In this document: one piece after another, positions 1 through 64,000 of the stretch
Layout: the number at the start of each line of letters is the position of its first letter
Position numbering within the stretch: the first letter of the stretch is position 1
NCBI GenBank assembly: GCA_001823545.1
Contig: MHUV01000003.1
Span: 6,718 to 70,717 of the forward strand
Direction: 5' to 3'
Length of the DNA: 64,000 nucleotides
DNA from: Candidatus Yonathbacteria bacterium RIFCSPLOWO2_01_FULL_43_27
GTDB taxonomy: Bacteria > Patescibacteriota > Minisyncoccia > Phycocordibacterales > UBA1550
Program-made: the position numbers and the translations under genes
The notes under the pieces: model-generated
What the model was told of the DNA's origin: nothing
The model's input: only the letters and a program-made list of their open reading frames with translations
Database searches by the model: none

Positions 1-430
1 TGGTTGGTTTAGAAAATGTGAGCGTTGTTTTAAATGGTACAAAATTTTCTGTCATCCAGTCACTTTGAGCTTGAGCAACTGCTGTGCCAAGAAGTACATT
101 ATTAGCGTCATATATTCGTATTGGGAACGACGCTTCAAAATACCACGTTCCACGTGCTTCCCCTTCGGTAAGAAGAGGACTCTTAACTACCGCGCCTTCG
201 ACCGGGGTTGAAACTCTAATGAGGTCAGAGATATTTTTTACTGGTGGACATTGCGCAAACTGACACGTGGGTGCTATTCTCCCTACGGCACTTCCGTCAG
301 GACAAATCTTTACATCCATCGTACATACAACCGTTTCTGGTGGCGTTGTTTTATTAATAATAAAAAGAAACCCGAGCACGATAATAATAATTGCGATTAT
401 GACTGTGAATATAGTGAGTAGTTTTTTCAT
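1..430 (-). CDS. N-terminal part of a membrane-anchored Gmad2 Ig-like domain protein; partial, continues beyond the window start
   Basis: Minus-strand ORF absent from the track because it has no in-window stop. ATG at 430..428 gives MKKLLTIFTVIIAIIIIVLGFLF (TM anchor). The motif GEARGTWYFEASFPIRIYDANNVLLG matches the Gmad2 / spore-germination immunoglobulin-like domain signature. Confidence 0.5.
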   Translation of the reverse strand, partial: MKKLLTIFTVIIAIIIIVLGFLFIINKTTPPETVVCTMDVKICPDGSAVGRIAPTCQFAQCPPVKNISDLIRVSTPVEGAVVKSPLLTEGEARGTWYFEASFPIRIYDANNVLLGTAVAQAQSDWMTENFVPFKTTLTFSKPT

Positions 431-493
431 ATATATAGTGTACTACGCATGTTTTTCTTGTAAAGGGCTCCATCGCTAAGCGCTACTATTTTC

Positions 494-1489
494 CTAGTCC
501 TGTATTATTACCTGTGTGCCCAGATCTGCCCAATAATAAAGGATTTTTGCCTTTTCTGGACGCATATTTACACATCCATTTGAAGCAGGTCCTCCAAAAA
601 AATTATGCCAATAAGCCCCATGAATGATCGAGCCCGTGACGGTGAAGTAAAGATTCCATGGTACACCAGGTAGATCCCATGATTTTACATTCGGGCTCAC
701 CGTGTTTTCAGTACTCGTGCTGATACTCATCGCTGTACTTGTGCTCGTGAGCGCTTCAGTATCGGTGCTTGTTTCAGTTGTTAGGCTCGGAATTTCAAGA
801 GGACCTTGCATATAGCGACTTGGTGTCTTACGAAAAATAGTGAATGTGCCAATAGGTGTCGGTGACTCGTCGAGACCCGCTGAAATCGGCTCCTTCATGT
901 AGATATCCGACCCTTCGTAGGCGTACAAGGTCTGCTCAGAAAGGTCTATAAGAATATATTTATTAGTTGTTCCCGTACTTTTTTTAATAAGATCTTTTGT
1001 TCCTTCATTAAAAAATGATTGCGTATAATTTGCTGAAACGTACCAATCACTCGTAACGCGTTCTGGGTATCTAATCCATTCATCGAGAATAACCCTATAC
1101 CAGTATTGATCATTATTCTCAATAGCTTCACCAACTTTTAGTACTGTCCCGTTACGTAAGCGGGCTACCACTGAATAGTTAAGACCAGGTCCCGAGCGCA
1201 TATTTACACATGTTCCATCATAAAAAGGGCCACATGAATCAACGATTTCTACATAATGAAATAATTCTGCCTCTGTTGGAGTTGGTGGAGGAATTTTTTT
1301 TATATATTTTACTACAGGAGTGAGTGTTGCTCCGGTGATCTTTTGTTCAATCGGTATTATTGAAGCAACTTGTGGTCCATAGGAATTTGGACGAGGAATA
1401 AATAGTAAGATACCGAGCAGTATGAAAAAGATGAGTGTGAGGACTACTACGATTGCAATGAGAATTTTATTTTCTTTATATATTTTCAT
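494..1489 (-). CDS. L,D-transpeptidase (YkuD fold) with SH3b-like domain and N-terminal TM anchor
   Basis: C-terminal HGAYWHNFFGGPASNGCVNM is the YkuD catalytic His/Cys motif. CVNMRSGPGLNYSVV resembles the bacterial SH3b signature. N-terminal hydrophobic stretch ILIAIVVVLTLIFFILLGILLF. Confidence 0.75.
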   Translation of the reverse strand: MKIYKENKILIAIVVVLTLIFFILLGILLFIPRPNSYGPQVASIIPIEQKITGATLTPVVKYIKKIPPPTPTEAELFHYVEIVDSCGPFYDGTCVNMRSGPGLNYSVVARLRNGTVLKVGEAIENNDQYWYRVILDEWIRYPERVTSDWYVSANYTQSFFNEGTKDLIKKSTGTTNKYILIDLSEQTLYAYEGSDIYMKEPISAGLDESPTPIGTFTIFRKTPSRYMQGPLEIPSLTTETSTDTEALTSTSTAMSISTSTENTVSPNVKSWDLPGVPWNLYFTVTGSIIHGAYWHNFFGGPASNGCVNMRPEKAKILYYWADLGTQVIIQD

Positions 1490-1508
1490 ACAATTTCATT
1501 TTCGTTAT

Positions 1509-2099
1509 TTATTCCGGGTGATTAATTGGATATTTTTCAAATTCTGGTAGTAAGTTCTTCCCGTAAAGGAGTCGGGAAAAAGCCTCAGCCTCATATTTTG
1601 CACCATTGATACCAATATGAGGTTTTGGTTCTTCTGGAAGTCCTAGGTAGGAAAGGATTGCGTCTAAGGAAAGATCAGTGCGTTCATTTTTGTGCGGGAT
1701 AGCAATACTGCGTTTCGTTGCGTCCATATATGCCATCGTGTGTAGGTCGAGTGTGCGATATGGGAAATGCCAGCCAATATGCGCACGCGCAAATGAATCG
1801 TTCATAAAATCTCGGTCAAATGAAACATTATGTCCTGCAAGCGTCTTTTCTTCGCACTGGTTAATCCAGTGAAGGAATAGTTGCATTAACTCTTCAAGAG
1901 AGTGTTTTTTTGGATCGGTGCATTCTTGACGTGTGAAGCCGTTGACTTCGAGAGCGTCCGACATAATGCTTGCACCTTCCCACATCCTGCATTCGCCATA
2001 AAACTGACGCTCTGGATGTTCAAGCTCAACAGCACCAATACTTAAAATTGAGTGTTTTTTTGGGTCGAGGCCGGTAGCTTCTATGTCAGCGACTATCAT
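1509..2099 (-). CDS. DEDDh 3'-5' exonuclease (DnaQ / DNA pol III epsilon-like)
   Basis: Exo I motif MIVADIEATGLD, Exo II HNVSFDRDFM, Exo III H...D region. The track ORF (1509..2267) has a hydrophobic N-terminal extension overlapping the divergent nuclease gene; the ATG at 2099 (MIVADIE) is the likely start. Confidence 0.75.
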   Translation of the reverse strand: MIVADIEATGLDPKKHSILSIGAVELEHPERQFYGECRMWEGASIMSDALEVNGFTRQECTDPKKHSLEELMQLFLHWINQCEEKTLAGHNVSFDRDFMNDSFARAHIGWHFPYRTLDLHTMAYMDATKRSIAIPHKNERTDLSLDAILSYLGLPEEPKPHIGINGAKYEAEAFSRLLYGKNLLPEFEKYPINHPE

Positions 2100-2138
2100 A
2101 GGTCCAGTATAACATGAAATCGTGATACACTTATTTTT

Positions 2139-2699
2139 ATGAATAAAAAGGTTCTCTGGATTATAGTGCTTGTTTTGCTGGTGTTGGGTGGTGAAAAAGT
2201 AATAAAAGTAGACAACGAAGAGGTTCTTTCTATTCCATCGCCTCGCATTTTTCAAGAAGAAGCACATGAACCGCTAATTCAAAAGACCTTATCTACTGTT
2301 CTTCGTGTTATTGATGGCGATACTATCGAGGTGAGCCGTAATGGCATATCTGAAAAAGTACGGTTAATTGGTGTAAATACTCCAGAAACAGTTGATCCGC
2401 GCAAGAAGGTGGAGTGTTTTGGTAAAGAAGCGTCACGATTTGTAACGGACATCCTTACCGGAACATCGGTGTCTCTTGAAGCAGACGTGAGTCAGGGTGA
2501 ACGTGATCGCTATGGACGCTTACTTCGATATGTCTATCTTCCAAATGGCACACTACTCAACAAAACAATTATTGCTGAAGGATACGGGTATGAATATACC
2601 TATCGTGTTCCCTATCGTTATATGAATGAGTTCAAGGAAGCTCAGTCTTCTGCTAAAAAATTACAAAAGGGACTTTGGGCGGATGGTGTTTGTGAGTAA
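2139..2699 (+). CDS. nuc: Secreted thermonuclease (staphylococcal nuclease / SNase family)
   Basis: Signal/TM N-terminus MNKKVLWIIVLVLLVLGG. SNase core LRVIDGDTIEV...VRLIGVNTPE...GRLLRYVY...KGLWADG. Divergent from the DEDDh exonuclease gene with a ~39-bp gap. Confidence 0.8.
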   Translation: MNKKVLWIIVLVLLVLGGEKVIKVDNEEVLSIPSPRIFQEEAHEPLIQKTLSTVLRVIDGDTIEVSRNGISEKVRLIGVNTPETVDPRKKVECFGKEASRFVTDILTGTSVSLEADVSQGERDRYGRLLRYVYLPNGTLLNKTIIAEGYGYEYTYRVPYRYMNEFKEAQSSAKKLQKGLWADGVCE

Positions 2700-2775
2700 G
2701 CTGGCTTTAGTTATTTCTTATTAGCGACGTAGAGCAAGTGAAGTGAGAAAGTAGTCTTTCTCACTTCCGAGCCGA
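2700..2775. repeat. Partial copy (3'-terminal ~70 nt, inverted) of the intergenic repeat family
   Basis: ttagcgacgtagagcaagtgaagtgagaaagtagtctttctcacttccgagccgaggaagctaatacgg matches 58150-58220 and the reverse complement of 29045-29115. Contains the hairpin GAAAGTAGTCTTTC region. Confidence 0.55.
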
Positions 2776-2807
2776 GGAAGCTAATACGGATTTCGTGTAT
2801 GTAAAAA

Positions 2808-5021
2808 TCATACGGTTACGAGATCTTTTTCGACACGCTTTAATGACACGGCATTTACCGCAACTATTATTGAAGACACACTCATCAAAAGTGCCGCAAA
2901 TTCTGGACGGAGCATAATGCCAAAGCTAGGATATAGAATTCCTCCAGCAATAGGAATTGCAAGGACATTGTAAATTGAAGCCCAAAAAAGATTCTGTTTC
3001 ATTTTGCGAACTGTTGCTTTGCTTAAGGTGATTGCTCGAAGAATGTCTAATGGGTCTGATTTCATAAGAACAACTTTTGCAGTTTCGATTGCCACGTCCG
3101 TGCCTGCACCAATAGCAATACCCACATCAGATTGAGCGAGCGCGGGTGCGTCGTTGACCCCATCGCCCACCATTGCCGTAAATTTTCCTTCTTCTTGTAA
3201 TTTTTTTACGTAGCTCGCTTTATCCGCAGGTATTACTTCCGCAAACACTCTTTCTATACCAATACGACTTGCCACATTCTCTGCGGTATTTTTATTGTCG
3301 CCGGTAATCATAGCAATCTCAATACCCAAAGCTTTCAAACTCTCAACGGTTTTTATGGCATTGGGTTTTATTGGATCAACTACACCAATCACTGCTTTAA
3401 TGGACCCATCAACAGCGAGAATCATAATCGTCTCCCCTTTTTCCAGAAACTCATTTATTTTTTGTTCCAGTATACCCAGAGCAATACCCTGTTCCTTCAT
3501 AAGTCTCACGGTACCGATAAGTAGTTGTTTTCCGTCGACAACGGCCTTTACTCCCAACCCTGAAAGATTTTTAAATTTATCAACCGACTCTGGCAATATA
3601 AGGTCGCGTTTCTTAAGCTCATCGAGCACGGCACCAGCCAAAGGGTGAGATGATTTCGCCTCTGCCGCGCCGACGAGGCGAAGTGCTTCGTCTGCACTAA
3701 AACCATCCACGGTAGCGATGTCAGTTACTTTTGATTTTCCTTCGGTAAGTGTCCCAGTTTTATCAAGGACAATTGCTTGGATTTTTGAAACTTGTTCTAG
3801 TGTGGGAGCATCTTTTATAAGAATATTATGTTTTGCCCCAAGGCCAGTACCGACAGCTACGGCAGTCGGCGTGGCAAGTCCAAGTGCGTCGGGGCAAGCA
3901 ATGACAACCGTAGCAATAGCAAAAGAGAGAGCCAAAAGGAGCGGTGAACCAACTATAAAATACCAAATTATAAATACCAAAAGACCTGATCCTACCGCCA
4001 CAATGACCAAGTACTTTGCAAACCTATCGGCGATTCTTTGTCCCGGAGCTTTTGAATTCTGCGCTTCTTCAACCATCGTTACAATTCGTGCAAGAGCAGT
4101 GTCCTTGCCGATTTTTGTTGCCTTAAATTTCACCGATCCGGTAGTGTTGATTGATCCCCCAATGACCTGGTCCCCAATCCTTTTAGCCGTAGGGATCGAT
4201 TCTCCAGTAACCAAAGATTCGTCTATGGCAGTTTCTCCCTCAATAACCTCACCATCAACAGGAACCTTGTCTCCTGGCTTAAGAATGATGATGTCACCAA
4301 GTTGTATATCGGATGTGGAAACCATCATCTCTCTGCCATCTTTAAAGATTCTGGCTTGAGGCGGTACGAGATTAAAAAGTGCCTGAAGAGCGTCTGTTGT
4401 CCCGCGACGAGATCTCATTTCCATCCAGTGACCGAACAAGACGAACGTGATAAGCATGGCAGCCGCTTCGTAATAGGAATCGGTACTTCCCATAAGAGTA
4501 AGCAGGATACTGAAGCCATACGCTGCAGTAATGCCGACGGCAATGAGTACCGCCATATTCAGTATTTTATTTTTCAACGCAAAATAAGTTGAATAGAGGA
4601 AAATCCATCCGGAATAAAAAAATACCGGTGTTGTTAACATAAAGAGGAGCCACGGTAAAGGAATTGGAGATGCCAGATCAATCCTTAAAAACTCGGTGCC
4701 TAAAGGCGAATACAAAATTATAGGAATGGTGAGGATAAGCGAGAAGAAGAATTTATTCCGAATATCTATCTCCATGAGGCGAGCCATTTCCCGACCTGCA
4801 AGTCCGGTATGATCCATGCCCATCGTCATCGACATACTCATCTTGAACTTTCCCCAGAATCCCATCTTCGATATATCGCCCATTGCGTGCCCAGAATGGG
4901 CACTATGCTTTTCCTGATCATCTTTCTTAACAAGCTTCATCCCACATTTCGGGCACGTGCCGAGTTTGCCCGAAACAACCTCAGGATGCATTGGGCAGGT
5001 ATACATTTTGTTTTCTTTCAT
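2808..5021 (-). CDS. copA: Copper-translocating P1B-type ATPase
   Basis: DKTGTLT phosphorylation motif, GDGVNDAPAL, TGES-like actuator, membrane CP(D)-ALGLATP motif (IACPDALGLATP). N-terminal metal-binding region YTCPMHPEV...CPKCGM followed by a His/Met-rich linker. Confidence 0.9.
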   Translation of the reverse strand: MKENKMYTCPMHPEVVSGKLGTCPKCGMKLVKKDDQEKHSAHSGHAMGDISKMGFWGKFKMSMSMTMGMDHTGLAGREMARLMEIDIRNKFFFSLILTIPIILYSPLGTEFLRIDLASPIPLPWLLFMLTTPVFFYSGWIFLYSTYFALKNKILNMAVLIAVGITAAYGFSILLTLMGSTDSYYEAAAMLITFVLFGHWMEMRSRRGTTDALQALFNLVPPQARIFKDGREMMVSTSDIQLGDIIILKPGDKVPVDGEVIEGETAIDESLVTGESIPTAKRIGDQVIGGSINTTGSVKFKATKIGKDTALARIVTMVEEAQNSKAPGQRIADRFAKYLVIVAVGSGLLVFIIWYFIVGSPLLLALSFAIATVVIACPDALGLATPTAVAVGTGLGAKHNILIKDAPTLEQVSKIQAIVLDKTGTLTEGKSKVTDIATVDGFSADEALRLVGAAEAKSSHPLAGAVLDELKKRDLILPESVDKFKNLSGLGVKAVVDGKQLLIGTVRLMKEQGIALGILEQKINEFLEKGETIMILAVDGSIKAVIGVVDPIKPNAIKTVESLKALGIEIAMITGDNKNTAENVASRIGIERVFAEVIPADKASYVKKLQEEGKFTAMVGDGVNDAPALAQSDVGIAIGAGTDVAIETAKVVLMKSDPLDILRAITLSKATVRKMKQNLFWASIYNVLAIPIAGGILYPSFGIMLRPEFAALLMSVSSIIVAVNAVSLKRVEKDLVTV

Positions 5022-5043
5022 TGAGTGAATAGTACCTGTGGTC

Positions 5044-5283
5044 TTATGAAGTTAAGTCTTTTTTCTTTTCTTCGAACTCTTTCTTATCAATTTCACCTTT
5101 CGCATAACGTTCCTTAAGAATATCGAGTGCTGACTTAGATCTTGGAGTGTCGGAATGGTTGCCACCCCTTGCCTCTCTTGCTAACCATACAATAAAGAAG
5201 ATAACTGCGCCCCAAAAAATTATCATCATCAAACCTCCTCCGAAACCCCAGCCAAAAATGTCTCCATAGTAATTTCCCATCAT
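5044..5283 (-). CDS. SHOCT-domain small membrane protein
   Basis: One TM (LMMIIFWGAVIFFIVWLA) followed by ALDILKERYAKGEIDKKEFEEKKKDL, which matches the SHOCT short C-terminal domain. Adjacent to copA. Confidence 0.65.
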   Translation of the reverse strand: MMGNYYGDIFGWGFGGGLMMIIFWGAVIFFIVWLAREARGGNHSDTPRSKSALDILKERYAKGEIDKKEFEEKKKDLTS

Positions 5284-5423
5284 ATATTTTTTTGTGATTA
5301 ATTAATAATTAATACAAATCCATGAACTCTTTAATAGCTTCTAGATTAATTGTTACATCGACCTTTATCTATACATACTCTATACCTCCGTACCCTTTAT
5401 GTCTACTCTATGTAGCGAGTATT

Positions 5424-6404
5424 CTAGATTCCACACCCACCTTGTTGTCGTGGGGGCGCAACTGTCGCTCCATTTCCTACTCCACAACCATTTCCGCTTC
5501 TTTGTTGTGGGGGTCGAGAGACCTGGGTGGCAATTTTTGCGTATCCTTGTGCACTTGAATAATTTATGCCAAGCATTTCTTGCGGATTCACATCCTTCCA
5601 TTCGATACCCTTGCTCTTCATGTAGGATGCTATCGTGAGATAGGTATCAGGGAACCAATATGAATTGACAACCAGAGCCGCTTTCCACATATCTTGCTCG
5701 CTCGCGCCTTGTGAGGCCATAAGTTCAAGAAACCCGAGCATAGCCATTCCGTGATTGCAGTCAGGGAAGTGAGTAGAATTACCACAGCATGGTCTATATA
5801 TGCCTCTTGATACTTTGTCTACGAGGTCCTGCTGTTCGGAGGTCAGATCAAAGAATTTATGACGGCTATAATGATCCATTGCGCTACCTTGAGCGATAGT
5901 CCACCCACCCGTTGATGCAAAGTTTCCCGCACCGCCGTAGGATGGATCTGTCATCTCTCCTGATTCCAATATTGGATTTTTACTTGCGAGCCCAAGTGCC
6001 CAAAACAAATTGAGCATATACCCAGCATTTTCGTTTGTGATCGTAAGTTTTCCCTCGTTTTGACCAAGAAGGAGTTTCCTGTATTCCTCGGTAAAAGCTC
6101 CTCGCTGATCATATATGGCTATAAACTTATCAGCATCAATGGTTCCGGTACTAACAAGTTTTGATCCAAGATCACCCCAAATAACCGGAAGCTCAACGCC
6201 ACCCGAGGGTAGAACCGCTTCTTCGGCAGCCGAAACTTGTTTTGCGCTTGGTGTTTGTAGTGAACTATTCCCCGCGTTGTAGATCATCTCTCCTGCGATT
6301 ACGAATCCTGCAATAATAATGGCGGTTGGGAGCGTGTATATACCATCAACCTTTTTCGACGTTTCCTGATCTTGAATTATCTCCTCTTGAATTTCGTTGT
6401 TCAT
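5424..6404 (-). CDS. Membrane-anchored hypothetical protein with conserved Cys/His motif; candidate metal-binding
   Basis: N-terminal TM (LPTAIIIAGFVIAG). Motif RPCCGNSTHFPDCNHGMAML. Gly/Cys-rich C-terminal tail GNGCGVGNGATVAPPRQQGGCGI. No family recognised by eye. Confidence 0.45.
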   Translation of the reverse strand: MNNEIQEEIIQDQETSKKVDGIYTLPTAIIIAGFVIAGEMIYNAGNSSLQTPSAKQVSAAEEAVLPSGGVELPVIWGDLGSKLVSTGTIDADKFIAIYDQRGAFTEEYRKLLLGQNEGKLTITNENAGYMLNLFWALGLASKNPILESGEMTDPSYGGAGNFASTGGWTIAQGSAMDHYSRHKFFDLTSEQQDLVDKVSRGIYRPCCGNSTHFPDCNHGMAMLGFLELMASQGASEQDMWKAALVVNSYWFPDTYLTIASYMKSKGIEWKDVNPQEMLGINYSSAQGYAKIATQVSRPPQQRSGNGCGVGNGATVAPPRQQGGCGI

Positions 6405-6414
6405 TGTTTTGTTT

Positions 6415-7986
6415 TTATGGAGTTACATTAATATCAAGCTCTAATTTCAATGTCGGATTTGTTGCAGAATCAGTTTCTATATAGACGACCTTTTTTGCCG
6501 GACCCGCGCCTTGCGGTCCGTGCGCCGCTGGGTCTACCTCCACTTCGATTATAATTTCTTGTCCCGGTTTGACTATCTCATTTATTTTAGACGCAAGCCC
6601 GCCGTGCCCCGGCATACCAAACGGACCCTTACGAGATGTGCCATTTATAATGGTTGCTTCTGTACACATACAAGAAGTGGTAACACTGGCGATCTCTACC
6701 GAAGAACTACCAGTATTTTTTATCTTGAACGAATGACTAACTTTTCCGTTTTTCATCGAAACCGTGCCGAAATCAAAAGATTTCTCTGACGAAACAAGCT
6801 CGCTATAGTTGCCTTTGCCTGAAATTTCTGCATCTCTATACCACACACTAATCCCGTTTGGCATCTTACCCACGTTTATTTTCGCAACTTCTTTCTCCAT
6901 AGCAGTATCAATTATTGACACATCATCACTCTTGAGATTAGTAATGTACGCAAACTTCCCATTTTTAGAAACAGTAACTCCGTGAGGAGCAGACCCACTT
7001 TTGATAGCCTGTACTACGCTCATCTCCTTCAAATCAATCTTATAGATAGTATCGCCAATTGGCTGATCAAAATAGAACCCTTGATCGGCAACATACACAA
7101 AGCGTGAGTCAGGGGTAGGATAAAGCTGTACCGGTCCTTTTGCATCTTGTGGTAAATCAACGTAGCTCAATTTTGCCAAGGCAGTATCGTATACCGCTAA
7201 ACTTTTCGCGTCATACACTGAAGCTAGTGCATACTTCCCGTCTGGCGTGACACCTGTCTGCACTGCCGCACCATTGAGTGAAATGTCTTTTAAGTTGAAA
7301 CTATCGATATCAAGAACTCCCATACTTTTGCCCGACAACATCGCGATATATGCGGTTTTTCCATCTGGTGAGATACGAAGCCCATGAGGTCCACCACCTT
7401 TTTTTGTAGTAACTTCTTTCTCTACCTCAAACGAAGTAGTGTTTATTTTGTATATAATTCCCTTTTCTTGTGATGCGACAATGGCGTACCTGCTGTCGGG
7501 TGTTAAAGAAATATGCGAGAGGTGAAGTTCCTGCCCAATTTCAATCCTCTTTATAATTACGTCTGAGAATGGATCTATGACGATGACTTCGTCGTTGTTC
7601 CTTTGCATAGCCATCCCCTCCTCGCCGTGACCTGCGTTTGCTTCAGCTCTTGGTATGATACGAAACGACATTTTCATATTCTTCTCGTCTTCTGCGTTAG
7701 CGGTTACCCATACACTTTTATTATCCGGTGCAACTTGCACATTGTGTGGCATATAACTAACCGTTATGCCATCTGTATCCTTGGATAAATTTATTTTCTT
7801 TAAAACCTGTTTTGTCTGCGGATTGAGTACAGCGATTTCTCCGGAACCCTCAATTGCAACATATACTTTTTCTTCTACACGTAAGGAACTATTAATTTTG
7901 TTTTCCTGCTTGCCACTTCCGTAATTAATAATTACTCCAATTATCACGATCGCCACCAATACAATTATAATTTTAATATTTTTCAT
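6415..7986 (-). CDS. YVTN-type beta-propeller repeat protein fused to a C-terminal DUF1573-like domain
   Basis: N-terminal TM/signal. Repeated ~40-aa units with V..P DG/DS + ..Y(V/I)(A/T)N spacing typical of YVTN/lactonase-like propellers. C-terminus SFDFGTVSMKNGKVSHSFKIKNTGSSSVEIASVTTSCMCT matches the DUF1573 SC.CT signature. Confidence 0.6.
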   Translation of the reverse strand: MKNIKIIIVLVAIVIIGVIINYGSGKQENKINSSLRVEEKVYVAIEGSGEIAVLNPQTKQVLKKINLSKDTDGITVSYMPHNVQVAPDNKSVWVTANAEDEKNMKMSFRIIPRAEANAGHGEEGMAMQRNNDEVIVIDPFSDVIIKRIEIGQELHLSHISLTPDSRYAIVASQEKGIIYKINTTSFEVEKEVTTKKGGGPHGLRISPDGKTAYIAMLSGKSMGVLDIDSFNLKDISLNGAAVQTGVTPDGKYALASVYDAKSLAVYDTALAKLSYVDLPQDAKGPVQLYPTPDSRFVYVADQGFYFDQPIGDTIYKIDLKEMSVVQAIKSGSAPHGVTVSKNGKFAYITNLKSDDVSIIDTAMEKEVAKINVGKMPNGISVWYRDAEISGKGNYSELVSSEKSFDFGTVSMKNGKVSHSFKIKNTGSSSVEIASVTTSCMCTEATIINGTSRKGPFGMPGHGGLASKINEIVKPGQEIIIEVEVDPAAHGPQGAGPAKKVVYIETDSATNPTLKLELDINVTP

Positions 7987-8009
7987 TTTTTTATAGTTAA
8001 TCTGCTCAT

Positions 8010-8100
8010 AAAAGCGGTAGGTACCACAGGGTAAGCCACCCTTGTATTATTCCATTACATGGACGGTACACCTTGTCGCTCATAGTAAAAAAGCTCACTA
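8010..8100. repeat. Short member of the intergenic repeat family
   Basis: Begins aaaagcggta (the 5' terminus shared with 28841 and the rc of 58320). 8039..8073 is 35/35 identical to 28923..28957. Ends tgtcgctcatag (compare ctacgtcgctaatag). Confidence 0.55.
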
Positions 8101-8157
8101 AAAGTGGCTTATGCAGACAAAAGAAGCGTGTCGAGGTGCGACAGAGTTTCTTTTGTC

Positions 8158-8565
8158 TTAATTAAAAGATGGACTATTTATAAAAAGTGACAACCAGCGA
8201 GTAATAGCCTGTGGTCTGAATAATTTTGTACTATAATTACGGGACAAATAACGTAGTGATATACGTATATGAGATATCGACGGAAAATATTTTTGAAGCA
8301 CATATAGTACCCCTATCGTGAGTAATATTGTCATCAGTACCTGCGCGACAAATGAAGAAACAAGAACATTGGTGAATGTTTGGTACATGAAAAGAACGTG
8401 AGTGGCGGTAGATAGTGTTCCCGTTGGGCACGTAGAAGTATGGAGAGGCGTCGTAGGACAATTGTCACTCGTCATCCCGTCCATATGGTGTTCCATCGAA
8501 GAAAAGCTAAGAATTGCTCCCGCTATAAAGCCTATAAGTACTATAAATACGAGAAATTTCTTCAT
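8158..8565 (-). CDS. Small His/Met/Cys-rich membrane protein; candidate metal (Cu) binding
   Basis: Signal/TM MKKFLVFIVLIGFIAGAILS, then SMEHHMDGMTSDNCPTTPLHTSTCPTG, then a second TM. The C-terminal ~35 aa may be read-through. Confidence 0.4.
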   Translation of the reverse strand: MKKFLVFIVLIGFIAGAILSFSSMEHHMDGMTSDNCPTTPLHTSTCPTGTLSTATHVLFMYQTFTNVLVSSFVAQVLMTILLTIGVLYVLQKYFPSISHIRISLRYLSRNYSTKLFRPQAITRWLSLFINSPSFN

Positions 8566-8615
8566 ATTTCTATTCTATCACTTTCTTTTTAAAAAGTGCA
8601 AGAGTGCATCAACAC

Positions 8616-9791
8616 TTACATTATTTGATCAATAATTTTTGTTTTTAAATTTTCCACTTTTCTCGTCTTTATCCGTTTAATAAACGGATACTCAACATAG
8701 CGATATGTGAGAGAAGAAACAGATATTGTTATAACCCCGCTAAACAGTATGAGAGACCAAAATACTGTTGGTGAAATTGATGTTATCGGATAAAAATAAT
8801 CTATAGAATTTAGTATCGCAAAAAGCATGATGCTGTGAATCAGGTACACACTGTAACTTATAGTTCCTAGAAACTTTGCCACCTCTGTCTTTAATAAACC
8901 AAAAAGATCAGCACCATATACAAAAGATAAGAATACTCCAAGTGAAATAAAGTATTGGGTAAAAGAATAAGGTTTGTAGCTGATAAAATATATGAGAACC
9001 ACTCCTAAGATGGGCACCAGTGATGATATCGACTTTTGGAAAAATTTAATTTCTGGATATTTTTTATATATATGAGCAGCCATGATGCCGAATAAAAATA
9101 TAGCCCAATATCCTCTGAGTGGAGAGGAGAGAGCAAAGAAGGCTAACGGCAGTGCCATGATGAACATCTTCTTGCCTTTAAGAGAAACCGCAAGAATAGG
9201 AAGCATAAGATAAAACACCCATTCAAAAGCCAACGTCCAATGAATACCTGCGTTTATGGGAAGAACACTTATATTGTTAACAGAGGTAGTGGTAATAAGT
9301 CCGAGAGAAAGGAAGGAGAGGATACCTTTTACTGTTTCTCTGATATCTATATCTAACCCTGATTGTATGAAAATTGAAAAAATAATTATTCCCGCGGTAA
9401 AAAGATACATCGGAGCGAGACGCAAAAACCTACTTCGGTATAAAGCTCCTGCATCTATGTCTCCTTTTTGCGCAATAGCTTTTGACCAATATAGGAAACT
9501 TGTAAGAATAAAAAACAAAATAACGGCTTCCCCACCTAAGTGTCTATAAAATCTGATAGGAACAATTTCCCAAACACCACTCTGAAAATAAAAATGACTT
9601 GTCACCGCATGCTGAAAAAATACATTTATTGCTAAAAAACCTCGGAGGCCATCAAGGGACTCAAATCTGCCTCGCTCCTCCTCCTTTATAATCTTTCTGT
9701 AAAATGGAAAATTTCTTACCAATAAAATACTAAATCCCACAAGGATCCCTAAAATCAAAAAATATATCCATATCGTAGTAAAATCAAGCAT
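8616..9791 (-). CDS. Acyltransferase family 3 (OafA/YrhL-like) integral membrane protein
   Basis: ESLDGLRGFLAINVFFQH motif characteristic of acyltransferase_3. About 10 predicted TM segments. Confidence 0.8.
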   Translation of the reverse strand: MLDFTTIWIYFLILGILVGFSILLVRNFPFYRKIIKEEERGRFESLDGLRGFLAINVFFQHAVTSHFYFQSGVWEIVPIRFYRHLGGEAVILFFILTSFLYWSKAIAQKGDIDAGALYRSRFLRLAPMYLFTAGIIIFSIFIQSGLDIDIRETVKGILSFLSLGLITTTSVNNISVLPINAGIHWTLAFEWVFYLMLPILAVSLKGKKMFIMALPLAFFALSSPLRGYWAIFLFGIMAAHIYKKYPEIKFFQKSISSLVPILGVVLIYFISYKPYSFTQYFISLGVFLSFVYGADLFGLLKTEVAKFLGTISYSVYLIHSIMLFAILNSIDYFYPITSISPTVFWSLILFSGVITISVSSLTYRYVEYPFIKRIKTRKVENLKTKIIDQIM

Positions 9792-9879
9792 CTAGGAATG
9801 TTGGTATCTTTTCAAGAAATATATTATAACAAATAAACACCGAATTGTATCGATGATTATTTGTTTAAATGCTGATTTA

Positions 9880-10377
9880 GTTGAGATACGGTGAAGTCTC
9901 GGTCAAGCGCTCGCTCGTCGCCTTATTTGCGGTAAATGAATCGGTCACAGATATTTTGTTCGCCCCTCGGTGAAGTCTCGGCCAAGAACATTTTTCCTCG
10001 TCGTCACTCGAAAAATTTCTCGGCCCTGCTCGGATGACCCATTCTACTGAATGGGTGCCCATCCTCGCTTTCGATTCCTTCACCTACCACGCAAACAATC
10101 GTCGCTCAATGCTCTGCATTGTTCTCCTTGTTTGCGGTAAATGAATCGGTCACAGATATTTTGTTCGTCGTCACTCATAAGATTCCGCGGTCACAGGTAT
10201 TTTTCTGCTGAAAAATCCCGCGACCCCTCCTCGCGCCGTCGCGCTCCGGCCTTGCGAAAGCTCCAAGTATTCGCTTTCTCACCCGGCTCGTGGTCTCGCG
10301 TGTTCGCTCGACAACACTCCGCCCTTCGATTCCTTCACCGTCGTAAAGCGTTGCTTTACGATACCCCTCGTTCACTG
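9880..10377. repeat. GC-rich repeat-rich non-coding island downstream of tRNA-Trp
   Basis: Exact 37-nt direct repeat tttgcggtaaatgaatcggtcacagatattttgttcg at 9926..9962 and 10131..10167. cggtgaagtctcgg at 9889 and 9968. cgtcgtcactc at 10000 and 10166. Inverted copies of the tRNA-Trp 3' end (ttcgattccttcacc) at 10069..10084 and 10325..10340. Hairpin cgtaaagc-gtt-gctttacg at 10342..10360. Confidence 0.6.
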
Positions 10378-10448
10378 CGGGCGGTGAAGGAATCGAACCC
10401 TCGACATCGGTTTTGGAGACCGAAGTTATACCATTTAACTAACCGCCC
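10378..10448 (-). tRNA. trnW: tRNA-Trp (anticodon CCA)
   Basis: Reverse complement GGGCGGT-TA-GTTA-AATGGTA-TAAC-T-TCGGT-CTCCAAA-ACCGA-TGTC-GAGGG-TTCGATT-CCTTC-ACCGCCC-G gives a full cloverleaf of 71 nt. CCA is not encoded. Confidence 0.85.
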
Positions 10449-10541
10449 TATCTTCGCGAGTATAGCAAAGTTTAGATGAAAAATGAAGGTGTGGACGACT
10501 ATACAAAAAAATACCCCTTGCGGAGTATTTTTTACGGAGTA

Positions 10542-10700
10542 TTATTTCTTTACTTCTTTGTGCACGGTGTGCTTCTTGCACCACTTGCAAAACTTTTCAA
10601 GTTCTATCTTTCTGGTGACGAGCTTCTTGTTTTTGCGTGACCAGTAGTTGACGCGCTTACAATTTTTACAGCCAAGTTTAATAAGTTGATCTTGTGACAT
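10542..10700 (-). CDS. rpmG: 50S ribosomal protein L33
   Basis: Manual translation gives MSQDQLIKLGCKNCKRVNYWSRKNKKLVTRKIELEKFCKWCKKHTVHKEVKK, the L33 zinc-ribbon pattern (C-x2-C ... C-x2-C). Missed by the ORF track because it is 52 aa. Confidence 0.8.
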   Translation of the reverse strand: MSQDQLIKLGCKNCKRVNYWSRKNKKLVTRKIELEKFCKWCKKHTVHKEVKK

Positions 10701-10721
10701 AAATTTAAAATATATACCAGA

Positions 10722-11120
10722 TTATACTGTTGCTTCTGTTGCTTCTTCTTTTGATTCTGTCGCAGTTTCAGCTACTACAGATTCTACGGTTGCTTCGTTT
10801 GCTACAGGTGCAGGTGTCGCCTCTACTGCAGGAGCTTCCTTGATTATAGGAGTCTTCTTGCCGAGTACGTTAATTTTCTTTCCTGTTACTGCTTTGAGAT
10901 CAAGGAGAATGTTGTGAACAGTTCCTGAGGCAATCGCACCTTTTGAAATCCAGTGCTTTGCGCGCTCAACGTTGATTACGGGCTTTCCCTTGCGAGCGTC
11001 ATACATACCAAGGATTTCGAGGAAATTCCCTGTCTTTGGTTTTAATTTTGAGTCAGCGACGATAACACGAAATGATGGATCATTCTTTCGTCCGACGCGT
11101 TGTAATCTGATTGATAACAT
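10722..11120 (-). CDS. rpsP: 30S ribosomal protein S16 with Ala/Glu/Thr-rich C-terminal tail
   Basis: MLSIRLQRVGRKNDPSFRVIVADSK is the canonical S16 N-terminus. The track ORF has a 12-aa upstream extension. Confidence 0.85.
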   Translation of the reverse strand: MLSIRLQRVGRKNDPSFRVIVADSKLKPKTGNFLEILGMYDARKGKPVINVERAKHWISKGAIASGTVHNILLDLKAVTGKKINVLGKKTPIIKEAPAVEATPAPVANEATVESVVAETATESKEEATEATV

Positions 11121-11197
11121 AAAAACCATCCTATCAGAAAGCAGTGAAATGGTCAAGCGCCACTGGAAATATTACATTTTTTGAGCATCCAGCGCCC

Positions 11198-12058
11198 TTA
11201 TAAAGGACACACTTTCCCTATTTCTTGTATCACTTTTTCGATCCTTTCTTCGGGGAAACCGAGGGTACGGAGAGGGGTGTCGTTATCCCTAATAGAGCGA
11301 CACATTACGATTCCTTGTTCTAGAAGGTCTGTTTTTTCTTGTGCGGTAAGAGTAGAAAGGAAGGTTAAAGGATGTACCCCCGTTTCAATAATAAGATCCT
11401 GTAAGTTGCCCTGTTCCGGATAGTCCCAACCAATAACGGTGAGTCCTGTGCACTGCGCATAGGCAATTGCATCGCTCGTCAGTTTTGTGTTAGTAATTAA
11501 CCATCCCTCGTGTATCTTTGGTTCGTCACCATCTTTTACATCGTGACCTTTTTGAAGATCAAGAAAACGTGCATAGACATAGAGGGCAATCTTTACGTCA
11601 CTCTTGATCCCCTGCTGATTATGAAATTTACATTCTGCAAAGACATGACGTTCATCTTTTTCCATCAGAATATCAACCTCGTGTGACACACAAAAACCAG
11701 AGAGGACGACTCCGGTTTGTGTGTGGAACCCTTTTTTCTTGAGGACTTCAGCAACAAATTTTTCAAAAGGAAAGCCACTCGGGCCAAGATCCATTACGGC
11801 TTTACGAAGCGAGTAACGTACCGCTACAGGAAACGTCTTCTTTTCAAGAATATCAAACGCGTGTTTATATATTGCAGATGTCGTCATCCCATTTTTAAGT
11901 TCAGGAGTGATGTGATCCACGACCATTTGAATAGTTTCTTCGTCTGCTCCAGATCTTACAAGCGAACGCCTCAATTTCTTAACTGAAAAAGGTTCGCGCT
12001 CTCCGGAGTTTTTAATAACCCATGCAACTTCAGTATTGTTGTGTTCATTGTTTGTCAT
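11198..12058 (-). CDS. ATP-cone domain fused to an Mrr-cat (PD-(D/E)xK restriction-endonuclease-like) domain
   Basis: N-terminal VIKNSGEREPFSVKKLRRSLVRSGAD is an ATP-cone. The central FEKFVAEVLKKKGF...EVDIL...ECKF block is an Mrr-cat nuclease core. The likely start is MTNNEH at 12058, avoiding overlap with mnmA. Confidence 0.65.
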   Translation of the reverse strand: MTNNEHNNTEVAWVIKNSGEREPFSVKKLRRSLVRSGADEETIQMVVDHITPELKNGMTTSAIYKHAFDILEKKTFPVAVRYSLRKAVMDLGPSGFPFEKFVAEVLKKKGFHTQTGVVLSGFCVSHEVDILMEKDERHVFAECKFHNQQGIKSDVKIALYVYARFLDLQKGHDVKDGDEPKIHEGWLITNTKLTSDAIAYAQCTGLTVIGWDYPEQGNLQDLIIETGVHPLTFLSTLTAQEKTDLLEQGIVMCRSIRDNDTPLRTLGFPEERIEKVIQEIGKVCPL

Positions 12059-12096
12059 AACGCTTCTATTGTCGCATATTGAAGGAATACTGACAA

Positions 12097-13197
12097 TTAT
12101 TCTTCGACAATTCCACCACCAACACACTCACCCTCGTTATACAACACAATGGATTGCCCTTTGTCTACAATAACCGGCTTGAGGAATTCTATAGTGATTA
12201 TGGAGTCACGATATACGAGACGGCAGGGATACAGTTCTCCGTGGTAGCGTACCTGTGCGGTGTATGATTGCACTGTAGAAGGAATAGTCCCTGCACAGAA
12301 ACTTGTTTGAGAAATAGGCACCGTTGTTCGTTCACACGAGAGTGAGTTTTTTATTCGATGAGCAACGGTGATTGTGTTTGCCTCAAGATCCTTTGAGACA
12401 ACATAATAGGGCACTTCCTCGGTTGTTTTTTGGCTAATTACGAACCCGTGTCGTTCACCAAGGGTATAGAAGTACGCACCACGATGTGTGCCAATAGTTT
12501 CTCCTGCTTCGTTTAGTACCGCACCTTCCTTTTCGGTAATATAATGTGCGAGAAAATCCTTCATATCAAGTTTCCCTACAAAGCAAAGACCCTGACTATC
12601 CTTCTTTTCTGCAACAGGAATATTAAATTTCTTTGCCAGTGTGCGCACGTGTGTTTTTTTGTATTTGCCAATTGGGAAAAAAGTTTTTGATAATTGTTCC
12701 TGCATAAGTGTCCATAAAAAGTATGACTGATCTTTAGCTTCATCTATCCCCGTGAGGAGCTGATAATACGGGTGTGGTGCTTTTTTATTGTATGCCACCC
12801 GCGCATAGTGCCCCGTGGCGACAGCATCAGCACCAAGGGCTTCAGCTCGACGAAAAAATGCACCGAACTTTACTTCCTTGTTGCATAACACATCTGGGTT
12901 TGGGGTACGTCCTGCTTTGTATTCACGAATCATATAATCAGCAACATATTCCTTATATTCTTTTTCAAAATCCCACGTTAAAAGTGGAATACCTAAGTGT
13001 GCAGCAACACGCAACGCATCACGACGTTCTGCCTCCCATGTGCACGGTAAAAAATCCGGTTGCCATACCTTCATAAAGACCCCGACGACGTCATACCCCT
13101 CTTTTTTAAGAAGTGCAGCCGAAACCGAGCTGTCAACGCCTCCCGACATCGCTACAAAGACCCTTTTTTTGTTCTTCATCATAAGCTCTTTTAGCAT
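12097..13197 (-). CDS. mnmA: tRNA-specific 2-thiouridylase
   Basis: PP-loop SGGVDSS, catalytic-Cys context CNKEVKFGAFF, C-terminal barrel; full length. Confidence 0.9.
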   Translation of the reverse strand: MLKELMMKNKKRVFVAMSGGVDSSVSAALLKKEGYDVVGVFMKVWQPDFLPCTWEAERRDALRVAAHLGIPLLTWDFEKEYKEYVADYMIREYKAGRTPNPDVLCNKEVKFGAFFRRAEALGADAVATGHYARVAYNKKAPHPYYQLLTGIDEAKDQSYFLWTLMQEQLSKTFFPIGKYKKTHVRTLAKKFNIPVAEKKDSQGLCFVGKLDMKDFLAHYITEKEGAVLNEAGETIGTHRGAYFYTLGERHGFVISQKTTEEVPYYVVSKDLEANTITVAHRIKNSLSCERTTVPISQTSFCAGTIPSTVQSYTAQVRYHGELYPCRLVYRDSIITIEFLKPVIVDKGQSIVLYNEGECVGGGIVEE

Positions 13198-13210
13198 ACA
13201 TCATAAGTAT

Positions 13211-13253
13211 TAATAAAGGAACCTCGGGGCAAAGCTCCGAGGTTCCTTTATTA
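13211..13253. terminator. Perfect 17-bp stem hairpin, intrinsic-terminator-like
   Basis: taataaaggaacctcgg-ggcaaagct-ccgaggttcctttatta. Confidence 0.5.
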
Positions 13254-13273
13254 CCGCACATTCAAATTTTGAG

Positions 13274-13801
13274 CTATAGAGAAATTTGAACAATTGAGGC
13301 TATGAATTCAGCTGAGGTACCAATACTTTCCTTACTCATCACCATAACATAATCTCCATTTTTTATGTCGCTAACACCGAGCTTGGTACCAGCTTCTTTC
13401 TTGGCAAGTAACTCTAATTTCAAAATTTTTGTTTCTCCGATTATCTTTATCGTTCTATCTCTCAAGTAGCTGGAAATGAACACCTGATCGTTGCAAGTTC
13501 CCAATGATTCGCTAGAAGGTTGGATCTTTATAAAATCGGCACCAACCTCAACGACCGTACCGCTGATTTCATTGGAATTTTGTACCCTACTTTTTAAATC
13601 TGCTTCCTCTTGTGCAATATCCTTTGGGTCACGACTTCCGTTTTGGTTAGTATTTGACTGGATTTCTCCTGTATTGGTACTCAATTCTTGACCAATCATA
13701 TTTCGCACATAATATCTTGTGGCAAAAAAACTTGTAGCAGAAGCAGCAACAACGACTACGATGAGATTTAGTGCTTGGTAGAAAACTTTTCTGTTATCCA
13801 T
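13274..13801 (-). CDS. Hypothetical N-terminally anchored protein
   Basis: TM LNLIVVVVAASATSFFA, then a polar region; no recognisable motif. Confidence 0.4.
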   Translation of the reverse strand: MDNRKVFYQALNLIVVVVAASATSFFATRYYVRNMIGQELSTNTGEIQSNTNQNGSRDPKDIAQEEADLKSRVQNSNEISGTVVEVGADFIKIQPSSESLGTCNDQVFISSYLRDRTIKIIGETKILKLELLAKKEAGTKLGVSDIKNGDYVMVMSKESIGTSAEFIASIVQISL

Positions 13802-13825
13802 GATGATGGTAAATATTTATGTTAA

Positions 13826-14791
13826 TTAAAAATTTGTGTCTACTGAAGTCCAATTTTCAGGAAAACTTCCGAAGCTTAAAACTACATTGTTTCTCACTTG
13901 ATATTTAGTATTACTTGTATCTGTTTCTTCTAAGCAATACATTCGTGTAGTGGGTCCGGTGCATGTACTGTTCGTATAGACTAACGCTGTTCTATTACCG
14001 CTGGATGTACAATTTATATTTGTAAAATCAGCTTCTGTATGAATAGTTCCTGTGGTGTAATTCCTATAGGTGGGAATACAGACATTGGCTCCAGTGTTCC
14101 AGTCCTGTTGCAGGGTGTATAAGTTAATACTTGAAGGCATTCCTGAGCCATAATTGTCGCGACAATTTAACATAAAAACCCAAGAAGCTCTCTCAAAAAA
14201 ATTACATGTTACGGAATAATTAACAGGAGCATTTACCCAACCAAAACTCTTTTTATTAATAGAGGCATTGAGATATCCACCAGAAGTACCCCATACATTA
14301 CTCGTGACGGTGCCAGTTTTTGTGCAAAACTTGGTTTGGTTCCTTGCAAGAGTCACCGTACTGCCATCAGCAGCACACGTTGCTACACATTTATCAGCAT
14401 TGCAAGTAATAAGTCCTGTGCCACTGCTGCTAGAAGTCACAGAAGTATACAGTGCTCTCCATTCTGTGCCATTACAAATTTCTACGTTATTAATTGCAGA
14501 GTTGTAATGTATTGATCCCGTGTTTGTCGCCGTGCAGGGAGTGGGTATCGAATCATTACCTATTCTGATACTTCCTCCAAAGACCGCGCTGTTGATAACA
14601 TTTAACGCCCCAACAGTCAGATTGCCGACTTTAGTTTGTGCTAGTGATGAGGTATTAATTGGACTGGTAACACCAGGGACTGGATTAGGAGGTGTAACGG
14701 TTGGTGGAGTCCATGCATATGCTACGCCACACAAAAGTGCTGTTACTAAAAATACAACTAATGTCTTTAATGATGTGCTGATTGTGTTCAT
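13826..14791 (-). CDS. Secreted Cys/Thr/Asn-rich hypothetical protein
   Basis: Signal peptide (LKTLVVFLVTALLCGVAYAW), a Pro-rich linker, many Cys. Confidence 0.45.
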   Translation of the reverse strand: MNTISTSLKTLVVFLVTALLCGVAYAWTPPTVTPPNPVPGVTSPINTSSLAQTKVGNLTVGALNVINSAVFGGSIRIGNDSIPTPCTATNTGSIHYNSAINNVEICNGTEWRALYTSVTSSSSGTGLITCNADKCVATCAADGSTVTLARNQTKFCTKTGTVTSNVWGTSGGYLNASINKKSFGWVNAPVNYSVTCNFFERASWVFMLNCRDNYGSGMPSSINLYTLQQDWNTGANVCIPTYRNYTTGTIHTEADFTNINCTSSGNRTALVYTNSTCTGPTTRMYCLEETDTSNTKYQVRNNVVLSFGSFPENWTSVDTNF

Positions 14792-14899
14792 TAATTTAAT
14801 AAATTATTAATAAGTGAGAACGTGTTTCAAATACATGCATATATAATACACTCTTCATGTTAGATATACAACAAAAATATCGTCTAATTTTTAATTATA

Positions 14900-15949
14900 T
14901 TATTTTATATATTTTGTTTTGTTAACCTTATGTTCATCGAACGTGCGCGCGTAGTGTAGTATTCCTTTTTCGTCCGAAAGGTAGTAGAGGTAAGGAGATT
15001 CTTTTGGTTTGATAGCAGCACGAATGGTGGAGATGCCAGGATTGCCGATAGGACCAGCGGGAAGTCCTTTATTTTTGTAGGTATTATACGCAGACTTCAT
15101 TGCAAGGTCTGTTTGAGTAAGCTCACTCGATGTTTTACCAAGTAAATAATAAAACGGAGCATCTACCTGAAGGGGGATCCCTTTTTCAATACGTTTCCAA
15201 AGAATTCCTGAAACAAGCGCTTGATCTTCTTCTGTTTTGGCCTCCTTTTCAATAATCGACGCCATAATAATAATTTCACGCTCAGTATGTCCTGAAGCTT
15301 CGATAAAAGGTGTCCACGGCTCAATTTTTTTCTTAAATTCAGTACTCATTACGCGTATGACTTCATCAGTGTTGGCGCTTGCATTAAAGAAATAGGTATC
15401 TGGAAATAAAAATCCTTCTTGTGTACGTGCACGGTCGGTAAAAAAGCGGGCGTCGAACTTTGAAAGGAGTGGTGAGAGAGTATCAGCAATACTTTGATTT
15501 GATGTTCCTTCAGGGATAGTGACTTTCACCATAGGAATACCTGAAACACCACGTACGATACGCATTGAAATACTGCATGCCCCTACAGGTTTTTTGAAAA
15601 CATAATCCCCCGCCATAATATGTTTATCGCCTCCTAATACTGTCATACATACTTTAAACATAAAGCCTGAGCGAATAATATTCTTTTCTTCAAACGAGAG
15701 CGCTACACTACCTAATGGCGAACCTTTTTCTACTGTAATAGTTTCATTTGAAGGAAACTGTCGTGGTGGAACTAAAAGATAAGCAAAAAAAGAAACGAGT
15801 AACACAAAAATAATTATTAGTACAAATAATATTTTTGAAGACCGTGTTGAGAGTCCGAGGCTCCCCGCAATCATTGAAAAAGGAATTTTTTTGAAAAAAT
15901 TTGTATTTTGTGGCGTTTGTGGTGGGTGTTCCGGTAGTATTTGATCCAT
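14900..15949 (-). CDS. mltG: Endolytic murein transglycosylase MltG (YceG family)
   Basis: TM anchor, then YceG motifs IPEGTS, ASIIEKEA, LQVDAP, NTYKNKGLPAGPIGNPG, YLYYLSDEKGILHYARTFDEH. Confidence 0.8.
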   Translation of the reverse strand: MDQILPEHPPQTPQNTNFFKKIPFSMIAGSLGLSTRSSKILFVLIIIFVLLVSFFAYLLVPPRQFPSNETITVEKGSPLGSVALSFEEKNIIRSGFMFKVCMTVLGGDKHIMAGDYVFKKPVGACSISMRIVRGVSGIPMVKVTIPEGTSNQSIADTLSPLLSKFDARFFTDRARTQEGFLFPDTYFFNASANTDEVIRVMSTEFKKKIEPWTPFIEASGHTEREIIIMASIIEKEAKTEEDQALVSGILWKRIEKGIPLQVDAPFYYLLGKTSSELTQTDLAMKSAYNTYKNKGLPAGPIGNPGISTIRAAIKPKESPYLYYLSDEKGILHYARTFDEHKVNKTKYIK

Positions 15950-15965
15950 GGTGAATGCGTTTTTG

Positions 15966-17249
15966 TTATATTGGTAAGTTTACCGGTGCCTCGCTCTTGT
16001 GTGAAGGAATGCGACCGAATGTTGGTGTCTGAGAAACACCTCCTGGGAAATGGAAGATCGTTGCAAGTTCCTCAGTAGTGAGCGTGAATGGCTTCAATTT
16101 GCGTGGTAAATAAAACCATGAGCGGTGCTTATACGCATCAAACTGAATCTTCCTTTTTTCTGAAATGCGTTTATTTTTACTAAAGTAAAATTTGGGGAAG
16201 AATATATAATCTTCAAATGTTACATATGACTGCCATGGGTAGTCAAAACCAGCAGTCTGGTTGAGGAGGCCGAAACCGTTAAGGTTACTTGAAGAAAATG
16301 CACCCCACAACACACCGAGCGCTCTACTGTGAACACCTATATTAAAATTTTCTTTTTTCGCAAGATACATTGCGCGCACTCCGCAATCAAAACCGGTTTT
16401 CCCAACGCTTCGCTCAATGGCTGCTATGGTATCCAGCTCCCCTCTTGTTTTCAAAAGCATTTTGAATCCAACATCTTCCCCTTCTTTCTTCTCCCCTTCT
16501 TTGAGCTTTGCGATGATGTCCTTTGCTTCATCTTTCCAATCACCCAAGCTGCCATCCTTCTTTTTGTATCTTTTTTCTGCTGCGCGTACAAGAATCTGAA
16601 TCCAAATCTGCTCACCTTTTCCTATTGAGCCAAGGTATTCTATTATTGAAGTAATAGGGTCAATTTTGTATTCTTCTTTAATACCTTCTTTGTCGAGCCC
16701 GTAGTCAACATAGGTTTTAATGGGGTACGGGTCGGCCTTTACGAGCTTATAGTCACGACCAACAACATCCCACGCACTACCTTCGCCATGATAATCAACA
16801 TAGCGTGTATAGTCAGGAACTTCGTAGATTTCAATGTCTGGATATTGCGCGTAAAGCTGTGCCTCAATAATGTTTTTATACGTGGCAGCAGAACGAATAA
16901 AAAACTTAACGTTCCCTTCGAGAGAAACTATTTCTAGAGAAAACCAATCTCGTACCCTGCCCTTAGTATACCAATCCCACCAATTGCCTTTTCCTGTTTG
17001 ATTGAGTGCGTTCAACATTATCTCCATCGCAAGAGGAGATTTATTTACTTCTTTTGGAACTTTAATTTCAAGCAAGACCCATTTTATTTTTGAGCGCCAC
17101 TGTGCTTGAATATAATGCACCCATGATTTCCATAGAACGTACGCAAAAACAACAGGTCCCCAGTACGGAAACCACTGAAGAATTATGATGAGATATATCG
17201 CTAGGTTACTAAAAAGTTTGCTGAATCCGAGTGTTTGAATAACATTCAT
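15966..17249 (-). CDS. Hypothetical conserved membrane-associated protein (427 aa)
   Basis: Long ORF with strong coding character and an N-terminal hydrophobic segment. No motif identified by eye; the C-terminal ELATIFHFPGG stands out. Confidence 0.4.
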   Translation of the reverse strand: MNVIQTLGFSKLFSNLAIYLIIILQWFPYWGPVVFAYVLWKSWVHYIQAQWRSKIKWVLLEIKVPKEVNKSPLAMEIMLNALNQTGKGNWWDWYTKGRVRDWFSLEIVSLEGNVKFFIRSAATYKNIIEAQLYAQYPDIEIYEVPDYTRYVDYHGEGSAWDVVGRDYKLVKADPYPIKTYVDYGLDKEGIKEEYKIDPITSIIEYLGSIGKGEQIWIQILVRAAEKRYKKKDGSLGDWKDEAKDIIAKLKEGEKKEGEDVGFKMLLKTRGELDTIAAIERSVGKTGFDCGVRAMYLAKKENFNIGVHSRALGVLWGAFSSSNLNGFGLLNQTAGFDYPWQSYVTFEDYIFFPKFYFSKNKRISEKRKIQFDAYKHRSWFYLPRKLKPFTLTTEELATIFHFPGGVSQTPTFGRIPSHKSEAPVNLPI

Positions 17250-17293
17250 ACACTACATCATACAATAAAGTATGAAAAGTAAAAAGAGCGGTT

Positions 17294-17338
17294 CCATATT
17301 AAAAAACCTCGCCATGGTGGCGAGGTTTTTTAATATGG
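17294..17338. terminator. Perfect 21-bp stem palindrome flanked by A-run and T-run (bidirectional intrinsic terminator)
   Basis: ccatattaaaaaacctcgcca-tgg-tggcgaggttttttaatatgg. Confidence 0.6.
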
Positions 17339-17342
17339 AATG

Positions 17343-18371
17343 TTATGCAAGTATATACTTCCCTTCTTTTGTTTTTTTGAAAATCTTTGGATCTTGCAGG
17401 TTTACAAAGACAGTGTTTTCTTTGACATAACGCTCTTTGAGCACACGATCTATGATGTCCTTTTTCGAAAGTGGGCCTTCTTTTTTGAGAATTTTAGCAA
17501 TGACATCTTTAACGATTCCCTGCTCGTATCCCCACGAAGAGAGTGCGTATAGTCCGCGTCCAACGAGAATAAAACGAGGGTCTTTAATAAGTTCGTTGTG
17601 GCAAGTAGCAATATGAGCTTTTTTATCAAAAACTTGAGAAATTGATTTAGCAACTTCTGTGAAGTGCATTGGTGAGCCATGCTTACGAAGCACCAAATAT
17701 GCGTAGTCGCGCATACCACGTGCACTTACATTGTGTGATTCCGACCTCCCCCATTCGCCAAGCGGATTCTTTGAAATGGTTTTTGAGAGTGAGAGCCAAC
17801 GCTTGGTAATCTCTTCGTTCTTGTATGTATCTGATACGTCTTTGAGATGATTGAGGAACATCGCGATAAGTTCATTTTCGGGAATAAGTTCGTCTTGCGA
17901 AAGTGACTCATAGAGCGTGCGAAGTGCATCATGCACCTTCATTGAAATTTTGTCATCAACAATCCATCGATGATGAAAATGTTCATTCTCTTTTTCTCGA
18001 GCAAATTCATCGCCAAGTACCAAGAGGAAGTAGAGATGGTTTTGTGTGCTAGGATCTTTGGAAATATGCATCAAAAAATCTTCCTCACACACTACGCCAC
18101 CCATAGAAACAACAAGGTTGTGGAGCTCCGTAAAAACCCCTGCCTCTTTCTTGAAGATGTCAGATTTTTTTATGGTCGCAAGTGCAAAATTTTCTATCTG
18201 ACGCACACGCTCGCGGGTGATGTGATAAATATCGCCGATTGCTTCAAGAGTCATTCGGTCGGTATTATCTCCTAGTCCATAACGCTTGATAATGACATCT
18301 AGGTTGCGTGGAGGTAGTGTAGCGATAAGCCTTTTTACTACTTGCTTTGGCTTAAAAGTAATTGCGGACAT
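17343..18371 (-). CDS. DNA-binding protein: sigma-70 region-4-like HTH plus C-terminal HARE-HTH-like winged helix
   Basis: N-terminus LEAIGDIYHITRERVRQIENFALATIKK matches a sigma70 r4 HTH. C-terminus HFTEVAKSISQV...LIKDPRFILVGRGLYALSSWGY resembles HARE-HTH, as in RpoE-delta. Confidence 0.5.
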   Translation of the reverse strand: MSAITFKPKQVVKRLIATLPPRNLDVIIKRYGLGDNTDRMTLEAIGDIYHITRERVRQIENFALATIKKSDIFKKEAGVFTELHNLVVSMGGVVCEEDFLMHISKDPSTQNHLYFLLVLGDEFAREKENEHFHHRWIVDDKISMKVHDALRTLYESLSQDELIPENELIAMFLNHLKDVSDTYKNEEITKRWLSLSKTISKNPLGEWGRSESHNVSARGMRDYAYLVLRKHGSPMHFTEVAKSISQVFDKKAHIATCHNELIKDPRFILVGRGLYALSSWGYEQGIVKDVIAKILKKEGPLSKKDIIDRVLKERYVKENTVFVNLQDPKIFKKTKEGKYILA

Positions 18372-18502
18372 AGGTTATTGGTTAAATTACAATGATTAAA
18401 TGTTATGTTTACTATTGGTACTTTTTATCACTAAAGGAGCATAAAGTCAAGAGGTGGGTTTACAAGCACTGAGGTTGAGTTTACGCTTATTGGTTTCTAT
18501 CG

Positions 18503-21340
18503 TTACCCCGTAACAATATTTATTAATTTACCCTTTACGATAATGATTTTTTTGATTTCCTGACCCCCTACCCATTTCACTACCATTTTTTCCTCCAGCG
18601 CGAGTTTCTGTATTTCCTCGTCAGAGGCAGATAAAGGGACGGTAATTGTTTCGCGTACTTTGCTGTTTACCTGAACGACAATAACGATCTCTTGCGCAGT
18701 CGTTTTTGATGGATCGTAGGTTGGCCACCGTGAGAGGTTGATTGACTCTGCGTTCCCGAGTGTATGCCATAGCTCTTCCGTAATATGTGGCGCAAATGGT
18801 GATAGGAGCACGAGGAGTGTTTCGTACTGTGAACGAAGTAGAACTGTTGCCTTCTCCATTTCATTTACCAAAATCATTAGCGCTGAGATTGCGGTATTGA
18901 AGTTAAATGATTCAATATCTTCCCCTACTTTTTTTATTGTCTTATGGAGAATTGACTCTACATCATGTGTGTCCCCTGCCGTGACAATTTTTTCTTGTAA
19001 ACGCCATACCCGCTCGAGAAAACGACGTGGTCCAATAATACTTTCGGTACTCCACGAAACAGATTGAGTAAATGGCCCCATAAACATTTCATACATGCGC
19101 ATCGTGTCTGCACCGTACTGATGGACCACATCATCAGGATTTATGACGTTGCTCCAGCGTTTGCTCATCTTGCGTCCATCGTTTGCCATAACCAAACCGA
19201 CGTTATATAAACGATTAAAAGGTTCCTCGTAATTCACCACCCCAAGATCGTACAAAAACTTATGATAGAATCGCGCGTAAATAAGGTGGCGCGTAGCGTG
19301 TTCAGCTCCACCGACATACATATCTACCGGTGACCAATATTGTTCTTTTGTATGCTCAACAAGTGCCGTGTCGTTCTTTGGATCCATATAACGAAGGTAG
19401 TACCACGATGATCCAGCCCACTGAGGCATCGTATTTGTCTCGCGTTTAGCAGGACCGCTACACGTTGGACAGGTCGTGTTTACCCAATCGGCAATATTCG
19501 CGAGTGGAGATTCTCCCGTTCCCGTAGGTTCGTACGATTCTACTTTTGGAAGAACTACGGGTAATTCATTTTCTGGTACTGCAACAACACCGCATTTTTC
19601 ACAGTGTACAAGGGGAATTGGTTCGCCCCAGTATCGTTGTCGTGAAAATACCCAATCCTCAAGACGGTACTTTGTTGTCCATTTCCCTTTTACAAAATGC
19701 GTGATATTTTTCTTCGCCTCTTCATTTGAAAGACCATTGAAATCACCAGAGTTAATGAGTACGCCACTGTCAATGTGTACCGCATCTTTTTCCTTGAGAC
19801 GAAGGAGCCAAATATCCATTTCCGCATGACACATCGTCACGGGGTTAATTTCTGATTCATCAAGCCATACGATGTCATTGTTTTCCTCTTCTTCTTTTGT
19901 AATCGAAGAACGCTCTTCATCTACCAATTCAGCATAGACCGCCGTGGTATACGAAACTCTGTTCTGGTCCTTATGCGCTGCAAAATACTCCGCGCGTACT
20001 TGCCCACCCAAAATTTGCTCGTTAGTGATATTTTTGTATCCCGTCTCCTCTAAAAGTTCTCGTCGCGCAGCATCAAGAACACTTTCTCCTTGTTCGACGC
20101 CACCCATAGGAAACGTAGTCCACCAATACTTCTTAGATTTCAAGCAAAGAAATTTCCCATTACGAGGATTTCGTATAATAACGTGCACATTTTCTCTTGT
20201 TACACTTTTCTTGCCGAGAACAGGAGGATTTCTCTTGTCGACTCTCTCAGGAATAATAACTTCTTTAACAGGAAGATGGTATTTTTTTGCAAAGGTAAAA
20301 TCTCGTACATCGTGTGCGGGTACTGCCATAACCGCTCCCGTACCGTAATGCGCAAGAACATAGTCTGCCACATACACAGGAAGCTCCTCGTTATTTGCGG
20401 GGTTTATCGCTATTACTCCTTTGAGCTGTACGCCTGTTTTTTCTTTACCAACAGCAGTGCGCTCTATTTCTGTTTTTATTTTTACCGCATCGCAATATGC
20501 TTCTACTTCGCTTTTATTAGAAACTTCCTCAAGGAGTTCACTCACGAGGGCGTGTTCTGGTGCCAATACCACATACGTCGCACCAAAAAGTGTGTCAGGA
20601 CGCGTCGTGAACACGGTAATTTTCTTGCTACCTCCCTTAATAAGGAAATCAATTTCCGCGCCTTCACTTCGCCCAATCCAATTTCGTTGTGATTCTTTGG
20701 TTGATGCGGGCCACTCAAGTTTATCGAGATCGGTAAGCAAACGGTCTGCGTAGTCGGTAATACGGAGCACCCACTGACGCATAGGTTTTTTCTCGATAAG
20801 GGTATCACATCGCTCACAACGGTCTCCGTCGAGGTCTTCGTTTGCAAGTCCCGTCAAGCATTTTGGGCACCAGTTAATAGGCTCATACGATTCATAAGCA
20901 AGACCTTTTTCGAACATTTTAAGAAAAATCCACTGTGTCCAACGATAGAAGTGCGGGTCAGTAGTATTTACTTCGCGTGACCAATCATAATCAAACCCCA
21001 GAATGGAGAGCTGTTCTTTATAACGAGCAACATTTTGTGCCGTCATAACCATCGGGTTAATTTTCATCTTGAGGGCGTAGTTTTCTGCGGGTAAACCAAA
21101 TGCATCAAAGCCCATAGGGTGAAGTACATTGAATCCCTGTAGTCTCTTCATACGAGAATACACGTCGGTTGCAATATAGCCCTTAGGATGCCCAACATGG
21201 AGACCCTCTCCAGAGGGATATGGGAACATGTCTAGTACATAGCACTTTGGTTTACTGATATCCTCTTTTGTATGATATAAGCCTGCCTTCTCCCATTGTT
21301 CCTGCCATTTCTTTTCTATCGTTCTGTGGTCGTAATTCAT
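18503..21340 (-). CDS. leuS: Leucyl-tRNA synthetase carrying an internal Nudix-box-containing insertion
   Basis: PYPSGEGLHVGHPKGY (HIGH), editing-domain TRPDTLFGATYVVLAPEH, KMSKR and the anticodon-binding domain are all present. A ~145-aa insert sits between AHDVRDFTFAKKYHLPVKEVI and GVLINSGDFNGL and contains GGVEQGESVLDAARRELLEETGY. Confidence 0.9.
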   Translation of the reverse strand: MNYDHRTIEKKWQEQWEKAGLYHTKEDISKPKCYVLDMFPYPSGEGLHVGHPKGYIATDVYSRMKRLQGFNVLHPMGFDAFGLPAENYALKMKINPMVMTAQNVARYKEQLSILGFDYDWSREVNTTDPHFYRWTQWIFLKMFEKGLAYESYEPINWCPKCLTGLANEDLDGDRCERCDTLIEKKPMRQWVLRITDYADRLLTDLDKLEWPASTKESQRNWIGRSEGAEIDFLIKGGSKKITVFTTRPDTLFGATYVVLAPEHALVSELLEEVSNKSEVEAYCDAVKIKTEIERTAVGKEKTGVQLKGVIAINPANNEELPVYVADYVLAHYGTGAVMAVPAHDVRDFTFAKKYHLPVKEVIIPERVDKRNPPVLGKKSVTRENVHVIIRNPRNGKFLCLKSKKYWWTTFPMGGVEQGESVLDAARRELLEETGYKNITNEQILGGQVRAEYFAAHKDQNRVSYTTAVYAELVDEERSSITKEEEENNDIVWLDESEINPVTMCHAEMDIWLLRLKEKDAVHIDSGVLINSGDFNGLSNEEAKKNITHFVKGKWTTKYRLEDWVFSRQRYWGEPIPLVHCEKCGVVAVPENELPVVLPKVESYEPTGTGESPLANIADWVNTTCPTCSGPAKRETNTMPQWAGSSWYYLRYMDPKNDTALVEHTKEQYWSPVDMYVGGAEHATRHLIYARFYHKFLYDLGVVNYEEPFNRLYNVGLVMANDGRKMSKRWSNVINPDDVVHQYGADTMRMYEMFMGPFTQSVSWSTESIIGPRRFLERVWRLQEKIVTAGDTHDVESILHKTIKKVGEDIESFNFNTAISALMILVNEMEKATVLLRSQYETLLVLLSPFAPHITEELWHTLGNAESINLSRWPTYDPSKTTAQEIVIVVQVNSKVRETITVPLSASDEEIQKLALEEKMVVKWVGGQEIKKIIIVKGKLINIVTG

Positions 21341-21349
21341 ATGCTTGTG

Positions 21350-22345
21350 TTATTTTGTTGGTATCTTATCAATTGGCGGGTACCGCTCTGGGTCTATAGT
21401 TCGTTCGAAACACGCGTGTCCTTTTTTGTGATGCCAATTATCTATTTTTTCTCCTTTTACATCAATAACTGCTACAGGGTATGGTCGCGATATCATGTTT
21501 GACGATCCATCCATTGTTGTGCGACTTTGTCCATTAAATACTGCGCACAACTGGAACGAAAGCGATGATGAACCCTTATACTCGTATGCTTCTTTTGTTT
21601 GTGGGTCTGTGGGTAACATAAAACCAGAAATAGGATCTGAGAGGTCACTTAATTTTTCTGGCAATCTTTTTTTCTGCTGCCAATAATTTACTACTTGCCA
21701 TTGAATATTCTGCAGGTCATTTACCCGCTGTGTATCATATCGTGCCAGACGCGCCTGTCGTGGTGTCCCTACGATAAAAAATCCTGAGATTACGGTACCA
21801 GCAACAATTACCGCAACCGCAACACCAACATAGAATATACGTCGCGGAAAATGTGTCCAGTATCCTTTCATGTCTGCAAGAAAATGTGCAAATACAATGA
21901 TTGCAACAATAATTACCGTTGCAATTTTCAAGAGGAAACGTGCGGTAAGCTCTTCGCCGTTCAAAAAGGTACTCAAGAGTACAATAAGAGTTCCCGCAAT
22001 TGTTGCACCTGAGACAAACAACGTGAATACGAGTGCCCATCGGCGCACCCAAATCTCCTGTCGCGTGGAATCAATAGATATGGTGTGGCGAATAACGCGC
22101 ATCAACACGAGGAATACCGGAACCGCAACGATTACCATTGCCATATAAGCACTGATACCGCTCTGGTAAGGGTCGATTTGGTATCCTCTCAGTGGATCGG
22201 GGTAAAGATAATTAATATACTGAAACACAAGATTAATAAACGCAATAATACTTGTATAAAATGCACCCATTGCGCCCACCCAAAGAAAGAAATCCTTAGG
22301 GGCTACGCGCGCACTTTTCCCTGGTTGTGTGGTAAGTGTTTCCAT
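21350..22345 (-). CDS. Multi-pass membrane protein, hypothetical
   Basis: 6-7 hydrophobic helices in the N-terminal two thirds, with a soluble C-terminal domain. Start taken at METLTT. Confidence 0.45.
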   Translation of the reverse strand: METLTTQPGKSARVAPKDFFLWVGAMGAFYTSIIAFINLVFQYINYLYPDPLRGYQIDPYQSGISAYMAMVIVAVPVFLVLMRVIRHTISIDSTRQEIWVRRWALVFTLFVSGATIAGTLIVLLSTFLNGEELTARFLLKIATVIIVAIIVFAHFLADMKGYWTHFPRRIFYVGVAVAVIVAGTVISGFFIVGTPRQARLARYDTQRVNDLQNIQWQVVNYWQQKKRLPEKLSDLSDPISGFMLPTDPQTKEAYEYKGSSSLSFQLCAVFNGQSRTTMDGSSNMISRPYPVAVIDVKGEKIDNWHHKKGHACFERTIDPERYPPIDKIPTK

Positions 22346-22434
22346 ATACAATACTATACCCCACATTTAATTTCCCGACAATATTGTTATTGCTTCTCAA
22401 AAATAATTTGTGTGATAGAATACGAGTAAATTAT

Positions 22435-22863
22435 ATGGAGAATAAAAAAACAAAAATACTGATTATTGACGACAATGAGATCATTCGCATGATGTTCTCC
22501 AATATTTTCTGGTTACACGGTCTTGATGATACGTATGAACTTAATACTGTTGCCCGCGCAGATGAAGCACTAAAACAAATAGATGATCCATCTTCACGTC
22601 CTGACATTATTTTTATGGGACTCGTGATGCCATTTGAAAAAGGTGGCAAGGTAACACCAAGTGTCGAAGCAGGATTTACGATTATTAAGCATATCAAAGA
22701 AAGCTCTGACCTCTCTCGTATTCGTATTATTGTCCTCTCGGGATATCAAGATGCTGAGTTTCAACAAAAAGCGCTCGATATGGGTGTCGAACACTATCTC
22801 AAAAAGAGTGAGAGTATGCCACAAAATATTCTTGAATTAATTCGCTCGCTCCACCAGTCATAA
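22435..22863 (+). CDS. Stand-alone receiver (REC) domain lacking the phospho-acceptor Asp (pseudo-receiver)
   Basis: KILIIDDNE (acidic pocket DD), SGY (T/S87 equivalent) and HYLKK (K109 equivalent) are present. The D54 position reads DIIFMGLVMP (Gly in place of Asp), followed by an unusual insert FEKGGKVTPSVEAGF. Confidence 0.6.
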   Translation: MENKKTKILIIDDNEIIRMMFSNIFWLHGLDDTYELNTVARADEALKQIDDPSSRPDIIFMGLVMPFEKGGKVTPSVEAGFTIIKHIKESSDLSRIRIIVLSGYQDAEFQQKALDMGVEHYLKKSESMPQNILELIRSLHQS

Positions 22864-22867
22864 TATT

Positions 22868-24169
22868 ATGAGTACCCCTCTCGTAAAATTAGAGAATGTA
22901 AACTATTACTACAACCGCGGTAAACCGTCGGAGGTACATGCGTTGAAAAACATTAATATCGAGATCCCACGCGGTGGATACGCAGCGTTCTTCGGTCCTT
23001 CTGGTTGTGGAAAAACAACACTCACTTATTTGATTGGTGGTATTGAAACTGAAAACACCGATAGCGGTAACATTTTGATTAACGGTCGTGACCTACGTGG
23101 CCTCGAAAAGAAAGAGCTTGCGGTGTATCGCCAGATCGGTGTAGGTATTATCTTTCAGCAGTTCAACCTTTTGCCCTCCCTTACCGTACTTGACAATGTC
23201 GCTCTTCCGATGGCATTTCTAGGTATTGACGTTGAACGCCGAAAAAAGGAGGCATTGAAACTTCTTGATCGTTTCGGTATGACAAAATATTCTGCACGCT
23301 TCCCTTCTGACCTTTCAGGAGGACAGCAACAGCGCGTAAGTATTGCACGTGCGCTTTCCAATAACCCCCCGCTTATTATCGCTGACGAACCGCTCGGTAA
23401 TCTCGATTCTGAAAATGCAAATAAAGCGCTTGAGTTCTTGAAAGAGCTGAACGAAAAAGACGGGCGTACGATTATTATGGTTACACACGAATCATGGTCA
23501 TTACGTGACGCGCGTCTCGTCATTTACCTCAAAGATGGCGAGGTTATACGAACTGATGAGCCTAAAAATAAAATTGACGCCAAGAAATCACTCTCTGAAC
23601 ATTTTTATAAACAACTCTACCCCGAGAGCCCACCGGAGAACCTTATGGCGCAATCTCTTTCCAGTATGCTTGCGCGCGGGTTGTCAGGACAAGAAATAAA
23701 GCGCTTCGAGCTATTCCTCGCAGAGCGCCTCAAAGGAAACATTACTTCGGAGCATTTCATTGATTTCCTCGACCAGCCTTTTAAAGATGGCGGATTAGGA
23801 CTCTGGAAACAGCGCGCTATTAAAATCTCAGAAACAGTTGACGAACTCGCTCATAATCGTAAAAAAGTAGAGGATGTTTACCACGAGCTTGAGCGTAATC
23901 CCGAAGTTCCCCTCTATGAAGAAATATCCAAAATGCGTGACTGGCTCTTGAGTAGCTATTCGGGTACCCTGGACGAAATTGGACGCGTTCGTTTCGATGA
24001 GGCCGTTGAGGATCGTATTCGTAACGTCATCTCATCTGAACATTTCTGTCGCGTTCTCGAACTTCCCCGTAAAGACTTTGGCGTTGGACTTTCTATGAGC
24101 GCTATTCGTGGCATCTCAGAGCGACTAGAATCGGCTCTTACCGGAAAAAAATATCAGGTATTACACTAA
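22868..24169 (+). CDS. ABC transporter ATP-binding protein (MacB/LolD/FtsE-like) with a ~200-aa duplicated C-terminal extension
   Basis: Walker A GPSGCGKTT, signature LSGGQQQRVSIARAL, Walker B LIIADEP, H-loop VTHE. The C-terminal extension has two homologous modules, ITSEHFIDFLDQPFKDGGLGLWKQRAIKISE and ISSEHFCRVLELPRKDFGVGLSMSAIRGISE. Confidence 0.85.
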   Translation: MSTPLVKLENVNYYYNRGKPSEVHALKNINIEIPRGGYAAFFGPSGCGKTTLTYLIGGIETENTDSGNILINGRDLRGLEKKELAVYRQIGVGIIFQQFNLLPSLTVLDNVALPMAFLGIDVERRKKEALKLLDRFGMTKYSARFPSDLSGGQQQRVSIARALSNNPPLIIADEPLGNLDSENANKALEFLKELNEKDGRTIIMVTHESWSLRDARLVIYLKDGEVIRTDEPKNKIDAKKSLSEHFYKQLYPESPPENLMAQSLSSMLARGLSGQEIKRFELFLAERLKGNITSEHFIDFLDQPFKDGGLGLWKQRAIKISETVDELAHNRKKVEDVYHELERNPEVPLYEEISKMRDWLLSSYSGTLDEIGRVRFDEAVEDRIRNVISSEHFCRVLELPRKDFGVGLSMSAIRGISERLESALTGKKYQVLH

Positions 24170-24215
24170 GGTTGCGAGTCCATCTGTTTTTTATTTTATT
24201 TAACAACACCACATT

Positions 24216-25466
24216 ATGGAACCAACCATCACCAAGCAACCTGAAAAATTAAAAGTTGATACGGGGCACAAATTATCTGTGTGGGATCTCCTCAAGCTAT
24301 CCTTACGCGTTTTTCGTACCAAACCTGCTCGTACGATTCTCACCATTCTTGGTATGTCTGTCGGTATCGGAACTGTTGTGTTTCTTGTGTCACTCGGATA
24401 TGGTCTCCAGTACATCTTGATCGGTCGCCTTATTACCAGCGAAGACTCACTTATTACGATTGAGGCTTCGTACCCATCTGAAAGTGGAAAAAGTATCGAT
24501 GCAAAAAAAGTAGAGGAAACGAAACACGTTCAAGGAATTGCTAGCATAAGCCCTGTTGCTGAGTTTATGGGTGAAGTTTCTATTGGTGATAAATCACGCG
24601 GTATTATTCCTATTATGCGTGTTGTTCCTGCTACTTATTTTAAGATGGCAGGCGCAAGTCCCGACATTGGAGAAGCATTTACCGAAGACACTCCAGGTGC
24701 CGTTCTTTCAGCAAAAGCGCTGATGCTCTTCGGTCTTCCTGCCGATAAATCAATTCTCGGTGAAGAAATTACCGGAAGTGTCTATTATCAAAAACCCGAC
24801 GGCTCAACAGAAGAAGTGATAGTTTCAAGAATGAAAATTCGCGGTATTTTTACTGACGACCGCGAAGACCCTCTCGCCTATATCCCCTACACCTCTGTCG
24901 CACAACCACCAACGTATTTTAAAAGCATGCTCATCAAGGCACGCGATATCAATTTCGTAGAGCCTCTTCGTGATACATTAGAAAAAGAAGGGTTCCTCAT
25001 TAGTGCAAAAGTTGACCTTGTTAAGCAAGCGCGCAAGATTACCAACGCGCTCACCACGGTGCTGATGGTTTTCGGTACCGCCGCACTTATTGTGTCAGCA
25101 ATTGGAATGTTCAACACTATGATCGTGGGCTTCCTTGAACGTATTTACGAAGTGGGCGTTATGAAATCGCTTGGTGCAACAGACAAGGACGTTCAAAATT
25201 TGTTCTTGATGGAGTCATTTATCATTGGGTTTCTCGGAGGAGTGTCGGGAGTTCTCTTGGGTATGGGGGGAGGTTCGCTTATTAACTTCGTTATGAGTTC
25301 TCTCTCAAAAGGAAGTGGTGGTCTTACCCTCACGCTCTTTATTACCCCAACGTGGTTTATTATTGCGACGCTCATCCTCTCATCGTCAATCGGTGTTATC
25401 TCTGGTTTTTATCCTGCACGACGCGCGTCGTATCTTTCGCCGCGTGAAGCGTTTGTACGCAAATAG
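24216..25466 (+). CDS. ABC transporter permease, FtsX/MacB family
   Basis: N-terminal TM, a large periplasmic domain, and C-terminal FtsX-type 3-TM bundle (LGATDKDVQNLFLMES...). Confidence 0.85.
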   Translation: MEPTITKQPEKLKVDTGHKLSVWDLLKLSLRVFRTKPARTILTILGMSVGIGTVVFLVSLGYGLQYILIGRLITSEDSLITIEASYPSESGKSIDAKKVEETKHVQGIASISPVAEFMGEVSIGDKSRGIIPIMRVVPATYFKMAGASPDIGEAFTEDTPGAVLSAKALMLFGLPADKSILGEEITGSVYYQKPDGSTEEVIVSRMKIRGIFTDDREDPLAYIPYTSVAQPPTYFKSMLIKARDINFVEPLRDTLEKEGFLISAKVDLVKQARKITNALTTVLMVFGTAALIVSAIGMFNTMIVGFLERIYEVGVMKSLGATDKDVQNLFLMESFIIGFLGGVSGVLLGMGGGSLINFVMSSLSKGSGGLTLTLFITPTWFIIATLILSSSIGVISGFYPARRASYLSPREAFVRK

Positions 25467-25488
25467 ACAGATAGTCAACAGACAACAG

Positions 25489-25519
25489 AAAAACCCCGCA
25501 AATAATTTGCGGGGTTTTT
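25489..25519. terminator. Bidirectional intrinsic terminator between convergent permease and ychF
   Basis: aaaaaccccgcaaat-a-atttgcggggttttt, with A-run and T-run flanks. Confidence 0.7.
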
Positions 25520-25537
25520 CTGTTGCTCTCATTAAAT

Positions 25538-26635
25538 TTAAATTTTAAACTCCATCACATCACCATCCTTGACGATATATTCTTTTCCTTCAGTTCGTAC
25601 CAACCCTTTTTCGCGTGCAGATCCGTACGAACCTGCGTTAAGAAGATCTTGCCAAAATACCACCTCAACACGAATAAACTTATCTTTAAAATCGGTATGA
25701 ATGGCGGTACCAGCGATAGGCGCGGTGCTTCCTTTGTGGATGGTCCATCCGCGTGTTTCAACCTCTCCGGTGGTAAAATAGGTCATAAGGCCCAACATTT
25801 CGTAGCTCTTTCGAATAAGATTATTAATCCCGTCATCTTTAACCCCGAGCTCCCCACGGAACATTTCTTTTTCTTCGCCTTCAAACTGAGAAAGCTCGTG
25901 TTCTACTCCCGCATCTACCACCACATAATGCGCTCCAAGAGATGCTAGGTATGCAAGGAGCTTATCGAATCGCTCATCACCCAGCTCGTCTAGATTGCGT
26001 CCGCCAGCTTTTTTATTAAGCACGTAGAGAATCGGCTTCATTGTAAGGAGGTGCATACTTCGCACAATCAATGCATCGTCTTCTGAAAGCGATACAGAGC
26101 GTGCGAGCAATCCCTTATCGAGAGCTTCTAGAATCTTTGTAAGTACTTCTTTTTCTTTTATCGCGCCTTTTTCGCCACGCTTCACATCACGCTCGATATT
26201 GGCGAGTCTTTTTGCAACAGTCTGCTGGTCAGCGATAACAAGCTCAAGATTGATCGTTTCAATATCGGATACAGGATTAACGTGCCCGTGCACATGGATA
26301 ACATTATCATCTTCAAAAATACGCACCACCTCGGCAATAGCATCTACTTCGCGAATATGTGAGAGAAATTTGTTTCCGAGCCCTTCACCTTCACTCGCAC
26401 CTTTTACGAGTCCTGCAATGTCTACAAATTCAATAATTGCGGGAATTGTTCTCGAAGTATGCGAAAATTCTGCAAGTTTATATAAACGCTCGTCAGGCAC
26501 GGCAACAACCCCCACCGATGGATCAATAGTACAAAATGGATAGTTCTCTGCTGGAACAGATTTTTTTGTTAATGCGTTAAAGAGTGTCGACTTCCCCACA
26601 TTAGGAAGACCGACGATGCCGATTGCAAGTGCCAT
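25538..26635 (-). CDS. ychF: Ribosome-binding ATPase YchF (Obg family) with TGS domain
   Basis: GIVGLPNVGKSTLFNALT, NYPFCTIDP, the FVDIAGLVKGAS... G-domain, and a C-terminal TGS region. Confidence 0.9.
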   Translation of the reverse strand: MALAIGIVGLPNVGKSTLFNALTKKSVPAENYPFCTIDPSVGVVAVPDERLYKLAEFSHTSRTIPAIIEFVDIAGLVKGASEGEGLGNKFLSHIREVDAIAEVVRIFEDDNVIHVHGHVNPVSDIETINLELVIADQQTVAKRLANIERDVKRGEKGAIKEKEVLTKILEALDKGLLARSVSLSEDDALIVRSMHLLTMKPILYVLNKKAGGRNLDELGDERFDKLLAYLASLGAHYVVVDAGVEHELSQFEGEEKEMFRGELGVKDDGINNLIRKSYEMLGLMTYFTTGEVETRGWTIHKGSTAPIAGTAIHTDFKDKFIRVEVVFWQDLLNAGSYGSAREKGLVRTEGKEYIVKDGDVMEFKI

Positions 26636-26734
26636 ATATTTTTATATCTTTTGATACTCGCATTTTTTGCAGGAAAACTCAAGTAAATCTACAAATTTCA
26701 ATATTTTAATCTATATAAATAAGTGCGCATAATA

Positions 26735-26764
26735 TTGACAAATAGAAAAAATATCTCTATGCTG
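26735..26764 (+). promoter_or_regulatory. Candidate sigma70-like promoter
   Basis: TTGACA at 26735, then a 17-nt spacer, then TATGCT. Followed by RBS aagggggt and the ATG at 26817. Confidence 0.35.
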
Positions 26765-26816
26765 TATAGAGAAGGTTTTTGTAAAAATCATTGCCAATAG
26801 GCACAAGGGGGTAAAA

Positions 26817-27308
26817 ATGGAAGAGAGCAAAAGAAACGAGAAGCTGTATTGTCTGTTTCAAGAGCTTGGCGGATTTTATCCTTCCATGGGCACCATTTTT
26901 CTTCCCGAATCTGAACGCATAGAAGAGTTGATGAAAAGACTCGAAGCGTACCAGAAAAAAGAGAAGATTGATTCCGCTCAAAAGGTAGCAAGACTTCTTC
27001 CTGAGCCTCAGCGGACAAATGAGTTAAAGAAGATTTTTGAATCATACCGAGAGAGGAGTAAATACAAAGAGGCAGAAGAAGTAGCACTGCTTCTTCCCGA
27101 GCCACACAGAAGTGATTCACTAGTAATAGTCCTCAGATTTTATTTTGATCAATTTTCGGTTGATAACCCCCTGAGGATCGTACGTATCCTTCAGGAACCT
27201 CAGAGGGCAAATGAGTTAATGAAGATGCTCGAAGTGTGCATCGAAAAATACAAGCACGAGGATGCTCGAAAAGTGGCAGATGTAATCCTCGAAGACTATA
27301 GAAAATAA
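26817..27308 (+). CDS. Hypothetical protein with three to four ~40-aa tandem internal repeats
   Basis: Repeats KVARLLPEPQRTNELKKIFESY, EVALLLPEPHRSDSLVIVLRFY, LRIVRILQEPQRANELMKMLEVC. Strong RBS. Confidence 0.5.
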   Translation: MEESKRNEKLYCLFQELGGFYPSMGTIFLPESERIEELMKRLEAYQKKEKIDSAQKVARLLPEPQRTNELKKIFESYRERSKYKEAEEVALLLPEPHRSDSLVIVLRFYFDQFSVDNPLRIVRILQEPQRANELMKMLEVCIEKYKHEDARKVADVILEDYRK

Positions 27309-27328
27309 CCCGCTGTGCCACAAAACGC

Positions 27329-27366
27329 AAGAGGTCACACAAAATGTTGTGTGACCTCTTTTTTTA
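27329..27366 (+). terminator. Intrinsic terminator
   Basis: aagaggtcacacaa-aatg-ttgtgtgacctctt followed by ttttttt. Confidence 0.7.
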
Positions 27367-27384
27367 AACACCCTAACAATAAAA

Positions 27385-27609
27385 TTACTGCATTATCTTT
27401 TGCAATTCTGCTTGATGCGCGCGCATCACCTCAAGTGCTGCGGCCTGTTCTGAACGGCCACTTTTTACTTTTGCTTTGATTTCGTCGCCAATTTTCTTGA
27501 ATATTTCAGGATTCTTGCCCACAATATCAACAATGCGATCAACTTCGCTTTCGGGTAACCCCTTTAATTGCCTTTTTACTACTTGTTTTAATAAGAAATC
27601 TTTAATCAT
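27385..27609 (-). CDS. Small hypothetical protein (74 aa)
   Basis: MIKDFLLKQVVKRQLKGLPESEVDRIVDIVGKNPEIF... The longer track version overlaps the MFS gene start, so the ATG at 27609 is preferred. Confidence 0.35.
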   Translation of the reverse strand: MIKDFLLKQVVKRQLKGLPESEVDRIVDIVGKNPEIFKKIGDEIKAKVKSGRSEQAAALEVMRAHQAELQKIMQ

Positions 27610-27660
27610 ATATTTGAATTGTGTTATAATAGCACAAAATAAAAGGTAATCAAACAACCC

Positions 27661-28833
27661 ATGCCACACCATCCCGCAAAAAAAACAATGCTCCTTCTTG
27701 TGTATCTTGCAAGTTTTCTTTATTCGTTCCACTACGCACTCCCCCTCTATATCGAATCGTCATTCATTGCCCAGTTTCTTTCCACAGAAGAAATGATTGG
27801 CGTTATTTTTTCTATTGCCGCAATCATTTCTGTGGTAAGTATTTTTTTCTTTCCGAGAGTTCTTCGAAAATTTGGAAATTATCGTACCACGCTTGCAATT
27901 ATGGGGCTGGAAATTGCAACCCTTCTTTCGCTGGTGGCATTTTCAATACCGCTTGTTGTGGTGGGTCTCTTTATAGTACACCAAGCACTCCTTAGTCTTA
28001 TATTTTTAAACCTCGATACTTTTGTAGAGTCATACTCAGACAACCAGTCAACAGGAAGCATCCGTGGTGTTTTTATGACGGTTCTCAATATCGCGATAGC
28101 GATTGCGCCATTCCTTGCGGGACTTATGCTTACGGACCACGATTTCTGGAAAGTCTATCTCGCGGGAGCAATATTTATGTCCCTTTGCTTTCTGGTGATT
28201 GCGAAAAATTTTAAACACTACATTGACCCACAATACCTCGTGCCAAAGTTTAAAGATACAATAAAAACGGTGCTGAAAAGCCACGACCTTCATTCTGTCA
28301 TCTTTCTTCATTTCCTGCTCGCCTTCTTTTTTTCATGGATGGTAATTTATACACCTATCTATCTCAATAAGCACATTGGCATACCTATGAGTGATATCTT
28401 GAGCGTCATCATTCCTGTAGCACTCCTTCCCTTCATCTTTTTTGAAGCAATATTAGGCAGAATTGCGGACACGAAACTGGGAGAAAAGGAAATCGTTACT
28501 ATGGGGTTCCTTTTGATGGCAGTTGCCACCATGGGACTTTCGTGGATCACCTCAACCAGTGTTGTAGTATGGGCAGTTGCACTCCTTATTACCCGCATTG
28601 GCGCGAGCGCTGTAGAGTCTATGATTGAGAGTTATTTTTATAAAAAAGTAGGCCCCGAAGAAATCAATCTCGTAACCTTTATGCGTATGGTACGCGGAAG
28701 CGCTTATATTGTCGGACCACTTCTTGGCTCGCTCGTACTTTCGTTCATCAATTTCCGCTTCCTCTTTTTTACGCTTGGAATTATCGTTCTTACCAGTATC
28801 CCCTACACGCTCACGATCAAGGATACTAAATAA
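27661..28833 (+). CDS. MFS transporter
   Basis: 12 predicted TM helices in a 6+6 arrangement. Confidence 0.8.
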   Translation: MPHHPAKKTMLLLVYLASFLYSFHYALPLYIESSFIAQFLSTEEMIGVIFSIAAIISVVSIFFFPRVLRKFGNYRTTLAIMGLEIATLLSLVAFSIPLVVVGLFIVHQALLSLIFLNLDTFVESYSDNQSTGSIRGVFMTVLNIAIAIAPFLAGLMLTDHDFWKVYLAGAIFMSLCFLVIAKNFKHYIDPQYLVPKFKDTIKTVLKSHDLHSVIFLHFLLAFFFSWMVIYTPIYLNKHIGIPMSDILSVIIPVALLPFIFFEAILGRIADTKLGEKEIVTMGFLLMAVATMGLSWITSTSVVVWAVALLITRIGASAVESMIESYFYKKVGPEEINLVTFMRMVRGSAYIVGPLLGSLVLSFINFRFLFFTLGIIVLTSIPYTLTIKDTK

Positions 28834-28840
28834 AAGCGGT

Positions 28841-29115
28841 ATTTACCCCGAGGCAAAGCCCCGGTCAAAATGTGTTCGCTTCGCTCACCAATTTACCGCC
28901 CCAGAGGGGCAGGGTATTCAACCCTTGTATTATTCCATTACATGGACGGTACACCTTTTGGATTTTCTTTTCGTGATTACACGCAATAAAATCTCAAAAG
29001 GTCTTGCGAAGCTCCATGTATTCGCTTCTCACCTCGGCTCCCTGGCCGACTGCTGTCAGCGGGTTAGGCGGAAATGAGAAAGATTACTTTCTCATTTCAC
29101 TCGCTCTACGTCGCT
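28841..29115. repeat. Full-length (long variant) copy of the intergenic GC-hairpin repeat family
   Basis: Termini aaaagcggtatttacc ... ctctacgtcgctaatag. Hairpins CCGGGGC-ttt-GCCCCGG (as its complement here), CCGCCCC-aga-GGGGC(A/G)GG and GAAATGAGAAAG-attac-TTTCTCATTTC. Versus 58150-58320 (inverted) it carries a ~130-bp internal insertion that includes the 35-mer shared with 8039. Confidence 0.65.
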
Positions 29116-29120
29116 AATAG

Positions 29121-30122
29121 TTACCTACGACGTATTTTTTGAGTGACCCATTTTAACGCGCGGTACAAAATATAAAATACCACTACATAAAAAATAACCT
29201 TATATTCAAAAAAATACTGCAGTACCGCGAGCACAAAATAACTTACGTACGCAAGAGGTTTCTCTGCTTCTGTACGCACCGTCTCGGTAAATGGTTTTTC
29301 CTTTTGAGTCGAGATTGCCTCTGTAGGAATACGATTACGCTCATTAAGTGCATCTATTTCTTTTGATTTTTCTTCTTTTGCAAGTTTAAATTGATATCCT
29401 TCACTAATACGAAAACGCTCAACAATATTTGAACCTGATGAAACTGCTTCTTTTATTGGTTCAGGAATTTTTGAGTCCACTACACTCATAGCGTTCTCTA
29501 CGACGCCTAGATTTTTAGTTCCCGTTGCGGTCTGCGCGCGCGCTTCAATAAGTTTTAGCTCTTTATCATCCGAAACACCATTACCATCAGAATCTTTTTT
29601 AAGTGGGTCGGTGCTATTTTTAATTTCATCAATATCTGAAACATTATCGTTATCATCATCCAGATCATCAGTATTTCCTATACCATCTCGGTCAGTATCA
29701 AAATCAATAGCGAGTTCATTCTTTGCCGTTTCTATGTTTTCAAGCACAATAGGTCGTTTTTTCCCTCCCGTACCAACCGCATGCACCCCAGAAAGGCGCG
29801 CGGTGATGGTATGCTTGCCGTCCTTTGCAACCCAATCAACCCACACATCACGGGCGCGACCTCCGCTCGCAAGAGAAAAATCTGTTTTACCAATTAAAAT
29901 TCCGTTATCTAGAAATTCAACAACGCCAATCAAGTCCTCTGAGCTTCCATTGAAAATAATGGTATAAATGCGAATACTATCCCCTGAGAAAAAAGGACTT
30001 CGTGAGTACCAAATATTAGAGGGGGCAAAGCCGGCATTTTTTAAAGGAGTATCAACTGCGTATACAGGAACCACGGTCGCAACAAAAAATAAAAGAATTG
30101 CAAAAAAAGATTTCATAACCAA
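29121..30122 (-). CDS. Secreted protein with thrombospondin-type-3-like Ca-binding Asp repeats and a C-terminal TM anchor
   Basis: Signal peptide MKSFFAILLFFVATVVPVYA. DTDRDGIGNTDDLDDDNDNVSDIDE...DSDGNGVSDDKE match the DxDxDG calcium-binding repeat. Hydrophobic C-terminus. Confidence 0.55.
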   Translation of the reverse strand: MVMKSFFAILLFFVATVVPVYAVDTPLKNAGFAPSNIWYSRSPFFSGDSIRIYTIIFNGSSEDLIGVVEFLDNGILIGKTDFSLASGGRARDVWVDWVAKDGKHTITARLSGVHAVGTGGKKRPIVLENIETAKNELAIDFDTDRDGIGNTDDLDDDNDNVSDIDEIKNSTDPLKKDSDGNGVSDDKELKLIEARAQTATGTKNLGVVENAMSVVDSKIPEPIKEAVSSGSNIVERFRISEGYQFKLAKEEKSKEIDALNERNRIPTEAISTQKEKPFTETVRTEAEKPLAYVSYFVLAVLQYFFEYKVIFYVVVFYILYRALKWVTQKIRRR

Positions 30123-30139
30123 GATATGCTCCTAGTATA

Positions 30140-31129
30140 TCATCTTTCAGATTCTGACGAAGGTGCAGAAATGTATGTTTTTCGTTCCTCATCCTTTTCT
30201 TCTTTTTGTCCCTCTTCTTTACGAGTTTCCTTACGTCGTTCGTATTCGGCTTTCTTTTCTTTGTTTCTTTTCTCAAGATTTTCGCGTACTTCTCGAATAT
30301 CATCTATCGTCTTCTCGAGAGATTCTGTGCCGCTCTTTTTTATGCGAATACTATTAGTATCCTCACTCGGGCGCTTTTCACGCTCTGTATTATTAATACT
30401 ATTTTCTATCTTAACCGATGGAGTACTCGTAGATACGGTTGTACGAACTCGCTCGGTCTCTTTTTTGAACTTAGAAGATTTCTTTATCTCTACGTTAGCT
30501 TGCTTGTCCTCGTCATTATCTTGCTCACTTGTCTTTTTATGGATATCCTCAAGAAGTTCTTTTTCGTAAGTTTGAAGTACCCGCGCAAGATTTTCAGCGA
30601 CTTCAAGCGCTCGCTCGTCATCATCGTTATCGTCAAACTCCACAATGCGCCTCTGTGCACGTTCAGCATATTTTCTCACATTCTTACGCGCAAACTCCTT
30701 GGTCTCTGACGGGATACTCTCGAGTGATCCAACTTCCTTCATTTCCGTGAGACGGCGTTCCACAAGTGCAATATCCCATTCTGCTTTCGCTTGTGGGGTA
30801 ACCGCCACCACGCCACGTACACGCTCATTTACCCCCGTTTTAACAGGATAGAGCACATTCCCAGGGAGTGCCCCTTCTGCCGCAAATGAAACTGTTCCTC
30901 CAATAAGAATACCGCCAATCACAGTAGCGGATAGTACCTTAAATCCGCGCGCCTTTCGCATAAATGAGTATGGGGAAACCACGGTACGCGAATTCTTCGC
31001 TTGGGATGTGTGCGCAACAGGGTTCTCTTGCGCAAATTGCAGAAGTGCCTGACGCATTGCGGATTTTTCCTCGACAGTAAGACGCACTTCGCGTGAACCT
31101 TTTTTAAATTGTTTAAGCAAATTTCTCAT
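30140..31129 (-). CDS. Putative membrane-anchored anti-sigma factor with a highly charged KE-rich C-terminal tail
   Basis: Immediately downstream of, and overlapping by 17 nt, the ECF sigma gene. Single TM (VLSATVIGGILIGGTVSFAA). The extracytoplasmic domain LPGNVLYPVKTG... is of the type seen in sigma-associated proteins. Confidence 0.45.
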   Translation of the reverse strand: MRNLLKQFKKGSREVRLTVEEKSAMRQALLQFAQENPVAHTSQAKNSRTVVSPYSFMRKARGFKVLSATVIGGILIGGTVSFAAEGALPGNVLYPVKTGVNERVRGVVAVTPQAKAEWDIALVERRLTEMKEVGSLESIPSETKEFARKNVRKYAERAQRRIVEFDDNDDDERALEVAENLARVLQTYEKELLEDIHKKTSEQDNDEDKQANVEIKKSSKFKKETERVRTTVSTSTPSVKIENSINNTEREKRPSEDTNSIRIKKSGTESLEKTIDDIREVRENLEKRNKEKKAEYERRKETRKEEGQKEEKDEERKTYISAPSSESER

Positions 31130-31622
31130 ATAATGTTTTTGTTTTTTCTATTGCACGATGAATGCGTACGGAGACCACATTTTCAGTTTCTCCTGTAACT
31201 CGTGCAATCTCTTTAACCGAAAGTCCGTCTACGTGTCGCATCACCAACACCTCACGATATTTATCAGGAAGTGTTTCAATGAGTGCTACGAGACGTTGTG
31301 AAAGATCTTTGGTCTCAAGGTCTTCTCTAAAATCGACTCCCACGTCAAACCCGATTTCTTCCTGCATCTGATCCAATGAAAATGATTCTTTTTTACGATA
31401 CTCATCGATAATCAGATTGTTAGCAATTTTGTACAAAAACGCACGCTGATTCACAATTTCTTTCTCTTCTGCAAGATATTTCCAGAAACGAATAAATGTC
31501 TCTTGAGTAACATCTTTTGCCTTATCTCTATCCGATAGGCGGAAAAAGCAATGCCGAAAGATCACGTCGGCAAATTCATCGTACGACTTTAAAAAATACC
31601 CCTCTTTGGCCTGATCTTTCAT
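31113..31622 (-). CDS. RNA polymerase sigma-70 factor, ECF subfamily
   Basis: Region 2 (FIRFWKYL..., YKIANNLIIDEYRK) and region 4 (LPDKYREVLVMRHVDGLSVKEIARVTGETENVVSVRIHRA). Confidence 0.85.
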   Translation of the reverse strand: MKDQAKEGYFLKSYDEFADVIFRHCFFRLSDRDKAKDVTQETFIRFWKYLAEEKEIVNQRAFLYKIANNLIIDEYRKKESFSLDQMQEEIGFDVGVDFREDLETKDLSQRLVALIETLPDKYREVLVMRHVDGLSVKEIARVTGETENVVSVRIHRAIEKTKTLYEKFA

Positions 31623-31663
31623 TACTTCTTAATCTAATACAAAAGACGGCGTTGCGCCAGTTT

Positions 31664-31705
31664 TCTTACAAAAAGATGCCGAGACTGAGCTCGGCATCTT
31701 TTTGT
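31664..31705. terminator. Perfect 19-bp-stem palindrome; bidirectional terminator
   Basis: cttacaaaaagatgccgag-actg-agctcggcatctttttgtaag. Confidence 0.6.
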
Positions 31706-31713
31706 AAGAAACT

Positions 31714-31926
31714 CTACATAGTCTGCACAGTGCACGTCTTGCACTCACTACTATGCGTTACCGCAAAGTAGATTGCAGAAAGTCCCACAAGTGCATATAC
31801 AACCTTTCCTGCTATGGAGCCTGCACCAAGGATCATATCGACAACATTATAACCAATTGCGACAAGTCCCCAATTCAAACCACCAACCACAAGGAGGATG
31901 AATGCGATAATATGTAATATTTTCAT
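31714..31926 (-). CDS. DUF378-family small membrane protein
   Basis: GGLNWGLVAIGYNVV motif; two TM helices. Confidence 0.55.
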   Translation of the reverse strand: MKILHIIAFILLVVGGLNWGLVAIGYNVVDMILGAGSIAGKVVYALVGLSAIYFAVTHSSECKTCTVQTM

Positions 31927-32013
31927 TTTATTTTTTAAAAAAATTACTTATCGACCTTTCTCTTATAAGTATACACCTTCCCATAATACGTGCGAGAGTA
32001 CCTGTGTATAACC

Positions 32014-32721
32014 TTACGCTTCCCACATGACTCGAATACGCGCCATAATTAAACTTGTTGCATTTTTTAATTCCTCAAGCGTGGGTGGGCGTCCTTCTTT
32101 GAGGGCAGTCTCAAACACCTCTGATGAAGCAATAGGCGCACCATAGGAAACGGTAATCGTTCGCTTCCTTAAAAAAATCTCTCGTAATGTTATTCGATAG
32201 TCCCCACGAATAGCGACGGGGATAACAGGAACTCCTGTGCGCCATAAGAGATGCGCAACGCCAGGTTTTCCTTCGCCAATAAATCCATCTCGCGTAATTT
32301 TTCCTTCAGGGAAAATACAAACACTTCTTCGGTCGTTCAGAATCTTAATATGATGTCGTAAGGCAAGATCGTAGTCACCCAAACCAACGGTAGCAGGATA
32401 TGCGCCCCATAATTTGAAAAAAGTTCCTCCGTATAAAATTTGTTTGAGACTAAATCTTTTTTTACCGTCACGAAGATAGAATGCCGTCTCGCGAGAGACA
32501 TAGAACATCGGCATCAAGCGTGACAGAAACGGCAATGTTGCCGGCACGAGAATAGGATTGAGCTCGCTGGAATGATTCACCGCAAAAAGAGCACCATTTT
32601 TCATTCCACGCACGTGTTCTAATCCTCTAATGCGAATGTGGGTAAAAAAACGAAATGCAATCCACGTACACGGATACACAAGTGTCTGAAAAACCAAAGG
32701 TGTAAAATATATAAATTGCAT
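32014..32721 (-). CDS. plsC: 1-acyl-sn-glycerol-3-phosphate acyltransferase (PlsC / LPLAT family)
   Basis: NHSSELNP (the NHxxxxD-box equivalent) and FPEGKITRDG motifs. Confidence 0.7.
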   Translation of the reverse strand: MQFIYFTPLVFQTLVYPCTWIAFRFFTHIRIRGLEHVRGMKNGALFAVNHSSELNPILVPATLPFLSRLMPMFYVSRETAFYLRDGKKRFSLKQILYGGTFFKLWGAYPATVGLGDYDLALRHHIKILNDRRSVCIFPEGKITRDGFIGEGKPGVAHLLWRTGVPVIPVAIRGDYRITLREIFLRKRTITVSYGAPIASSEVFETALKEGRPPTLEELKNATSLIMARIRVMWEA

Positions 32722-32792
32722 AATGTAATATTTTGGTTTGATTGCTATACATTATAACATATTTTATACAAAATAGCAAGTACTTATATCAA

Positions 32793-32825
32793 CAAAAAAA
32801 CCGGCAAAATTACCGGTTTTAATGA
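32793..32825 (-). terminator. Intrinsic terminator after rplU
   Basis: aaccgg-caaaatta-ccggtt, with a T-run on the minus strand. Confidence 0.55.
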
Positions 32826-32831
32826 GGAAAA

Positions 32832-33146
32832 TTATTTGATTGCGTCAATCTTCACTTTAGTAAAAGGCTGACGATGGCCATTTTTCTTGAAATAACGGCT
32901 CTTTTGGCGGTAACGGATAACCGTTACTTTTTTACCCATACCTTCTTCGACGATGGTCGCCTCTACGGTTGCCCCAGGGACCAATGGCATACCAACGGAT
33001 GTCTTTACTCCACTATTCACAAGAAGAACTTGGTCGAAAACTACCTTGTCCCCTTTTTTGGTGCCATTAAGCTTTTCAATCACCAAAGACTCGCCTGGAG
33101 CGACCTTGTACTGCTTGCTACCTGTTTGTATTACTGCGAAATTCAT
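32832..33146 (-). CDS. rplU: 50S ribosomal protein L21
   Basis: MNFAVIQTGSKQYKVAPGESLVIEKL is the canonical L21 N-terminus. Confidence 0.85.
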   Translation of the reverse strand: MNFAVIQTGSKQYKVAPGESLVIEKLNGTKKGDKVVFDQVLLVNSGVKTSVGMPLVPGATVEATIVEEGMGKKVTVIRYRQKSRYFKKNGHRQPFTKVKIDAIK

Positions 33147-33269
33147 AATTCCAATATAGTACACGAAACGTAATAAAAATGCAAGTGGATAGGATTGACA
33201 TTATAAGACAATATCTGGTATAAAGCCTCCAGAAGTTCATAATTAAAATTAAATGATAGGAGGGACATT

Positions 33270-34001
33270 ATGTCAGGAACAGTATCAATAATTTACCCGA
33301 GGATAGGTGAAAAGATTCAGGTTGTTCATTCCACGTATGGCTATGCCTCAGGATACCGAAAACCAAAAAGTATCCCCGAGCAAGTAAATACTCTCTGTGG
33401 CGTGTTTCCTCATATCACACGAGAACTTCTTGGCACATCAACAACTACGAAACCAGTACCTGCTTTTGCAGAGGGATTATTCGTTATCCCTCACTGGGGA
33501 CTCATCGCACAGACCTACGCCAGCGCTGTTTTGGCTGCACTTGAAGAACTTGAAGCAGTGCGAGGAAGCAAGATTTGCAAGTACTACCGTGGGGAAATAG
33601 GGAGTGAAAACTTCAGGCGAAACTTCAACACCGAACGAGCACTGAGGAGCATTCACGGAGGTGACGAGGATTGGTGGCACAAAGTATTCACGATCCCCGC
33701 TCAGTTTGGTATTCAGTACCGTGGGGCCTCTTCGCACTGGGCAAAAAGAACATTTACAAAGTGCGAGTTCGGTCTCGGACTTTTTGAGGTCATCATTATG
33801 CTCATTACCCACCCTGAGCGCCTCAGCTGTAACGACGATCTCTGGATTGAATGTCCTGGAGACAGTTATTCATTCACTCCCGATAACGATCCTCTCAGTA
33901 CACCATTTCTCAACATCATTGATGGCGAGATTGGTGTCGGTACTGTGCCAACATATGAGCCAGGAGCACGTTATGGCTCGGCAACGTTGTTTCTTCCATA
34001 A
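33270..34001 (+). CDS. Hypothetical protein (243 aa)
   Basis: Strong RBS (taggaggga) 8 nt upstream; coding-like composition; no motif recognised. Confidence 0.45.
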   Translation: MSGTVSIIYPRIGEKIQVVHSTYGYASGYRKPKSIPEQVNTLCGVFPHITRELLGTSTTTKPVPAFAEGLFVIPHWGLIAQTYASAVLAALEELEAVRGSKICKYYRGEIGSENFRRNFNTERALRSIHGGDEDWWHKVFTIPAQFGIQYRGASSHWAKRTFTKCEFGLGLFEVIIMLITHPERLSCNDDLWIECPGDSYSFTPDNDPLSTPFLNIIDGEIGVGTVPTYEPGARYGSATLFLP

Positions 34002-34016
34002 GGTTCTCTCTAATAA

Positions 34017-34054
34017 AACAAAACTACCTACAATACACCGTAGGTAGTTTTTTA
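34017..34054. terminator. Bidirectional intrinsic terminator
   Basis: aaaactacctac-aatacacc-gtaggtagtttttt. Confidence 0.65.
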
Positions 34055-35179
34055 TTACTCCTCCATCCTTGGTTTATCAATCAAAAGGGGCTCTATACCT
34101 GCAGATTCACCGGTGATTTTTACCACGTCTTTGTCTACTTTTTTCAACTCCTTATATGCGGATGTATAGTGGTTCACCGTGGTACCGAGCGCATTACCAA
34201 GCTTTTTCATATAATCTTCATATGCGGTAAGGTGCTTGCGAAGCTCTTCAACGCGACCGATAATAAGCTGTGCTGATTCTTCAATCTTAAAGGCGCGAAA
34301 ACCATACAATACTGATTGCAAATATGCTGAAAAGGTTGTTGGCGATACGATGATCACCTTTTTTTCATTAGAAGCATAGTCAATAAGTGACCTCGTGTTT
34401 ACTTTCACTGAACCGACTTCATTGACGAGAAGGTCGTAGTAGATTCCTTCCGCTGGGATGAACATAAATGCAAACGGAAGCGTTCCTTCGGCAGGACGAA
34501 CATACTTTGCTGTTTCATCAATACGTTTTTTGAGATCATTTTTGAATTCCTTTTCCAACTCTTCCTTTCGCGTTTCGTCAGTTTCGTTTACGACGCGGTT
34601 ATAATTATCGAGTGAAAACTTTGCATCAACAGGAATCATTCCATCCTTGGTAAGGATGACCGCATCCACCATATCACCATCCTTGAACTGATACTGAAGC
34701 TTGTATGCCGTAGGGGGTAAAATATTTGAAAGAATGAGCTCGAGTGCCGCCTCGCCGAGCGCTCCACGTTGCTTTTGGTGTTTGAGAACCTTTTCAAGAT
34801 TGTGGAGTTGGTCGGTAATGGACAGCACTTGCTTTGAAGTTTCGTTGGCAGTCGTCATTTCTTTTGCCACACCCAAAAGATTGCGCTCTACTTGTTCATT
34901 GATTTGACGAATAAGTTTCTGTGATTCAGTAAATTGCGTATATACCGCCTGTTGCATTTCTTTGTTGGTTGCTCCCATTTTCTCATCTACTGTTTTCATA
35001 AAACTACCAAGTTGTGATTGAAAATTTCCAATCTGGTTTTGAATGAGCAGAAGTGCCTCATTCTGTGGCTCGGGGGCAGAACCTTGAGAAACTGATTTAT
35101 TTTTCAAATACAAGACAAAAACAACAGCTGAAGCAACTCCCACCACAAGCCCGATAAGAATAAGGAAAAGTGGTGACAT
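34055..35179 (-). CDS. rmuC: DNA recombination protein RmuC
   Basis: N-terminal TM, coiled coil, and the RmuC core (QRGALGEAALELILSNILP..., PVDAKF, MFIPAEG). Confidence 0.8.
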   Translation of the reverse strand: MSPLFLILIGLVVGVASAVVFVLYLKNKSVSQGSAPEPQNEALLLIQNQIGNFQSQLGSFMKTVDEKMGATNKEMQQAVYTQFTESQKLIRQINEQVERNLLGVAKEMTTANETSKQVLSITDQLHNLEKVLKHQKQRGALGEAALELILSNILPPTAYKLQYQFKDGDMVDAVILTKDGMIPVDAKFSLDNYNRVVNETDETRKEELEKEFKNDLKKRIDETAKYVRPAEGTLPFAFMFIPAEGIYYDLLVNEVGSVKVNTRSLIDYASNEKKVIIVSPTTFSAYLQSVLYGFRAFKIEESAQLIIGRVEELRKHLTAYEDYMKKLGNALGTTVNHYTSAYKELKKVDKDVVKITGESAGIEPLLIDKPRMEE

Positions 35180-35181
35180 AA

Positions 35182-35409
35182 TTATATAGCAAGCATCGCG
35201 CTCAAATTATTGAGGAGCATAGGAATCGCAAACAGTAGCCCTACTAACGGAATAATAAAAAGTGCGAGCGTAACGATAAGGGTCCACATAAAATACTTTC
35301 GTGTTTTTTCCACTGACACAAACACTTTTTGCAAAACTTCGTTTTGTACCGCAATTTGTCGTAAGATTTCTTGTTCCATAATACGTATCTTACTACATAC
35401 GTAGTCCAA
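35182..35409 (-). CDS. Small membrane protein, hypothetical
   Basis: 75 aa with two TM helices in the C-terminal half. Confidence 0.3.
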   Translation of the reverse strand: MDYVCSKIRIMEQEILRQIAVQNEVLQKVFVSVEKTRKYFMWTLIVTLALFIIPLVGLLFAIPMLLNNLSAMLAI

Positions 35410-35457
35410 AAAAAAGCGGCCACCTCGTGTGAGATGACCGCCAGAAAAAACTAGTAG

Positions 35458-36012
35458 TTATTGGTTCTTTGAAATTACTTTTTCCTGATACATTCTCTCG
35501 TCAGCGAGTCTTCTAAGTTCGTGAAAATCACAAACTCCTTCAGATGTAGAAGATACCCCGACCGAGAGTTCAACATTGGTTTTTCCTGCAAAAACCATGC
35601 TGGTAATCTTCTCGATTACTTTATTTGCTACGTGCTTTGCAATAAGAAGGTCGCTCGCAGGAAGGATAACGATGAACTCGTCCCCGCATGGCCGTGTGAC
35701 GATATCACTCGCCCTCACGACCTTCTTTAAGAATGTAGCCACCTCTCTGAGTACAACGTCGCCGACATCGTGCCCGTGCGTGTCGTTTATTGACTTGAAA
35801 CAATCAAGGTCAATAAACAGTACTGCAAGTGGCGCGTCCTGTCGCTTCGCCTGAGCAAGCGCGCGAGTGACTTCAACTTCTAATCCTCGACGATTTAAAA
35901 TTCCCGTCAGAGGATCGATTAAAGAGAGACGCTCCGCGTCAGCGAGAGTTTTTTTAAGTTCCCTCACTTTCTGTTCTAGTTCTGCAATCCTTTGTTTGGA
36001 CACGTTCGCCAC
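35458..36012 (-). CDS. GGDEF-domain protein with non-canonical active-site motif (CGDEF) and intact RxxD I-site
   Basis: DPLTGILNRRG, FIDLDCFKSINDTHGH, RASD I-site, then RPCGDEF. N-terminal coiled coil. Confidence 0.7.
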   Translation of the reverse strand: MANVSKQRIAELEQKVRELKKTLADAERLSLIDPLTGILNRRGLEVEVTRALAQAKRQDAPLAVLFIDLDCFKSINDTHGHDVGDVVLREVATFLKKVVRASDIVTRPCGDEFIVILPASDLLIAKHVANKVIEKITSMVFAGKTNVELSVGVSSTSEGVCDFHELRRLADERMYQEKVISKNQ

Positions 36013-36136
36013 CTCCTAATGCAATTTTTTATAATTATCTAAATAAAAGTATAGCATATTCAAGACTAAATGTCAATGTCTTTACCTCGCCCCTCTTAAA
36101 CGGTATACTACACAACATAATAATCAATATATAACT

Positions 36137-36592
36137 ATGACACTACACGAACAAATCAAAGGCGAAGTAAAACAGGCAATGCTTGCAAAAGATACGGTTA
36201 AACTTTCTGTCGTACGCGGAATGGTATCAGCGTTTACCAATGAGCTCGTTGCTACGGGGAAAATGCCACAAGACATCCTCGATGATGCAGGGGTACTCAA
36301 GGTTATCAAAAAACTTGCTAATCAACGCAAGGATTCGATTGATCAGTTCGAAAAAGGTGGTCGCCCTGAACTCGCCGACGGTGAACGCGCAGAACTCGCT
36401 ATTCTTGAAAAATATCTCCCTGCACTAATGTCACGCGAAGACATTAAAAAAGTTGCCATTGCGAAAAAAGAAGCGCTTGGTATTACCGACAAAGCAAAAG
36501 CAGGTCAGCTTACCGGCGCCATCATGAAAGAGCTTGGAGGCAACGCAGACGGCAACGACGTAAAAGCAGTTGTGGAGGAACTCCTCGCGTAA
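36137..36592 (+). CDS. GatB/YqeY domain protein
   Basis: EQIKGEVKQAMLAKD...LSVVRGM...ANQRKDSI..F...GR.ELA..E..E...L..YLP is the typical YqeY pattern. Confidence 0.8.
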   Translation: MTLHEQIKGEVKQAMLAKDTVKLSVVRGMVSAFTNELVATGKMPQDILDDAGVLKVIKKLANQRKDSIDQFEKGGRPELADGERAELAILEKYLPALMSREDIKKVAIAKKEALGITDKAKAGQLTGAIMKELGGNADGNDVKAVVEELLA

Positions 36593-36593
36593 T

Positions 36594-37790
36594 TTATTTG
36601 AATTTTCCTCTCAACGTGCGGTGGTATCCTATAGCAAAACGGTGTGCCTCGCTATTAGCCAATAAAATATCACGCTCATTAAATCCAAGGTCCGACCTTG
36701 GATTTTTTAGTATCTCGCGTGGGCGGTGGTGTTCGTCTTTCACTACTCCAACGACAGGGATCGCAAGTCCCCACTCCTTCATAAGACGCAACGCCAAATT
36801 CATTTGTATTGTTCCCCCATCGACAACAATAAGTTTTGGCAGAGACCACTCAGTATGCTCGAAACGACGCGTGAGCACCTCACGAAGCGAAGCAACGTCA
36901 TCGTTAGTACTCGTCCTCAATTTAAACTTGCGATACTCACTCTTTTTTACCTCGCCATCTTCCACCACGACCATCACCCCAACAGCATTCGTACCAGAAA
37001 TATGCGCTATATCATAAGCCTCAATCCTGCCAAGGTCCGACCTTGGCAGGATTTCTGATTTGAGGAGGGCAACATCTTGGATATGTTTGAGGGCAAAAAT
37101 AGTTTTTTTGAAACGAGATGCCTCTTCAAATTTAAGGGCACGCGCGGAGTTCTTCATCTCTCGCTCAAGTGCACGAAGGAGCGCTGTCTTCTTTCCCTCA
37201 AAGAAAAGTTTGATATGTCGAATCGTTTTTGCGTATTCAGTACGTGACACGTTTCCGGTACACACTCCAGGACACAACCCTATTTGCGCGTTAAAACAAG
37301 GCTTGCCTGAGTTTGGTGCACATCTGTCACGAAACGGAAATATCTTGCGCACTAAGGAGAGCGCTTCACGAAGCACGCCCCCTTGTGGAAATGGCCCAAA
37401 AGAATACTTCACTTCATCACTTCGCACGCCAAGCTCTCTACTTCGCATCGTCACGACTCGAGGAAACTCTTCTTTGGTAATCACGACGTAATTAAAACTT
37501 TTATTGTCTTTTTCTTTTGTATTATACGGTGGTTGATGTTTTTTAATGAGGTGTGCCTCGAGTATCAATGCTTCAAGAACAGAATCTGTGGTAATAAAAT
37601 CAACTGTTTTTGCTGTCTTCACCATGCCCGTAATGATCGGCCCACGGGTCTCCACGAGATCACGACGAAAATAACTCGCGACGCGCGTCTTGAACGAGGC
37701 TGCCTTGCCAATATACAATATTGAGCGCTTGGGTCCACGGAAAATATAGACCCCAGGAGCATCGGGTAATTTTTTATCTAGGTTTTTCAT
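36594..37790 (-). CDS. uvrC: Excinuclease ABC subunit C, short form lacking the C-terminal (HhH)2
   Basis: GIY-YIG (GVYIFRGPKRSILYIGKAASFKTRVASYF), a Cys-rich region, the UVR domain, and an RNase-H-like endonuclease domain. Ends at ~398 aa. Confidence 0.8.
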   Translation of the reverse strand: MKNLDKKLPDAPGVYIFRGPKRSILYIGKAASFKTRVASYFRRDLVETRGPIITGMVKTAKTVDFITTDSVLEALILEAHLIKKHQPPYNTKEKDNKSFNYVVITKEEFPRVVTMRSRELGVRSDEVKYSFGPFPQGGVLREALSLVRKIFPFRDRCAPNSGKPCFNAQIGLCPGVCTGNVSRTEYAKTIRHIKLFFEGKKTALLRALEREMKNSARALKFEEASRFKKTIFALKHIQDVALLKSEILPRSDLGRIEAYDIAHISGTNAVGVMVVVEDGEVKKSEYRKFKLRTSTNDDVASLREVLTRRFEHTEWSLPKLIVVDGGTIQMNLALRLMKEWGLAIPVVGVVKDEHHRPREILKNPRSDLGFNERDILLANSEAHRFAIGYHRTLRGKFK

Positions 37791-37819
37791 TGTAATTATC
37801 ATATGGTACAATAATACAT

Positions 37820-38071
37820 ATGGAAAAAGAACCATTTGAAAAGACTCCTCAAGGAATTGAGCAGAGGATCTCAGACCTTATCAGAGAGATGCAGGAAAAA
37901 TATAGTACATACTACGATGATTTAGACCCCGCTGACCAAACGACATGGAACGAATTGTCCCGTTTTGCCAACATTGAGAAAGATCAGGACGAAAAGAAAC
38001 GAATCGTTCTCGAAGAGAGCCTCATTTCTTTCCTTGATTTTTTACAATCTACCTACGGTACAAAAGAATAA
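37820..38071 (+). CDS. Small acidic hypothetical protein
   Basis: 83-aa ORF in the uvrC-uvrA intergenic/divergent region; weak RBS. Confidence 0.3.
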   Translation: MEKEPFEKTPQGIEQRISDLIREMQEKYSTYYDDLDPADQTTWNELSRFANIEKDQDEKKRIVLEESLISFLDFLQSTYGTKE

Positions 38072-38077
38072 TAATTT

Positions 38078-40651
38078 TTACTTCTTTTTTAGCACCTTCT
38101 TGAGGTATTTCCCTGTATGGGAATGTGTATTTGCAGCGATTTGCTCAGGAGTACCCCGCGCAACGATCTGTCCGCCCCCTACCCCACCCTCGGGACCAAA
38201 ATCAAGCACGTAGTCTGCACTTTTTATAACATCCATATTGTGCTCAATGAGTAGCACGCTGTTGCCTTTATCAACAAGTTTTTGCAAAATTTCAATAAGT
38301 TTACGTACGTCTTCATAATGAAGTCCAACAGTTGGTTCATCGAGAAGGTAGATTGTACGCTCAGCAAAAGGACGGTAGAGCTCTGAAGAGATTTTAACAC
38401 GCTGTGCCTCGCCACCAGAAAGTGTGGTTGCTGATTGCCCAAGCTTCAAATACCCAAGTCCTACCTCATTCAGTGTTTTGAAACGATCGTAAATTGCGGG
38501 AATATCCTCAAAAAACGTGAGTGCTTCTTCGACGGTCATTTCGAGCACGTCGAAAATATTCTTTTTTTTGTACTTTACCTCGAGTGTTTCTTTATCGAAT
38601 CGTTTTCCGCGACACACATCGCACGTTACATACACCGTTGGTAAAAAGTGCATTTCAACCGCAATGAGCCCATTACCCTGACAGGTCTCACATCGACCAC
38701 CTTTTACATTAAAAGAAAAACGTCCCGGCCCCCACCCACGCAAGCGCGCCTCCTCGGTTTCCGCAAAAATATCACGAATAAAGGTAAATGCACCCGTGTA
38801 GGTTGCGGGATTAGAACGGGGGGTGCGTCCGATAGCAGACTGATCAATAAGCACCGTACGGCTCAAATATTCCGTGCCGGTAAAACTTTCACAATTAAAA
38901 ATCTGATTAGTGCGATACTTGTATTCCAAACGCGCTTGAAGATTTTTGTGCACTATTTCGTACAAGAAGGTAGACTTTCCTGAACCAGAAACACCCGTAA
39001 TAGCAACGAGTTTACCGAGAGGAATTTCCGCATTAAGATTTTTTATACTAAACGCTGCACCCTCACGAATACGCAGATGCCCGCGATCTTGCGCGCGACG
39101 TGCATGAGGAATCTCAACCACAGTATCTCCACGCAGATAATCGAGCGTAAGTGATTTATATTTTTTAGGATTGGTAATGAGGTCATCAAGATACCCTGCT
39201 ACCACGATATTACCACCATGCACCCCCGCCCCTGGGCCAATATCCACCATATAGTCCGCAGAGAAAATAGTATCCTCATCGTGTTCAACCACAATGATAG
39301 TGTTGCCGAGATCGCGTAATTCTTTCAGGGTTTTAATGAGGCGGTCATTGTCTCGCTGATGAAGACCGATAGTCGGCTCATCGAGCACATAGAGCGCGCC
39401 CACAAGACGTGAACCGAGCTGTGATGCCAGACGGATGCGTTGTGCCTCACCACCAGAGAGTGTGTTGGCGCGTCGGTCGAGAGTAAGGTAATCAATCCCC
39501 ACGTCAAGCATAAAGCGAAGACGGTTTTCAATTTCCTTTACCACTGGCACCGAAATATCTTTATCACGCGTAGATATTTTCAAGTGTGCAAAAAAATCAC
39601 TTGCTTCACGAATTGACATGCGGGTCACCTCGACAATATTCTTGCCACTGATGCGTACATTTAGGGCTTCTTTACGCAAACGAGCACCTTCACAGTCAGG
39701 GCACGCTTCTTTGCCAAAAAAATGTTTCGTGCCAAGACCATTACAAAGTGGACACGCGCCGTAGGGAGAATTAAACGAAAAAAGACGTGGCTCTATTTCT
39801 GGATATGAAAAACCATCATTGGGGCACGCAAAACGATTGGACATAATGGTGTCTTTGAGAATTGTCGTATCTTTTGCAAACACAATACGTACCAAACTTT
39901 CAGATTCAGTAAGTGCACGCTCCATCGCCTCAGCAAGACGCGCGCGCCCTTTTTCGTTCTTACCAGCAAAGTCTGCTATGCTGATTTCATCAACCAGTAC
40001 ATCAATCTCGTGCTTTTTTGTCTTTGAAAGAATGATCTGCTCGCGAAGATTTTTCATCTCGCCATCAATGCGCACCAAAAGGTACCCTTTGCCAAGGAGA
40101 TCGTAGAGAAGCTGATAGTATTCGCCCTTGCGCCCACGTACAATGGGTGCAAAAATTTTAATAGTGTCAGATTTTTTTCCAACAGCTCCCTTCACATCTT
40201 CCATAATGAAATTCAAAATTTCCTCGTTACCAAGACGCTTGATTTCTTCTCCACACACGAGACAATAAGGTTTTCCAATACGCGCATACAATACACGAAG
40301 GTAATCGTAGATTTCGGTAATCGTCGCCACGGTCGAGCGTGGATTTGATGAGTGTGATTTTTGGTCAATAGAAATTGCCGGCGAAAGACCCGTGATTTCA
40401 TCCACGTCGGGCTTTTGCATTTGATTCAAGAACTGACGTGCGTATGCGGAAAGTGACTCAACATAGCGTCGTTGCCCCTCTGCAAAAATCGTATCAAACG
40501 CAAGGGATGATTTTCCTGAACCAGAGAGACCTGTAAAAACCGTCATCGTGTTGCGCGGTATTTCAACAGAAATATTCTTAAGATTGTGCGTGCGGGCACC
40601 ACGAACAGTGATTTTATCCAGCTCTTTTATTTTTTTATGTTCCGATCTCAT
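38078..40651 (-). CDS. uvrA: Excinuclease ABC subunit A
   Basis: Two ABC ATPase modules ([24 protein letters not shown]; LSGGEAQR in both) and zinc-finger Cys clusters. Confidence 0.9.
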
Positions 40652-40740
40652 TGTTGACAGATTGTATCATATATGCTATTTTTTGCAAAGAAGAGGAGTG
40701 TTTCAACACAAAACCCTATCTAGAAACAAGGAGGTTAAAG

Positions 40741-41265
40741 ATGAGTCTAAGCACGCCGAAGTACCTTACCAGGGAAACCGCCGAAGAAGCAATAGACACG
40801 GCATTAATTATGGTTGCAGGAGAATCGTCGCCATTAAAAAGGTGTTTCAACTCTCTTTTCCCTCAGTGCCATATTACGGTGCTCGTGCCAGGAATGGAGA
40901 GCCATCACCTTGAGGACATCCTCAAATGGCCGAACTTCCCCATCCATGCTGTTTCTCTCTGTGAGAGAAGTATAGGCCAATCCATATGGAAACATCGCTA
41001 CGACGAAATCGCGAAATGCAAAGCGCTTCAGCTTTGGGCGGACCGAAACGATGACGGGACAGGATCCATTCCACACCTACTCTTTTCGGAGGACACGCCC
41101 TACTGGGGTGGCGTCAAGCGTAAAGGAATCGTCGTTGCTTGTTCAGGTTTTCATCCATGGTTCGACAAGATGATCTCTGGTATTATCGCTGACATCATGA
41201 TCGGACTGGCACACGATGCCTACGAAAATGACAGTGCCCGAGTATCAGATGACTTTTTGAGCTAA
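40741..41265 (+). CDS. Hypothetical Cys/His-containing protein (174 aa)
   Basis: RBS aaggagg 6 nt upstream of the ATG at 40741. Divergent from uvrA. No motif recognised. Confidence 0.45.
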
Positions 41266-41285
41266 CTTTTCGTGAAGAAAATTTT

Positions 41286-41322
41286 AAAGGGTTACCCGCA
41301 ATATTAAGGGTAACCCTTTTTT
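41286..41322 (+). terminator. Intrinsic terminator
   Basis: aaagggttaccc-gcaatattaa-gggtaaccctttttt. Confidence 0.65.
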
Positions 41323-41431
41323 ATTTTTAGGCGGAATAAACCCTGTAAATTAAAAATAGAAATTCTAATTACTGAGTGTTATACTTCTTAACGACGAGTG
41401 ATGGACACATGGAACAATAAGAAATAAAAAT

Positions 41432-41695
41432 ATGTATATAAAAATATTAGTCTCACTGATGGGAGTACTTATGTCGATCGGCTACTATCCACAAGCGTAC
41501 ATAATCTGGAAAAATAAATCATCACAAGGTATTTCCATTTTGACCTACTCAATATTTAGCGTTGGAACTTTTGTGTGGACGATCTACGGATTCTATCTTC
41601 GTGACGTACCAATCATATTAAGTTTTATTCTTGGAGTGGTCGGCTCGTGGCTTGTTCTTGGCCTGACGCTGTATTATAAGAGGAAGAAAATATAA
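41432..41695 (+). CDS. SemiSWEET / PQ-loop family 3-TM transporter
   Basis: 87 aa with three TM helices and the PQ motif GYYPQAYIIWKNK in TM1. Confidence 0.65.
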   Translation: MYIKILVSLMGVLMSIGYYPQAYIIWKNKSSQGISILTYSIFSVGTFVWTIYGFYLRDVPIILSFILGVVGSWLVLGLTLYYKRKKI

Positions 41696-41710
41696 TTTTT
41701 CGTGAAGAAA

Positions 41711-43726
41711 TTACTTTAAAAGTTGCTCCTTGAGCACCAAGATCTCATCACGAATGATCGCCGCGGTTTCAAAATCAAGTTCTTTCACCGCCTTTGACAT
41801 TTCTTTTTCTTTTAACTTAATGAGCTTTTGAGGATCTTTGGCAAAAACTTGCGCATCGATATCCACGTTCATTTTCACCGCTTTCGTATGTTCGCTCTCG
41901 AGATGTTCAGTAATGTCGCCCAATTTTTTAATAATCGTTTTCGGCGTTATGCCATGCTCCTTATTGTATGCCTGCTGAATTGCACGACGACGATTGGTTT
42001 CTCCCACAGCACGTTCAATTGAGCCGGTGATGTTGTCCGCGTAGAGAATGACGCGCCCCAGCACGTTACGGGCCGCACGACCAATAATCTGAATGAGCGC
42101 CGTCTCTGAACGCAAGAAACCTTCCTTGTCGGCATCCAAAATTCCAATGAGCGTAACTTCTGGAAGATCGAGCCCTTCACGGAGAAGATTTACTCCCACC
42201 AAACAATCAAACGTACCTCTTCGAAATTCGGTGAGAATCTGAATACGCTCAATCGTTTTAATATCACTGTGAAGATATTCTGCCTTAATTCCCTCTCCTT
42301 TTAAATACTCAGAGAGATCTTCTGCCATCTTTTTCGTAAGAGTTGTTGCTATTACACGTCCACCTTTCTCAACCGCATTTTTTACTTCAATAATGAAATC
42401 TTGTATCTGTCCTCGGTATGATCCTTTTTCTTGTATCGGTCGCAATGAGATTTCCGGATCAATAAGTCCTGTCGGACGAATAATTTGCTCAACAATTTGC
42501 TCACTCGTTTCGCGCTCGTGCGTGCTTGGCGTTGCTGAGGTGTAAATCACCTGCCCCACGCGTTCAGTAAATTCCTCAGACCGTAGAGGTCTATTATCAA
42601 GTGCCGATGGTAAACGGAAACCAAACTCAACCAACGTTTTTTTACGTGATTGATCACCGGCATACATACCACCAATTTGTGGAATCGTAACGTGCGATTC
42701 ATCGATGATGGTAAGAAAATCTGGTTTACCATTCTTTGTGCGGGGGAAATACGAAAGAAGCGTATCAGGCGCTGACCCTGCTTCACGACCCGACATATGG
42801 CGAGAATAATTTTCGATACCATTACAGTAACCAACTTCACGAATCATGGCGAGGTCGTAATTGGTGCGACGCTTGAGACGCTCTGCCTCGAGGAGCTTCC
42901 CTTCTTTCTCAAACTTTTTTAACTGCGTAGCAAGTTCTGCTTTAATTTTTTTAATTGCGCGGTCCTTTTCCGCCTTGTTGGTGATAAAATGTTTTGCAGG
43001 AAAAATAAAAATATCTGTTTCAGTCCCCACAATTTTTTGCGAAATAGGATCCACCTTATTGATTGACGCAATCCCTCGTGCATCGAGCACAATACTCCAA
43101 ATCATCTTTTCTGAAACAGGCATAATTTCCACGAGCGAACCAATGGAACGAAATGTTCCGGGCGTGAGGTCGGCATTAGTACGCTCGAAATGAATTGCAA
43201 TGAGTTTTTGCATCAACGCTTTGCGGTCAATTTTTTGCTTTACGGAAAGTTTTAGATTTTCTTTCTCGTACTCTGCAGGCGAACCAAGACCGTAAATACA
43301 CGACACCGACGCAACAATGATCACGTCACGACGCGTGAGGAGCGATTGCGTTGACGCGTGACGTAGGCGGTCAATTTCTTCGTTGATCTGCGCGTCTTTT
43401 TCAATATAGGTATCTGTCACGGGCATATATGCCTCTGGCTGATAGTAATCGTAGTAGGAAACAAAATAGTGGACAGCGTTGTTCGGGAAAAATTCTTTGT
43501 ATTCTTGCGCAAGCTGTGCGGCAAGTGTTTTATTGTGCGCAATAACGAGTGTAGGCTTGTTCACCTTGGCGATCACATTTGCCATCGTGAAGGTTTTTCC
43601 TGAGCCTGTGACCCCAAGGAGTGTTTGGCGCGAAAAACCTTTCTCGAGGCCTTGTACGAGCTTTTTAATGGCCTTGGGCTGGTCACCTGCCGGTGGCCAA
43701 TCTGATTGTAGGTTAAACGAGGTCAT
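41711..43726 (-). CDS. uvrB: Excinuclease ABC subunit B
   Basis: GVTGSGKTFTMAN, helicase motifs, beta-hairpin region, and a C-terminal UVR domain (ETAAIIRDEI). Confidence 0.9.
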   Translation of the reverse strand: MTSFNLQSDWPPAGDQPKAIKKLVQGLEKGFSRQTLLGVTGSGKTFTMANVIAKVNKPTLVIAHNKTLAAQLAQEYKEFFPNNAVHYFVSYYDYYQPEAYMPVTDTYIEKDAQINEEIDRLRHASTQSLLTRRDVIIVASVSCIYGLGSPAEYEKENLKLSVKQKIDRKALMQKLIAIHFERTNADLTPGTFRSIGSLVEIMPVSEKMIWSIVLDARGIASINKVDPISQKIVGTETDIFIFPAKHFITNKAEKDRAIKKIKAELATQLKKFEKEGKLLEAERLKRRTNYDLAMIREVGYCNGIENYSRHMSGREAGSAPDTLLSYFPRTKNGKPDFLTIIDESHVTIPQIGGMYAGDQSRKKTLVEFGFRLPSALDNRPLRSEEFTERVGQVIYTSATPSTHERETSEQIVEQIIRPTGLIDPEISLRPIQEKGSYRGQIQDFIIEVKNAVEKGGRVIATTLTKKMAEDLSEYLKGEGIKAEYLHSDIKTIERIQILTEFRRGTFDCLVGVNLLREGLDLPEVTLIGILDADKEGFLRSETALIQIIGRAARNVLGRVILYADNITGSIERAVGETNRRRAIQQAYNKEHGITPKTIIKKLGDITEHLESEHTKAVKMNVDIDAQVFAKDPQKLIKLKEKEMSKAVKELDFETAAIIRDEILVLKEQLLK

Positions 43727-43849
43727 GATTGAAAATTATAACACGAAATGGTGCTTTTTGAAAGATGCGCGGCGCCGATGCACGGCAGTGCATACCTTCC
43801 TGCTCCAACAAAGTACTCCTTAGTAAAGATATGTTATCTGAAGAAAACA

Positions 43850-43887
43850 ATATCGACGTATAATATACTATAGTATATTATACGTCG
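43850..43887. repeat. 38-bp perfect AT-rich palindrome in the uvrB upstream / DKNYY downstream intergenic region
   Basis: atcgacgtataatatactatagtatattatacgtcgat is exactly self-complementary. Confidence 0.5.
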
Positions 43888-43965
43888 ATATTTATTTTAT
43901 TTATAATTTATAACAAGCAAACAAAAAAGTTGCTTAGTTATTTCCTAGCTCTATGGAAGTTGCAA

Positions 43966-44685
43966 TTAAATAGAAACCGTACCGGTAATGACCGTATTCG
44001 CGTTAACCGCACAAAGAGAATTATGAATACACGTGCGTGGATCAACACATTGACCCTCATCATTCAATACTTTTTCGCCATCAAGGAAAATACAATTTTT
44101 ATCTTTGGTGGTTACTCTAATTGGGCAATTATTCTGATCATTACCACAACCGATACCAAATTCCGTTAAAAACTCAAAGGTCTCAGGGTCAGCATGGGGC
44201 AACATTTGTCTTCCGATATATACATACTGCGCGTCGGCACCATACGCTGGTGTACGGACACCATATCGTACTCCCCCATCGTAAAGAACTCGGAATGTTT
44301 GGGGATCTGCAGAACGAATTTTTTCTACAACAACTGAAGATCCATAGCGATACACATCACTCATATCATACACAGCATTTACGTCCGCCCCATACGAACC
44401 TCCGGGGAGCAATGTAAATGATTCAATATCAAGACCTGGGGGCGTAACGAGTACTACACCATCGTAATAAAGATGTTCATTATCTTTATTAAGAGAACCA
44501 AATATATTATGTTGAGGACATACTGACGTTGCAACGCGCGCCGACTCAACACCACATCTCGTTGATATTGATGGAGGAATACGATTACCAACATACGAAC
44601 GCACCAATCTTGAATATTCTATCTCAGAAAAAATAAAAATTACTGACAACACAATAAACGAAATTACTATCGCAGTTCTATTCAT
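43966..44685 (-). CDS. DKNYY-repeat family secreted protein
   Basis: N-terminal TM/signal. Repeats NKDNEHLYYDGVVL...GLDIESF, AQYVYIGRQMLPHADPETFEF, KDKNCIFLDGEKV match the DKNYY motif. Confidence 0.55.
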   Translation of the reverse strand: MNRTAIVISFIVLSVIFIFSEIEYSRLVRSYVGNRIPPSISTRCGVESARVATSVCPQHNIFGSLNKDNEHLYYDGVVLVTPPGLDIESFTLLPGGSYGADVNAVYDMSDVYRYGSSVVVEKIRSADPQTFRVLYDGGVRYGVRTPAYGADAQYVYIGRQMLPHADPETFEFLTEFGIGCGNDQNNCPIRVTTKDKNCIFLDGEKVLNDEGQCVDPRTCIHNSLCAVNANTVITGTVSI

Positions 44686-44795
44686 GTGCTATAAGTATAG
44701 CATCTCTATTGGTAATGCCAATAAACGAAGTATGGTTGACTAACATGTCATAAGGTAGTATCTTTTTAAAAGACAAAAAAAACGGAGGTGCTGTT

Positions 44796-45179
44796 ATGGA
44801 TAATCCTGTTTCATTTGTTTGCCCAATTTGCAAGAACACGAAATACGGGGAGGTACTCCGAGAACCGGTAATGATGGGTGGAAGAAACGCAGTAAGTCAT
44901 CACTACTGCACGAAATGTACGTTCATGTTTCTTTTCCCAACGTCTTTCACTGAGCCAAAGAATGAATTGAATTCAACTACAGTGCTGTACTCAAAGGAAC
45001 GCTGTAAGCACACAACAACCATCAGAACCGCAGGTGGAGAGCTTCAAGTGATGTGCGAAAAGAGGAAAGGTCACGAAGGGATGCATCAACGCTCGGCTCA
45101 CCAGCTTGACAGCATCAAGGAAGACGAGCTCAAAACGGGATGGGAAATATCCTGGGGAGAATGGGGATCTACTACATAA
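44796..45179 (+). CDS. Small zinc-ribbon protein
   Basis: RBS aacggaggtg. CPICKN...CTKC pair of CxxC motifs. Confidence 0.4.
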   Translation: MDNPVSFVCPICKNTKYGEVLREPVMMGGRNAVSHHYCTKCTFMFLFPTSFTEPKNELNSTTVLYSKERCKHTTTIRTAGGELQVMCEKRKGHEGMHQRSAHQLDSIKEDELKTGWEISWGEWGSTT

Positions 45180-45211
45180 AGATGTGTGCAAATTTGACAA
45201 AGGAGATGCCT

Positions 45212-45445
45212 ATGTCGAGAAAAGAAAATAGAGCCAAGGCCAAAGCCAAAAGGAAGTCAGGTACAATATGCAACGGTTGTGGGAAGAACCGCGATGTGCG
45301 TGGCCACTGCTGGACATGTGTTTCTGCGACAAGAGACCATCTGTATGAGCGCTTTCTTGCAACACTGAGAGACGACCAGCAGAGAATTTTCTTCGCTTAT
45401 CAGAAGGTACGGGAACAGTTTATCTCCATGGTCATCCTTGATTAG
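45212..45445 (+). CDS. Small basic Cys-containing protein
   Basis: RBS aaaggag 6 nt upstream. MSRKENRAKAKAKRK...CNGCG...CWTC. Confidence 0.35.
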   Translation: MSRKENRAKAKAKRKSGTICNGCGKNRDVRGHCWTCVSATRDHLYERFLATLRDDQQRIFFAYQKVREQFISMVILD

Positions 45446-45472
45446 AATTTCTTCGAGACCTTCGAGACTCAG

Positions 45473-47183
<1,711 letters not shown>

Positions 47184-47277
47184 ACCGATAACCTATCATC
47201 ATTGACTGAAATAGTAAACATTGGTAATCTTTCTGGAGATAGTATGAATTTAAAAAAATGCTTAAGGAGGAGTTTTT

Positions 47278-47562
47278 ATGGGAACTAGTGAAAAAGTAGA
47301 ATCTGCTGCTTGCCGTGAGTGCGATTGGGACGGGAAGTGTCCTATACACTGCATCCACCTTAAAGGAAAAATAACTGCAGACGAGACTCAAAAAGAAATA
47401 TCCGAAACACCAGCAGCTTGCCGTGAGTGCCAGATAGACCAGTGCCCTCTGCACTGCAGGCATTTGGGAGTAAGGGTACCGGAAACAGAAGCCCGAAAGG
47501 AAGCAGTAACTGCACCAAAAACTCTCGACTACCTCAAGGTAAAAGGGGGCCACGATGTCTAA
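47278..47562 (+). CDS. Small protein with two tandem Cys/His-rich repeats (AACREC-x4-6-CP-[IL]-HC-[IR]-HL)
   Basis: Strong RBS aaggagg with a 7-nt spacer. Repeats AACRECDWDGKCPIHCIHL and AACRECQIDQCPLHCRHL. Confidence 0.5.
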   Translation: MGTSEKVESAACRECDWDGKCPIHCIHLKGKITADETQKEISETPAACRECQIDQCPLHCRHLGVRVPETEARKEAVTAPKTLDYLKVKGGHDV

Positions 47563-47737
47563 GCCTAAAAAAGACAACGTAATACATGTAGACTTCAAAA
47601 AGTGGAAGAGAATACTCCCTAAGAAAAAACTAACCGACAGGGATATTACTCGCGCCATCGTGGGGAACATTAAGGAAGATTATTTGTCCAAGATCATCAA
47701 GCATCGCAAGAAAAAACCACCGAAGGGGGCTCTATGA
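47555..47737 (+). CDS. Small basic protein, translationally coupled to the preceding gene
   Basis: ATG overlaps the stop of the upstream gene (ACGATGTCTAA). RBS aaaaggggg. Lys/Arg-rich. Confidence 0.35.
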   Translation: MSKPKKDNVIHVDFKKWKRILPKKKLTDRDITRAIVGNIKEDYLSKIIKHRKKKPPKGAL

Positions 47738-47752
47738 GCCCCCTTCTTTTTA

Positions 47753-48892
47753 TCAATCACGAATCACGTTTTTTATAACATCGACAATTCCCCGATCAAA
47801 TGCCTCAGGAAGAACTTGGTCTGGTTGTGGATCTTTTACATATTCTGCGATCGCGTGTGCTGCATCAATGAACATTTTTTGTTTAAATTGCTTTATGCGA
47901 TTATCGAGCGCTCCACGGAAAATACCGGGGAATGCAAGTGAATTATTTATCTGATTAGGGAAATCAGAACGTCCTGTAGCAACGATAAACGCACCCGCTT
48001 CCTTCGCAACATCAGGCATGATCTCGGGAATAGGGTTAGCGAGAGCAAAAATAATTGGGTTCTTCGCCATCGTGCGGACCATTTCTCCCGTAAGAAGCCC
48101 GCCCTTCGACACCCCGATAAAAATATCGGAATCACGTAGGACTTCATGCAATTCACCTTGGACCTTCTCAGGATTAGTTGCGCGTGCAAGAGTTTGCTTT
48201 TCCATATTCAGATTTGCACGACCATCATAGAGCGCGCCCTTTGAGTCACACACGATAACATTTTCAAAACCATAGGCGAGTAAAATTTTTGTAATAGCTG
48301 TACCTGCCGCCCCTGCACCATTCATCACCACGCGCACATTCTCTTTGGTACTTCCCCGCAGTTTGAGTGCATTGATAAGTCCCGCAAGAACGATCGTCGA
48401 CGTACCATGCTGATCGTCATGCATAACAGGGATCGGGAGTTCGGCACGCAAGCGCTCTTCTATTTCAAAACAACGTGGCGCAGAAATGTCTTCGAGATTG
48501 ATTCCACCAAAACAGGGAGCAATATTTTTCACCAACGCAATGATCTCCTCAGTATCTTGCGTATTCACACAAATAGGAAAAGCGTCGATACCTGCAAATT
48601 CCCTAAAGATAGCTGCCTTCCCTTCCATGACGGGAATAGCTGCATGTGCGCCAAGGTTCCCGAGACCGAGGATCGCAGAACCATCCGAAACAACAGCGAC
48701 AGTGTTTCCTTTTATCGTGTAATCGTATGCAAGTTTTTCATCACGACCAATCTCGCGCGAAACCTCGGCTACACCAGGCGTGTAAGCAAGCGAAAGTTCT
48801 TCTTTGCATGTGAGGGGCACTTTGCTTACCACTTCTATCTTGCCACCATGTAAGCGATGGAGGTCAAGAGATTTTTTATAGATATCATTCAT
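47753..48892 (-). CDS. NAD(P)-dependent malic enzyme (short ~380-aa form)
   Basis: LSLAYTPGVAEV, GLGNLG, and the Rossmann motif RVVMNGAGAAGTAI. Confidence 0.85.
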   Translation of the reverse strand: MNDIYKKSLDLHRLHGGKIEVVSKVPLTCKEELSLAYTPGVAEVSREIGRDEKLAYDYTIKGNTVAVVSDGSAILGLGNLGAHAAIPVMEGKAAIFREFAGIDAFPICVNTQDTEEIIALVKNIAPCFGGINLEDISAPRCFEIEERLRAELPIPVMHDDQHGTSTIVLAGLINALKLRGSTKENVRVVMNGAGAAGTAITKILLAYGFENVIVCDSKGALYDGRANLNMEKQTLARATNPEKVQGELHEVLRDSDIFIGVSKGGLLTGEMVRTMAKNPIIFALANPIPEIMPDVAKEAGAFIVATGRSDFPNQINNSLAFPGIFRGALDNRIKQFKQKMFIDAAHAIAEYVKDPQPDQVLPEAFDRGIVDVIKNVIRD

Positions 48893-48895
48893 GTG

Positions 48896-49738
48896 TTAGT
48901 AATAATACTTTAGTCTTGCGTACGAGAGGGCGCCATATAAGCCGCCAAAATCAGCAAGTTCAGCTTTTTTAATTTCGGGAATTTTTGGAAATATTTTAAG
49001 AATTTCGGTGAGATGTTTTTTTACTGCTGGGACGGGGATACCCACCTCCTTCATCATTGAGCCACCGAGCACGATAATATTGGGTGACCAGTGTACGGTT
49101 GTGTTCGCAAGACCATACGCGAGATATTTTGCTAATTCATCCCATACCGTATCGTCGTGAATTTCGTACGGCTTTTTCCCAAAACGTTTCTCGATCGCGG
49201 TACCTGAAACATACGCCTCGAGATCGTTTCCTTCACATGTTGGACACAGAGTGTTATCAGGATCGATGATCTGATGCCCTGGTTCAAAACCAAGAGCGCT
49301 CTCGTCGATTGTGCCATTCACGATACGCACCCCTCCCACGCCAGTACTTATCGTCAAATAGACGACAATATTATGATCACGTCCTGCACCATAGTTTGCT
49401 TCCCCAAGCCCTACGAGTGCCGCATCATTTTCAATACTTACGGGTACGTTAAATGTTCCCGCAAGTGCTTCTCTAATATTGTGATCTATCCACCCACCCA
49501 AATTTGGACTTTTGATAAGTTTTGCCTTATCGGGATCAAGAGGCCCTGCAACTCCTCCCACAATTGCCTCAATAGGCGCACCTTGAGAAAGATTACTGAT
49601 AATGTTCTTCAGTGTCTCAATTCCCTCTCCAAAATCCTTTGGGGTATTAACAATGACGGGTTCAGCAAGGAATTTCTTACGGTCTGCAGAAACAACGCGC
49701 ATTTTCGTACCTCCAATATCGAATAATATATACATCAA
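48896..49738 (-). CDS. ROK-family sugar kinase (glucokinase-like)
   Basis: FDIGGTKMRV, ENDAALVGLGE, GVGGVRIV and a Cys/His zinc motif region. Confidence 0.75.
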   Translation of the reverse strand: MMYILFDIGGTKMRVVSADRKKFLAEPVIVNTPKDFGEGIETLKNIISNLSQGAPIEAIVGGVAGPLDPDKAKLIKSPNLGGWIDHNIREALAGTFNVPVSIENDAALVGLGEANYGAGRDHNIVVYLTISTGVGGVRIVNGTIDESALGFEPGHQIIDPDNTLCPTCEGNDLEAYVSGTAIEKRFGKKPYEIHDDTVWDELAKYLAYGLANTTVHWSPNIIVLGGSMMKEVGIPVPAVKKHLTEILKIFPKIPEIKKAELADFGGLYGALSYARLKYYY

Positions 49739-49771
49739 GCCATTTTACCAGAACAAGAACTAAAAGTGAAT

Positions 49772-51766
49772 TTACTCACCCGTATACAGCGGATTGCACT
49801 TTAAGCAAATACCGAGCTCTTCAAGACGATTAAGGTATTTTATAATCGTTGCAACGTATTCAGAATGGCTCCACGTGAGGGGTGCTGCCGAAAGTTGAGC
49901 ACCTGTGTGAGGATGAATCTGTTCTGAAAGAACTCCAGATGATGTCGCATATTTTGTTGCCCACGCAAGCCATTTATGCACCTCACCAAAATCAGACTCC
50001 TTTTTAGCACGTTCGATATAGTATTGTGCAAGCCAAAGTGTCGTAATGAACCACGGATTTCCAGGCACATCCTCAATTGATCGATAATAGCGGTCACCTT
50101 CATACCTCACAACACCAGAAACCCCCGTCTTGCACACAAGACGATTTTCTACATTTTTAATCGTCTGTACAAGACGAGGATCATCAACAGACAGTACCCC
50201 AAACGCAAACACTCCATATACGCTCGACATATCCAATGTATGATCGTACACGATGGTTCCCTCGTCGGTAATATTTATCATTTTTACAAAGAAACCCTGC
50301 GATTCATCATAGAGATACATTAAAATTGCTTCTCGAATTTCATTTGCAGCAACGGTATACGCGTGCTCACTTTTTTCTTTGCCAAGTAATTTTGCAAATT
50401 TAGCCGCCGCAATGAGCGCACCATACACCGACGCGGAGGTGAAGGTATGAATACCAAATTTTTCTTCCCACAAGTCATACGATGCCTTTGGTAGACGAGT
50501 TTTTTGATCACGATACTCCACCATAAAATCAGCAGCCTGTTTAATGAGCGTGTCGTACACACGTTCAATAAACTCAAGATCACGCGACTGCTCATAATGC
50601 TTCCAGAGCGCGAGAAGCACGAGGGCTGTTTCGTCTTCCTGAATAGGGAATTCAATTTTTCCATTTCGAACCCATGGATGCCACGAGCTTCCCAACGATT
50701 CATCGGGACGATATTTGTGCATAAAATACCCGCCGTCAGTGATAACATGACTACAAAATTCAAAAAAACGTTCTGCAACGTTATGCTCGCCGGTTATATC
50801 AAACGACTGTGCAGAAAACGCACCATCACGAGGCCACATATAGCAGTACGTATCACGACCATCTTGGAGCATATCGGAATCAGATGATGCAATAATAGCA
50901 CCACGGTTGTCAGCGTGGGTACGCATAACGAGGAGCGAACGTTTAAAAAGGGTGATCTCACTTTGGGTTAACCCATAGAAACTATAATTATATTTACTAA
51001 CCCACGCACGCCAATAATCCTTGGTAGTCCGCACCAGATGTTCAGGTTTCTTTAATAAAACATAATTATTAAGGCCAAGTGCTTCTTTGATAGACTTAGC
51101 AATAGCCATCCAGTAGTAAACCGTTTTTTCTTCATTCGGCTGAAGCTCTACATAAAAACCGATTACCGAATCTGTTGGCCCATGTTCAATATGATTTTTT
51201 GACAACAACCCATCTTCAGCATCTTTATAGCTTCCTTCCCTGCCCTCTATTTTAAAAATACCTGTTGTGTAATCATCGAATCCTCCTGCCCCAGATGCGC
51301 CATTGATAAGGAATACACGCTTGCCATTATAGTGAACAATCACATTGTGAACAGGGTCGTAATACGCCGTATCGCCACGATGGGATTCATATATTTCGAA
51401 TTCGTGATTAAAGAAAAGCTTTACCGTGCGTGCACGATCGCTTTTGTTTTGAATCGTCACCGCGCGTAGAAAAATATTTTTTTCATTATAAACAGTATCT
51501 GACAATGATAAAGTCACGCCGAGTGCATTGTTTTCTGCGGTTGTTTCGCCAACGAGAGAATCTTTTGTAAGCGTCGTGTTGATATTCCAGTTTGGATGTC
51601 CGAACCAATTGAGTTGATGGTCCACAAACACACCGACACGATGCGTGTAGTGCCCACCGAGATGATTTTCAAGACCAATGTAGGGAAAGTAGAGGTCACG
51701 CACCTGCGCATACTTATCCATACCAACGAGCATGTTCCCATTGCCGAGCGTGAGAGATTTTGGCAT
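49772..51766 (-). CDS. Glycoside hydrolase family 15 (glucoamylase/glucodextranase-like) with N-terminal beta-sandwich domain
   Basis: LGNGNMLVGMDKYAQV start and the (alpha/alpha)6 catalytic domain signature regions (DLWEE, WLAQYYI). Confidence 0.75.
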   Translation of the reverse strand: MPKSLTLGNGNMLVGMDKYAQVRDLYFPYIGLENHLGGHYTHRVGVFVDHQLNWFGHPNWNINTTLTKDSLVGETTAENNALGVTLSLSDTVYNEKNIFLRAVTIQNKSDRARTVKLFFNHEFEIYESHRGDTAYYDPVHNVIVHYNGKRVFLINGASGAGGFDDYTTGIFKIEGREGSYKDAEDGLLSKNHIEHGPTDSVIGFYVELQPNEEKTVYYWMAIAKSIKEALGLNNYVLLKKPEHLVRTTKDYWRAWVSKYNYSFYGLTQSEITLFKRSLLVMRTHADNRGAIIASSDSDMLQDGRDTYCYMWPRDGAFSAQSFDITGEHNVAERFFEFCSHVITDGGYFMHKYRPDESLGSSWHPWVRNGKIEFPIQEDETALVLLALWKHYEQSRDLEFIERVYDTLIKQAADFMVEYRDQKTRLPKASYDLWEEKFGIHTFTSASVYGALIAAAKFAKLLGKEKSEHAYTVAANEIREAILMYLYDESQGFFVKMINITDEGTIVYDHTLDMSSVYGVFAFGVLSVDDPRLVQTIKNVENRLVCKTGVSGVVRYEGDRYYRSIEDVPGNPWFITTLWLAQYYIERAKKESDFGEVHKWLAWATKYATSSGVLSEQIHPHTGAQLSAAPLTWSHSEYVATIIKYLNRLEELGICLKCNPLYTGE

Positions 51767-51791
51767 GCAATAATTATACTAGATAAAAAAA

Positions 51792-51898
51792 TAAATAGAA
51801 GCGGTATTTATCCTGTGGCAGGTCCCCGAACAAAAAAGATTACATTCTTTTGTCTTTGCCAACGACGCAAATTTACTAATTCGTCTACGTCGCTCATA
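51792..51898. repeat. Probable divergent member of the intergenic repeat family
   Basis: Starts agaagcggtatttatcc (compare aaaagcggtatttacc) and ends ctacgtcgctcataac (compare ctacgtcgctaatag). The internal sequence is unrelated. Confidence 0.4.
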
Positions 51899-51907
51899 AC
51901 AAAAAAA

Positions 51908-51937
51908 TAACCCGTACCAAAACATCGGTACGGGTTA
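51908..51937 (-). terminator. Intrinsic terminator
   Basis: taacccgtacc-aaaacatc-ggtacgggtta, with an A-run upstream on plus (a T-run on minus). Confidence 0.6.
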
Positions 51938-51955
51938 TTATGCAAACAAGAAAAC

Positions 51956-52639
51956 TTACCTTAAGTACGTAAACGACAGCAGAACGCCGAGCATTATATA
52001 CAGCACGATGCTCGCGATCCAGTATTTCATTCCCTTTTCTTTTTTTTCCTGCCGTCCGATGACATACACTGTCGGAGCGATAGATATAGCGAACAAAAAA
52101 GTAGAAAGAAAAGGGGCGACGGGCTTGATGGCCAACAAAGAAAACACCAGTCCCAAAACAGCTGCCACCGAAGCACACACATCGTATATAGGTGCTTCAA
52201 AACGAGGATGCCTCATGTTCAACAAAAACGTTGCCATAAACGCGAGGATCCACCAGACAATGAACGGACTGAAGACGACCGAACTCGAAAGAACCGTCGG
52301 ATCATTGATCATCTTGACCTCCTTATTGTCCAGATAGTAAACAACGCCACTATACGCAACGAGGTCTCTCTTGAGACCGAAAAGACTTATCATTCCCTTA
52401 GGAACTTCACGAGTCAACACGGGAATAAATTCCCCAGGAGACTTGATCGCCTTTTTTATGCTATCAATATACCTTTGTGCTTCATCGGTGATATTGATGC
52501 CCGCAGATTCCCAATGGTCAGCGCTGACCGCATAGCGGTATTCACCACGTTGTTTCATTTCTACTGCAATTTGGGCAAAAGCAGAATTCCCAATACAGCC
52601 CACGAGAAGTGCGGTAAGTAGTACCACAAACACCTTCAT
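51956..52639 (-). CDS. Membrane protein with signal peptide and a C-terminal multi-TM region, hypothetical
   Basis: Signal MKVFVVLLTALLVGCIG, a soluble domain, then four TM helices. Confidence 0.4.
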   Translation of the reverse strand: MKVFVVLLTALLVGCIGNSAFAQIAVEMKQRGEYRYAVSADHWESAGINITDEAQRYIDSIKKAIKSPGEFIPVLTREVPKGMISLFGLKRDLVAYSGVVYYLDNKEVKMINDPTVLSSSVVFSPFIVWWILAFMATFLLNMRHPRFEAPIYDVCASVAAVLGLVFSLLAIKPVAPFLSTFLFAISIAPTVYVIGRQEKKEKGMKYWIASIVLYIMLGVLLSFTYLR

Positions 52640-52711
52640 TTATTACATTCCTCCTCTTTCTAATTTTTTAGAACCTCTATATATTGATATATCACACAAG
52701 AAATAAATTGT

Positions 52712-54013
52712 CTATTTTTTCTTTTTTACAACAGGTTTCTGTACTGATTTTGTAACCTTTTTTCCAGATTTTACGTTTGCCTTCATTCCGAGATCACTTT
52801 TTCGCGTCGTGCGTAATTTTAAATCCTGAAGTGCATTCATATACGCGATGAATGCTTCGTAAGGGGTGTTATAGGGATTAAAATATTTATGCACATCGCC
52901 ATCATTGAACCATTTGGTACACATATAATAAAAATGATCTGAAGTCTGCAAACGACGCCAGTCGTCAATAAGTTTTTCATCTCCAGACGCAAGGACATCC
53001 TCCTCGAGTTTATAGACCGTATCGAGCGCATCGTGTTGCATCGGGTTCGAGAGCCACGCAGAGAGATCACGCTCTACATCTGCCCATGACATAAAATGGT
53101 GTACGTCGAGCTCGGCAACCGTATCATAGCGCGCCACCGCTTCAGATGGCGTCACAAAATCATTATCGGGATGTTTGTAAATCTCTTCTGGCAAATGACG
53201 AAGGAAATTAAAAATGCCCGTGTCCTCCCACTGATGTTCTCCAAATGTCTCGTAGTCCATAAAGAGATTGATTACATTCCCGTTGCCGTTAACTTGCGAT
53301 GCCCACTCTGCAAACTTTGGTGCGGTAAGAGGAAAATCTGCCCAATCTCTTGAAGAAAAACGAAACGCAATATCATCCGAAAGACGATAATTTTTCAGAA
53401 GAAGCTTAAGTTTTTTTGTTCCTTGGGGACGATAGAGGAAGTTGGGACTTCGCCAACCAAGCACATGATCAGCGCCTTCGGCAATGATCCCCTTGTACCC
53501 CATCTTCTCAACCTCGTGTGCGAGCGCGTTGTTGTAAATAAGTTCAGTATTACGAAAAATAGTTGGCGTGACACCAAAAAGTTTTTTGACTTTTTCACGA
53601 TGGAGTGCAACCTGACGACGAAACTCCTCGGGAGAATACAAAAATGAAAGTGAATGATAATACGTTTCTTCAAGTACTTCTACGCGACCCGTTGCCACGA
53701 GCTTTTGAAAAGACTTCAGTGTTTCAGGGCTAAACATTTCCAACTGTTCCAAAAACACACCAGAAAATGAAAAACTCGCTTTAAACTCAGGATGCTTATT
53801 GAGAAGTTCAAGAATCACCGCATTTGCAGGAAGGTAGCATTTCCCTGCTACTTTTTCGAGAATTTTCTTGTTGTTGATTGAACGTTCTGAGTTGTCGTTG
53901 AAATATTCGCTATCGTTTCCAATATCAAATACGCGATAGTCTTTTACGCGGAACGGCTGATGTACTTGGAAATAAAAACAGATTGACGCCATAGTCTTTA
54001 GTATACCACGCAT
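52712..54013 (-). CDS. Glycoside hydrolase family 57 (alpha-amylase / alpha-glucan-active)
   Basis: N-terminal ICFYFQVHQPFR (the GH57 HQP signature) and GH57 catalytic region blocks; Lys-rich C-terminal tail. Confidence 0.75.
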   Translation of the reverse strand: MRGILKTMASICFYFQVHQPFRVKDYRVFDIGNDSEYFNDNSERSINNKKILEKVAGKCYLPANAVILELLNKHPEFKASFSFSGVFLEQLEMFSPETLKSFQKLVATGRVEVLEETYYHSLSFLYSPEEFRRQVALHREKVKKLFGVTPTIFRNTELIYNNALAHEVEKMGYKGIIAEGADHVLGWRSPNFLYRPQGTKKLKLLLKNYRLSDDIAFRFSSRDWADFPLTAPKFAEWASQVNGNGNVINLFMDYETFGEHQWEDTGIFNFLRHLPEEIYKHPDNDFVTPSEAVARYDTVAELDVHHFMSWADVERDLSAWLSNPMQHDALDTVYKLEEDVLASGDEKLIDDWRRLQTSDHFYYMCTKWFNDGDVHKYFNPYNTPYEAFIAYMNALQDLKLRTTRKSDLGMKANVKSGKKVTKSVQKPVVKKKK

Positions 54014-54080
54014 AAAAAATTACAAAACAAAATGCCGAGAGTCGTCAGAGACCCTCGGCATGAAATTTCCTTCTCGCTTA

Positions 54081-54608
54081 CTACCATGGAAAATAGAGCA
54101 CCTCAGGAAATTCAAAATGCTCAAGGACGTCCCTTTCAGTGATGCTCTTTTTGCCTCTTTCTTTCATTTTCTTGGCAAAAGTACTATGCGTTCTTACAAA
54201 CGGTGCATCAGTCATAATGTAGTGCTTTAACGAAAGAAACGTCCTCAATTCTTCATAGGTAACAATTCCGCTCTTTTCAGAAACTTTTACACATAAAGAA
54301 TCTCCCTCATCGAAGCATGTCGCTTCAATGGTTGAGTGTGACCAAAAAGTTCCTGCGATCCTCTCGTTAAAACACGACCTCACGATCGGGTCACGGGGTA
54401 TCTGTGGCAACTCTCGTGCCACAATAGAACAGGACAGGGGTTTATCTCCAAAAAACTTCGATGTAGTTATGGAGATTTTACTGCCTACCAACTCAAAGAA
54501 CGGAGGAAAGTTAGAGAGACTGATTGGACGCCCTCCCTCCTTGATGCTTACGAAGTATTTCATGCCGTTCGTACTTACGACAGTGAACCGTACATTCAAT
54601 CTTTTCAT
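54081..54608 (-). CDS. Hypothetical protein inside the glucan gene cluster
   Basis: 175 aa; no motif recognised. Confidence 0.35.
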   Translation of the reverse strand: MKRLNVRFTVVSTNGMKYFVSIKEGGRPISLSNFPPFFELVGSKISITTSKFFGDKPLSCSIVARELPQIPRDPIVRSCFNERIAGTFWSHSTIEATCFDEGDSLCVKVSEKSGIVTYEELRTFLSLKHYIMTDAPFVRTHSTFAKKMKERGKKSITERDVLEHFEFPEVLYFPW

Positions 54609-54688
54609 GTCCTCCTCCTTTTATAAGGTTGTTAGAAGCTGTATCTTCTAACAAGTTATCACACTATGTAATATTTGCAACACAGAAC

Positions 54689-55897
54689 TTACATCCCCCC
54701 GCACAACACCCGCGCATAGTAATCAATACACTTCTTGCTCGCGGTATCCCACGTTACCTTTTTTACTTCTTCACGACTATTCCCCCAAAGTGTCTGCCAC
54801 AAAGAACGGTGTGATACGACACCTAGGATTTTATTTGCCATATCTTCGGTATCCCAAAAGTCTGTCTTGAGTGCGTGTGTTAGAACTTCTGACACTCCTG
54901 ATTGTTTTGAAATAAGCACCGGTGCACCTGCAATGATTGACTCTAAGGGGGTGATACCAAATGGTTCTGAAACAGATGGCATTACAAAAAGGTCTGCTGC
55001 TTTGTATACCGCATTAAGATCATTTCCTCGCAAGAATCCTACAAAAATTACGCGATCGGAAATACCAAGATGCGCTGCCTCGAGCATTATCTGGCGCTCC
55101 ATATCGCCACTCCCCGCAACCAAAAACAAAACGTTGGGATTATGTTCGAGTACGCGCTGTGCCGCGCGAATAAAATACTCTGGACCTTTTTGTATCGTAA
55201 TCCTTCCCGCAAAAAGTACAATCTTTTGCCCACTTCTTTTAATTTCCATCAAACGTTCCGGAATGTCTGCGTAATCACATTCATCAATACCGTTATGGAT
55301 TACTTCAATTTTATGTGCGGGAATACCGTAGTGCTCTACGATCTTTTGTTTGGTAAAGTTACTCACCGCGATGATACCGTCTGCTTGTTCCATCGCCGAG
55401 CGCTCGATATCATACACCTCCTGATTGACCCCCTGCCCTCCCGTGCGATCAAACTCCGTAGCGTGCATATGAAGGATGAGCGGTTTCCCTGAAACCCGCT
55501 TTGCCTCAAGTCCCGCAAGAAACGAGAGCCAATCATGTGCGTGGATGACATCAAAATGTTCTTTTTTCGCTATTTCACGCGCTCGAAGCGCATAGCGACG
55601 AACTTCTTGGAGAAGAGTGTTACCGTAAATATCACGCAAAAATGCATCTCGTTCGCGAATGTACCCCTCAGAGGTAACGTACGGTTTGAGCGACGATGCA
55701 ACTTCATGGAAAGTCACCCGACGTTCGTCTGCAAAGACCATTTTTGCATATGATGATGAAACACCAACTTTTTTAGGGAGTACAAAGATAACTTCTATGT
55801 TACGTCCTGCGAGTGCACGTGTAAGGCCAAAACACGCGGTACCTAAGCCGCCGCTGTTATGTGGAGGAAATTCCCACCCGAACATGAGTACGCGCAT
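54689..55897 (-). CDS. GT-B glycosyltransferase (GT4/GT5-like; glycogen/alpha-glucan synthase-like)
   Basis: N-terminus MFGWEFPPHNSGGLGTA; C-terminal E-x7-E retaining-GT motif region (SEPFGITPLESIIAGAPV). Confidence 0.75.
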   Translation of the reverse strand: MRVLMFGWEFPPHNSGGLGTACFGLTRALAGRNIEVIFVLPKKVGVSSSYAKMVFADERRVTFHEVASSLKPYVTSEGYIRERDAFLRDIYGNTLLQEVRRYALRAREIAKKEHFDVIHAHDWLSFLAGLEAKRVSGKPLILHMHATEFDRTGGQGVNQEVYDIERSAMEQADGIIAVSNFTKQKIVEHYGIPAHKIEVIHNGIDECDYADIPERLMEIKRSGQKIVLFAGRITIQKGPEYFIRAAQRVLEHNPNVLFLVAGSGDMERQIMLEAAHLGISDRVIFVGFLRGNDLNAVYKAADLFVMPSVSEPFGITPLESIIAGAPVLISKQSGVSEVLTHALKTDFWDTEDMANKILGVVSHRSLWQTLWGNSREEVKKVTWDTASKKCIDYYARVLCGGM

Positions 55898-56052
55898 ATT
55901 AATAATGTAAAAGTGTTATTGCTAATTGTAGCATATGTGTGCAAAGAAAAAATAAATAGAACGTGTGGAAAACGCATCGTACTCACCATCAATACACAAC
56001 ACAAAGGTGGTATACTCATAACAAGGTCATAGAACCCCTAAAAAATTAAACT

Positions 56053-56244
56053 ATGTTGAACAATCATATTTATAATTTACTCCTTCAGGCAACCGAAGAA
56101 CATAAAAGTCTCTGGCGTATTAAAAGTAACTACCACGATGACGCAAAAGACTGCGCGGAGTGTTCGGTGTTTTGGGAAAAGCTCGCGAAAGACAAGGAAC
56201 AACATGTGGCAGAAATTGAAGAAATGATTAAGAAGCACTTATAG
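56053..56244 (+). CDS. Small hypothetical protein
   Basis: 63 aa, followed by the hairpin terminator tccgcaaa-cacagca-tttgcgga. Confidence 0.3.
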   Translation: MLNNHIYNLLLQATEEHKSLWRIKSNYHDDAKDCAECSVFWEKLAKDKEQHVAEIEEMIKKHL

Positions 56245-56329
56245 AGAATTTTATTTGTCGAGCACGTTAAAATATCCGCAAACACAGCATTTGCGGAGTA
56301 TTTGCATTTTTATACAAAATATGTTATAA

Positions 56330-57058
56330 TTGTACTCAATGAAACAAGAACCTCTTATCTATCCTGTACGCCTCAACCGATACCTCGCCCACAAGGGGCT
56401 CGCAACACGTCGCGGTGCTGATGAACTTATTGAAAAGAAACTCGTAACTATCAATGGCACGGTTGCAAAACTCGGCGATAAAATTAACGAGAAAGATGTT
56501 GTGATCGTAGCTCCATCTGTACTTGCTAGCATCTCAAAGCAGTATCGCTATATCGCCTACCACAAACCGTGTGGTGTTTCCACAGATGTTCAACCAGGAT
56601 CACAGTCAATCTCTTCTGAACTTCCAGCACTTCGCGGTCTCTTCCCTCTTGGTCGCCTCGACAAAGCATCACACGGACTTATTATCCTTACCAACGATGG
56701 GCGCCTGACCGAACGTCTTCTTCATCCTTCGCACCATCACGAAAAGGAATACCTCGTGCGTGTTGATAAGCCTATTACGGATTCATTCATTCGCCATCTT
56801 GAACATGGTATTCTCATTGAAGGATATAAAACAAAACAAGCAAAGGCGCGACGCTCTGGCGAAACTATTTTTTACATTACGATTGTCGAAGGCAAGAAGC
56901 ACCAGATCCGCCGTATGTGCACCGCTGAGGGATACCAAGTCAAGGACCTCAACCGTGTGCGTGTGATGAACATCAAACTCGGTACCCTCAAAGAGGGTGC
57001 TTATCGATCTATTGAAAAAGACGAACTCTCAACGTTCCTCAAAAACATCGGGCTTTAG
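56330..57058 (+). CDS. Pseudouridine synthase, RsuA/RluB family, with S4 domain
   Basis: S4 domain RLNRYLAHKGLATRRGADELIEKKLVTING, then HKPCGVSTD and GRLDKASHGLIILTNDG (catalytic Asp). Confidence 0.8.
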   Translation: MYSMKQEPLIYPVRLNRYLAHKGLATRRGADELIEKKLVTINGTVAKLGDKINEKDVVIVAPSVLASISKQYRYIAYHKPCGVSTDVQPGSQSISSELPALRGLFPLGRLDKASHGLIILTNDGRLTERLLHPSHHHEKEYLVRVDKPITDSFIRHLEHGILIEGYKTKQAKARRSGETIFYITIVEGKKHQIRRMCTAEGYQVKDLNRVRVMNIKLGTLKEGAYRSIEKDELSTFLKNIGL

Positions 57059-57074
57059 AATACAAGAAGAGAAT

Positions 57075-57719
57075 TTAAACGAAAATCGCAAGAAGTTTTG
57101 TCGGATCCCCGTCAGGAATTTCGTAATCAAATTTTTTACCAAGGTCTTTCTTTTGATTAAAAGCAACATACCCTCCTACGCGCTCAATTACGGGCACTTG
57201 AGTAATTGAATTTGCAACAATCGCGATGTCGCTAGGTGTTACAGAAAAAGTTTCGGCGAGAGCTTGGATCGCGTCTCCTTTGTCGTAACGATTAAACTCC
57301 TGCACCAGATTTCCTGTCACCATATCATTCTCATACTCAAATACTGTCCCTTGTGCAAAATCAAAGTCATATATTTCCTCAAGCGCATCAACAACAAAAT
57401 CCGGATGCGCAGTCATAACACCCACAACATAACCACGACGCCTTAGCTCAAGAATTACCTCCTGAAATCGTGGACGAAGATATTCTGAAAGATATTTAAC
57501 GGTGAGAGCGGTAATCTTTTCTTTTTCAACTCCACGAAAAAGTTCTGCGTACTGTGCAAGCCCCCATGGCCCTACTTCCTTCCTTTTTTCATATTCCTCC
57601 TGAATCATCCGTGCATCGTGCTCTTTTCCCAACACACACAAGATATCAAACATAGGATTACTACCATCCTTAAGAAGAATTCCTCCGACTCCAAAAATAA
57701 TTATCTTTGGTTTTTTCAT
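57075..57719 (-). CDS. HAD-like fold protein lacking the nucleophile Asp (possible pseudo-phosphatase)
   Basis: Motif I position reads FGVGGILL instead of FDxDGTLL. A K...GD motif is present (YDKGDAIQAL). Motif IV reads IVANSIT instead of GDGxND. Confidence 0.35.
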   Translation of the reverse strand: MKKPKIIIFGVGGILLKDGSNPMFDILCVLGKEHDARMIQEEYEKRKEVGPWGLAQYAELFRGVEKEKITALTVKYLSEYLRPRFQEVILELRRRGYVVGVMTAHPDFVVDALEEIYDFDFAQGTVFEYENDMVTGNLVQEFNRYDKGDAIQALAETFSVTPSDIAIVANSITQVPVIERVGGYVAFNQKKDLGKKFDYEIPDGDPTKLLAIFV

Positions 57720-57751
57720 AAGTTTATTTACGCACGTACCATCTCCTATTA

Positions 57752-58114
57752 CTAAAAGTGGTTTATCAAAAGAAGAATACCGATAATAGAGGTAACCACC
57801 ACGGTAAAAAGAACATACCCTGCCATCGTATCTTTTATCTTGCCAATCACCGGGTCAAAACTTGGTTCTATCTTGTTGCAAATGTCTTCAATTGCAGTAT
57901 TTACAATTTCCGCAGAAAGTACCGCGCCAATACACCCAAGCAGGATGACCCACTCAATAATTGAAAAGCGAAGAATGCCCGCACCTACGACCAAGACAAG
58001 TCCGATAACCAATTCGATACGAAAACTGAGTTCTTCGCGCCATACTGTGCGAAGTCCGTTCATTGCCCACCCAAAGCTCTTGATAAGTTTGTTCATCATT
58101 AATAATAATACCAA
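57752..58114 (-). CDS. dgkA: Diacylglycerol / undecaprenol kinase, prokaryotic DgkA family
   Basis: 120 aa with three TM helices; WREELSFRIE and AEIVNTAIE motifs. Confidence 0.7.
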   Translation of the reverse strand: MVLLLMMNKLIKSFGWAMNGLRTVWREELSFRIELVIGLVLVVGAGILRFSIIEWVILLGCIGAVLSAEIVNTAIEDICNKIEPSFDPVIGKIKDTMAGYVLFTVVVTSIIGILLLINHF

Positions 58115-58149
58115 AAACCACCTTCGAACAAAAGGTGGCTCTCGGTATG

Positions 58150-58320
58150 TTTATTAGCGACGTAGAGCGAGTGAAATGAGAAAGTAATCTTTCTTATTTC
58201 CGAGCCGAGAAGCCAATACAAGGGTATAATACCCCGCCCCTCTGGGGCGGTAAATGTGTGAGAAGCGAATACATTTTGACCGGGGCTTTGCCCCGGGGTA
58301 AATACCGCTTTTATCTATAC
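58150..58320. repeat. Short-variant copy (inverted relative to 28841) of the intergenic GC-hairpin repeat family
   Basis: ttagcgacgtagagcgagtgaaatgagaaagtaatctttcttatttc...ccgcccctctggggcgg...gaccggggctttgccccgg...taccgctttt. Confidence 0.65.
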
Positions 58321-58326
58321 TCGATA

Positions 58327-60120
58327 TTAATTCTCTTGTGTTTCAATTGGTTCAACAATCGATGATGGAGCGGTCGTCGGAGCAACAAACGTTCCTGTTT
58401 CTCCGGGTGGTGGTGGCATCACGGGAGGAGGATTCCACTCTCCAGAAGGCATAGTACTTCCTTCTTTATAAAACGGCATCTCGCCATCACGCGGTGGCAT
58501 ACCTTCATCACCTATCGGCGTACCATTATACGGTGGTGGTGGTGGCATGTTTCCATACTGAATATCTCTTTGCATATCAAAGGGTATCCCTTGCGCGCGA
58601 GGGTCCATCATTGGTCTGTCCTGATATTGAGGATCTATTAGTCTTCGTGGATCGAATTGAGGCCTTTCTCGTGGATGGAATAAAGATGAGGAAGTTCCCT
58701 GCCCTCCCTCAAATTTCGGAGGCATCATCTGCCCACGAAAATCCTGCGGTGGCATGTTTCCGCGCGGTCCTTCAAATTCACGCATACAAGTACTTACCGC
58801 TTGCCCGATAGCACCATCTTTACCGATCTGTGCAGTTCCTAATTCACGAAGAGCATCCTCGCCAACTTTATCTTTTACACATTCCTCAACCTGAGGAGGG
58901 AACATTTTTCCTTGGGGACGACCTTGCATAAAGGGCGCACCTCCACGAGGTGATGAAGTACTGCCCCCTTGTATGAACGGCACACCAAAACCTTCTCCGT
59001 CAGGACGCATCATTCCCGGGAATCCCATTCCTTGTGGCGCACCCTCTCTTTGTTCGTTCGGAGCACCTAAAACGCTTTCAAAACAACCGCGCATCTTCTC
59101 GCCAAAATCACGTTTGGGTGTTTGTCTGCCTGCGATCATTTGATCAAGAGCATCCTTCCCGACGACTCCCTCAAGACATTGTTTAATCTCGGCAGGTGCG
59201 TTCACAATCCCCTCTCTAAAACGCGTAAGACCCTCTTCCATCCGCGCTTTATCTTCAGGTCTGACAAGATCGTGTTCTTCAGCAAACTGCATACATTCGT
59301 CTTGATGTTCACTGCAGTATGTGTCGCATTGTTCCTTACCACGACATCCGCCAGGACCTTTACCACCAGTCTTTTTGATCATCTCTAAATCTGAGGGTGG
59401 AATGAGGTCATTCTCCTCACCGAATTTCAAACACTTCTCCATTATTTCATCACTTACAGGGTTCTCACATTGCTTAAAATCTTTCGGTGATTTGAAGGGT
59501 GCCTTTCCTTCTTCAATAAGTTTAAAAACCTTCTCGGCCTGAGCTCGGTCAACATGTGGAGGTAATAACCCCGCCTTTTCTGCAAACGCAAAACATGCAC
59601 GCGCAATGCCAACATTTTTTGGTTCTTCGCACATTTGTTTACACGACTCACCACTTGTACATCCTTCAGGTAGCGCCACACCACCCGCGAGTGCCTTCAC
59701 TACTTTTTCCGCTTCTTCAAGCTCCTGCCCTTTAAGAAGTCCGTGTGATTTACCGTACGTGACACATTCATTCATATTCTCCGGAGTGTCACAATAAGTA
59801 CGACAGCTTTTCTCCGGATCAGCCGTATTCGTCGCGCAATTACCAGGACCACCATCTTTCATGGCGATCTCTTTGCGGTCCATGCGCTCTTTTTGTTTCT
59901 CTTTTGCACTACCGACACCGTACGAGGCGGCAAAATCTTCACATGCATTTTGATGTTCGGAGACATCACAATATGCTTTACATGAAGTTTTGTCGGTACA
60001 TCCCCCAAGTTCAGTAATCGGGTACTCTATATCGAAAATAGATTTTGCGTATGCTGTCGTGGCGAACGCAGCAATCACGACAAACGAGCCAACAAACAAT
60101 TTATTTGAAAGGATTTTCAT
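58327..60120 (-). CDS. Secreted protein with 4-5 tandem ~45-aa Cys modules and a Pro/Gly/Met-rich low-complexity C-terminal half
   Basis: Signal peptide. Modules GGCTDKTSCKAYCDVSEHQNACEDFAASYG, GNCATNTADPEKSCRTYCDTPENMNECVTYGKSHGLL, EGCTSGESCKQMCEEPKNVGIARACFAFAEKAGLL, GGCRGKEQCDTYCSEHQDECMQFAEEHDL. Then PGMM/PPPP-rich sequence. Confidence 0.55.
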   Translation of the reverse strand: MKILSNKLFVGSFVVIAAFATTAYAKSIFDIEYPITELGGCTDKTSCKAYCDVSEHQNACEDFAASYGVGSAKEKQKERMDRKEIAMKDGGPGNCATNTADPEKSCRTYCDTPENMNECVTYGKSHGLLKGQELEEAEKVVKALAGGVALPEGCTSGESCKQMCEEPKNVGIARACFAFAEKAGLLPPHVDRAQAEKVFKLIEEGKAPFKSPKDFKQCENPVSDEIMEKCLKFGEENDLIPPSDLEMIKKTGGKGPGGCRGKEQCDTYCSEHQDECMQFAEEHDLVRPEDKARMEEGLTRFREGIVNAPAEIKQCLEGVVGKDALDQMIAGRQTPKRDFGEKMRGCFESVLGAPNEQREGAPQGMGFPGMMRPDGEGFGVPFIQGGSTSSPRGGAPFMQGRPQGKMFPPQVEECVKDKVGEDALRELGTAQIGKDGAIGQAVSTCMREFEGPRGNMPPQDFRGQMMPPKFEGGQGTSSSLFHPRERPQFDPRRLIDPQYQDRPMMDPRAQGIPFDMQRDIQYGNMPPPPPYNGTPIGDEGMPPRDGEMPFYKEGSTMPSGEWNPPPVMPPPPGETGTFVAPTTAPSSIVEPIETQEN

Positions 60121-60358
60121 ATTCGTTTTTGAAAGGATTAGTCTTTTCTAAAGGATTCACGGCAGGGACTGCAGCAGTGGCAGGATTGGTCTCTGGCGCA
60201 ACAGAAAGAGTATTTTCAACGACCTGTTCTATCGCTTGCGTGGTGTCGAGAGCTTGCTCTCTGGCTTGCTGTGTTGGACGCATAACCGTAAACCAGTACG
60301 CGACCCCAACGATTGCGATAAGGATTGCAACGATTTCTATAATCTTTTTTGTATTCAT
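60101..60358 (-). CDS. Small single-TM protein
   Basis: MNTKKIIEIVAILIAIVGVAYWF...; C-terminal NPFK repeats. Start chosen at the internal ATG to avoid the long upstream overlap. Confidence 0.3.
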   Translation of the reverse strand: MNTKKIIEIVAILIAIVGVAYWFTVMRPTQQAREQALDTTQAIEQVVENTLSVAPETNPATAAVPAVNPLEKTNPFKNEYENPFK

Positions 60359-60518
60359 ATTTTCATTAAAAGTGCTTGTGTCTAGTAATACCGTATATTG
60401 TATCGCCAATGCGGAAGATATGCGAGGATCGTTGTCCACACCCCACCACCCACCATCGGCAAAGTCATACAAGATGGTTGCATTTTTAGTGAATTTTAGT
60501 ATTATACCTATTACATAT

Positions 60519-60591
60519 TCCGTGATAGCTCAGTCGGTAGAGCGCCTCGCTGTTAACGAGGATGTCCCAGGTTCGAGCCCTGGTCACGGAG
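60519..60591 (+). tRNA. trnN: tRNA-Asn (anticodon GTT)
   Basis: TCCGTGA-TA-GCTC-AGTCGGTA-GAGC-G-CCTCG-CTGTTAA-CGAGG-ATGTC-CCAGG-TTCGAGC-CCTGG-TCACGGA-G; 73 nt. Confidence 0.9.
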
Positions 60592-60604
60592 CAAAAACAG
60601 TTAT

Positions 60605-60640
60605 GCCCCCGATATGAAAATATCGGGGGTTTACTGTTTT
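60605..60640 (+). terminator. Intrinsic terminator immediately after tRNA-Asn
   Basis: gcccccgatat-gaaaa-tatcgggggt followed by ttactgtttt. Confidence 0.7.
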
Positions 60641-60940
60641 CTCACGTGACCAGGGCTCGAAAGACGGAGGTCGCGAAGCCGATTTGAGCAAAGCGAAAAT
60701 CGTAGACCGAGTCGGGGTCGAGAGTACTTATGAGCAAAGCGAATTAGTAACTCGTGACCGCGCCCTGGTCGGCAAGCATTGATTAAGGGCTCGAACGCCG
60801 GAGCTATACCGAGCGAGCTACTCCGTGCGTCCGCACGGACGCTCTAGGAGCACAAAAGGTAGCGAGGCGGTGCCCAGACCGAGGCGAGTGACGACGAGCT
60901 GAGAGTCGAGGGAGAGATCCCTGGTTGTGTGGTTAGCAAA
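60641..60940. repeat. GC-rich repeat-rich non-coding island downstream of tRNA-Asn
   Basis: An inverted copy of the tRNA-Asn 3' end (cgtgaccagggctcgaa at 60645..60661, 17/18 match). Internal repeats gagcaaagcgaa (x2) and gtgacc(ag/gc)g..cctgg. Shares words (gagtgacgacga, cgagcgagc, gaccgag) with the tRNA-Trp island. Confidence 0.55.
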
Positions 60941-60941
60941 A

Positions 60942-60984
60942 AACACCCATACGAATATGGGTGTTTTTTGCTACCTTGAATAAG
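60942..60984. terminator. Perfect 16-bp palindromic hairpin, bidirectional-terminator-like
   Basis: gcaaaaaacacccata-cgaa-tatgggtgttttttgc. Confidence 0.6.
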
Positions 60985-61034
60985 ATTCAAACCTATTGAC
61001 ATTAGTGAACGGCTCACATATAGTATAAATATCA

Positions 61035-61568
61035 CTACGAAAGAGACCCTGATGTAGATACGTCTACATTGGGGGCTTTTTCTTTTAATCTCACGGTAGA
61101 AAATTTATGATAATGTTCGTTCAAAAACGTTATTTCAATATTTTTATTTTTTAACAAAATAGAGCACTTCTTTTCGTCGGGAGCTACGACACGATTAATT
61201 ACTTTGTTGTCTTGCAAAAACTGTACCAAACACCCAAAATCACCATCACCTGTTACTAAGATACAAGAAGTAAATGCTTTCATATAAAAATCGGAAACTG
61301 TCTTGAGCACCAATTCCGCGTCACAATTACCTTTAACCGTTCCTTCAAATGAAACTGTTTGTTTAAAAACAAGAATAAAACCACACTCCTGAAGATACTC
61401 GTAAAAGGATGTCCTGCTTGGAACAAGGCCAATAAAAAGATAGACGTTCGCTGGATTATATTTTTGACGAAGCCATCCGCGAAACTTTTTATAGTCTATT
61501 TCAAAACTAAGCTCTTTTGCTGAGCGATAGAGATTATTTCCATCAATATAAATATTGATTTTATTCAT
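61035..61568 (-). CDS. NYN/LabA-like domain protein (putative RNase)
   Basis: IYIDGNNLY and VTGDGDF motifs, with PIN-like spacing. Confidence 0.65.
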   Translation of the reverse strand: MNKINIYIDGNNLYRSAKELSFEIDYKKFRGWLRQKYNPANVYLFIGLVPSRTSFYEYLQECGFILVFKQTVSFEGTVKGNCDAELVLKTVSDFYMKAFTSCILVTGDGDFGCLVQFLQDNKVINRVVAPDEKKCSILLKNKNIEITFLNEHYHKFSTVRLKEKAPNVDVSTSGSLS

Positions 61569-61707
61569 TACATAATTTTAACACACAAAGCCTAATTGTT
61601 TCCATCGATAATTACTTGCCAAAGTGCAGTCTTAGTCGCACGTCTATATTCATATATTTCCCCTCCCCTTGCTATTTATCCATTAAAAGTGCAGACTCCT
61701 CTTATCT

Positions 61708-62154
61708 ATGACAAAATACAATAAACCAAGCAGTGGGAAGAGTTTTGGCGAGAAGAGAAGCAAGCCTTCATTTGGCGGTAGCCGTTCTGGTGCATCGAGT
61801 TTCAGTAAGAAAAATTGGAGTGGAAGTAGATCGAGTGATGGCCCTGTCACCCTCCACAAAGCAACTTGTTCCGAATGCAATAAAGTATGCGAAGTACCTT
61901 TTCGGCCAATGAGCGGAAAGCCTGTCTACTGCAAAAATTGCTTTAACCCTGCAGGGGGAAGTTCTCGGGATGACAGAAGTGGAGACCGATTTCAAAAGAA
62001 AGAATTCAGTCCACGTAGCTCATACACTCCTCGTTCTGAAAACAGTACGGACAACAATGGTGCAATAATGAAGCAGTTAGAACTCATCAACACTAAACTC
62101 GAAAAACTAGCACGCACCGTAGAGTCTTTGACGAAGAAAAATTCAGACGAATAG
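61708..62154 (+). CDS. Ser/Gly/Arg-rich protein with a CxxC-x17-CxxC zinc ribbon and a C-terminal coiled-coil
   Basis: N-terminal low-complexity SFGEKRSKPSFGGSRSGASSFSKKNWSGSRSS. ATCSECNKVCEVPFRPMSGKPVYCKNCF. C-terminal IMKQLELINTKLEKLARTVESL. Confidence 0.45.
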   Translation: MTKYNKPSSGKSFGEKRSKPSFGGSRSGASSFSKKNWSGSRSSDGPVTLHKATCSECNKVCEVPFRPMSGKPVYCKNCFNPAGGSSRDDRSGDRFQKKEFSPRSSYTPRSENSTDNNGAIMKQLELINTKLEKLARTVESLTKKNSDE

Positions 62155-62199
62155 AGCATTAAAAATGCATATTGGTTATTTTTTAAAAATTAAATTGTT

Positions 62200-62382
62200 A
62201 TGAAAATAATTAAAGTAACACACACATTACTTGCCCTCGTATCAGGAGTGCTTCTCATAGGGTACGGTGGTTGGGATGACAGCCCTGGTGCTCAAGGTAT
62301 CGGGCTTCTTACCATCATCGGGAGTATCATACTGATTGTATCTATGTACCGAAATTCAAGAAAGGTAAAAGATCTCCGCTAA
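62200..62382 (+). CDS. Small two-TM membrane protein
   Basis: 60 aa with two hydrophobic helices. Confidence 0.3.
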   Translation: MKIIKVTHTLLALVSGVLLIGYGGWDDSPGAQGIGLLTIIGSIILIVSMYRNSRKVKDLR

Positions 62383-62485
62383 ATTCTTACCGCCCATACT
62401 TCCCTGACAAAAAAGCCGCTACGACATAAGCACGGATTATTAAGACATCCTGATGTTATATTTTCCAATGTGGCAAACCGGAAAG

Positions 62486-63103
62486 TTAGAACCCCAGTTT
62501 TTCATTCACAAAAATAACGTGAGATTTGCGTCCCATAAACGGCTGTTCTTTGTTAATGACCAGCATTTTGGAAATATAACTGCCACCCATACCGACTGAT
62601 TTCATGCGCTCGTCCTCCAGCGGGTATACGTATTCTTTAAGGCGAGCGATTGCCGTATCAAGATCAGATGTAATTTTTTGTAAACCGACAACAAAGATGA
62701 GATTGGGAGATGTAAAGACGAGATGAGGAAGCTGACTGCCGGAATTGGAGGCGACAACGATTTCGCCTGTTTCCGTAACGGCATGCGCACTGCCTAAGTA
62801 AAAATCAGACAAGACTGATTGCTTACGAAGCTCAGCTTGTTTTATATGATCCTTTTCGGCAAGGATAGTCGCGTGCAGATTGTTCCATCCGTGCTTACCT
62901 TCCCTGAGATAGTCAACAAAGCCTATTTCCTCAAGCGTACGGGATGATCCATTCATTACTGATGCGCCATGGGGTATCAATGTTTTGATTTTTTCGAGCG
63001 CTTCAACACGAGATTCTACAAATTCCGGCAAATGACCGCGCTCTTTAAGTGAGGCCATCGTCTTTTGAATTGATTCTTTTGATGCGAGTATGTTGTATTT
63101 CAT
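62486..63103 (-). CDS. LUD-domain protein (LutC/YkgG-like)
   Basis: Overall LUD_dom pattern: a C-terminal GxGxxG-like MGGSYIS and conserved Arg/His positions. Roughly 205 aa. Confidence 0.6.
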   Translation of the reverse strand: MKYNILASKESIQKTMASLKERGHLPEFVESRVEALEKIKTLIPHGASVMNGSSRTLEEIGFVDYLREGKHGWNNLHATILAEKDHIKQAELRKQSVLSDFYLGSAHAVTETGEIVVASNSGSQLPHLVFTSPNLIFVVGLQKITSDLDTAIARLKEYVYPLEDERMKSVGMGGSYISKMLVINKEQPFMGRKSHVIFVNEKLGF

Positions 63104-63447
63104 AACTTTTATTGATTATGTTTGCGTGCTAAATTTGTTGCCAGTTTTTTGAGCAATCCGGCCATACAGGAAACATTAACCGAATACAGCACACCTCTTG
63201 GTCTTGTCGCTCATCCTCGACTAAATTGGCGGACTAAAAGACTTTAAGGTGTTGAGACACGGCTGATTGAGAGAGGTTAATCTTCGTGACGATTTCTTTA
63301 CATAAGTCTGTTATATACAAATATTAGAATATCGTAATATATAATGCAATGGCCTTTTGTCTGAGTAAATACCTTTGTGCTAAGTTCGCAATTATGATCG
63401 AAGGTAAACTATTTGCGCTGGTCTTGTGTGGGGTATATTATTAATAT

Positions 63448-64000
63448 ATGCAATTAAATCCATTGACTCCAGAGGAAGAAAATGTGATAGAAAGGAAAGG
63501 AACGGAAAAGCCTTTTTCTGGACAATATGACAATTTTACTCGAGAGGGTATCTATCTCTGTCGACGGTGTAACTCCCCTCTTTATGAATCTAAAGATAAA
63601 TTTGACGCGCATTGCGGTTGGCCAAGCTTTGATAATGAAATAGAGGGTGCAGTAAAAAGACAGGTTGATAAGGACGGTTTGCGGACGGAAATAATTTGTG
63701 CCACGTGCGGAGCTCATCTTGGACACGTATTTGAAGGAGAGAACATGACAGAGAATAATGTCAGGCATTGTGTGAATTCTCTCTCGATGCAATTTATACC
63801 AACAGAATTTGGAGAGAACGAGGATCATTCCGCTGTTTTTGCCGGAGGGTGCTTCTGGTGTTTAGAGGCAGTGTTTAAGGAAATTAAAGGAGTGTCGTTG
63901 GTGATACCCGGATACTCTGGCGGACATATTTCAAATCCGAATTATGAGAGAGTAAAGAAAGGTGACACCGGCCATGCCGAATCAGTAGAGATAAAATACG
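63448..64000 (+). CDS. msrAB: Peptide methionine sulfoxide reductase MsrB-MsrA fusion; 3' partial, runs off the window end
   Basis: Manual translation: MsrB zinc and catalytic motifs CRRCNSPLY...HCGWPSF...[12 protein letters not shown]...RHCVNS, followed by the MsrA active site [13 protein letters not shown]...GYSGG. Confidence 0.85.

Follow-up and report, generated by a model that had tools for sequence, protein, structure and literature searches.

The stretch of DNA analysed here (the window, 64,000 nucleotides) contains a tRNA-Asn and a tRNA-Trp gene that are each followed by a GC-rich island with an inverted copy of the 3' end of that same tRNA. The original prediction, made from the letters alone, was that such islands form a real, directional, tRNA-associated class. 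The questions raised by the tRNA-Asn locus were whether this is so, what the island is made of and how it came to lie beside the gene whose end it copies. Patescibacteria (CPR) have streamlined genomes of roughly 1 Mb with ~40-45 tRNA genes.

The tRNA-Asn(GTT) gene was located at 60519..60592 on the plus strand (ARAGORN; Rfam tRNA 69.6 bits). The GC content of the island is 0.58, compared with 0.42 for the window. Of the canonical terminator predicted at 60605-60640, a terminator-like hairpin was recovered at 60605-60630, followed by TTACTGTTTT and with the site extending to 60640 (plus strand; terminator scan; inverted repeats I5, I8); it has the form expected of a trailer or terminator, a GC-rich hairpin and then a T-run right after the gene. 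X'1 (60645..60661, plus strand) is a 17-nt perfect reverse complement of tRNA-Asn ~54-70, covering the T-loop, the T-stem 3' strand and the acceptor 3' strand. This inverted copy had been predicted as a 17/18 match and is in fact 17/17 against 60572-60588; the T-loop-to-3'-end segment from there onward is the source of the copied arms. X'1 is unique in the 64 kb even when 3 mismatches are allowed, with a chance expectation of 0.06 matches, and together with the tRNA-Asn 3' end it forms a quasi-palindrome of ~90 nt (60572-60661) with the spacer hairpin at its centre.

The Asn island at 60644-60933 consists of two tandem units of an element of ~120-150 nt; the spacer hairpin and the closing palindrome make up only ~80 of the 390 bp, and the 290 bp in between are the element. 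Unit 1 (60644..60778, plus strand) scored 72.4 bits with the covariance model R1 (E = 3e-20). Its parts, all on the plus strand, are X'1 as the 5' strand of the closing helix P1, the junction CGAA-AGACGGAG (60658-60669), P2 (60663-60713, loop GAGCAAAGCGAA at 60686-60697), GAGTCGGGGTCG (60709-60720), P3 (60716-60759, loop TGAGCAAAGCGAA at 60731-60743), GTGACCG (60754-60760) and X_d1 (60759..60777), the 3' strand of P1, which repeats the tRNA-Asn 3' end from C56 in direct orientation and degenerate form (CGCGCCCTGGTCGGCAAGC versus CGAGCCCTGGTCACGGAGC; direct repeats D1, D4; model alignment). The minimum-free-energy fold of unit 1 is a three-way junction, with z = -4.6 in sense and -2.3 in antisense. 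Unit 2 (60779..60933, plus strand; R1 28.1 bits, E = 9e-7 with filters off; repeats D2, I6) is a more degenerate tandem copy, in which the truncated X'2 (AGGGCTCGAAC, 60786-60796, plus strand) precedes the junction CGAACGCCGGAG, the P3 loop GAGTGACGACGA (60886-60897, plus strand) and X_d2 (60914..60937, plus strand; repeat D1), again a direct but degenerate repeat of that 3' end (GAGATCCCTGGTTGTGTGGTTAGC). X_d2 continues into an AAAAA(A)CA tract, the same tract as that after tRNA-Asn, and is probably the displaced original 3' end of the gene; in the fold of the whole island it was paired with X'1. The internal repeats named in the original prediction were found as described, TGAGCAAAGCGAA occurring twice (60685 and 60731) and AGGGCTCGAAAGACGGAG and AGGGCTCGAACGCCGGAG being 89% identical.

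The palindrome that closes the island carries an A-tract and a T-tract. It is a bidirectional terminator (60934..60973; inverted repeat I1; ORF map) that also terminates the convergent NYN gene (61035-61568, minus strand) and is probably the original terminator of tRNA-Asn. It is perfect, as predicted, with coordinates slightly different from the predicted 60942-60984 and with arms of 18 nt (60934-60951 and 60956-60973) rather than 16 bp.

The Trp island proved to be of the same build. Its host gene, tRNA-Trp(CCA), lies at 10377..10448 on the minus strand (ARAGORN; Rfam), and all units below are on that strand. Unit 1 (10129..10342; R1 50-52 bits; repeats) carries X'1, a perfect inverted copy of 16 nt (10325-10340), a P2 with a long insertion, GGGGTCGCGG-hairpin-CTGTGACCG and the degenerate direct copy GATTCATTTACCGCAAA; its homologue in the related genome L007 scored 90.8 bits with R1. 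Unit 2 (9961..10087; R1 44.6 bits; alignment with L007; fold z = -6.1) carries X'2, perfect over 15 nt (10070-10084), the P3 loop GAGTGACGACGAG and the degenerate direct copy CGAGACTTCACCG, and its P2 hairpin shows compensatory changes relative to L007. A partial third repeat (9885..9960; direct repeats D1, D4) repeats 45 nt of unit 1, from its P3 3' strand and direct copy, and is followed by a second CTTGACCGAGACTTCACCG. The window as a whole contains exactly four R1 units, all inside the two islands.

The words shared by the two islands were compared with dinucleotide shuffles. Read in tRNA orientation, the islands have 17 8-mers in common, against 4.6 +/- 2.6 in the shuffles, a number reached by 0 of 300; in opposite orientation only 1 8-mer is common. 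The shared words belong to a single RNA fold, as its conserved junction strands and its loop motifs. Three points go beyond the original prediction: every inverted copy has a partner in a direct copy of the tRNA 3' end, the supposed GC-rich repeat is a conserved three-way junction, and the island is made of two tandem units.

Each unit of the element consists of X', a three-way junction with two hairpins, and X_d. X' matches the reverse complement of the cognate tRNA exactly, beginning at T54 and taking in the T-stem and the acceptor 3' strand, and X_d is a direct copy that runs exactly from C56 to the 3' end, often with CCA and a few flanking bases; its identity extends past the discriminator into the flank, at times for up to 22 nt. 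The near-invariant joining strands (N-UCG-AAA-G-N-C-GGAG ... GAG-N'-C-GGG-GUCG ... Y-GUGAC; in short form UCGAA-AG-N-CGGAG ... GAG-N'-CGGGGUCG ... YGUGAC) hold two covarying hairpins. Pairing of X' with X_d closes the junction and gives the acceptor/T-stem 'top half' of a tRNA with a domain of ~90 nt in place of the T-loop. In the element alignment 94.3% of cells were paired, compared with 73.5% in shuffles, covariation was 0.527 against 0.161 in shuffles (reached by 0 of 500; slid controls <=0.104), and changes on both sides were seen in 23 of 25 pairs. An invariant G-U pair is present, a second pair is divided into 66 GC and 50 GU, and the junction pair N/N' occurs as CG (58), AU (31), GC (30) and UA (5). 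The covariation and the G-U pairs identify the tRNA-sense strand as the folding strand, and it most likely folds as RNA; single-sequence folds of the sense strand gave z-scores of -4.6 to -6.1. Putative tandem G.A motifs occur at the base of P2 (GGA opposite GA) and at the P3 tips (GAG-YR..RC-GAR, consistent with tandem G.A), with a bulge of 1 nt, not 3, as read from the alignment. From these K-turn-like candidate motifs a role of the junction domain in protein binding is possible, as is one in catalysis. The P0 loop CUGC and the P2 loop GCAG, examined for a kissing interaction, showed no association (p = 0.26).

For P1 itself the covariation is not independent evidence, since both of its strands copy the tRNA. 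X' and X_d seldom compensate for each other's changes (10 cases versus 73), which leaves P1 without independent support, and no wobble bias was found in the deviations of the arms, which had been sought as a sign of P1 pairing in RNA. At G.U positions of the T-stem, the base in X' is the Watson-Crick A in 19 cases and the G of the tRNA itself in 4; X' therefore follows the complement of the tRNA 3' strand, and the arms are templated on that strand. In many loci X_d shows no mismatch over 18-19 nt; in the window all four X_d are degenerate and all three full-length X' perfect, a pattern that fits X'-tRNA pairing or DNA-level correction of the palindrome better than a closed P1.

Two other readings of the islands were rejected. 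A gene on the minus strand did not agree with antisense z-scores of -0.65 (island) and -2.3 (unit 1) or with the R1 matches, which fall on the tRNA-sense strand only; a coding reading did not agree with island ORFs of only 31-42 aa and an RNA-like pattern of conservation.

The distribution of the element was determined with the pattern CGAANGNCGGAG..GGGGTCG..GTGACCG in a metagenome scan, which gave at least 120 loci, and with R1. Among the pattern matches listed, 88 of 121 have a same-strand tRNA 17-95 nt upstream, of 18 isotypes, and most of the 'orphan' matches have tmRNA genes or tRNAs with group I introns adjoining upstream. Among the R1 loci listed, 102 of 137 matches have a tRNA or tmRNA on the same strand no more than 100 nt upstream, 13 more are second units of arrays, and the host genes cover nearly every isotype; copies with no upstream tRNA and with their own -10-like box were seen at L131, L137 and L153. 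Homologues were found in >100 independent metagenome contigs, always in tRNA orientation, and about half of the tRNA genes in the contigs examined carry the element, often as arrays, the other half being without it. Related genomes have it at tRNA-Trp (L007) and, as a clean single unit, at tRNA-Leu (L031); the inverted copy is present at the tRNA-Trp locus of the closest relative. As a negative control, 1.14 Mb of loci from an S16-based scan of a genome collection (80 loci; ~1.2 Mb with just 5 other tRNAs; S16-L33-tRNA-Trp order kept only in L007) gave no R1 match except beside the tRNAs of L007 and L031. The element follows tRNA and tmRNA genes across Patescibacteria, at least in Yonathbacteria and Kaiserbacteria-like Paceibacterota. 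The three outcomes named with the original prediction as counting against it, in word sharing, at the other tRNAs and at related loci, did not occur, and the predicted class is real and directional.

No mobilising partner was seen. All-against-all BLASTP of 1090 flanking ORFs revealed no recurrent neighbour protein family, none being present in more than 7 of ~100 loci and those that do recur being housekeeping genes, and in cis these ORFs yielded no recombinase, reverse transcriptase or other enzyme of mobilisation. The scan of 2.9 million viral contigs gave just 2 weak pattern matches of ~22 bits, which argues that the element is not phage-linked. With Rfam 15, cmscan of the window at gathering score returned nothing for the element, 60400-61100 at E<=10 returned only tRNA and chance miRNA-hairpin matches, and in 20 loci with high-scoring units no match overlapped the element at E<=0.1. 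No published description was found in the literature, and the family is apparently undescribed. REP/BIME, Correia, ERIC and other MITEs are likewise repeated, structured, non-coding and intergenic, with many copies that are often at the 3' ends of transcription units, and GOLLD and ROOL, like the element, often lie next to tRNAs; all of these, however, have fixed ends, and none is confined to tRNA 3' flanks with matched arms, nor does the element match REP-type repeats, GOLLD or ROOL in sequence or structure in Rfam 15.

Several observations fit a cassette. Occupancy varies within a conserved Cys-Leu-Lys-Leu tRNA cluster and differs between related genomes, and cores that are 85-94% identical were found at different isotypes; exchange of cores by recombination between resident elements (L147) explains such similarity without transposition. 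In 11 of 15 arrays the proximal unit outscored the distal one, a weak trend, and arrays mostly decay distally. CCA is encoded in X_d and not in the gene in 11 cases, and the reverse occurs in 0; the displaced direct copy could keep an encoded CCA that the working gene lacks, or, alternatively, the element RNA could be under selection to end like a tRNA. tRNAs that encode CCA made up 14/94 of those with the element versus 29/90 of those without (p = 0.008). By a crude scan, 57/88 spacers have no terminator-like hairpin, which, like the -10-like boxes of the copies with no upstream tRNA, is an indirect hint that the element may be transcribed, and in at least 31/88, including that of tRNA-Asn, a terminator lies between the tRNA and X'. 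A comparison of filled and empty sites in close strains gave no clean pair, and the contexts of homologues of the NYN protein, searched for an empty tRNA-Asn site, were not conserved in synteny.

The best explanation, to which we would give a probability of about 0.5, is that the unit is a non-autonomous cassette that encodes an RNA mimicking the tRNA top half and that inserts at the T-loop, bringing a new 3' end with it. The cassette would enter the tRNA gene at the T-loop through homology X and supply the replacement 3' end together with a spacer or terminator, and the old 3' end of the tRNA would be pushed downstream to become X_d. Repeated entry would build arrays with decaying distal units, and recombination between copies of X would lead to loss of cassettes and to swapping of cores among loci. 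Where no terminator lies in the spacer, the transcript would be made together with the tRNA, and elsewhere by read-through or from its own promoter; RNase P and the tRNA 3'-end enzymes would cut it out, since it would end like the neighbouring tRNA. Integron cassettes (attC) and the folded attP of CTX phage are likewise non-autonomous units that form arrays at a fixed attachment point, usually with the newest nearest, and each has as its boundary an imperfect palindrome that, folded as a single strand, imitates a recombination site in duplex form; the likeness to integron cassettes is an architectural analogy only, as the element attaches at a tRNA 3' end and its 'cargo' is a structured RNA, not an ORF.

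A different role, for which we see a real but minor chance, would be that of a cis-acting pre-tRNA trailer in which X' pairs with the 3' half of its own tRNA; a precursor folding back to mask the 3' end was already raised in the original prediction. It might there mask the tRNA or delay its folding, tag read-through for RNase III or guide 3'-end processing, and the junction might either attract an enzyme or be a ribozyme itself, in analogy to the theta ribozymes abutting phage tRNAs. The perfect X' of the window beside degenerate spacers and direct copies would fit such a role, as would the Watson-Crick complementarity of X' to the 3' strand, and the spacers that contain no hairpin would make co-transcription likely. 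Theta (HDV-like) ribozymes lie directly 3' of many phage tRNAs, which seldom encode CCA, with a proposed role in tRNA 3' maturation (PMC10879173), and element-bearing tRNAs share both the small structured RNA 3' of the gene and the rarity of CCA. The theta ribozymes, however, have the HDV double pseudoknot and cleave within +/-5 nt of the tRNA end, whereas the element is a three-way junction that starts 17-95 nt downstream, has tRNA-derived arms, occurs in CPR bacteria and not in phages, and matches no known ribozyme family in Rfam. A hammerhead or HDV-like topology was also rejected by eye against consensus sequences, strand order and pairing not fitting. The terminators between tRNA and X' weaken the masking idea in particular; pairing of X' with the tRNA would moreover unfold a functional tRNA when X_d, perfect in many copies, is available as an alternative partner, and the tRNAs of the same contigs that do without the element, the decayed tandem copies and the copies with no tRNA also speak against a trailer.

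Closely related to the cassette, and a tentative and rather unlikely proposal, is a small mobile RNA of a new kind, specific for tRNA and tmRNA genes, or a set of transcripts that serve as isotype-matched mimics of the top half. In the first form the junction RNA may be ribozyme-like or RNP-forming, with X' as a guide of 15-20 nt to the tRNA 3' half, and insertion may take place at the 55/56 bond of the T-loop; bringing its own replacement 3' end, it would leave the host tRNA functional. In the second form there may be one top-half mimic per tRNA, ending in the discriminator and CCA and processed, perhaps charged, by the tRNA machinery. Known tRNA-like structures (the tmRNA domain, viral TLS, mascRNA, YrlA) likewise have a coaxial acceptor/T-stem helix and a discriminator with or without CCA, and a helix of this type is a potential target of RNase P, 3'-end enzymes and the CCA-adding enzyme. 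The element differs from them in having neither D-arm nor anticodon arm, in the junction domain of ~90 nt at the place of the T-loop, in having no Rfam match and in a helix whose sequence copies whichever tRNA is upstream.

The preferred cassette must also be set against scars of integrase genomic islands, an improbable origin in which the units would be deletion remnants and the core an arm-type protein-binding region. Tyrosine-integrase elements insert into tRNA and tmRNA genes between the T-loop and the 3' end, a segment of which a direct repeat then remains, and integrases reportedly prefer sublocations within these genes, a finding attributed to Williams (2002). The islands and prophages of this type share the target and the flanking direct repeat with the element, keep the gene intact through a new 3' end on the incoming DNA and form tandem arrays. 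The direct copy that begins in the T-loop and reaches the 3' end and beyond, the use of tmRNA genes, the tandem accretion and decay, and the CCA kept in the displaced copy are all as such scars would have them. A direct repeat was indeed found to bound the insert, but the insert is ~130-250 bp long and contains no integrase, recombinase or cargo; the entire 'island' is just 130-500 bp in >100 loci, no integrase or recurrent gene lies nearby, and the viral contigs gave just the 2 weak matches. RNA-type covariation with strand-specific G-U pairs and a three-way junction is, moreover, unlike duplex DNA sites, and an inverted target copy is foreign to classical att sites.

That the islands are a decayed tandem tRNA duplicate, or chance GC-rich sequence with spurious repeats, is scarcely credible and was rejected: the arms do resemble acceptor and T-stem strands and the island is GC-rich, as is tRNA, but at G.U positions X' matches the complement of the 3' strand and not the 5' strands, D-arm and anticodon arm are absent, the units contain no tRNA by ARAGORN or Rfam, the conserved junction has no relation to tRNA, and chance is excluded by the shuffling tests and by >100 homologous copies. 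An intron in the T-loop was also rejected, the upstream tRNA being complete in 102 cases and virtual splicing uncovering no hidden tRNA; the tRNA-Ser(GGA) of L194 is the sole case in which the acceptor 3' strand occurs only after the element.

With about half of the tRNA genes occupied, the element would rank among the most abundant non-coding features of CPR genomes. If the arms are copied from the target at insertion, the mechanism would be new for bacterial mobile elements, for which to our knowledge no such copying is known; if they are kept in order to pair with or mimic each tRNA, a new interaction with tRNA maturation, quality control or charging would follow. Either a mobile RNA cassette or a set of mimics, if true, would be a new layer of tRNA biology in these ultra-small bacteria. 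The covariance model makes it possible to annotate the family and to test for its expression in metatranscriptomes that already exist. For the annotation of tRNAs and genomic islands the direct copies are a possible source of error. The palindromes, for their part, break assemblies, and N-gaps were found exactly there in two public assemblies of the same genome.

The tRNA-Asn(GTT) gene (60519-60592) was followed by a terminator-like hairpin with a T-rich tail (60605-60630) and by an inverted copy of the tRNA 3' end (60645-60661), which was a perfect 17-nt reverse complement of 60572-60588 rather than the 17/18 match first reported. With three mismatches permitted, 0.06 chance matches to this copy were expected in 64 kb, and no second match was found elsewhere in it. 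GC content was 0.58 in the ~290 bp after the copy versus 0.42 window-wide, and the island ended in a palindrome with 18-bp arms, perfect as predicted and lying at 60934-60973, slightly displaced from its predicted position. The tRNA-Trp gene (10377-10448, minus strand) had the same build, with a perfect 16-nt inverted copy (10325-10340) after a hairpin, a second inverted copy at 10070-10084, and an internally repetitive, GC-rich stretch of ~500 bp. The original prediction of two tRNA-linked islands of like architecture was thereby confirmed, the inverted copies being perfect, as was their word sharing: in tRNA orientation the islands had 17 8-mers in common versus 4.6 ± 2.6 in dinucleotide shuffles, and in opposite orientation 1.

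The composition of a unit was read from L031, a related Candidatus Yonathbacteria genome with one clean copy following tRNA-Leu(TAG), in which the order was tRNA, terminator, imperfect inverted copy, AGACGGAG, GAGTCGGGGTCGCGG, hairpin, CCGTGACCG, perfect 19-nt direct copy of the tRNA 3' end and terminator. Since its internal motifs were common to both window islands and to the tRNA-Trp island of L007, the closest relative (93% identity in ribosomal protein S16), the degenerate repeats and shared words noticed earlier are pieces of one element. GTGACCG is a helix 3' strand plus junction, CGAA-RGNCGGAG joins the end of the inverted copy to a junction strand, and the motifs GAGTGACGACGA and GAGCAAAGCGAA belong to apical loops; element GC ranged from 0.39 to 0.78. 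A covariance model, R1, was built from 107 units and, with filters off, found exactly four in the window: tRNA-Asn units 1 (60644-60778, 72.4 bits) and 2 (60779-60933, 28.1 bits), and tRNA-Trp units 1 (10342-10167, 50.4 bits) and 2 (10087-9961, 44.6 bits). The islands are tandem arrays of the element.

Metagenomes were scanned with the pattern CGAANGNCGGAG-N(30-60)-GGGGTCG-N(18-40)-GTGACCG, giving at least 120 loci; because three motifs are fixed in it, it under-samples divergent relatives, and these motifs owe part of their invariance to the search itself. A same-strand ARAGORN tRNA lay 17-95 nt upstream in 88 of the 121 pattern matches listed (isotypes Trp, Leu, Pro, Met, Gly, Ala, Cys, Arg, His, Ser, Asn, Tyr, Val, Glu, Lys, Asp, Phe and Ile), and most of the remainder followed tmRNA genes or tRNAs interrupted by group I introns, or stood at contig ends. 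Five matches, in GC-rich coding DNA, were rejected as chance. Elements after tmRNA genes occurred in L104 (944-1513), L129, L143, L154 and L161, and their arms fit the T-arm and acceptor of the tmRNA (L104, for instance, has GAGACGCCGGGAATCGAA, complementary to TTCGATTCCCGGCGTCTC). Intron-split tRNA genes preceded elements in L116, L121, L162 and L198, and in L091 at 4309-4597; the introns were recognised by a GATATAGTCC core, a plain ARAGORN run misses such tRNAs, and their presence is in line with the group I introns recently reported from tRNA genes of Patescibacteria (PMC13011429).

R1, the E-values of which are rough owing to a shortened calibration, identified 137 copies in the pattern-selected loci, 102 of them within 100 nt downstream of a tRNA or tmRNA and a further 13 as second units of arrays. 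On 1.14 Mb of related Patescibacteria sequence, without tRNAs by happenstance, only the tRNA-adjacent copies of L007 and L031 were returned. The element was carried by 101 of 197 tRNA/tmRNA genes with enough flank in the same contigs, which had been picked for holding at least one element. One GC-rich locus was assigned to Kaiserbacteria-like Paceibacterota. No recurrent protein family was found near the elements.

RNAalifold and the covariance model concurred on a three-way junction. In the predicted fold, P1 is the inverted copy (X') paired with the direct copy (X_d), P2 pairs an opening G-N-C with G-N'-C and contains an internal GGA/GA loop, and P3 pairs GGUCG... with ...YGUGACC. Across the 137 sequences, 94.3% of cells were paired versus 73.5% in shuffles, and covariation was 0.527 versus 0.161 in shuffles (reached by 0 of 500), with slid controls at 0.104 or below; double changes were present in 23 of 25 pairs. 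The covariation of P1 is no independent evidence, because both strands copy the tRNA, and the argument is carried by P2 and P3 positions outside the pattern-fixed motifs. One pair was invariably G-U and another was divided between 66 GC and 50 GU, which identifies the tRNA-sense strand as the folding strand; single sequences gave the same shape (z -4.6 to -6.1 sense versus -2.3 antisense). Between the window and L007, one hairpin changed from GGATG..CATCC to CGCG..CGCG and from A-T to G-C, with the AGTA loop kept. The element is a large, conserved, strand-specific structured family tied to tRNA/tmRNA 3' ends, with a closing helix that copies the acceptor/T-stem of the tRNA beside it. In one subtype, a hairpin, often with a CUGC loop, separates the acceptor-like and T-stem-like parts of X', making the fold still more tRNA-like.

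At G.U pairs of tRNA T-stems, X' had the A that is Watson-Crick complementary to the 3' strand in 19 cases and the tRNA's own 5'-strand G in 4; X' is therefore a templated reverse complement rather than a tandem tRNA copy that has decayed. X_d always began at C56, directly after the invariant GUGAC, and ran to the discriminator; identity with the gene continued past this point for 0-7 flank bases among 50 well-preserved copies and, in arrays, for up to 22. CCA was encoded in X_d and not in the adjacent gene in 11 cases and the reverse in 0, and it was encoded by 14 of 94 element-followed tRNA genes versus 29 of 90 element-less genes in the same loci (p = 0.008). This asymmetry is as expected if the in-gene copy came with the element, the original end having been displaced to become X_d. 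We infer, with a probability of about 0.5, a non-autonomous cassette that would enter the tRNA gene at the T-loop through the homology X, supply a new tRNA 3' end with a spacer or terminator, and displace the old end; its transcript would be a tRNA top-half mimic, excisable by RNase P and 3'-end enzymes.

Occupancy varied within a conserved Cys-Leu(TAA)-Lys(CTT)-Leu(TAG) tRNA cluster: all four tRNAs were occupied in L099, the Cys tRNA was empty in L164 (22-nt gap before the next tRNA) and the Lys tRNA in L094. Outside the tRNA-derived arms, cores at different isotypes were 85-94% identical (Arg/Ala 94%, Leu/Pro 91%, Asn/Arg 91%), and in 11 of 15 arrays the proximal unit scored above the distal. 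In L147 the acceptor part of X' fits the local tRNA-Ala while X_d is still tRNA-Arg-like, a mosaic that recombination between resident elements could explain and that is no proof of transposition. That the island instead folds back to mask the tRNA 3' end, as originally proposed, or serves in processing, would suit the perfect X' and degenerate X_d copies of the window; it appears unlikely given the terminator between tRNA and island and the dispensability of the element for about half of tRNAs. Classical integrase scars are more doubtful still, as an integrase is absent and the core covaries as RNA does. A tRNA pseudogene or chance was rejected.

No Rfam 15 family matched the element, and no published description was found in the full-text open-access literature. 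The nearest published analogue found was the theta (HDV-like) ribozymes, which abut phage tRNA 3' ends and have in common with the element the logic of one small RNA per tRNA and scarce encoded CCA (PMC10879173), but their fold, position and host are different. Some features of the element recur in integrase att sites, in integron cassettes, in MITE/REP elements and in tRNA-like structures, but none of these has the combination. In many type-A spacers (L031, L092, L093, L109, L119, L128 and L151, for example) TTTTGTAG(C/G) recurs between the T-tract and X', and in the long tRNA/X' hairpin it leaves an A bulged out opposite the discriminator region of the tRNA. REP hairpins recognised by RAYT transposases are likewise preceded by a conserved tetranucleotide, GTAG, which the spacer motif may resemble.

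A variant after tRNA-Lys(CTT) in L164 (4774-4860, minus strand) and L145 (10869-10989, minus strand) was without the UCGAA/CGA T-loop-derived portion of P1 and without the direct copy, and its 5' arm, TGTCCG, was complementary only to the extreme tRNA 3' end, CGGACA; the search pattern therefore does not cover every subtype of the family. Copies without an upstream tRNA lay in L131 (10266-10525, minus strand), L137 (1-276) and L153 (6534-6790, minus strand), with -10-like boxes (TGTTATAAT, TATACT and TGATATAAT) just before the spacer hairpin and, between L131 and L137, a conserved upstream block AAGCCACCACGCGC...GCGCGTGCGC; the upstream tRNA was also absent in L182. In L194 (~2182-2420, minus strand) a tRNA-Ser(GGA) was complete through the T-arm, its acceptor 3' strand TCTTTCCGCCA appearing only after the element; the gene is a disrupted pseudogene or else a rare one whose tRNA could be made only by removal of the element.

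Two public assemblies of the window's strain, L005 (GCA_001825055.1) and L004, were aligned to window positions 60577-60637 and 60913-60960; their runs of N coincide exactly with the closing palindrome and with the interval that separates the tRNA and X' inverted repeats, so that the palindromes evidently break or confuse assembly. Past the tRNA-Asn island, at 60996-61074 (plus strand), a near-consensus sigma-70 promoter (TTGACA-17-TATAGT, 11/12) is followed after ~22 nt by a hairpin resembling a terminator (61047-61074), both of them within, or antisense to, the 3' end of an NYN-domain gene (61035-61568, minus strand); the pair may be a very short sRNA/antisense unit, or a bidirectional terminator beside a spurious promoter. 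Upstream of tRNA-Asn, a 597-aa ORF (58327-60120, minus strand), with no Pfam match recorded in the context table, has a signal-like N-terminal segment, repeated Cys-containing modules and a C-terminal half rich in Pro/Gly/Met. The tRNA-Trp gene lies in the unusual order rpsP (S16) - rpmG (L33) - tRNA-Trp (10542-11117, minus strand), and among 80 relatives retrieved via S16, tRNA-Trp downstream of S16 was kept only in L007.
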